Origin: Dehalococcoidia bacterium
Lineage (GTDB): Bacteria > Chloroflexota > Dehalococcoidia > Dehalococcoidales > UBA1222
NCBI GenBank assembly: GCA_009776515.1
Contig: WRNP01000005.1
Location: 1-33,068 of the forward strand
Length of the DNA stretch: 33,068 bases
Direction: 5' to 3'
The notes beneath the pieces were generated by a model. That model was not told where the DNA came from, ran no database searches, and was given only the letters and a program-made list of their open reading frames with translations. Every line of letters starts with the position of its first letter. Position 1 is the stretch's first letter. The position numbers were made by a program, and so were the translations under genes. Shown piece by piece: positions 1-33,068 of the stretch.

Positions 1-480
1 CCGCCGACCGAGCCGACGACAACTACGCCTACCATCACGACGACCACCACTACAACTCCGACTAGAACGGATGACCCAAGGGATACGATACCGCCATCAT
101 CTCTTACCACGCCCACTACAACCCCACCAGCGCCTCCATCAACAGCAGGTGGGGACTGGGCCCTCCTTAACCTCATTTTGGCCATCCTGGGAGCTCTCCT
201 GGCCATAGGAGCCATCATCCGTGCTTTCTTCTGGCATGGTCGGGACGAAGACCGCTATGGTACCGAAGAAAAGAAGACCCGTCTCATTTGGCTGGTCATA
301 GCCGTTGTCCTGGCCATAATAGGTTTCATCGTCTTCTTCTTCACCGAAGATGTGAGTCTCCCAATACGCTTCGTGGATATCTGGACCATTGCCAACGCTG
401 TCATCTTCATCGCCGGTATCATCAGTGTCATACTGGCCTTCAAGCGAGAGGAGAAGGATTTTCAAGTGAACTCTCGTTAG
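1..480 (+). CDS. 3' part of a surface protein: Thr/Pro-rich stalk plus conserved 3-TM C-terminal module (5' end outside window)
   Basis: Frame 1 is open from base 1 (PPTEPTTTTPTITTTTTTTPTRTDD...AGGDWALLNLILAILG...) to TAG at 478-480. Three hydrophobic segments; 83/101 aa identical to the C-terminus of the 22319-26368 protein. Confidence 0.9.
   Translation, partial: PPTEPTTTTPTITTTTTTTPTRTDDPRDTIPPSSLTTPTTTPPAPPSTAGGDWALLNLILAILGALLAIGAIIRAFFWHGRDEDRYGTEEKKTRLIWLVIAVVLAIIGFIVFFFTEDVSLPIRFVDIWTIANAVIFIAGIISVILAFKREEKDFQVNSR
157..459 (+). repeat. Copy 1 of duplicated C-terminal membrane module (copy 2 at 26030-26332)
   Basis: Ungapped 303-bp alignment with 26030-26332; many differences fall at third codon positions. 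Confidence 0.95.
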
Positions 481-508
481 GGTGAGATTACCCTAAACTA
501 ATCCCCTC

Positions 509-553
509 AATAGTGCACGGGTCACCATGAATTTGGTGGCTCGTGCACTATTT
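509..553 (+). terminator. Intrinsic terminator after the surface-protein gene
   Basis: AATAGTGCACG/CGTGCACTATT perfect arms, extended by GGTCACC/GGTGGCT with G-U pairs (so + strand specific), ending in TTT, ~30 nt after the stop. Confidence 0.75.
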
Positions 554-792
554 GCAGGGCGTTCTTTCCTCCCTGCTGGTGGCATAACAGGATTTCCTTA
601 GAAACGTATGCTGAACCAGGTTTGGCAATAAGGGGCGATTGGAGCCCATAGTCCGCCTTACTTAGTCAGCAGGGGTTGCCATTTATCACCTCGGGTGACC
701 GAGAACCTTGATGATCTAATGACTCACCTGATTCATCCAGACATACTCTGTATACTAAAACTATCCACGAAATTCAGGAACGAAACATCTTA

Positions 793-801
793 TGCTATAA
801 T
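793..801 (+). promoter_or_regulatory. Extended -10 promoter of ftsH
   Basis: TGcTATAAT matches the TGnTATAAT consensus; GGAG at 821-824 precedes ATG 837. Confidence 0.7.
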
Positions 802-836
802 TAAATCATCCCGGACTCTTGGAGTGAGCAGTTCAC

Positions 837-2771
837 ATGAAGATTGATTGGAAAAGAAGCCTAATAACCTGCGCCATCATCGCTGTGGCGGTGGTGGCGT
901 TTTTTACCCTGGTCCTACCCCCTGAAGAAGCGCTGGACGAAATCCCCATCTCTCAAGTGGTTGCCATGACCAAAGAGCATCGGGTGACCAGTATTGTCAT
1001 CAGCAGTGATGGCGTTACTCTGACCATCACAGATAAGGGTGGTCAAAAATATACCTCTTCTAAAGAATCGGGCGTCAGCATCAATGAATATGGCATGGAT
1101 CTTGCCGATATCAAACTTGTGGCCGAAAAAGCGGGCGGAGTTAATTGGGGCACTATCATCTACTACGTTGTGCCTATACTACTCATGGGAGGGTTGTTCA
1201 TCTTCATTTTAAGCCAAGCTCGTGGTGCTAGCAATCAAGCCCTCTCATTTGGGCGTTCCCGTGCCCGACTTTTTAGCCGAGATAAACCGACGGTGACTTT
1301 TGAGGATGTGGCTGGGGTGGAGGAAGCCAAACAGGATCTGCGTGAAGTGGTGGAGTTCTTGAAATCCCGCGAAAAATTCCAAGCCTTGGGGGCACGCATC
1401 CCCAAGGGCGTACTGCTCACTGGCCCGCCCGGCACGGGCAAGACCCTCTTGGCACGGGCGGTGGCAGGCGAGGCTGGCACACCGTTTTTTTCCATTTCCG
1501 GTTCGGAGTTCATGGAGATGTTCGTAGGCGTGGGCGCTTCCCGGGTCCGCGATCTTTTTGAACAGGCTAAGCGTAACGCCCCCTGTATTATCTTCATTGA
1601 TGAGATCGATGCCGTAGGGCGTGAGCGCGGTACGGGACTGGGCGGCGGACATGATGAGCGCGAGCAAACCCTGAACCAAATATTGGTGGAGATGGATGGT
1701 TTCGATACCAATACCAGTGTTATCGTCATGGCGGCTACCAACCGCCCGGATGTCTTGGACCCGGCACTTTTACGCCCAGGGCGTTTCGACCGGCGCGTGG
1801 TTCTGGATGCCCCTGATATCAGCGGGCGCGTTGCCATCCTTAAGGTGCATGTCAGGGGCAAGCCCCTGGACGGAAATGTCAACCTTGAAGTCATCGCCAA
1901 GCTTACGGCCGGTTTCTCCGGAGCTGACCTGGCCAATCTGGTCAATGAGGCGGCTATTTTGGCTGCCCGGCGCAATAAGAAAGTTATCGAGATGTCGGAA
2001 CTGGAGGAGTCCATTGACAGGGTCTTGCTTGGCCCAGAGCGCAAGAGTCGACGCATGACCGATGAGGAAAAGCGACTAGGGGCTTACCATGAGGCTGGCC
2101 ATGCTTTGGTAGGGCATCTTTCCAAACACCTAGAACCGGTGCGCAAGGTGTCCATCATCCCGCGCGGCATGGCAGGTGGTTACACCAAGTCGCTTAGGGA
2201 GGATAAGAAGTATCTCACCTTGTCCTATCTCAAGGATGAATTGGCGATGTTTTTAGGCGGGCGTTCCGCAGAGGAGTTGGTCTTCGGCGAGATCTCGACC
2301 GGTGCTTCCTCTGATATCAAGCAGGCAACCGACTACGCCAAGCGCATGGTGGTAAGTTGGGGCATGAGTAAAGAACTAGGGCCTCGCACTTTTGGTCAAA
2401 AGGAAGAGATGGTATTCTTGGGACGAGAGATATCTGAGCAGCGGGACTACGGAGAGGCGGTGGCCGACCAGATTGATGCTGAGGTCAATCGCATCATTCA
2501 GGAGGCTTATCAGACAGCCATAGGGTTGCTGACTGAAAACCGCGCCAAACTGGAACAGCTGGCCCAAGCGCTTCTTTCCAGAGAAACCTTGGAGGGGGAT
2601 GAGTTGGACAAGGTCTTTGACGAGCCTCCGCCGGCAATGACACCTGAGGATACAATGGCGTCACCCTCATCTGTAGCGGTCCAGACTGAGCATAAAGCGC
2701 GCACGAAACGGCGGGCTGTCCCATCTTTGCCCGATATAGCGCCGCCGCGGCAAGCGCCGCAACCATCATAG
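837..2771 (+). CDS. ftsH: ATP-dependent zinc metalloprotease FtsH
   Basis: Two N-terminal TM helices, Walker A GPPGTGKT, Walker [12 protein letters not shown] region [20 protein letters not shown], Zn motif HEAGH. Confidence 0.98.
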
Positions 2772-2784
2772 AGCTTTTCCAATC

Positions 2785-2834
2785 TTAAGAATGAGACCTG
2801 CCCCCAGATATGATAGGGCAGGTCTCATTCTTAA
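2785..2834. terminator. Long hairpin / probable bidirectional terminator between convergent ftsH and polyprenyl synthase
   Basis: Perfect 19-bp inverted repeat TTAAGAATGAGACCTGCCC (2785-2803) / GGGCAGGTCTCATTCTTAA (2816-2834), 12-nt loop. Confidence 0.75.
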
Positions 2835-2945
2835 AGGCTTGTTGCTACACAGCAGCGCCAGTATTGACACAACAGCAGTATCGTATTCACAGTATCGGGG
2901 AGGAGTGGCGGTTTCTGGAGATCTATGTTTAGCTTTGCTTTCCTT

Positions 2946-3914
2946 TTATATCTTCCGGAGCAATACATAATCCGCTAGGCAATACAGGGCTTCGCGGGCA
3001 GGTTTGGCGGGCAAATTGAGCAGGTTGGCTGTGGCGCGTTGGGTATATTTTGCGGCTTCCTGATAGCACTCGTCGATAATGCTTGAACCGCGCACTATCT
3101 CAAGCGCTCGCTGTATGTTGACCGCGATATCTTCGCGGGCGATGATCTTATCAATGGGATTGTCGTGTGGGTAGCGCTCGACAATTTTCATGGCGGGCAG
3201 GGTCACTGTGCCCTGCGCCAGATCCGCACCTACCGGTTTGCCCACCTCGGCCTCGGTGCCGATATAGTCCAGAATATCGTCCACAATCTGGAAAGCGATG
3301 CCCAGATTATAGCCATAGTCGCTTAAGATTTGCACGGCCTCCTCTGGGGCGTCGCTCAGCACTGCCCCAGATTCGGTTGCCAGGGTGAACAGGGCGGCAG
3401 TCTTGGCGGCAATGCGCTCAATGTACTGTTCATAGCTTTGGGGCAGCTTGAAAGCACTGAAAGCCTGCTTGATTTCGCCGCGAGCTATGACACCTAGAGT
3501 GCGGGAAAATATTTTAACGGCGCGAATACTGCCGGTATTGGCTGCCGTTTCACCGGCGTGGGCAAAGAGAAAGTCCCCCAAAAGAATGGCGAGGTCCACG
3601 CCCCAGACAAAATTGATGGTCGGTCGGCCGCGGCGCATGTCGGCAGAGTCGATGGCATCATCGTGTACTAAAGTGGCGATGTGCATAAACTCGGAGGAGG
3701 CCGCCATGGCCTGGTGGCGCTCCTTGCGGTAGCTATAGAGAGAACCTGCCAGAAGAGTTAGTGTGGGACGAACCATTTTGCCGCCCACCAAGATTTGTTG
3801 TAGCATACGTTGCATTTCCGGGAAATCTTGCTGAGAGTCGATAAGGCGACGAAATTCTGCCTCTACACTGTTCAGGCCGGGTTGGATGAGGGTGTAGACT
3901 TGATTAAGATCCAT
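2946..3914 (-). CDS. Trans-polyprenyl diphosphate synthase, medium/long chain (HepT/IspB-like)
   Basis: GGKMVRP, first Asp-rich motif HDDAID...RRG, second motif FQIVDDILD, GKPVGADL. A small residue (Ala) five positions before the first motif suggests products longer than FPP. Overlaps the metG stop by 11 nt. Confidence 0.93.
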   Translation of the reverse strand: MDLNQVYTLIQPGLNSVEAEFRRLIDSQQDFPEMQRMLQQILVGGKMVRPTLTLLAGSLYSYRKERHQAMAASSEFMHIATLVHDDAIDSADMRRGRPTINFVWGVDLAILLGDFLFAHAGETAANTGSIRAVKIFSRTLGVIARGEIKQAFSAFKLPQSYEQYIERIAAKTAALFTLATESGAVLSDAPEEAVQILSDYGYNLGIAFQIVDDILDYIGTEAEVGKPVGADLAQGTVTLPAMKIVERYPHDNPIDKIIAREDIAVNIQRALEIVRGSSIIDECYQEAAKYTQRATANLLNLPAKPAREALYCLADYVLLRKI

Positions 3915-5577
3915 ATATACCCATGCGCTCCTGTTCCGCGGCGACTACGCCTTCCTCCAATTTGGCAAAGAGAATATGGGGTGGCTTGAGGGCTTGGCCG
4001 GCGGCAGGTATCACCAGGCGCCAGCCAGCTTTAGATACGGCTCCATCGAAGCCGAGGTATTCATGCAGGCGCTGAGAGCTGTGCGGCAGGAATGGGTAGA
4101 AGATCGTCTTTAAGGCGGAGATAACGCCGATGGCGGTATAAAGTGAGGTGGCAGCGGATGCGGCGTCATCTTTAATGGCTTTCCAGGGAGCCTTATCATC
4201 TAGATAACGGTTGGCAGCTTGGGCTAAGAACAGGGCTTCTTTGATAGCTTCTTTAAAGCGGCATCCTTCCAAGAAGCGGCCTACCATAATGACGGTGGTT
4301 TCTGCCTTGGCAAGAAGAGCCTCGCTGTCGGAGTCTAATGTTTCTGGCGTGGGCACCGCACCATTAAAACGTGTATAGGTAAAGCTCAATACCCGTTGCA
4401 CTAGGTTGCCATAGGTAGCAACCAGCTCGTCATTGTTACGCCGCACGAATTCCCGCCAGGAAAAGTCAGCATCTGAGCTCTCGGGCATATTAACCGACAG
4501 CAGATAGCGTAACGGATCAGCCTCGTAGCGGGACAAGAAATCATGCACCCAGATGGCCAAATTACGGCTTTTGGAGAACTTTTGTGATTCGATAGTGAGG
4601 AATTCATTGGCCGGGACATCATAGGGCAACCCCAAACTGCCGTAGCCCATGAGTATGGCAGGCCAGACGATGGTATGAAAGGGAATGTTGTCCTTGCCGA
4701 TAAAATAATAAGCCTGCGCCTGGCCATCATGCCAGAAATTCTGCCAGGCATCGGGGGTGCCCTGACTTTTAGCCCATTCGATGGCGGCAGAGAGGTAGCC
4801 AATGACGGCTTCGAACCACACATAGAGGCTTTTGCCAGGATAGCCGGGCAGCGGTAATGGGATGCCCCAGTCGATGTCGCGGGTGATAGCCCGATCTAGC
4901 AGTCCCTCCTCAAGATAGCGCTGGGTGAAGCGCCGCACGTTCACTCGCCAGTGTTCCTTAGTCTTCACCCAGGCGAGCAGGTCATCCTGGAAAGCGGAGA
5001 GTCTGAGGAAGAAGTGCTCCGATTCGCGGTAGATTGGGGTGGCGTGACAGAGCTTGCACTGGGCTTTGATAAGTTCGCTGGGGTTCATGGGCTTGCCGCA
5101 CTGTTCGCATTGATCACCGCGTGCCCCGGGAGACTGACAGATAGGGCAGGTGCCCTCCACATAACGATCGGGCAAGTGGCGCTGACATATTTCGCAGTAT
5201 GGCTGAGTGACCGCCTGTTTATAGACGAGCCCCTTGTCTAAAAGCTCAAGGAAGATATTTTGGGAGACGCGGGTGTGGTTTTCAGTACCGGTGGTCGTGA
5301 AAAGATCCCAGGAAATACCCAGCTTCTGCCAGTCTTCTAAGAAAAGTGCGTGGAAATGCTGAGCGATTTCGGCTGGGGTTTTGCCCTCTTGTTCGGCTCG
5401 GATGGCCACTGGCGTGCCGTGGATGTCGGAGCCAGATATCATCAGTACCTCATTGCCCATAGCGCGGTGGTAACGGGCGAAGATATCGGCGGGCAGATAG
5501 GCCCCAGCCACGTGTCCCAGATGCAGGCGCGAGTTGGCATATGGCCAAGCCACGCATATTAAGATACGCTCAGACAT
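3904..5577 (-). CDS. metG: Methionyl-tRNA synthetase, short form without the C-terminal tRNA-binding domain
   Basis: AWPYAN..LHLGH (HIGH motif), KFSKS (KMSKS motif), four CxxC pairs forming the Zn knuckles, YVWFEA, IGKDNIPFH. Confidence 0.98.
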   Translation of the reverse strand: MSERILICVAWPYANSRLHLGHVAGAYLPADIFARYHRAMGNEVLMISGSDIHGTPVAIRAEQEGKTPAEIAQHFHALFLEDWQKLGISWDLFTTTGTENHTRVSQNIFLELLDKGLVYKQAVTQPYCEICQRHLPDRYVEGTCPICQSPGARGDQCEQCGKPMNPSELIKAQCKLCHATPIYRESEHFFLRLSAFQDDLLAWVKTKEHWRVNVRRFTQRYLEEGLLDRAITRDIDWGIPLPLPGYPGKSLYVWFEAVIGYLSAAIEWAKSQGTPDAWQNFWHDGQAQAYYFIGKDNIPFHTIVWPAILMGYGSLGLPYDVPANEFLTIESQKFSKSRNLAIWVHDFLSRYEADPLRYLLSVNMPESSDADFSWREFVRRNNDELVATYGNLVQRVLSFTYTRFNGAVPTPETLDSDSEALLAKAETTVIMVGRFLEGCRFKEAIKEALFLAQAANRYLDDKAPWKAIKDDAASAATSLYTAIGVISALKTIFYPFLPHSSQRLHEYLGFDGAVSKAGWRLVIPAAGQALKPPHILFAKLEEGVVAAEQERMGIYGS

Positions 5578-5584
5578 AGGGCTT

Positions 5585-5593
5585 AATGTAGCA
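5585..5593 (-). promoter_or_regulatory. Extended -10 promoter, probable leaderless metG transcript
   Basis: Minus strand TGcTACATT, then 7 nt, then ATG (5577); no SD sequence. Confidence 0.6.
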
Positions 5594-5633
5594 TAAACCG
5601 ACGGAAAGGACCAGAGTGGGCAGTGACGTGCGG

Positions 5634-5906
5634 TTACGTCTGGGGCTCGGCCGCTACTTCGAGAACCTCGGTTTCCGGCAGGAAAGTTAGCACCATTTCG
5701 CCCTTGGTCTCACGGTGGTGGGCATAGCCCTTTTTTAGGGCATCATCGACGCAGTATCTCACCGATTTACCGCCGGAGTTAACCTCTTTGCCATGCCCGT
5801 CTTCGTCTACCACGAGGTACCTTTTGGGGTAGGGGATGACCTGCCCGCAAATATCACATTTGACTTGACCCACGGAAATACAACCACGACGCATTGTTTT
5901 GCTCAA
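5634..5906 (-). CDS. Small hypothetical protein, possibly Zn-binding
   Basis: 90-aa ORF filling the rsmI-metG gap with AAGGAG upstream; Cys pattern GC...CDIC...YC. Start may instead be ATG at 5894. Confidence 0.75.
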   Translation of the reverse strand: MSKTMRRGCISVGQVKCDICGQVIPYPKRYLVVDEDGHGKEVNSGGKSVRYCVDDALKKGYAHHRETKGEMVLTFLPETEVLEVAAEPQT

Positions 5907-5938
5907 GCTCCTTTATATCGTTTGGTGTCTTATTTTGC

Positions 5939-6754
5939 CTATTTTGTTTCAAGCCACAGCCTGTACAGATCCTTGCGAGACAGCCCGCTGACTGCGGCGA
6001 TCTCGGTCACAGCATCTTTGACGCTTCGCCCTGCACCGATCAGCTCCTTTATCTTGGCGCTCAATTGAGTGTGGGGCACATATCCAGTGCCCGGCTCGGC
6101 GCCGGCGATTACCAGAGTGAACTCACCGCGCGGAGCACTAAAATAACTCAGAGCCTCCGTAGCTGTGCCGCGGAAGACCTCTTCGTGTATCTTTGTCAAC
6201 TCCCGACATACGGCAAGGCGACGGTTGCCCAACACGGATATTATATCACGTAAGGCCTCGTTTAGGCGATGTGGCGCTTCGTAGGCGACCAGAGTGGCCG
6301 TCTGACCAAGGGCGTCCTCCAAGAATTTGCGACGGGCGTTTCCCCGACGGGGCAGAAAGCCCAAGTAGTGGAAGCGATCGGTGGGCAGTCCGGATACGGC
6401 GACGGCGGTAACGGCTGCAGACGGACCGGGCACGGGGATAACGGAGAACCCCAAACGCTGGGCTGCTACGACAAGCTCGTAACCCGGATCGGAGATACCC
6501 GGCATGCCGGCCTCAGAAACCAGGGCCACATCGCCACCCTCAAGCGCTTGGAGCAAGTGGTCCAGCTTGGCGCTTTTGTTGTGCTCAAAATAGCTGATAA
6601 GGGGGGTGCGGATGCCGAAGTGGGTGAGCAGGCATCGGGTGGTGCGTGTGTCCTCAGAGGCGATTAAGGAGACCTCTTTCAAAACGCGAATGGCCCGGAG
6701 CGATATGTCCTCCAGGTTACCGATGGGGGTGCCCACCACGTATAGAGATGGCAT
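5939..6754 (-). CDS. rsmI: 16S rRNA C1402 2'-O-methyltransferase RsmI
   Basis: LYVVGTPIGNLEDISLRA, EDTRTT, VSEAGMPGISDPG, YEAPHRL, RELTKIHEE, RGEF. Confidence 0.97.
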   Translation of the reverse strand: MPSLYVVGTPIGNLEDISLRAIRVLKEVSLIASEDTRTTRCLLTHFGIRTPLISYFEHNKSAKLDHLLQALEGGDVALVSEAGMPGISDPGYELVVAAQRLGFSVIPVPGPSAAVTAVAVSGLPTDRFHYLGFLPRRGNARRKFLEDALGQTATLVAYEAPHRLNEALRDIISVLGNRRLAVCRELTKIHEEVFRGTATEALSYFSAPRGEFTLVIAGAEPGTGYVPHTQLSAKIKELIGAGRSVKDAVTEIAAVSGLSRKDLYRLWLETK

Positions 6755-6759
6755 AGCTT

Positions 6760-6768
6760 AGTTTAGCA
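6760..6768 (-). promoter_or_regulatory. Extended -10 promoter, probable leaderless rsmI transcript
   Basis: Minus strand TGcTAAACT, then 5 nt, then ATG (6754); no SD sequence. Confidence 0.5.
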
Positions 6769-6789
6769 CAAAGGGTAGGCGGCGGTGGT

Positions 6790-8619
6790 TTAGATACACT
6801 CTTTAATTTTCCGAGCGAGGGCAGCATTGAAAAGGGGCTGGGCAGCGATTTCGTCAACCGTAGCCTCCCTAAGGCGTGCTACTGAGCCGAAGTTCTTGAG
6901 AAGGGCTTTTTTGCGGCGAGGGCCAATGCCTGGTACGTTGTCCAGGGTGGAAGCGAAAGTCTGGCGTTTACGGAGGTTGGTATGGTAGCCCAAGGCGAAG
7001 CGATGAGCCTCGTCACGTACACGTTGGAGGAGCTGGCGACCAGGAGAACTTGCGCTTAAGCGAATGGGCTGAGCCAGACCGGGCACAAAAATCTCCTCAT
7101 GCTCCTTGGCCAAACTGGCTACGGGGACCATCGAGGCCTCAACGGCCTCAAGGGCGGTGCAGGCCGACCTCAACTGCCCCTTGCCGCCGTCGATAAGCAC
7201 CAAACCCGGGAGAGCAGCCCAGTTGCCTTCCCCTTGGCCGTCCTTAGCACGGGCAAAGCGGCGCCTAAGCATTTCCTCCATCATGGCATAATCGTTAGCA
7301 CCCTGTATGGTCTTGATACGGAAGCGGCGGTAATGGGAAGGCCTGGGGCGTCCTTCCTCAAAAACAACCATACTGCCAACGGCAAGCTGCCCCTGGATAT
7401 TGGAGATGTCATAGCCCTCAATGCGCTGGGGAGTTTCTGGTAGCCGTAGTACGGCCTTGAGTTCCTCAAGAGCCTCACCGAGGGCCTGAGGCTGCGAAAG
7501 GTGCTTGATGCGCAGTTGCTCCAAGGCGCGCTGAGCGTTAGTTTGTACCGTTTCCATCAATTCCTTGCGGGGGCCGCGCTTGGGTACGGCCAGTCTCACT
7601 GCTCCGCCGCGCTTTCGTGTGAGCCACTCTTTAATGACACTCTCGCCTTCCGCGGGGTGTTGCAATAGGATCAGTGGCGGGATATTTTGCGAGACGGCAT
7701 AGTATTGCATGACAAAACTGCCCATGGTGGCGGAAGGCTCCTCGGCGTTTGTGCCTTGCAGTAAAAAACCTTCTCGTCCCAGGAGTTTGCCGCCACGGAT
7801 GAAAAATACCTGTACAAATGCCTGATCGCCGTTCTGAACGAAAGCAGCGGCATCGGCATCACCCCGCACGCGGGTTGCGACGCGTTGCCAGGCGACTACC
7901 TCACGCATGGCTTTTATCTGATCGCGCAGTCTGGCGGCTGCTTCGTAGTGCTGGGCCTCCGCGGACTGTTTCATGCGTTTCATGAGTGACTGCTCTAGCC
8001 TTAAATGCTTGCCGTCTAAGAATTGGATGACACCTTGAATAATCTCGCTATACTCCTTGCGTTCCAGCTGTCCGGTACATGGCGCAAGGCAATGGCGCAT
8101 ATCGTATTCCAGGCAAGGGCGCTCTCGGCGTTGGTTGAGGTCGGTATTGCAGGTACGGAAAGGGAAAATACTTTTAGCTACATCCAGCGCTTGGCGGATG
8201 GAATAAGCGCTGGCGAATGGTCCGAAATAGCGTGCGCCATCGCTGGCTACGCAGCGCACCACCTGCACCCGAGGCCAGTCTTCATTCAGGTCTATCTTGA
8301 TGTAGGGGTAGCCCTTATCGTCTTTTAAGCGGATGTTGTATTCGGGCCGAAAGCGCTTGATCAGATTCAGCTCTAGGATGAGGGCTTCTTCTTCAGACCG
8401 GGTAACGTAGAAATCAATATCGTTGATGCGGCGCACGAGTTGAACTGTTTTTGGCGTAAGATCGCTGTCGTTGAAATACGAGCGGACGCGGCTTCTAAGG
8501 CAACCTGCCTTGCCAACGTAGATGACTTTACCCGCAGCATCTTTCATGAGGTAGACGCCGGGGCTCTCTGGCAGCGAGCTTAGGCGTTCGGTGACGATGG
8601 CCTTAATGGGTGTAGGCAT
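6790..8619 (-). CDS. uvrC: Excinuclease ABC subunit C
   Basis: GIY-YIG (PGVYLM..VIYVGKA..LRSRVRSYF), Cys cluster, UVR domain, RNase H-like domain (RIEGYDISN, LIDGGKGQ, RDEAHRFA), HhH (VPGIGPRR). Start moved to ATG 8619 because TGtTAAAAT lies at 8633-8641; the ORF is open up to 8724. Confidence 0.96.
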   Translation of the reverse strand: MPTPIKAIVTERLSSLPESPGVYLMKDAAGKVIYVGKAGCLRSRVRSYFNDSDLTPKTVQLVRRINDIDFYVTRSEEEALILELNLIKRFRPEYNIRLKDDKGYPYIKIDLNEDWPRVQVVRCVASDGARYFGPFASAYSIRQALDVAKSIFPFRTCNTDLNQRRERPCLEYDMRHCLAPCTGQLERKEYSEIIQGVIQFLDGKHLRLEQSLMKRMKQSAEAQHYEAAARLRDQIKAMREVVAWQRVATRVRGDADAAAFVQNGDQAFVQVFFIRGGKLLGREGFLLQGTNAEEPSATMGSFVMQYYAVSQNIPPLILLQHPAEGESVIKEWLTRKRGGAVRLAVPKRGPRKELMETVQTNAQRALEQLRIKHLSQPQALGEALEELKAVLRLPETPQRIEGYDISNIQGQLAVGSMVVFEEGRPRPSHYRRFRIKTIQGANDYAMMEEMLRRRFARAKDGQGEGNWAALPGLVLIDGGKGQLRSACTALEAVEASMVPVASLAKEHEEIFVPGLAQPIRLSASSPGRQLLQRVRDEAHRFALGYHTNLRKRQTFASTLDNVPGIGPRRKKALLKNFGSVARLREATVDEIAAQPLFNAALARKIKECI

Positions 8620-8766
8620 AATGCGTGCAGGCATTTTAACATAATTTGCAGCAATGGCTTCCGAACACAAGATGTTGCTACGCCAGATCGGCTGTGGCAA
8701 CGAGGCAAAGGCATGCCACGGCATGGGCAGGCCTCGGCCAGTTCTGCGTTATTAAGCTTTCTGAGA

Positions 8767-9384
8767 CTAGCCTTTTTTGGGCGGGCGTGCTTTTCCTGAT
8801 GCACTCTGCGGCGAGGCCATGGCTCGTATGCGTGTTTCGGCTTCAGCAGCCCGAGCCTGGATGCGCCCCGCAAGATCGGCGGATACGGCCAGAATCTCAC
8901 CAATGGCTGAAGTCGTGAATATACCTAGGCTGGCGATCTCGGCTGCGGCTTGAGATGCCCGATCTGCAGCTTCTTCACCGGCGCGTCGGACCTCTTCGGC
9001 TTTCTCACTAGCCTCGGCAGCCATCTGGCGCAGTGTGTCTATGGCTAACCGTGAGGCTTTATCGGCCTCGTCGGCTTTAGCGGCGGCTTTTTCAGAAGCC
9101 GCGATGGCTGCCCGGGCAATTTGATCCGCTTTATTGGCGGCTTCGGTGGCGGCTCGAGTTGCCTGTTCTGCAGCTTTCTCGCCGGCTGCACGGGCTGCCT
9201 CAGAGGCCTGCGTGGCGGCTATGGCTGCCTCACCTGAGAGCTTAGCGGCGGCTTCGGCACGACGGGCGGCCTCCGTGGCTTCGCCTATGGCGGCTTCCAT
9301 CTCATCCAGGATCTGGGGGAGGGGTTTGGTTAAAATCTTAGAGCGGCGTACTTCTTTGTTTTCGGACTCGGTGTTTGCGGGCAT
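8767..9384 (-). CDS. Ala/Glu-rich helical (coiled-coil-like) hypothetical protein
   Basis: Minus strand TGcTATAAT, then AGGAGG SD, then ATG 9384 (MPANTE...); 205 aa of low-complexity helical sequence. Confidence 0.85.
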   Translation of the reverse strand: MPANTESENKEVRRSKILTKPLPQILDEMEAAIGEATEAARRAEAAAKLSGEAAIAATQASEAARAAGEKAAEQATRAATEAANKADQIARAAIAASEKAAAKADEADKASRLAIDTLRQMAAEASEKAEEVRRAGEEAADRASQAAAEIASLGIFTTSAIGEILAVSADLAGRIQARAAEAETRIRAMASPQSASGKARPPKKG

Positions 9385-9533
9385 TCTTCTCCTCCTAATT
9401 CCCAATCAAATTATAGCACTTCCCCTTTTTTTCAAAACCGAGCCATACAATAGTGGAACAAACTCGGCTTAAAATGTTGCCCTTCTGCGGTAGAAAATTT
9501 TGACCATTCCGGCTTAGCGGTAGCCATAAAGGC

Positions 9534-9561
9534 TTGCAATACATCGGAGTTATGTTAAAAT
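9534..9561 (+). promoter_or_regulatory. Sigma70-type promoter of xerD
   Basis: TTGCAA, 16-nt spacer, TAAAAT with upstream TG extension; AAGGAG precedes GTG 9629. Confidence 0.6.
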
Positions 9562-9628
9562 ATGGGTCAGTTTTGCATTCCCCCGACTAAGCTAGGCCAA
9601 TGTTCGGGGAGACCAAAAGGAGTGAAAA

Positions 9629-10546
9629 GTGAAAGATGACGTCCAGAGCTTCATAAGCTACCTGCGTGTCGAGAAAGGCTTTTCCGGCAATACCACTTTG
9701 GCCTATGAGAACGATCTGAAGCAGCTCGCTGATTTTGCTGCCGGTCTTGCCGGGAAAGAGAACCTGCCGAGTTGGGATAGCTTCAGCCGCGAGGACATGC
9801 TTGGTTACCTGTTAAATTTGAAAGAACGCAATTATGCGGTGACGACGGTTGCCCGCAAGGTAGCCGCCGCCAAGTCTTTTTTTGGCTTCTTGGTATCTGA
9901 GGGAAAATTGAAGACCAACCCCATGGATAACATCAGCTCCCCGAAGGTGGGTAAAGCCTTGCCAGACACGCTGACCGTATCCCAGGTGCGCGAACTTTTA
10001 GCTCAGCCTACCAAGTCGGGCTCGCCGGAAGCTAAGCGTGACCGCGCGATGCTGGAGCTCCTATATGCATCCGGTATGCGGGTTAGCGAGCTCGTAAACC
10101 TTGATCTAACCGATGTGGACACTAACAACGGCCATGTGCGGCCCTTTGGCAAGGGTAAAAAAGAGCGCCTGGTGCCTATCTACCCTGGGGCAGCTCGCAT
10201 GGTTGATGAATATATCAAGGACGTGCGCCCGCGCTTTGTGCACAACGTAGCAGAAAAAGCTCTATTCGTGAATCAGCGAGGCGACAGGCTGACCCGCCAG
10301 GGATTGTGGCAGATCCTCAAGGGGTATGCCCGGCAGGCAAATTTGGAACATCGGGTGACCCCGCATACCCTGCGCCACAGTTTTGCTACCCATATGCTTA
10401 ATGGCGGGGCCGATCTCCGCTCGGTACAGGAACTTTTAGGACACGCCAACATTTCCACCACCCAAATTTATACCCATCTTACTTCTGATCATATCCGTCA
10501 GGCCTACGATAAGGCCCATCCCAGAGCGAAAGCAAAGGAGAACTAA
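9629..10546 (+). CDS. xerD: Site-specific tyrosine recombinase XerD
   Basis: RDRAMLELLYASGMRVSEL, GKGKKERLVP, TPHTLRHSFATHML..GADLRSVQELLGHANISTTQIYTH, HPRA tail. Confidence 0.93.
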   Translation: MKDDVQSFISYLRVEKGFSGNTTLAYENDLKQLADFAAGLAGKENLPSWDSFSREDMLGYLLNLKERNYAVTTVARKVAAAKSFFGFLVSEGKLKTNPMDNISSPKVGKALPDTLTVSQVRELLAQPTKSGSPEAKRDRAMLELLYASGMRVSELVNLDLTDVDTNNGHVRPFGKGKKERLVPIYPGAARMVDEYIKDVRPRFVHNVAEKALFVNQRGDRLTRQGLWQILKGYARQANLEHRVTPHTLRHSFATHMLNGGADLRSVQELLGHANISTTQIYTHLTSDHIRQAYDKAHPRAKAKEN

Positions 10547-10803
10547 TGGCCCGCAAATATGTTACTCCCAAAAAAAAGCGAAGCCACACGGTTGCCCCTG
10601 CCCACCATAAGCTGCCGGAAAGTGCGCCGCTGGCCAGCCCCGAGATTTCGGTAGCCTATTCATCGGCAGCGAAAGCTACACCAACCCCTGTTGCTGCCGA
10701 GTCGGTGAAATACGAGAGCTTGCCGCGGGAGCTTAGGCGGACGGCGCTACTTACGGTCATCACTATAGCTATCATGATCGTGTTGTGGCTGATATTCCGC
10801 TAG
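10546..10803 (+). CDS. Small membrane protein (basic N-terminus, C-terminal TM helix)
   Basis: TAATG stop/start overlap with xerD, AAGGAG SD; ends TALLTVITIAIMIVLWLIFR. Confidence 0.8.
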   Translation: MARKYVTPKKKRSHTVAPAHHKLPESAPLASPEISVAYSSAAKATPTPVAAESVKYESLPRELRRTALLTVITIAIMIVLWLIFR

Positions 10804-11051
10804 ATTGGACAGAGCTCTTGGCCCTGGTTAAAACCATGGGTGGGAGCCAGGTTGTTAGCAAGCGGCGATGTTTGCGTTGATATCAGATTTGTTAGGGTAT
10901 CGGAGTTGTTAAAAGCGGTGCTGGAGGCAGCGTATTGAGTGCCTTTCTGGATCGACACTAAAAGACGGCCGCTATCTGATGTAGTTTTTTACTGCCAAAT
11001 GTTAGTCCGGATGGACATGGGTAAAAAATAACCAGGAAAGCAGGTATCTGA

Positions 11052-13115
11052 ATGAAACAGTATCCCTCGGAAAAGATACGCAACATTGTGTTACTCTCCC
11101 ACAGCGGGGCAGGCAAGACCACTCTCTCCGAGGCCCTGCTTTTTGTAACTGGGGCGATTAACCGCCTGGGCAAGATTGAGGCCGGTAATACCACTTCTGA
11201 TTACGATCCTGATGAGGTCAAACGTCACATTAGCATCAACCTTTCCATACTGCCCTGCGAATGGCATGAAACCAAACTGAATCTGATTGACTCGCCGGGC
11301 TATATAGATTTTGTAGGCGAAGTGCGCTCGGCAGTGCGCGTGAGCGAAGGGGCTATCATCGTGGTGGCCGCTACCTCGGGCATCGAGGTCGGCACTGAAC
11401 TCACCTGGGGTTACGCCGAGGAAGCGGGGCTTGCCCGGATGGTCTTTGTCAGCAAAATGGATCGCGAAAATGCCAATTTCTTAAAGGTGGTTGAGCAGTT
11501 TCGGGCGCGTTACGGGGCAAAGTGTGTCCCGCTACAGCTCCCCGTCGGGTCTCATGTCGATTTTAAAGGGGTTGTCGACCTTCTGTCCATGAAGGCGTTT
11601 ATGGGTTCGGCTTCAGAAGAAGGTGATATCCCCGCCGAATTTGCCAGCAAAGCTCAGGAGCTTCGCGCTCAAATGGTAGAAGCGGTAGCGGAGACCGATG
11701 ATGACCTGATGGAAAAATACTTGGGCGGTGAAGAACTAGGCCAAAACGAGCTTGCGGCGGGGCTCAAAAAAGCTGTCGCTGGCGGGAAAATCATTCCTAT
11801 TTTGGTCGGCTCCGGGCTTCAGAACATTGGAGCGCGGGAGTTGCTTAATGCCATTGTAGAGTTTATGCCGTCGCCGCAGGGCTGTCCCATTGTTTTTGCC
11901 GAGGACTCTGCCGTTAAGGATGCCGATATAAGTGGCCCTCTGTCTGCCCTGGTTTTTAAGACGACGGCTGATCCATATGTGGGGAAACTCACTTACTTCC
12001 GAGTCTTTACTGGTGCCATGGACAGCAATTCTCAGGTTTGGGATGTGAACCAAAATGCGGCTGAGCGCATAGGCCAGCTTTACATGCTGCGCGGCAAGGC
12101 CCAGGAAGCGGTAAACCGTGTGGAAGCGGGCGATATTGGGGCGGTGGCTAAACTCAGCGCTGCGGCAACAGGCGATACCCTGGGTATTCAGGACAAGGCA
12201 GTCAAGCTCCCGCCCGCTACCTTTCCCAAGCCCATTTTCAATGTGGCAGTGCATCCCAAGACAAAGGCTGACTTGGATAAGATGGGCACTTCACTCGTAC
12301 GTCTGACTGAAGAAGATCCCACCTTGCGGGTGTACCGTGATCCCGATACTGCCGAGACTATCCTCTCTGGCATGGGAGATACTCAAGTAGATGTTGCTGC
12401 CGAGAGGATGCAGCGCAAGTTTGGGGTAGGGGTGGATCTTAAGCCGCCTAAGGTGCCCTACCGCGAGACTATCACCCGTAGCGTGAAGGCGGAGTTCAAG
12501 CATAAGAAGCAGACCGGCGGGCACGGCCAGTATGGTCATGTAATGCTGGAGCTGGAGCCTCTCCCGCAAGGCAGTCCGAACGAATTTACAAACCGCGTGG
12601 TAGGCGGTGCTATTCCCAAAAATTATATTCCGGCAGTGGAAAAGGGTGTCGTAGAGGGCTACAAAGAAGGTATGTTGGCCGGCTACCCGGTGGTAGGTAT
12701 ACGCGTGGCTGTTTATGACGGTAGCTTCCATCCGGTGGATTCCTCGGAAATCTGTTTTAAGATTGCCGGTTCCCAAGCGCTGAAGAAGGGTCTTGCCGAA
12801 GGCAATCCTATCATGCTGGAGCCTATTGTTAAGATCAAGGTTACGGTGCCTAACGATTTTACGGGGGACATCCTTTCCGACCTTAATACCAAACGGGCTC
12901 GTGTGCAGGGCATGAACCCTCATGGTGATATCAACACCATTGAGGCTGAGGTCCCCATGGCCGAAATGCTACGGTATGCTACGGATCTAAAATCCATTAC
13001 CCAGGGACGTGGCACCTATGTCTTAGAACTCAGTCATTACGAACAAGTGCCCTCTCATATAACCGAAAAGATTATTGCCGATAGGGAGGCGGAAAAGGCC
13101 GCCGAGGACAAATAG
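11052..13115 (+). CDS. fusA: Elongation factor G paralogue (EF-G II / FusA2)
   Basis: Full-length EF-G architecture (DPYVGKLTYFRV, EEDPT, PKVPYRETI, KQTGGHGQYGHV, DGSFHPVDSS) with non-canonical G motifs (HSGAGKTT, RHISI, DSPG, SKMD). Not in an rpsL-rpsG operon. Confidence 0.93.
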   Translation: MKQYPSEKIRNIVLLSHSGAGKTTLSEALLFVTGAINRLGKIEAGNTTSDYDPDEVKRHISINLSILPCEWHETKLNLIDSPGYIDFVGEVRSAVRVSEGAIIVVAATSGIEVGTELTWGYAEEAGLARMVFVSKMDRENANFLKVVEQFRARYGAKCVPLQLPVGSHVDFKGVVDLLSMKAFMGSASEEGDIPAEFASKAQELRAQMVEAVAETDDDLMEKYLGGEELGQNELAAGLKKAVAGGKIIPILVGSGLQNIGARELLNAIVEFMPSPQGCPIVFAEDSAVKDADISGPLSALVFKTTADPYVGKLTYFRVFTGAMDSNSQVWDVNQNAAERIGQLYMLRGKAQEAVNRVEAGDIGAVAKLSAAATGDTLGIQDKAVKLPPATFPKPIFNVAVHPKTKADLDKMGTSLVRLTEEDPTLRVYRDPDTAETILSGMGDTQVDVAAERMQRKFGVGVDLKPPKVPYRETITRSVKAEFKHKKQTGGHGQYGHVMLELEPLPQGSPNEFTNRVVGGAIPKNYIPAVEKGVVEGYKEGMLAGYPVVGIRVAVYDGSFHPVDSSEICFKIAGSQALKKGLAEGNPIMLEPIVKIKVTVPNDFTGDILSDLNTKRARVQGMNPHGDINTIEAEVPMAEMLRYATDLKSITQGRGTYVLELSHYEQVPSHITEKIIADREAEKAAEDK

Positions 13116-13252
13116 ATCTGGCTTGATTACGCCAGAGCCTGGCTGCGCGGTGTGGATGCGCCGGGGTTATGCAGGAGCGACCTAAATTGATGGCATGATG
13201 ACGGTTGCTAGTAGCAAGCGCGGAAAGCAAGCAGTTGCGCAACGCTTTAAGA

Positions 13253-13285
13253 ATGGGGAGTTCCTCGGATGACTCCCCATCTTTT
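13253..13285 (+). terminator. Intrinsic terminator downstream of fusA and upstream of the antiporter
   Basis: ATGGGGAGT (13253-13261) / ACTCCCCAT (13272-13280) followed by CTTTT. Confidence 0.65.
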
Positions 13286-13326
13286 GGTTCAAAAATTATT
13301 TTAGCTGAAACGAAAAGAGAGTCTTT

Positions 13327-14316
13327 ATGCAATTTATTTTACTGCTGGGCGGATTGGCTCTTATTATCAAGAGCGCCGACACTTTGATTGAGGCTACGTC
13401 TAGCATTGCCCTGAGATACGGGGTGTCGACATTTGTCGTGGGTATTACGATTATTGCTTTTGGTACCAGCGCTCCTGAATTGGTGGTAGGATTGGTGTCT
13501 GCCATAAGCAAGACCAACGAGCTTTCTTTGGGCAATATCATCGGGGCTTCTTTTGCCAACGCGGCCTTAATCGTTGGTATAGCAGCCATAATCTTCCCCT
13601 TAGCCGTCAAGAACACGGTGATCAAACGTGAACTACCGATGTTGATCTTTGTACAATGTGTTCTGGGTTTTATGATCCTGGGCGATGGCAAAATGACCAG
13701 GGTTGAAGGAATAGTATTGCTCCTGGGGTTTGTGGGGTTTATTGTCTATATTATCAAAACTGCCAAAGGGCACCAGATTATCGCCACCGAAAGTAACGAT
13801 AGCCGCAGTATTGCTGGCGGCGGAAATAATATTGCGGAGAACACGATAGGTGTCAGGGAAGACGGCTCTGTTAAGCTGTGGATCCTCAGCGCCATCGCTT
13901 TAATCGGCCTTTTTGTCGGCGGGAGATTGGCTGTTGATAGCAGTACCAGAATTGCCGAAAGTCTTGGCTTGAGCGAAACCATTATCGGCTTGACGGTGGT
14001 TGCCATCGCTACGACCATGCCTGAGCTTATGACCAGCATCATGGCGGCTAGGAAAAAGGAGCCCGATCTTGTACTCGGTAACTGTATCGGTAGCATTTTG
14101 TTCAATATACTATTGGCATTGGGGCTGTCTGCCGCTATAAATCCCATTGCAGTTCAAGGGAATATGGCATTAGACATATTGCTCATGATACTGCTGACAG
14201 TTGCAATTTTGATCGTGGCTCTTGTTAAAAAACGAATCTCAAGAGTGTGCGGAACCATATTGGTGGCGGGTTACGCTATTTATCTCGGTTTTAAGGTAGT
14301 GGCTGTCTTTCTGTAA
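13327..14316 (+). CDS. Calcium/sodium antiporter, CaCA family (YrbG-like)
   Basis: About 10 TM helices in two halves with alpha-repeat motifs AFGTSAPE...GNIIGA and AIATTMPE...GNCIGS. Confidence 0.93.
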   Translation: MQFILLLGGLALIIKSADTLIEATSSIALRYGVSTFVVGITIIAFGTSAPELVVGLVSAISKTNELSLGNIIGASFANAALIVGIAAIIFPLAVKNTVIKRELPMLIFVQCVLGFMILGDGKMTRVEGIVLLLGFVGFIVYIIKTAKGHQIIATESNDSRSIAGGGNNIAENTIGVREDGSVKLWILSAIALIGLFVGGRLAVDSSTRIAESLGLSETIIGLTVVAIATTMPELMTSIMAARKKEPDLVLGNCIGSILFNILLALGLSAAINPIAVQGNMALDILLMILLTVAILIVALVKKRISRVCGTILVAGYAIYLGFKVVAVFL

Positions 14317-14385
14317 ACCATCGCCAATAAAAAAACAGCCGGTCGCCCAATGTTTCCTATGGGCATATTTCGGAAACAACTTTTC

Positions 14386-14414
14386 TTGACAACTGATCTT
14401 GCTTGGTGTACGCT
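14386..14414 (+). promoter_or_regulatory. Promoter of the trp T-box leader
   Basis: TTGACA, 17-nt spacer, TACGCT immediately upstream of the T-box. Confidence 0.65.
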
Positions 14415-14435
14415 ACAGCAAATTGAATATTGTCA

Positions 14436-14713
14436 AACCATTGACGCAGAGGTAAAAACAGCCTAGGCGCTGTACAGAGAGTTCGGCTTAGCTGAGAACC
14501 GAATAGAGATGCCGGCTGTTAAATGGGCTGCCGAGGGCATGGTCAAAGGTGTTAGTGGCACCGAGTATTCCATGACGTGACGCATACGTGAGTTGCGAGG
14601 GATATGTTTGTATCCCGCAGAGAGCACAGAGTTGTTTCTGTGAAACAAGGTGGCACCGCGAATCGTCGGTATTCGTCCTTGGTAGAGCATATAGCTTTAC
14701 CAAGGATTTTTTT
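14436..14713 (+). promoter_or_regulatory. Tryptophan T-box riboswitch (transcription antitermination)
   Basis: Stem I hallmarks (AGAGAG, GCTGAG), specifier TGG at 14524-14526, T-box AAGGTGGCACCGCG at 14647-14660, terminator TCCTTGGTAGAGC/GCTTTACCAAGGA (14676-14706) plus T7. Confidence 0.95.
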
Positions 14714-14773
14714 ATTTTCGCCAGCCTTAGGCGTTGTGGGTGGGATATAAAGTTTTTCTGAAGGAGTATTCAT

Positions 14774-16234
14774 ATGATCAGGCCTACTTTGGAAGAGGCC
14801 AAGCGCTTATCGCCCGGCCATACCGTAATCCCTGTGGCGTTGGAGATCTTCTCCGACCAGAAGACTCCAATTGAAATCCTGAGGAACATACGCAAACGGA
14901 ATGACGGCTGGTATATCCTAGAGAGTGTGAACGGCGGCGACAGTTGGGGGCGCTATTCATTTTTAGGATATAAACCCGTTATGACCATAAGTGGGACAGG
15001 CGACACCATTGTGTTAAAAGATGGCAAGGGGGAGACGAGGATTACTGCTGGCCCCGTTGGCATGATCAGGGGGTTACTCTCAAGGCAAAAAAGTCCGCGC
15101 ATCGCGTATCTGCCGCCGTTCACGGGCGGGCTCGTGGGTTATTTCGCATATGATTTTGTCAGACATTTCATACCAGGGCTGAGACTCACGGCGATTGATA
15201 GCGAGAATTTTTGGGATTTCCAGCTGATGTTGATGGAAAAGGTGATTGTGTTTGACCATTACAAGCAGAAGATCTTCATTGTTGCCAATATCCCCACGGA
15301 AGACCTTGAGGGTAGCTATGTCAACGGTGTCACGGAACTGCGGGATATAGAAAAGACCATTTTGTCTGCCGTCTTGCCCTCTGATGAGGAGCCTTGCCGC
15401 TGTGGTGAATTTACGCCAGCTTTTTCGAAGAATGAATTCCGCGGAATGATTGAAAAAGTTAAGAGCCATATCGCTGAGGGCGACATTTTTCAGGCGGTCA
15501 TCTCGAACCGTTTCAAAGCCTCGTTCAAAGGTAGTCTCATCAATGCCTACCGCCTACTCCGCACCAGCAATCCCTCGCCATATATGGTCTGTATGGGCCT
15601 CGGCGATTTGGAGATTGCCTGTTCTTCGCCGGAAACCTTAGTTGCCCTGCGGGATGGGGTAGTAAGCTCTTTCCCCCTTGCCGGTACCTGCCCGCGCGGT
15701 AAAAATGAGGATGAAGACGCTCTTTTAATCAAAGCCCTGTTGCAGGACGAAAAAGAATTGGCTGAACATGACATGCTGGTTGATCTTGCTCGGAACGACA
15801 TCGGCAAAGTGAGCCGTTTTGGCAGTGTAAAAACGAATCAGTACCGACAAATAAAGAGTTTTTCCCATGTTAGCCATATCTCTTCGCATATTACAGGAGA
15901 GCTTTGTGAAGGCAAAGATGCTCTTGATGTGATTGCTGCCGCTCTTCCCGCGGGAACCCTTTCTGGCGCACCTAAAAAACGAGCCTGCGAGATCATCGAT
16001 GCGGTTGAGGGCATAAAACGCGGAGTGTATGGCGGTGCAATAGGTTATATCGATTTTGCCGGAAATATGGACATGTGTATCGGCATTCGCTTAGCAGTAC
16101 TCAAGGGGGGTAATGTGTATGTCCAGGCCGGAGCCGGCATTGTGGCGGACAGCGACCCGGAAAAAGAATTCCGTGAAACTCAAAACAAAGCGCGGGCTAC
16201 CATGGAAGCCCTGAAGCACAGCCAGGAGGTGTGA
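14774..16234 (+). CDS. trpE: Anthranilate synthase component I
   Basis: ILESV, GRYSF, PPFTGGLVGY, GDIFQ, NPSPYM, SSPE, KELAEHDMLVDLARND, PAGTLSGAPK, YVQAGAGIVADS; AAGGAG SD. Confidence 0.96.
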   Translation: MIRPTLEEAKRLSPGHTVIPVALEIFSDQKTPIEILRNIRKRNDGWYILESVNGGDSWGRYSFLGYKPVMTISGTGDTIVLKDGKGETRITAGPVGMIRGLLSRQKSPRIAYLPPFTGGLVGYFAYDFVRHFIPGLRLTAIDSENFWDFQLMLMEKVIVFDHYKQKIFIVANIPTEDLEGSYVNGVTELRDIEKTILSAVLPSDEEPCRCGEFTPAFSKNEFRGMIEKVKSHIAEGDIFQAVISNRFKASFKGSLINAYRLLRTSNPSPYMVCMGLGDLEIACSSPETLVALRDGVVSSFPLAGTCPRGKNEDEDALLIKALLQDEKELAEHDMLVDLARNDIGKVSRFGSVKTNQYRQIKSFSHVSHISSHITGELCEGKDALDVIAAALPAGTLSGAPKKRACEIIDAVEGIKRGVYGGAIGYIDFAGNMDMCIGIRLAVLKGGNVYVQAGAGIVADSDPEKEFRETQNKARATMEALKHSQEV

Positions 16235-16237
16235 ATA

Positions 16238-16822
16238 ATGGTTCTGATTATCGATAATTACGACAGCTTTACTTACAATCTCTATCAAATGGCGGGGACA
16301 TTTATACCGGAAACCAAGGTGGTATATAATGATCAATGTGACATAACGAATATTGAGACCTGCGAGCCATCGCATATCATCATCTCTCCCGGCCCTGGCC
16401 GACCGAAGGATGCGGGAATATGCGAGGAGGCTATCCGCTATTTTGCGGGTAAAATACCCATTCTTGGGATCTGCCTCGGACACCAGGCGATTTGCGAGGC
16501 TTTTGGGGGAACTATTGCCTATGCGAAAGTCTTGATGCACGGCAAAAAAAGCACGGTGCACATTGCTAATGGGAGTCCGATCTTTCGTGGTCTGCCGCCC
16601 ATGCTTGAAGCAGGACGTTACCACTCGTTGGCGGCGGAACGAAGCGCCTTGCCTGACGAGCTGCTCGTCATCGCAGAAACGGATGATGGGGAGGTCATGG
16701 GAGTTAAGCATCGGGATTTTGACCTTTATGGCCTACAATTCCATCCCGAATCCATTTTAACACCGAACGGCGGGAGAATTGTGGAGAACTTTCTGAAGAT
16801 AAGGACGGCCGCAGATGATTGA
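16238..16822 (+). CDS. trpG: Anthranilate synthase component II (glutamine amidotransferase)
   Basis: IDNYDSFTYNL, ISPGPG, ILGICLGHQ, RYHSL, QFHPES. Confidence 0.96.
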   Translation: MVLIIDNYDSFTYNLYQMAGTFIPETKVVYNDQCDITNIETCEPSHIIISPGPGRPKDAGICEEAIRYFAGKIPILGICLGHQAICEAFGGTIAYAKVLMHGKKSTVHIANGSPIFRGLPPMLEAGRYHSLAAERSALPDELLVIAETDDGEVMGVKHRDFDLYGLQFHPESILTPNGGRIVENFLKIRTAADD

Positions 16823-17831
16823 GCAAGCAATCCACGAAATATTGGATGGGCATCATCTCAGCTCCGATACTGCCAGAGAGGTCATGATGCAGATGATGGA
16901 AGGAGAGGCCCGCGATTCCCAAATGGGAGCTTTTCTGGCGGTGATGCGTTTTAAGGGCGAGAGTATTGAGGAGATTACGGCCTGCGCCGAAGTCATGCGC
17001 GAAAAATGTGTAAAACTACGCCCGAAAACAGACGTACTGGACATTGTGGGTACGGGCGGTGATGAATTATTCAGCTTCAACATCTCCACTATTTCTGCCT
17101 TTGTTGTCGCAGCGGGCGGGGTACCGGTCGCTAAGCACGGTAACCGCAGCGTGTCCAGCAAATGCGGAAGCGCTGATGTGCTTGAGGCATTGGGGGTTAA
17201 GCTGCTACTGACCGCCGCGCAAAGCGAGGCTGTATTGGAGAAAACGGGCATGTGCTTTATGTTGGCGCAGATATACCACTCAGCCATGAAGTATGTTGCT
17301 CATGTGCGAAAAGAACTTGGTGCGCGCACCATATTTAATATACTAGGGCCTTTGGCTAATCCCGCAGGGGCGAATATGCAACTTCTAGGGGTATATGACG
17401 AAAACCTGGTTGAACCCTTGGCCGGGGTGCTGAATAATCTTGGCGTAAAACGCGCCATGGTCGTGCATGGACACGACGGGCTTGACGAAATCACTTTAAC
17501 AGACACGTCAACAATCTGCGAGGTAGCAGACGGAAAGCTTAATAGTTATTTTGTTACGCCCGAACAATTTGGTTTTTCGCGTTGCAGCCCCACCGAACTG
17601 ACCGGAGGCAGTCCTGAGGAAAACGCTGAAATTGCGCGGCGCATCCTCTCGGGGGAAAAAGGGCCTAAACGAGACACGGTGGTGCTCAATGCCGCGTGCT
17701 GCCTTTATATGGGGAAAAACCATGTCACGATGCGCGAATGCGTTAGAGCAGCGCAGAGGATAATCGACAGCGGGCAAGCAATGGACAAACTGGATGATTT
17801 TGTCCGTGTTACGAATGAAGTAGCAGCATGA
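16815..17831 (+). CDS. trpD: Anthranilate phosphoribosyltransferase
   Basis: DIVGTGGD..FNIST, AKHGNRSVSSKCGSADVLE, RTIFNILGPLANP, DGLDEI. Confidence 0.97.
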   Translation: MIEQAIHEILDGHHLSSDTAREVMMQMMEGEARDSQMGAFLAVMRFKGESIEEITACAEVMREKCVKLRPKTDVLDIVGTGGDELFSFNISTISAFVVAAGGVPVAKHGNRSVSSKCGSADVLEALGVKLLLTAAQSEAVLEKTGMCFMLAQIYHSAMKYVAHVRKELGARTIFNILGPLANPAGANMQLLGVYDENLVEPLAGVLNNLGVKRAMVVHGHDGLDEITLTDTSTICEVADGKLNSYFVTPEQFGFSRCSPTELTGGSPEENAEIARRILSGEKGPKRDTVVLNAACCLYMGKNHVTMRECVRAAQRIIDSGQAMDKLDDFVRVTNEVAA

Positions 17832-18592
17832 ATTACCTTGAATGTATTGTTGCTTCAACCAGAGAACGTGTTAGACGGGATAGGCGGGTGGGACTGCCCC
17901 CGCAAAGCCCGAAGCTACGCAATCCTTTTCTCTTCGAGCAAAGCCTGCAAGGACCGGAGATGGCGTTTATCTGCGAAATAAAAAAGGCATCGCCTTCAAA
18001 GGGCATGATTGCAGATGCTTTCCCGTATCTTGATATCGCCCGAGAGTATGAAAACGGTGGGGCTAAGGCCATTTCCGTGCTGACCGAGCCGGAATTCTTC
18101 CAAGGCGATGATCGTCACCTGGCCGAAATTCGCGAAATTGTAAATGCCCCGCTCCTTCGTAAGGACTTTGTTATTGATACGTTTCAGATAGAGCAGGCTG
18201 CTTGCCTTGGGGCTGATGCCGTACTTTTGATCTGTGCGCTTTCTACCCCAGTGCAGATAGCCGGATATATTCAAAAGGCAGACCAATTGGGGTTGTCCTG
18301 CCTGGTTGAAGCGCACGATGAAGGTGAAATCAAGATTGCCCTTGATGCAGGGGCGCGAGTGATCGGCGTCAACAACAGAGACCTTAAGACGTTTAAGGTG
18401 GATCTGAATACCAGCCTGAAACTCCGAGAAATCGTGCCGAGAGACATAATATTTGTGTCCGAAAGTGGTATTCGCACAGCAGAGGACGTTGATACTTTGC
18501 GGCGATATGGAATAAATGCCGTGCTGGTCGGAGAGGCACTTATGCGCTCTCCCGACAAGCAAGCAGCTCTTAATGATCTGCGCGGAAGATAA
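17828..18592 (+). CDS. trpC: Indole-3-glycerol phosphate synthase
   Basis: EIKKASPSKG, ISVLTE, LLRKDF, GADAVLLI, LVEAHD, IGVNNRDL, SESGI, LVGEALM; ATGA overlap with trpD. Confidence 0.97.
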   Translation: MNYLECIVASTRERVRRDRRVGLPPQSPKLRNPFLFEQSLQGPEMAFICEIKKASPSKGMIADAFPYLDIAREYENGGAKAISVLTEPEFFQGDDRHLAEIREIVNAPLLRKDFVIDTFQIEQAACLGADAVLLICALSTPVQIAGYIQKADQLGLSCLVEAHDEGEIKIALDAGARVIGVNNRDLKTFKVDLNTSLKLREIVPRDIIFVSESGIRTAEDVDTLRRYGINAVLVGEALMRSPDKQAALNDLRGR

Positions 18593-18594
18593 AT

Positions 18595-19221
18595 ATGAGC
18601 AAGGTTAAGATTTGTGGTTTGCGCTGCGTTGCGGACGTGGATGCTGTCAATGTGGCGCTGCCAGATTTTGTTGGGTTTGTCTTTGCCGACAGCCACCGCA
18701 GAATTGATGAAGTGACGGCATCGGTCATGAAAGAAAAACTTGATACCAGGATTTTGGCTGTGGGGGTTTTTGTTAATCAGGAGATAGAATATATCGCGAA
18801 TCTGTATCTAAAAGGGGTTATTGATTTAGTGCAACTTCACGGAGAAGAAGATGATGGATATATTCGGCGGCTTCGAGAACGAACAGGCAGTCAAGCCAGC
18901 AAGATCATGCGTATCATCAAGGCCGTTGCCATAGGCAAGGCGTTGCCAGCTTTGCCACATGGGGCGGATTATTTATTGTTTGATACCGCCTCAAAACAGC
19001 GCGGCGGTACCGGGGAAGCTTTTGACTGGGGTATTCTGAAAGATTATCACGGACAACCGTTTTTTATAGCTGGCGGACTTTCAAAATCAACGGTTGTCAA
19101 GGCGATGGCGCTGCTTGCGCCTTTCTGCGTTGACGTAAGTAGTGGGGTGGAGACAGCAGGGGTAAAAGACGCGGAGAAAATTGCTGAGTTTGTGCGCATG
19201 GTAAGGAAGGATAGCTCGTAA
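18595..19221 (+). CDS. trpF: Phosphoribosylanthranilate isomerase
   Basis: VKICGL, GFVF, VGVFVN, VQLHGEE, LFDT..GGTGEAFDW, AGGL, VDVSSGVE..KD. Confidence 0.96.
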   Translation: MSKVKICGLRCVADVDAVNVALPDFVGFVFADSHRRIDEVTASVMKEKLDTRILAVGVFVNQEIEYIANLYLKGVIDLVQLHGEEDDGYIRRLRERTGSQASKIMRIIKAVAIGKALPALPHGADYLLFDTASKQRGGTGEAFDWGILKDYHGQPFFIAGGLSKSTVVKAMALLAPFCVDVSSGVETAGVKDAEKIAEFVRMVRKDSS

Positions 19222-19457
19222 AACAGCATCGCGTGACCACTAGCCAATGGCCGAATGTCAGGGTATCCCCAACGGTATTGAGTTTACACAAAGTATTTGA
19301 CACCATTGCATGGCGTTACGGATATCCCAGCTCCCTTCTTGCTGCGGCAATGTTATTATCATACTTGAGATAAAGCTGCACCGCCCTCGTCCGTTCTTGG
19401 TGGGAATGCATGGACTGCCTCCTGTATATATTCGGTCCAGGATTCCGTCCGCACCCC

Positions 19458-20678
19458 CTATATCATCGCCAGTGGGATGATATAGTTCTTTTCGTTAAGC
19501 TGGAGAACATTGTTGGCCAGGCAAATGATGCCGCCGTCGCCTATATTGACGCCCTTGATGTCGCTAAGCATGCCAAAAGACCTGATATCCCTTTCATCGG
19601 GCTCGGCTTTTATTTTTATCTCCATAGGATAAAGCGTGTTGTTCTCAAAGATCAGCAAATCAATTTCTTTCTTATTGCCATCCCTGAGAAAGTACAGATC
19701 CACTTCTTTCCCGGCATTTGTGTAGCTCTTCAGTATCTCCGAAACAACAAAGCTCTCAAAAAAGCTGCCGTTGTTTGCCCCAATGGACAAATTCTCAGCA
19801 GACATCCAGCGAGTTAGATAAGAGGCTAGACCGATGTCCAGAAAATGCAGTTTCGGTGTTTTGACCACTCTCTTGATTGCGTTATTGCTATAGGGCTTTA
19901 GCAAATATATGATTCCGCTTGTCTTCAAGATGGACAGCCATCTTTTAGCTGTCGGTACGCTTATTCCGATATCGCTTGCCAGCGAAGACAAGTTAAGCAA
20001 TTGTCCTGACATGGCTGCGCAGGCGGTCATGAATGCGTAGAAGCTGACCTCGTCTGCAACTTGTGTGAGCATGCGTACGTCACGTTCTATATAGCTCTTA
20101 ATATAGTCAGCGTAAAAATCTGCCCAATCATAATGCCTGTTCAATACAAGCTCGGGCAAACTGCCCCGATGGATCTTTTCCCAAATCTCAGGTATGCGGA
20201 GAACGGTTTTGTCGGCGTTGCGCGCCTTAAGATACTCAAAGGTCGGCATAAAGGGTTTATTCCAAGCCTCGCCGACCATTTCTCTCATGGATAACCCCAA
20301 TAGCTCCAAAATCCCAGCTCGCCCAGCCAAGCTTTCGGTAACATTTTTCATCAGCTCAAAACTTTGCGAGCCAGTAAGAAAGAATTCCCCCTTATTCCGG
20401 CCGTTGTCTAGATGAATCTTAATATAATGGAATATTTCTGGTGCATATTGCACTTCATCAACGAAAATAGGTGGGGGTGTGATATTGAAAAAAGTTGAAG
20501 GTGAATCAATGGCACGCCTCCTGATTGGCAGGTCATCAAGGGTGATTTTGGGAATATCCGGCTTAAGATTCTCAATCAGTGTGGTCTTCCCCACTTGCCT
20601 TGCCCCCGTGACAACGACCGCGCCTTTCACATCTGCGCGCCTTAATACAGCTTCTTCAATATGCCGCTTAAGATACAT
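19458..20678 (-). CDS. AAA+ ATP-binding protein (COG1373 / AAA_14 plus DUF4143-like C-terminus)
   Basis: Walker A TGARQVGKTT, Walker B FVDEVQ, LTGSQ, ESLAGR, HTH-like LSSLASDIGISVPTAKRWL, KTPKLHFLD, C-terminal EIDLLI..PMEIK resembling a PD-(D/E)xK motif. Confidence 0.9.
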   Translation of the reverse strand: MYLKRHIEEAVLRRADVKGAVVVTGARQVGKTTLIENLKPDIPKITLDDLPIRRRAIDSPSTFFNITPPPIFVDEVQYAPEIFHYIKIHLDNGRNKGEFFLTGSQSFELMKNVTESLAGRAGILELLGLSMREMVGEAWNKPFMPTFEYLKARNADKTVLRIPEIWEKIHRGSLPELVLNRHYDWADFYADYIKSYIERDVRMLTQVADEVSFYAFMTACAAMSGQLLNLSSLASDIGISVPTAKRWLSILKTSGIIYLLKPYSNNAIKRVVKTPKLHFLDIGLASYLTRWMSAENLSIGANNGSFFESFVVSEILKSYTNAGKEVDLYFLRDGNKKEIDLLIFENNTLYPMEIKIKAEPDERDIRSFGMLSDIKGVNIGDGGIICLANNVLQLNEKNYIIPLAMI

Positions 20679-20718
20679 GGCCTGCCCTAATGATTACGTT
20701 AATGTTATAACCGATGTT

Positions 20719-20747
20719 AAAATAACATAAGGAAACGGCAGAGTCAA
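20719..20747 (-). promoter_or_regulatory. Promoter of the AAA ATPase gene overlapped by an inverted repeat
   Basis: Minus strand TTGACT, 17-nt spacer, TATTTT with TG extension; ATGTTA-AAA-TAACAT (20714-20728) spans the -10. Confidence 0.55.
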
Positions 20748-21017
20748 GCGTAAATCAATTTGTGGGTGCTGGTCTGAATTGATCGGTGGACATCCTCTGA
20801 TTTTAAATAAGAATTGGCCTTCAATAAGTCCCCATTTGCAATAAACCTGGCATCAATGCGGTTCACCTTGGGCTTGAGCGTCATGAATGCAAAACCAGCA
20901 GGTCTGCCCAGAAGACACAGCTCGCCTGCTATGCCAAAGAAAGCTTGCTGCGATTGTTAAAGAGTTCAGGGCACTCTACATCCATTTACCGATGCATTAT
21001 AGGCTGGAACCCAAGTG

Positions 21018-21046
21018 TTGACAATTGCGGACACTGGGTGCATAGT
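21018..21046 (+). promoter_or_regulatory. Promoter of the EEP nuclease gene
   Basis: TTGACA, 17-nt spacer, CATAGT; GGAGG SD before ATG 21100. Confidence 0.55.
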
Positions 21047-21099
21047 TTGTGTGGCGTTGGTAACCATTTCTGGCAATCTGTAAATGGAGGGAAGCGAAA

Positions 21100-22131
21100 A
21101 TGCCTGCATATACCTCAATAAAGAAAATCACAGATGGGTCTGAAAGAACCCGCATTGTAGAAAAACTTCTGGCGCTTCGCACTCAACTTGACCAGCAGAT
21201 TCCGGCTAAAACTGCTACCGATACACTTTTGCTTGCCACATGGAATATCCGCGAATTCGGTGATAATCGGCGCACGGAAAGTCTTCACTACTTGGCGGAA
21301 ATCGTTAGCCGGTTCGATTTGATTGCCGTGCAAGAAGTCGCATCCAATTTGGGTGGAATACAAAAGCTTGTTTCTCTGCTAGGCCACAATTGGGATTACA
21401 TTGTAACGGATAGCACGGAAGGTACGGCGGGTGGTGGTGAGCGCATGGCGTTCATCTACGACAGGTGTAAAGTTTTTTTCCGCAAAATGGCTGGGGAGTT
21501 TGTCTTGCCGAAAACAAAGCTTCTTGGAGAAGGGAAGCTTCAATTTGCGCGCACGCCATTCACCGTTGCTTTCCAAGCCGGTTGGTTTCGGTTTGTCTTG
21601 GTTACGGTTCATATACTATATGGCACGAGTAAAAAAGAAGACCCGCAACGTGTTGAAGAAATTTCTGCTGTTGCTAAATTCATTAAGGATCGCGCCAAGA
21701 AGGAAGATGAAAATTATATCCTGCTCGGTGATTTTAATATCTTCAACACCGGCGATGCTACTATGAAGGCGCTCGAAAAGCAAGGGTTTTATATTCCGGA
21801 TGCCATTCGCGAGCATCCATCAGATTTGGGCCAGACAATGCATTATGATCAGATAGCGTTTAAGCTGAAGATTGAGAATAATATGACTGTCTTCGCCGAG
21901 GGAAAGCAGCGGGCTGGGGCCTTTGATTTCACGGAGACGATTTATCCCCTGCGGGACCTAGATGTGTATCGTGGATATTTTGAGGAGAAAGTACTGGCCG
22001 GAAAAACAGAGAAACAGATCGAAAAATACTACCTGTCCACCTGGCGCACCTTTGAAATGTCTGACCACCTGCCGCTTTGGATTGAACTTAAAGTAGATTT
22101 TAGCAATCAGTATCTCGCAAAGATAAAATAA
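21100..22131 (+). CDS. Endonuclease/exonuclease/phosphatase (DNase I-like) family protein
   Basis: ATWNIREF, FDLIAVQEV, ERMAFIYD, FARTPF, LLGDFNI, YDQI, SDHLPLW; no signal peptide. Confidence 0.92.
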   Translation: MPAYTSIKKITDGSERTRIVEKLLALRTQLDQQIPAKTATDTLLLATWNIREFGDNRRTESLHYLAEIVSRFDLIAVQEVASNLGGIQKLVSLLGHNWDYIVTDSTEGTAGGGERMAFIYDRCKVFFRKMAGEFVLPKTKLLGEGKLQFARTPFTVAFQAGWFRFVLVTVHILYGTSKKEDPQRVEEISAVAKFIKDRAKKEDENYILLGDFNIFNTGDATMKALEKQGFYIPDAIREHPSDLGQTMHYDQIAFKLKIENNMTVFAEGKQRAGAFDFTETIYPLRDLDVYRGYFEEKVLAGKTEKQIEKYYLSTWRTFEMSDHLPLWIELKVDFSNQYLAKIK

Positions 22132-22318
22132 CATGAATAACTAGGATCAATGTTGGGCTCGGATGGCGAAGGCGGGATGCAGAGAATCGCAAAATAGATA
22201 CTTTAGTCATCCGTATCGCCTTTATCGGCTCAAATCTCCGCTCCCATTGCTCCCAAATATCAAGGGGGTAGTAACGAATATTACAATATAACCCCTTTTG
22301 TGTGAGGAGACTGAGCAA

Positions 22319-25300
22319 ATGGGCATCATAAAAAATAAACCCAACCTAAAACAGCTCTTGTTGGTACTGCTGATCGCCATATTGGTCGTAGCAATAGTGC
22401 TGGCTGGCACACCGCTACTCACCCAACCTAAAGTAAGCGCTGCCCCGGGTGATACCTATGCGGTACCTATGGTCTCAGCCGGAGGCAGTCATACGGTTGC
22501 CCTGCATAATGACGGCACCGTCTGGGCTTGGGGTTCTAACGAATACGGACAGTTGGGTAACAACTCCACCGCAGGCAGCCTGACCCCCGCACGGGTAGTT
22601 GGCCCGGGAGGGGTTGGTTTTCTCGCCGATATTATTGCCGTCTCAGCTGGAGATGCTCACACTGTGGCTCTCAAAGATGATGGCACCGTCTGGGCCTGGG
22701 GGGCTAATAATCACGGCCAATTGGGTAATAACTCCACCGCCGACAGTCTGACACCAGTGCAGGTAGTAGACCCCGACGACATCACCGGTTTTCTTGCCGA
22801 CATTGCTGCCATATCTGCCGGAGGCCTGTACACCGTAGCCCTTAAAGCTGATGGTACGGTATGGACCTGGGGAGCTAACAGCGATGGCCAATTGGGTAAC
22901 GACTCCTCTGCGGATAGCTGGATACCTGATCAGGTACGAGAGCCATGGGGAGGCGTCAATTACCTTACCGAAATCATCGCCATCTCGGCCGGATACGCTC
23001 ACACAATAGTCCTCAAAGAAGACGGTACTGTATGGGCCTGGGGACAGAATTATTATGGTCAGTTGGGTGATGGAACTACTACCAGCAGCAGTACTCCGGT
23101 ACAGGTAATCAACCCCATGGATGTCACCGGTTTCCTCACCGACATCGTTGCCGTATCGGCTGGATATTATCACACGGTAGCCCTAAAAGCTGACGGCACC
23201 GTATGGGCTTGGGGATATAATTTCTACGGTCAACTGGGCGATAGTACTGATGCTCATCGCTATTCACCAATACAGGTACCCGGTCTGCTCGAAGTGGCGG
23301 CCATCTCGGCCGGATATGCTCACACCGTAGCCCTTAAAGCTGATGGTACGGTATGGGCCTGGGGATTGAATAGCGCTGGCCAACTGGGTAACGATTCCTC
23401 TACTGATAGTTGGATACCTGATCAGGTACGAGAGCCTTGGGGAGGCGTCAATTACCTTACCGATATTATCGCCATCTCGGCCGGAGGTTATCATGCAATT
23501 GCCTTGAAGAGTGATGGTGCCGGCGAAGGCACCCTTTGGTCATGGGGAGATAATGATTTTGGTCAGCTTGGCGACGGTACTGCCGTAAACCGCCTTGCAC
23601 CTGTACAGGTTGTTTATTATAACTTTATCGCTGTCTCCGCCGGATATTCTCATACAATGGCCCTGAAATATGATGGCACGGTATGGGCTTGGGGATGGAA
23701 CAATTTAGGACAATTGGGCAATGGTTCTACTGCAAACAGTTTCAAGCCTGTACAGGTGCGCGGTCTGGGAGGCGCTGGTTTTCTGACTGATATAGTCACT
23801 GTCGCGGCTGGAAACTATTACACGGTGGCTCTGAAAGAAGACGGCACGGTATGGGCCTGGGGATATAACAGCCAAGGCCAACTGGGCGACGGCACTAATG
23901 GCGCAGGCGCAAACCGTAGCGTGCCAGTACGGGTTATCGACCCAACCGATGACACCGGTTTTTTGACCGGTATCATGGCTGTTGCGGCTGGTGTTAATAA
24001 CACAGTAGCCCTAAAGGAAGCTGGCACGGTATGGACATGGGGAGGAGGCCTGTTGGGAAATGGCACCACTGCGAGCAGTAGCGTGCCAGTACGGGTTATC
24101 GACCCAACCGATGACACCGGTTTTCTGACCGGTATCACTGCTGTTGCGACTGGGCAGGATCACACAGTAGCCCTAAAAGAAGATGGCACGGTATGGACAT
24201 GGGGATACAACTTCTATGGGCAGATTGGCGATGGCACTAATGGTGTAGGCACAAACCGCAACGTGCCCGTACAGGTTATCGACCCAACCGATGGCACCGG
24301 TTTTCTGACTGATATAGTCGCCGTCGCGGCTGGAAGCTATTACACGGTGGCTCTAAAAGAAGATGGCACGGTGTGTGCTTGGGGTTATAACAACTACGAC
24401 CAGTTGGGCGATGGTAACGGCGGCCTTGGCGTATATAGTAGCGTGCCAGTACAAGTTATCGATCCAACCGATGTCACCGGTTTTCTGAGCGGCATCATTG
24501 CTGTTGCGGCTGGACAGGATCACACAGTAGCCCTAAAAGAAGATGGCACAGTATGGGCTTGGGGACTGAACATTAACGGCCAACTGGGTGATGACACTGA
24601 GACAAATCGACTTGCGCCAGTTCAGGTACGCGGACCGGGCGGCGGTGGCTTTTTGACTGACATAGTGGCTATTGCGGCTGGAGTTAATCACACAATGGCC
24701 CTGAAGATTGATGGCACGGTATGGGGTTGGGGGCATAACCAATTTGGGCAGGCGACGGGTGATACAGGATATACCCACGTCCTTACGCCCACGCGGGTTT
24801 TCTCCCCTGCTCCCTTCACAGTATTGTTGGACATCACTCCTCCCATCGGTATCATCAGCTTCGTACTTAACGATTATGGCTCTTTCATCACCGCAAACAC
24901 TTTTGGGGTATTTCGCAAGAACACCACTTTTATCACCATAACAGCCCAAGACGATCTCTCTGGTATCAAATCCATTGCCTATCTTCTATCCGATAATGTC
25001 TACCTAGATGCAGCGGCTATGAGTAGCGTCATCTGGACATCTTATCCCAAAGACGGGTTCAGCATATCGGCCAACTACAGGGGTTTCGCCTATGCCCGCA
25101 TTGCCGACAAGGCAGATAACATAACCATTATCCGCTCTGATGGTTTGGTGGTATACACAGATAGCACTCCTGCTATCACATCGCTCAGTTATGTCTATGC
25201 TTCTGCTTCTGATCAAGATCTCGCGGTGACAATGAGCGGCAATACTATAGACAAAATCATGAACGGCGCCGTCACCCTCGTATTTGGCGTCGACTACACG

Positions 25301-26368
25301 GTAATGGGCGATGTCATTACCTTCAAAGCCGCTTATCTTGACAGTTTAAGCATTGACGATTACACCATTACCGTCTATTACAACCCCATGGGTGTAACTT
25401 ATGTAGATGCCCCAGGCAACGAAGCTCCCGATACCACCACCGTTAACCTGATGATATACCAGCCGTACGATGTTATCTATACCTATAGCGGCACTATTCC
25501 CCTGGGTGCCCCGGCTGTGCCGTCGCTAGAGAGCTTTGCTCCCAACACAATGGTTAGCGTAGCACCACCACCGACCCTATCTGGTTATACTTTCAGCGGG
25601 TGGAGTACTGCCTCAGCGGGGGTCAGTATCAGTGGTGGTAGTTTCTCCATGCCAACAAGTGATGTGGTTTTCACTGGCACGTGGATGCCAAACACTCCAA
25701 TCACCACGGCCACATCGACGACATCGACGCCCATCACTCCTCCCAATACCGTCATTCCCACCACTCCCGTTTCTTCTATTCCCACCACGGTGATCGTGAG
25801 TCCCACCCCTTCCGGTACTACTACCACACCGACTCCGTCAACCACGCCTACCACTGCCCCAACGAGTTCAACCACCTCGGCTATCTCAGCCACCCCACTG
25901 ATACAAGATCCCACTGAGACCGGCACTCTCCCAACAACGACCGCTATGGGTGGTAGCACCTCACCCACCACCACGACCGTAGCTCCCTCTACCACCCCGA
26001 ATACGAAGACCGGTGATGGCAACGATTACTGGGCCCTCCTTAACCTTATCCTGGCCATCTTGGGGGCTCTCCTGGCCGTAGGGGCTATTATCCGAGCTTT
26101 CTTCTGGCACGGTAAAAACGAAGACCGCTACGGTATAGAAGAAAAGAAGACCCGACTCATCTGGATCGCCATATCTGTCGTCCTGGCCATAATAGGTTTT
26201 GTGGTCTTCTTCTTAACCGAAGATATGAGTCTCCCAATGCGCTTCGTGGACATCTGGACCATCGTCAATGCCGTCATCCTCATAATCGGTATCATCAGTG
26301 TGATGCTGGTCTTCAAGCATGAGGAAAATGACGCAATGAAACCAGCCACTAACGGAAGAGGGGAATAA
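22319..26368 (+). CDS. Large surface protein: signal peptide, 14 RCC1/BLIP-II blades, Ig/X2-like and InlB B-repeat-like stalk, Thr/Pro linker, 3-TM C-terminal module
   Basis: GAGGAG SD 9 nt before ATG 22319; hydrophobic leader ending ...VSA-A; repeats AGxxHTVALKxDGTVWAWGxNxxGQLG; GVDYTV..DVITFKAAYLDSL (X2-like); PTLSGYTFSGWST..FSMPTSDVVFTGTW (B-repeat-like). Confidence 0.92.
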   Translation: MGIIKNKPNLKQLLLVLLIAILVVAIVLAGTPLLTQPKVSAAPGDTYAVPMVSAGGSHTVALHNDGTVWAWGSNEYGQLGNNSTAGSLTPARVVGPGGVGFLADIIAVSAGDAHTVALKDDGTVWAWGANNHGQLGNNSTADSLTPVQVVDPDDITGFLADIAAISAGGLYTVALKADGTVWTWGANSDGQLGNDSSADSWIPDQVREPWGGVNYLTEIIAISAGYAHTIVLKEDGTVWAWGQNYYGQLGDGTTTSSSTPVQVINPMDVTGFLTDIVAVSAGYYHTVALKADGTVWAWGYNFYGQLGDSTDAHRYSPIQVPGLLEVAAISAGYAHTVALKADGTVWAWGLNSAGQLGNDSSTDSWIPDQVREPWGGVNYLTDIIAISAGGYHAIALKSDGAGEGTLWSWGDNDFGQLGDGTAVNRLAPVQVVYYNFIAVSAGYSHTMALKYDGTVWAWGWNNLGQLGNGSTANSFKPVQVRGLGGAGFLTDIVTVAAGNYYTVALKEDGTVWAWGYNSQGQLGDGTNGAGANRSVPVRVIDPTDDTGFLTGIMAVAAGVNNTVALKEAGTVWTWGGGLLGNGTTASSSVPVRVIDPTDDTGFLTGITAVATGQDHTVALKEDGTVWTWGYNFYGQIGDGTNGVGTNRNVPVQVIDPTDGTGFLTDIVAVAAGSYYTVALKEDGTVCAWGYNNYDQLGDGNGGLGVYSSVPVQVIDPTDVTGFLSGIIAVAAGQDHTVALKEDGTVWAWGLNINGQLGDDTETNRLAPVQVRGPGGGGFLTDIVAIAAGVNHTMALKIDGTVWGWGHNQFGQATGDTGYTHVLTPTRVFSPAPFTVLLDITPPIGIISFVLNDYGSFITANTFGVFRKNTTFITITAQDDLSGIKSIAYLLSDNVYLDAAAMSSVIWTSYPKDGFSISANYRGFAYARIADKADNITIIRSDGLVVYTDSTPAITSLSYVYASASDQDLAVTMSGNTIDKIMNGAVTLVFGVDYTVMGDVITFKAAYLDSLSIDDYTITVYYNPMGVTYVDAPGNEAPDTTTVNLMIYQPYDVIYTYSGTIPLGAPAVPSLESFAPNTMVSVAPPPTLSGYTFSGWSTASAGVSISGGSFSMPTSDVVFTGTWMPNTPITTATSTTSTPITPPNTVIPTTPVSSIPTTVIVSPTPSGTTTTPTPSTTPTTAPTSSTTSAISATPLIQDPTETGTLPTTTAMGGSTSPTTTTVAPSTTPNTKTGDGNDYWALLNLILAILGALLAVGAIIRAFFWHGKNEDRYGIEEKKTRLIWIAISVVLAIIGFVVFFLTEDMSLPMRFVDIWTIVNAVILIIGIISVMLVFKHEENDAMKPATNGRGE
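22478..24800 (+). repeat. 14 tandem RCC1-like repeats (two 7-bladed propellers)
   Basis: Counted 14 units of about 50-60 aa. Near-identical DNA at 22831-22993 vs 23323-23485, and a 59/60-nt match between 23916-23975 and 24078-24137. Confidence 0.9.
26030..26332 (+). repeat. Copy 2 of duplicated C-terminal membrane module (copy 1 at 157-459)
   Basis: WALLNLILAILGALLAVGAIIRAFFWHG...TEDMSLPMRFVDIWT...FKHEEND; 83/101 aa identical to copy 1. Confidence 0.95.
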
Positions 26369-26550
26369 GAGTCATGTATGTCGGTTCCCCTATTCCCAGG
26401 GCAGGGCCAAACAATTCTTTCTCCACTGACAGTTCCCTACATATTTCAGCATACTGTTTTTGGCTTCCCATACAAAACAGCGGAGAGCACTATAAGATTT
26501 CCATGTCATAATATAGCCCTCGACGGCATAACGGCGAGGAAAGGGCAGCA

Positions 26551-27141
26551 ATGTTGAAGAGCGTGTTGTCACTTCTCTTGGCGCAGATATTGCTCATTGC
26601 GCCCTTCGGGTGCTCCATGAGCGTCACGCCTAGCGCCACAATTGAGGTCAAAGATTTCTATATTATTTATGAAAGAGATCCATCTGACAGTATCGCGTTC
26701 ATTGAATGGGACCAGTTTGGCAATGCCATCTCTATAACTAGTAAACCCGAGAATCAATTCAAGGTTTTGCTGGATACAAAGAATAATATTCTAGGTAGAG
26801 TATTTGATTTGCAAGGTCAACAATACGCCTACATCAGTATCCATATGCCCCCTGAAGATTTGCAGGCTATCTACGACGCTGTTATCAAGTATGATATCAA
26901 ATCACTCAGTAGCCCCGATGTGCTGAGCCCCGATGAGTGGGTATTATATGGGAATGGGTATTATCGAATCACGTTTTTCCTTGAGGGCGAGGTATATTCA
27001 GTTACTTATCGTGAGCGCGTAATTTACTCAATGCAGCCAGCATATCAGAATTTGCGTTCATTCCATACTGTGTTGAATTATTACTACAAAAATACTGATG
27101 AATATAAGAGTTTTCCGCCGGTGATGACCACGGCAGCGTAA
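26551..27141 (+). CDS. Putative lipoprotein of unknown function
   Basis: MLKSVLSLLLAQILLIAPFG-C signal with lipobox-like Cys; GAGGA upstream; AT-rich, Tyr-rich. Confidence 0.75.
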   Translation: MLKSVLSLLLAQILLIAPFGCSMSVTPSATIEVKDFYIIYERDPSDSIAFIEWDQFGNAISITSKPENQFKVLLDTKNNILGRVFDLQGQQYAYISIHMPPEDLQAIYDAVIKYDIKSLSSPDVLSPDEWVLYGNGYYRITFFLEGEVYSVTYRERVIYSMQPAYQNLRSFHTVLNYYYKNTDEYKSFPPVMTTAA

Positions 27142-27436
27142 CCCGACGGCGCCATGTGGTTTGAATGGGGTATGTGTGCTTTCGTTTTCATCCGGCTCAG
27201 CCCACACAGGCTATACCAGGCAAGCAAAATAGTTGTGTTTGGTATCAGTGGTGATGCGCTCGCATCACATCAATGCTGACTACGGACAAATATTTATCGC
27301 CGGAATTCGGCCTTGCTCTGGTATGCCCGCAGCATCTGCTTTGCACTGGCGGCAGTGGGGAAATTGCCGGGTATATTGCCCATGATTTTGTTCGCACCTC
27401 TTGGGTCAAACAGTAGCGACGCGTGGCTTGATGAGG

Positions 27437-28267
27437 TCAGCTCGCCAAGGTGACTTGGAGTACGCGGGTGATGCCGGCTAGGTCGCTGAAAACTTGTGTT
27501 GAGGACCCCGGTAGGGCCAGGCGGAGTAGGTGGCAGACAGCTCGCTCTTGCCCCCAGCCTATTTCTAGCAATACCATTGCCTTTGAGTTAAGCTTGCTCG
27601 GAGCTTTCCGTATTAGACGGGAGATGACACCCAAACCGTCGCTGCCACCGTCCAAAGCCAGGCGCGGCTCACCGGTGTCGGGCAGCTCGTTTGATCTTAC
27701 GTAAGGCAGGTTGGCAACCATGATATCGACGGCTTGTGGCAGAGGTGTCACGAGGTCGCCTGCAAAAAAAGTGATCTTATCCGCAACGTCTAGGAGTTCT
27801 GCGTTGTGACGAGCTGTTTTGAGGGCTGCGCCGGAAATGTCGATGGCATACAGTTTGGCCTTGGGCAGATGTTTGGCGAGGGAGATGGCCACCGCTCCGC
27901 TACCGGTGCCGATATCCGCTACTATTGGTTCCGCATAGCCCTCTGCGGCCGCGAGGGCCTTCGCGACCAGAAGCTCCGTTTCCGGGCGGGGAATCAGCAC
28001 CGATGAATTTACATAAAACATAAGACCGTAAAATTCGCGCTGGCTTGTGAGATAAGCAGTGGGTTCACCCGCTAGGCGGCGTCCGAGCAGGGCGAAGAAA
28101 GCATTCTCATGCTCTGGAGAGAGCTCTGTTTTGTGGCGCGTATAGAGTTCGGCGGCATTTGCGGCCAGGATATGGCGGAGGATGAGTTCGCTTTCCAGGG
28201 AGGCCTCGGCAATGCCGGATCGGTACAGCCGAGTTTGTCCCTCTTTTAAGGCTTCGAGCACTGTCAC
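27437..28267 (-). CDS. prmC: Release factor glutamine methyltransferase PrmC (HemK)
   Basis: RRLAGEPTAYL, VLIPRPETELLV, DIGTGSGAVA, NLPY variant of NPPY, EPRLALDGG.DGL; GTGA overlap with the prfA stop. Confidence 0.96.
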   Translation of the reverse strand: MTVLEALKEGQTRLYRSGIAEASLESELILRHILAANAAELYTRHKTELSPEHENAFFALLGRRLAGEPTAYLTSQREFYGLMFYVNSSVLIPRPETELLVAKALAAAEGYAEPIVADIGTGSGAVAISLAKHLPKAKLYAIDISGAALKTARHNAELLDVADKITFFAGDLVTPLPQAVDIMVANLPYVRSNELPDTGEPRLALDGGSDGLGVISRLIRKAPSKLNSKAMVLLEIGWGQERAVCHLLRLALPGSSTQVFSDLAGITRVLQVTLAS

Positions 28268-29346
28268 ACCAAATTGGCCTCAAGTTGCTTGGCCTGCTCG
28301 CTGGCGGCAACGGCATTGATGAGTTCGTCCAGGTAGCCTTCCAAAACCCGCGGCAGGTTATGAATGGTGAGTCCAGTTCGGTGGTCGGTAATTCGGTCCT
28401 GGGGGAAATTATAAGTACGTATCTTTTCCGCCCGCTCGCCGCTACCGACCTGACAGCGTCGTTCGGCAGAAATCTCGCTTTCCCGTTTTTCCCGCTCAGC
28501 ATCAAGCAGCCTGGCGCGTAACACGGCCATGGCTTTCTGCCGGTTGCGGAGCTGCGAACGCTCGTCCTGGCAGACGACTACGGTATTGGTGGGTAGATGG
28601 GTGATGCGCACTGCCGTGGCTACCTTATTGACGTTCTGCCCACCCGCACCGCCGCTATGGAAGATGTCTATCTTCAGATCAGCGGGATCAATGTCCATCT
28701 CAACTTCGTCGGCTTCAGGTAACACGGCCACGGTCGCGGTTGAGGTATGGATGCGCCCTGAGGCTTCAGTAGTCGGCACGCGCTGGACGCGGTGCACCCC
28801 ACGTTCGTATTTTAAGCGGCTAAAAGCCCCCCGGCCCCTCACTTCAAAGACAATCTCCTTAAGGCTGCCCAAATGGGGCTCGCTACGATCGATGACCTCT
28901 GCTTGCCAACCTAAGAGTTGGGCATAACGGGAGTACATACGGAATAGGTCGGCAGCGAATATGCCCGCCTCATCGCCACCTGTGCCGGCACGAATCTCCA
29001 TGATGACATCGCGCTCGTCATTGGGATCTTTGGGCAAAAGAGCTTTTTTCAGCTCTTCCTCTTCTTGCTCGAGGCGTTTCTCCAGGGAGGCTGTTTCCTG
29101 TTTTATAAGCGTTCGCATTTCGTCATCAGCCTCATTGATGAGCAACTCACGGAGCTCGTCCAGCGAGCGAGCGGTCATTTGATACTGCCGATAGCGCATG
29201 ACGACATCTTCCAATCCTGCTCGTTCTCTGGCTAACGCCTGCAACCGGCGCGGGTTTTCCGCCGTTTCCGGGACGGCCATCTCGTGTTCAATATCATTAA
29301 AGCGCTTTTCGATTTGGGATAGTCTGTCTATCATATGTTGCCTCAA
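28264..29346 (-). CDS. prfA: Peptide chain release factor 1
   Basis: EIRAGTGGDEA, GVHRVQRVPTTE (PxT recognition loop), GAGGQNVNK, IRTYNFPQ.RITDHR. Start is TTG 29346 or ATG 29334. Confidence 0.97.
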   Translation of the reverse strand: MRQHMIDRLSQIEKRFNDIEHEMAVPETAENPRRLQALARERAGLEDVVMRYRQYQMTARSLDELRELLINEADDEMRTLIKQETASLEKRLEQEEEELKKALLPKDPNDERDVIMEIRAGTGGDEAGIFAADLFRMYSRYAQLLGWQAEVIDRSEPHLGSLKEIVFEVRGRGAFSRLKYERGVHRVQRVPTTEASGRIHTSTATVAVLPEADEVEMDIDPADLKIDIFHSGGAGGQNVNKVATAVRITHLPTNTVVVCQDERSQLRNRQKAMAVLRARLLDAEREKRESEISAERRCQVGSGERAEKIRTYNFPQDRITDHRTGLTIHNLPRVLEGYLDELINAVAASEQAKQLEANLV

Positions 29347-29352
29347 AGTCTA

Positions 29353-29361
29353 ATTTTAACA
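29353..29361 (-). promoter_or_regulatory. Extended -10 promoter of prfA-prmC
   Basis: Minus strand TGtTAAAAT 6 nt before TTG 29346, just downstream of the acs terminator. Confidence 0.6.
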
Positions 29362-29393
29362 TGGGTATGGGGCACGCTCCAAAAAAGGTTGCT

Positions 29394-29425
29394 AAAGAAA
29401 GGGAGGAGGCTATAGCCTCCTCCCT
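29394..29425 (-). terminator. Intrinsic terminator of acs
   Basis: Palindrome AGGGAGGAGGC-TATA-GCCTCCTCCCT (29400-29425) followed by TTCTTT on the minus strand. Confidence 0.8.
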
Positions 29426-29444
29426 GACGTTGAACGACTCGGCT

Positions 29445-31400
29445 TTAGCCGCCTGTGCCGCGGCAGGCTCGCTTTAACTCCTCATAGGCCTCTTGGGCTT
29501 CCTGGACCGATGTCTGGTCATCCAGGGTGGACATATCGCCGATGGCAGTACCCGAGGCGACGGCTTTCAATACTCGGCGCATGATCTTGCCGCTACGGGT
29601 CTTGGGCAGCTTGTCCACAAAAAGGATTTCGTCGGGGATGGCGACGGTGCCGATAACTGTACGCAGATGCTTGACAAGCTCTCGTTTGAGATCGTCTGAG
29701 GGTTGGGTATCGGCACATAGGGTAACGAAGAGGACAATGGATTCGCCCTTGACATCATCGGGTTTAGAAGTCGCGGCGGCCTCTGCCACGCTGGCATGGC
29801 CAACAGTGGCATGCTCTAACTCAGCGGTGCTAATACGGTGTCCGGATACTTTAATGACCTCGTCGGAGCGGCCCAGGAGCCACCAATAGCCATCGCTGTC
29901 TTTCATGGCGAAATCGCCCGGTACATACCAGCCTGGGAAGCGTGACCAATAGACTTGCTGATAGAGTTCGGAGGCACCAAAAACATCAAGTAGCATACCT
30001 GGCCAGGGATGCCGGATGACGATATAGCCCGTAGTATTGGGCGGCACCTCTTTGCCATTGGCATCTACCACGGCCGTATCGACACCTGGCATGGGCAGGG
30101 TGGCAGAGCCAGGCTTCAAGGGATAATGCTGGATTCCTACGCAGGGGGAGATCATGAAGCCGCCAGCCTCGGTTTGCCACCAGGTATCAATGATGGGGCA
30201 ATTTTCCTTGCCGATGTTTTTATAGAACCATTCCCAGGCCTCGGGGTTGATGGCTTCGCCGACGGTGCCTAGCACTTCAAGGGTAGAGAGGTTGTGGGCG
30301 CTAAGCCAGTCCTCGCCAAACTTCATGAACATACGGATAGCAGTGGGTGAGGTGTAAAGGGCAGTCACGCTATACTTATCCACGATATTCCACCAGCGAT
30401 TGATGGAGGGGTAATCTGGAGCCCCTTCGTAGATGACCGAGGTCAGCCCCAGTGCCAGCGGAGCGTAGATGACGTAGCTGTGGCCGGTGATCCAGCCGGC
30501 ATCGGCGGTACACCACCAAACCGAGTTATCATTGGGGTTAAATGCCCATTGCAGGGTTTTGGTAATCCACACCAAATAGCCTCCCGTGCCGTGGAGGATC
30601 CCTTTTGGCTTGCCGGTGGTGCCGGAGGTATAGAGAATAAAGAGCGGGTCAGTCGAATCCATGGATTCGGGGGTGACGAATGTTCTTTCGGCACTGGCTA
30701 GGTCGTTGTACCAAACATCGCGCGTGGGATTAAAAGGAGCCTCATGGTCGGTATACTTAATGACTAAAACTTTTTCCAAGTCTGGGCAGGCTGCCGCTGC
30801 TTCATCCACAACTTCTTTCAGCGGTAGAATCTTGCCGCGTCGATAGCCACCGCTTGCCGTGATGATGAGACGGGATTTGGAATCATTGACGCGGTCGGCA
30901 ATGGCTTGAGATGAGAAGCCGGAGAAGATGATGCTGTGTACTGCCCCCAGCCGGGCGCAGGCCAGGGTAGCTACCACCAGCTCAGGGATCATAGGTAAAT
31001 AGATGGTTACTCGGTCACCCTTGCCGATGCCAAGTTTTTTTAGGACGGCGGCGAAAGTATTGACTTCTTCGTACAAGTCGCTGTACGAAAGCGTGCGCGT
31101 GGTTCCGGTTTCGCCTTCCCAGTAAATGGCCACCTTGCTCTTGCGCCAAGATTTGGCGTGGCGATCTACGCATTGCACTGAGGCATTGAGGCGCCCGCCA
31201 ACAAACCAGCGTCCGTAGGGTGGCTGCCAGTCAAGCACCTTATCCCAGGGCCGATCCCACTGCAAATCGGAAGCTTGGTCGGCCCAAAATGCCTCCGGGT
31301 CTTCCAGAGCTCGGCTGTAGAGCTTTTGGTAACGACCCAGGGGCCAGAAATAACTGGCAGTGGGTAAGCCCGTTTTGTCACCATTTTTCTTGATTGACAT
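29445..31400 (-). CDS. acs: Acetyl-CoA synthetase (AMP-forming)
   Basis: FILYTSGTTGKPKG, WCTADAGWITGHSY, DTWWQTE, LLGRSD, LPKTRSGKIMRR. ATG 31400 has a GAGGA SD; the ORF is open to TTG 31430. Confidence 0.96.
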   Translation of the reverse strand: MSIKKNGDKTGLPTASYFWPLGRYQKLYSRALEDPEAFWADQASDLQWDRPWDKVLDWQPPYGRWFVGGRLNASVQCVDRHAKSWRKSKVAIYWEGETGTTRTLSYSDLYEEVNTFAAVLKKLGIGKGDRVTIYLPMIPELVVATLACARLGAVHSIIFSGFSSQAIADRVNDSKSRLIITASGGYRRGKILPLKEVVDEAAAACPDLEKVLVIKYTDHEAPFNPTRDVWYNDLASAERTFVTPESMDSTDPLFILYTSGTTGKPKGILHGTGGYLVWITKTLQWAFNPNDNSVWWCTADAGWITGHSYVIYAPLALGLTSVIYEGAPDYPSINRWWNIVDKYSVTALYTSPTAIRMFMKFGEDWLSAHNLSTLEVLGTVGEAINPEAWEWFYKNIGKENCPIIDTWWQTEAGGFMISPCVGIQHYPLKPGSATLPMPGVDTAVVDANGKEVPPNTTGYIVIRHPWPGMLLDVFGASELYQQVYWSRFPGWYVPGDFAMKDSDGYWWLLGRSDEVIKVSGHRISTAELEHATVGHASVAEAAATSKPDDVKGESIVLFVTLCADTQPSDDLKRELVKHLRTVIGTVAIPDEILFVDKLPKTRSGKIMRRVLKAVASGTAIGDMSTLDDQTSVQEAQEAYEELKRACRGTGG

Positions 31401-31467
31401 CAGTTCCTCGCTTTGGTCGTAATTTGCCAAATATCAACGCCCGGGCAAGGGCAGGGAACGAACACGT

Positions 31468-32532
31468 TTAAGCTAGACCCGGCCAAATTTGGCCGCCGGT
31501 CTGGCAGTAATCACGAGGAAGAACTATATGGTCACCAACAATACAATCGCTCAGGCGGGTGCCAGATCCCAGAGTGCAGTTGTGGCCCACGACCGAGCCC
31601 TCAATGCTACCGCCTGCTCCAACTGCGACATTGTGCCATATTATGGCATCGCTGACAATAGCTCCTGCTTCCAGGCGGCACTGTGGCCCGATGACCGTCG
31701 GGCCAGAGATGACGACGCCCTCGCCGATACAACAACCATCGCCGAGGAGCACAGGGCCTTGCAGTCGGGCAGTGGGGTGGATCTCGGGCTGGTTATGAAC
31801 CGCTTGCCCCCCTGGAGAGGAAAATGCCCGCTTGTAGAGGAGGTCTCGATTGAGCTGGTGATATTTAGCTGGGGTGCCGATATCCATCCAGTAGCTGGTA
31901 TCGGCGAACGAGAAAATCGGCTTACCGCGCGTAAGCAGAGCGGGGAAGACATCCCTTTCGAAGCTCATCACTGTGTCAGCGGGGATGGCCGATAATACGT
32001 CCGGCTCAACGATATAAGTTCCAGCGTTGATCAGGTTGGTGGTGACCTCTTGTGCTGATGGCTTCTCTAGGAACCGGCGCACACGGCCGTCCTTATTCGT
32101 TTCCACCAGGCCGTAGGCGCAGGGATTGTCCACGGCGGTAAGAGCGATGCTAACCTTGGCGCGGTGGGCTTTATGACTTTCTTGCATGGTGGCAATATCA
32201 AGACCGGTGAAGATATCGCCGTTCATTATGAGGCAGGCCTCGCGTATATGGCCGAGCGCATTGCGAGCCGCCCCCGCTGTGCCCAGAGGGCTCGGCTCGA
32301 CGACATATTTAAGATCCATCCCGAGGGCGCGCCCATCGCCGAAATAGCTCTCCACGGCCGGGGCTAAGTGACTTAAGGCCAGCACTGCCTCGCGTACTCC
32401 GTAGTCGGTCAGCCGCTTGAGTACATGTTCCAAAAACGGTACATTCAGTACTGGCACCATTGACTTAGGAGTATGCAAGGTGAGGGGTCTCAGGCGCGTT
32501 CCCAGCCCCCCGACAAGTATGACTGCTTTCAT
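31468..32532 (-). CDS. NDP-sugar pyrophosphorylase (mannose-1-phosphate guanylyltransferase-like)
   Basis: MKAVILVGGLGTRLRPLT..PK, EPSPLGTAGA, NGDI, FLEKP, INAGTY, SFERDVFP, YWMDIGTP, C-terminal left-handed beta-helix hexapeptides. Confidence 0.9.
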   Translation of the reverse strand: MKAVILVGGLGTRLRPLTLHTPKSMVPVLNVPFLEHVLKRLTDYGVREAVLALSHLAPAVESYFGDGRALGMDLKYVVEPSPLGTAGAARNALGHIREACLIMNGDIFTGLDIATMQESHKAHRAKVSIALTAVDNPCAYGLVETNKDGRVRRFLEKPSAQEVTTNLINAGTYIVEPDVLSAIPADTVMSFERDVFPALLTRGKPIFSFADTSYWMDIGTPAKYHQLNRDLLYKRAFSSPGGQAVHNQPEIHPTARLQGPVLLGDGCCIGEGVVISGPTVIGPQCRLEAGAIVSDAIIWHNVAVGAGGSIEGSVVGHNCTLGSGTRLSDCIVGDHIVLPRDYCQTGGQIWPGLA

Positions 32533-32765
32533 AGGCTCACTAATAAAACGTTAATGATACCAGACTTGTTTATCCTTTGCCATTACGCCTTGGCTCATCA
32601 GGGGAGTTGCATAAAAATGATTACCGGGAATCCCTAATGGGAACACGCTTCTTGACGAGTTAGCAGTTCACTGGTTCCCGCACGCAAGCGAGAAGATGAC
32701 CATTGTGTACAATATCACTATAGGCTGTGAATCGGTGCAACCAATGCGGTAGTTCAATTCACTAT

Positions 32766-32809
32766 ACCAAGCACAGAGGCACCGCCGTGGCGGTGCCTCT
32801 GTGCTTGGT
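32766..32809. terminator. Long perfect hairpin downstream of the minus-strand surface-protein gene
   Basis: 21-bp arms ACCAAGCACAGAGGCACCGCC / GGCGGTGCCTCTGTGCTTGGT separated by GT; no clear U-tract. Confidence 0.6.
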
Positions 32810-32835
32810 TAAACCACTTACTAATCTAAAGAGCC

Positions 32836-33068
32836 TTAAGACTTCCTTGCGTACATCACCACCATCAACACAAGTGCCACCACTAATAAGGCAGCTAGAA
32901 CTACCAGCCACCATGGGAAATTCGAAGCCTCTTTCTCTATCTCGGTATTAGTTATGGTAGCGGTTCTCTGAACTTCCGTCGGTACCGTAGCAGTGATGGT
33001 AGTAGGAACGGTGGTAGGAACAACGGCCGTAGTAGCACTGATCACTGTGGTAGGAATTGTTGTAGCCA
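32836..33068 (-). CDS. 3' end of a Thr-rich surface protein with a single C-terminal TM anchor (5' end outside window)
   Basis: Frame open to the window edge: ...ATTIPTTVISATTAVVPTT...FPWWLVVLAALLVVALVLMVVMYARKS-stop. Confidence 0.85.
   Translation of the reverse strand, partial: ATTIPTTVISATTAVVPTTVPTTITATVPTEVQRTATITNTEIEKEASNFPWWLVVLAALLVVALVLMVVMYARKS

Follow-up and report, generated by a model that had tools for sequence, protein, structure and literature searches.

Two surface-protein genes of a Dehalococcoidia bacterium end in a FILTED domain, probably a self-sufficient three-helix membrane anchor

How big adhesins are retained by a bacterial or archaeal cell without a murein wall is poorly understood, and this is the question raised by the locus studied here. 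The window, i.e. the whole stretch of DNA that was analysed (33,068 nucleotides, positions 1-33068 of contig C5), comes from a Dehalococcoidia genome of 1.34 Mb in 99 contigs, 91.5% complete. An earlier note on this DNA had pointed out that two of its genes end in the same module, and had proposed that this module is an undescribed, swappable cassette recognised by a partner. What are these two C-terminal stretches, and by what means could they hold a protein at the surface? Both genes lie on the forward strand, with the following features:

1..156, + strand: Thr/Pro-rich stalk of gene A, in a frame open at its 5' end (22 T and 13 P among 52 residues)
157..459, + strand: FILTED module, copy A (NF052597, 96.5 bits, model positions 1-108 of 110; 97.4 bits in the genome search)
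157-231, + strand: predicted membrane helix TM1 of copy A
232-288, + strand: inner loop of copy A
289-345, + strand: predicted membrane helix TM2 of copy A
346-381, + strand: outer TED loop of copy A
382-441, + strand: predicted membrane helix TM3 of copy A
460..480, + strand: end of the charged, putatively cytoplasmic tail of copy A, and stop codon
22319..26368, + strand: gene B, FILTED surface protein, complete, 1349 aa (the ATG start agrees with database protein P0001, 1349 aa, 100% identity)
22319..22441, + strand: signal-peptide-like N-terminus of gene B (basic start, hydrophobic core, VSA|A; read by eye, without a predictor)
22457..24796, + strand: RCC1-repeat region of gene B, 14 repeats (PF25390, 748.8 bits; PF00415, 561.4 bits in 14 stretches)
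25187..25384, + strand: CBM_X2-like domain of gene B (PF03442, 47.3 bits, cut-off 28.9; residues 964-1029 of the 1356-aa frame)
25529..25672, + strand: Listeria-Bacteroides repeat (Flg_new / InlB B-type) of gene B (PF09479, 20.1 bits, below the cut-off of 27)
25682..26029, + strand: Thr/Pro/Ser-rich stalk of gene B (44 T, 20 P and 15 S among 124 residues)
26030..26332, + strand: FILTED module, copy B (NF052597, 93.9 bits with the whole protein, 100.9 with the module alone, 100.6 in the genome search)
26030-26104, + strand: predicted membrane helix TM1 of copy B
26105-26161, + strand: inner loop of copy B
26162-26218, + strand: predicted membrane helix TM2 of copy B
26219-26254, + strand: outer TED loop of copy B
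26255-26314, + strand: predicted membrane helix TM3 of copy B
26333..26368, + strand: remaining putatively cytoplasmic tail of copy B, and stop codon

Gene A (ORF 1..480) is truncated by the start of the contig; no more than its last 159 residues are on the contig, and its N-terminal domains lie beyond the edge. Gene B is complete, its VSAAPGD stretch beginning at residue 39 and 12 residues following the FILTED match. When the two modules were realigned, the 101 residues matched without a gap, as had been claimed, with 83/101 amino acids and 254/303 nucleotides identical, and the mean column identity of the DNA alignment was 86%. By BLASTP, frame A and gene B shared 67 identities over the 85 residues of the unmasked part (E 2e-49). 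The similarity begins at the Trp codon, upstream of which 56 of 156 bases agree in an ungapped comparison; the abrupt start and the failure of the stalks to align, both noted earlier, are thus borne out, and the stretch before the module is Thr/Pro-rich in both genes. The 49 base differences between the copies divide into 28.0 synonymous and 21.0 non-synonymous (Nei-Gojobori), in agreement with the earlier remark that many of them are silent, and the same method gave dS 0.56, dN 0.097 and dN/dS 0.17. Since dN/dS is low and dS sizeable, the likeness of the modules is held by purifying selection and does not reflect a very recent copy: both copies are old enough to have diverged, and the protein is under selection.

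The module proved to be less new than supposed. Both copies match NF052597.1, "FILTED domain-containing surface protein", an NCBIfam domain model of 110 positions with a cut-off of 40 bits, at more than twice this cut-off and over nearly its whole length, and 48 of 48 diverse modules match it as well. The window modules and the model share the motif block F-[FIL]-[LF]-T-E-D, the C-terminal place and the kind of host protein. Judged by these matches, both stretches are C-terminal FILTED domains and the window proteins are new members of a named, curated family, whose function is read here from sequence. The block F-x-L-T-E-D stands at the end of TM2, as FFFTED in copy A and FFLTED in copy B, and the letters F-I-L-T-E-D are found literally in the best-scoring relative (locus L008); we infer that the name of the family refers to them. 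The module is therefore not undescribed, as the earlier note had proposed; the family has a name, but a literature search by the FILTED name, the motif strings and the accession NF052597 found no relevant paper. Of the condition that the note had set for its own refutation, a match to a characterised family, this fulfils one half: the family is named, but as far as that search goes no characterisation is in print.

Other resources gave no second identity. No Pfam family matched the module above its gathering threshold (the best was PLDc_N, 22.8 bits versus 23.3). On the 48 diverse modules no Pfam family matched more than 13, the families being generic membrane ones, and for the first of these modules, whose rows are given with cut-offs, every Pfam match was below threshold. 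In the NCBIfam scan of the window modules no CTERM model reached its cut-off. The Mycoplasma ICE pilin-like model NF045849 weakly matched 5 of the 48 modules (31.8 bits versus a cut-off of 40), which we took as a match of helix-loop-helix composition. A profile search of the PDB with the module returned chance matches only (E of 0.07 or more), hence neither a sequence nor a structural relative, the ESM Atlas gave unnamed Bacillota clusters only (0.90-0.91), and tblastn against plasmids and phages gave no match. The family is nevertheless large in metagenomes: a profile of seven modules retrieved 4036 cluster representatives at E ≤1e-3 and 2276 at E ≤1e-10, for a domain with no Pfam model, solved structure or paper found. 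To its description we add this size, the strictly C-terminal position, the outer-face location predicted for its invariant positions, the spread to one archaeal clade, the lack of matches to known sorting enzymes or murein genes in the present genome and a motif upstream of the module in walled hosts.

The module is carried by very different proteins. The genome under study contains seven NF052597 matches on differing ectodomains; besides the two in the window, they are found in a 394-aa protein, in a 289-aa frame cut at a contig end and containing a Flg_new-like part, in a 1181-aa frame, in a 594-aa Gly-rich repeat protein, also cut, and in a frameshifted remnant with TM2-TM3 only (contig C4, 11785-11564, reverse strand), just downstream of ilvC. 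Among 72 longer relatives retrieved by a word-indexed search, more than 10 Pfam families stand in front of the module, RCC1, Flg_new/InlB-B, MBG, VWA, SpaA, DUF11, LRR (LRR_5) and MucBP among them. In contrast to this diversity upstream, the chain ends within 21 residues after the module in 71/72 proteins and within 30 in 202/210. The 60 residues before it, pooled from 84 proteins, contain 18% P, 14% T, 10% A and 9% S, and a signal-like hydrophobic segment was present in 44 of 59 complete N-termini, based on a crude first-ATG call. Gene B has the organisation expected of an exported surface protein with a C-terminal FILTED domain, i.e. a signal-like N-terminus, 14 RCC1 repeats, CBM_X2 and a stalk. 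These sequence comparisons support the earlier idea of a swappable C-terminal cassette, borne by unrelated ectodomains and not merely by full-length paralogues of one protein. Apparent "mini" genes with TM2-TM3 only in two relatives (G001 and G011) were discarded, every such fragment being at a contig end, and short database proteins with part of the module look like gene-call fragments.

How such a cassette would sit in the membrane was deduced from hydrophobic segments, charges and models, which agree on three membrane helices. AlphaFold2 placed them at 3-31, 38-66 and 73-103 with an alignment of 48 rows (pLDDT 66.0, pTM 0.35, low confidence) and at 2-27, 40-69 and 73-101 with 83 rows (pLDDT 65.8, pTM 0.36, the packing being of low confidence). 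In the window copies, the first loop contains 5 K+R and the tail 3-4, versus 1 K+R and 3 D+E in the TED loop, which is a positive-inside pattern. The N-out, C-in arrangement drawn in the earlier note fits both the predicted helices and these charges. Within 270 distinct modules, the following positions are conserved: W3 (100%), A4 (98%), L5 (93%), N7 (269/269) and L8 (99%) in TM1; F62 (99%), T65 (270/270), E66 (89%, with Q in 27) and D67 (77%, with N in 55) around the TED motif; and M72 (92%), D76 (268/270), W78 (96%) and T79 (97%) further on. In the predicted topology all these residues lie where the three helices reach the outer face of the membrane, and they form the unbroken runs W-A-L-x-N-L, F-x-L-T-E-D-M and D-x-W-T. 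Elsewhere, in the inward halves of the helices as well as in the tail and the first loop, conservation is limited to composition, the first loop being of variable length and rich in K/R and D/E. Since WALLNL and TED...D.WT are near-invariant in distant relatives, archaeal ones included, the loop motifs singled out earlier from two copies hold across the family.

We consider it probable that FILTED is a self-sufficient three-helix anchor by which stalked surface proteins are held in the cytoplasmic membrane. The ectodomain would be exported by Sec, the stalk crossing the surface layer, and transfer would be stopped by TM1, which would span the membrane in the outside-to-inside direction; the first loop, with its many charges, and the tail would be kept in the cytoplasm, while TM2 and TM3 would insert as a hairpin with the short acidic TED...D loop outward. 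Trp3, Asn7, Thr65, Glu/Gln66, Asp/Asn67, Asp76, Trp78 and Thr79 could then form a hydrogen-bonded cap in the outer leaflet, locking the helices together. The E66 to Q and D67 to N exchanges are frequent, whereas Asn7, Thr65 and Asp76 are (nearly) invariant, a contrast that points to a network of hydrogen bonds more than to a role of charge. Such a cap, suggested by the conservation pattern and not visible in the weak AlphaFold2 models, would together with the inner charged "knot" make a pull-resistant anchor for which the universal insertion machinery would be sufficient. An anchor of this kind, being self-sufficient, would be workable in very different envelopes, and those of the carriers are indeed different: probably murein-free Dehalococcoidia, walled Clostridia and Coriobacteriia, Saccharibacteria and an archaeal clade.

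The TM2-acidic loop-TM3 part recalls the layout of known hairpin proteins. M13 procoat and Pf3 coat have short acidic translocated loops and depend on YidC/Oxa1-type insertases. FILTED has no sequence relation to them, and the comparison accounts for the acidity of the loop but not for the invariant Trp, Asn and Thr. A universal insertase as sole partner would explain why the module is portable between bacteria and archaea.

Several points weigh against a pure anchor. The models are of low confidence and do not show the cap. The unbroken invariant runs at the outer face go beyond the requirements of a single packing face on each helix and resemble a recognition or active site; moreover, TM1 with its motif and basic residues resembles a classical motif-helix-basic-tail sorting signal, and in Bacillota and Coriobacteriia a PL motif upstream of the Trp is a candidate processing site. 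FILTED might thus be a sorting or processing signal, a reading that we regard as rather unlikely: a membrane enzyme would read the outer-face motifs and cleave or transfer the ectodomain, the three-helix part being left behind or used as a docking element. Candidates for this enzyme would be a common protease such as a rhomboid, in walled hosts a sortase that uses an upstream xPL[AS]G, or one of unknown type.

The earlier note supposed that a partner recognises the cassette, and such a partner was looked for. When 869 ORFs from 80 loci were clustered (90 of them FILTED genes), no conserved neighbour emerged: the commonest non-FILTED cluster, a regulator-like protein of 400-430 aa, was present at 10/80 loci, all labelled Bacillota, and the next one, generic ABC ATPases, at 8/80. 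Around the seven loci of the present genome nothing was common beyond FILTED proteins and acyl-CoA synthetases. Four candidate enzyme families were also searched. Sortase (PF04203) had no match in this genome (91.5% complete, 99 contigs); of five other genomes with FILTED, four have sortase, which favours a processing signal, and the fifth, the archaeon with 21 FILTED matches, gave no match. Exosortase/archaeosortase (PF09721) had no match in the present genome or in any of the five others. One rhomboid and one CPBP protease are encoded in the genome and could be taken as candidates, but both families also give matches in control genomes (rhomboid in 14/14, CPBP in 11/14), so that their presence is uninformative, and the rhomboid is not a rhombosortase (TIGR03902, 25.5 bits versus a cut-off of 84). 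Within this scope, the neighbourhoods plus the four families, the proposed partner was not found. The genome also gave no match to mraY and murG, hence the organism probably lacks a wall that could serve for protein attachment. This agrees with the envelope of Dehalococcoides, which is known to be murein-free.

The upstream motif may point to processing elsewhere in the family. The pattern [TVI]-P-L-[ASFY]-[GAS], 6-12 residues before the Trp, was found in 135 of 227 unique upstream segments versus a mean of 43.5 after shuffling. By label, it occurs in 33/47 Bacillota-or-other rows and 3/6 Coriobacteriia rows, and in 0/30 archaeal, Dehalococcoidia and Saccharibacteria rows taken together; from its position it could be a processing site in Bacillota and Coriobacteriia. 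The last 180 residues of both window copies contain neither this motif nor a strict LPXTG, PEP or PGF, and the GG found two residues before the Trp in copy A is not present in copy B and hence not conserved.

Signals of the LPXTG, PEP-CTERM and GlyGly-CTERM types share a layout of motif, helix and basic cluster, which WALLNL, TM1 and the basic residues behind it mimic, with the invariant runs at the outer interface. Like FILTED, the LPXTG signal read by sortase is C-terminal and stands behind a Pro/Thr-rich stalk on adhesins; it begins with a motif, followed by a hydrophobic helix and basic residues. It has, however, one helix, whereas FILTED has three; the window copies lack the LPXTG pentapeptide and the genome gave none of the sortase, mraY or murG matches that would go with such a system. 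In the same way, PEP-CTERM, PGF-CTERM and GlyGly-CTERM are portable C-terminal tags on many unrelated secreted proteins of one genome, with a motif at the outer end of the helix, as in FILTED. They differ from it by their single helix, which in the PEP and PGF types is followed by an Arg-rich tail, and by a co-occurring dedicated enzyme; the six FILTED genomes gave no exosortase-family match, and the window copies lack the PEP and PGF letters. Nor do the window copies look like rhombosortase substrates, in which Gly-Gly directly precedes the helix, given that GG is limited to copy A and that the rhomboid scores low. The two extra conserved helices would, in addition, be needless if the signal were discarded. 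The self-sufficient anchor thus remains our preferred reading for the window proteins.

The same outer-face residues could serve otherwise than as a cap. Asn, Thr, Glu and Asp are typical oxygen ligands, and in FILTED an Asn, two Thr, a Glu and two Asp are predicted at one membrane depth; the cluster may accordingly bind a cation or another ligand at the foot of the stalk, or bring paralogues together into oligomers that cluster adhesins. We hold this to be still less likely than enzymatic processing. It is favoured by the most divergent paralogue of the genome (contig C80), in which all three acids are changed together (NTNNNWT), by the presence of several paralogues per genome (7, 21, 11 and 5 matches) and by the low pTM of the monomer, to be expected of a model from which the partners are missing. 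A strict cation site would, however, poorly tolerate the frequent, mostly independent exchanges at positions 66 and 67 mentioned above; Saccharibacteria and Hominibacterium have 1-2 copies only, and the PDB holds no relative to which such a site could be compared. The prediction of a homodimer (two modules, 48-row alignment, without controls) gave a score of 0.00 and a mark of 0.42 and speaks neither for nor against oligomers.

By analogy, the module could also process itself. In SPATE autotransporters, release of the passenger within the barrel has been reported to proceed via Asn cyclisation; the Asn of TM1, aided by the Thr and Asp of TM2/TM3, might in the same manner cut its own chain and free the ectodomain. 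Asn7 is invariant and followed by the nearly invariant Leu8, Asp76 and Thr65 would be at the same depth, and no external enzyme was found. We nevertheless judge this very improbable, since it is an analogy only, with no sequence or structural similarity found to any self-cleaving protein, the models are too weak for geometry, and a long stalk would be pointless if the adhesin were set free. More broadly, and as a speculation to which we give little credit, FILTED could be a third kind of C-terminal surface-display device, distinct from both a passive helix and a sortase-type tag, its outer-leaflet cluster (Trp3/Asn7, Thr65-Glu-Asp and Asp76-x-Trp-Thr) being a working site (recognised, binding or self-processing) that needs no dedicated enzyme. 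If so, this independence would explain both its crossing from bacteria to Bathycorpusculum and its role as main anchor in wall-less Dehalococcoidia.

FILTED is rare and patchy across genomes. It occurs in Dehalococcoidia, Clostridia, Coriobacteriia, Saccharibacteria and one archaeal clade, Bathycorpusculum, a group treated under the Bathyarchaeales of arthropod guts (PMC10684969). Matches over the cut-off were obtained in 7/41 relatives of the present genome (itself included), 2/301 genomes of its phylum, 5/399 Clostridia and 6/201 genomes of the Bathyarchaeia, the class of the archaeal carrier. In the Dehalococcoidia family to which the genome belongs, three genera (g1, g5 and g6) have 1-7 matches per genome, or 4-7 when one 52%-complete genome is set aside, whereas in three others (g2, g3 and g4) no genome among the 41 relatives sampled reached the cut-off. 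Bathyarchaeia carriers have 2-21 matches per genome. Gut Bathyarchaeia and the present lineage of Dehalococcoidia thus appear to retain their adhesins mainly by FILTED.

A pattern scan with a four-row alignment, using one genome per species, yielded 291 relatives, from which 80 loci were kept. According to their record titles, which are unverified, these belong to Dehalococcoidia, Coriobacteriia, Oscillospiraceae, Christensenellaceae, Anaerovoracaceae, Saccharibacteria and "Bacteroides", and many are titled Candidatus Bathycorpusculum or Nitrososphaerota archaeon; the cultured carriers among them are Hominibacterium faecale SF3 and Anaerovorax odorimutans. The number of matches per genome was 21 in a Bathycorpusculum genome, on more than 15 contigs, 11 in a Coriobacteriales MAG, 5 in a Gemmiger MAG, 2 in Hominibacterium and 1 in a Saccharibacteria MAG.

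To place the archaeal modules we used a quick maximum-likelihood tree of 93 modules and 115 columns, unrooted and with many forks unresolved. In this tree, a branch with an SH-aLRT support of 96 separates the 24 archaeal rows from all others, and they are nested in a supported set of 40 rows that also contains 12 Dehalococcoidia (6 from the present genome), 2 Anaerovoracaceae, 1 Coriobacteriia and 1 Christensenellaceae. Most simply, these sequences would have entered the archaeal lineage once and then multiplied in it; a transfer from bacteria to archaea, and not the reverse, is suggested by the distribution, as an unrooted tree gives no direction. Mis-binning of single contigs may occur, yet it would account neither for 21 matches spread over many contigs nor for an archaeal clade of its own, and the archaeal FILTED genes, scoring 97-114 bits, are surrounded by housekeeping genes.

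In addition to the FILTED module itself (NCBIfam NF052597, the C-terminal three-helix module and probable membrane anchor), we observed a second, position-specific motif, [TVI]-P-L-[ASFY]-[GAS], located 6-12 residues N-terminal to the invariant Trp (FILTED loci L016-L095 and database proteins carrying the module, P0001-P0210). This motif was present in 135 of the 227 unique upstream segments, while shuffled segments gave a mean of 43.5 and a maximum of 59 (200 shuffles). When the rows were sorted by record title, it was detected in 33/47 of those titled 'Bacillota or other' and in 3/6 of the Coriobacteriia, and in none of the 22 archaeal, 6 Dehalococcoidia and 2 Saccharibacteria rows. Both stalks of the window (1-156 and 25682-26029) are also devoid of it. 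In hosts that possess a cell wall, the motif might serve for processing related to that wall. As for the Dehalococcoidia genome under study, no match to mraY, murG, sortase or exosortase was obtained in the whole assembly (91.5% complete), and its cell envelope probably lacks murein.

Seven FILTED loci, found on six MAG records, bear the title 'uncultured Bacteroides sp.' (L053, L054, L056, L064, L074, L078 and L087). In the tree, their modules are placed within the Bacillota set, and these titles may be wrong. In the archaeal FILTED modules (L021, L024, L025, L027), the first loop is longer and rich in Gln, Lys and Asn, and some of the proteins at these loci carry up to about 80 additional residues C-terminal to the module.

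The TM1-loop-TM2 part of the gene B module (window 26033-26209) matched NF045849, a Mycoplasma ICE pilin-like conjugal transfer protein, with 31.8 bits, below the cut-off of 40, and 5/48 modules matched this family at E ≤1e-5. This similarity is probably a match of composition.

FILTED genes are frequently found at contig ends, as observed in relatives' genomes G001, G011 and G013 (loci L012-L015) and at base 1 of the window. The four fragments that were checked all stop exactly at the contig end, and gene A of the window (1..480) is truncated in the same way. Probably, short-read assemblies are broken by the stalk or the module, and the FILTED copy numbers are therefore to be read as floors. 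The sole fragment for which a contig end provides no explanation lies on C4, another contig of the same genome:

C4 11785-11564, minus strand: frameshifted remnant of a FILTED module, internal to the contig and outside the window.

This remnant, directly downstream of ilvC, retains the end of TM2, the TED loop (the outer loop between TM2 and TM3), TM3 and the tail.

In the window, gene B (22319..26368) is flanked by two genes:

21100-22131, plus strand: endonuclease/exonuclease/phosphatase-family protein, upstream of gene B.
26551-27141, plus strand: 196-aa protein, downstream of gene B.

The first product weakly resembles the MnuA membrane nucleases (52.8 bits vs a cut-off of 185). The second matched no Pfam or NCBIfam family; judged by eye, its N-terminus looks like that of a lipoprotein.

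At ten loci with titles of Bacillota or 'Bacteroides' (L034, L040, L054, L062, L066, L069, L077, L083, L086 and L093), a regulator-like protein of about 400-430 aa (in one case a 159-aa fragment) is encoded less than 10 kb from the FILTED genes. From the one sequence considered, this neighbour looks like a transcriptional regulator, and it may act as a local regulator of the nearby adhesin genes.
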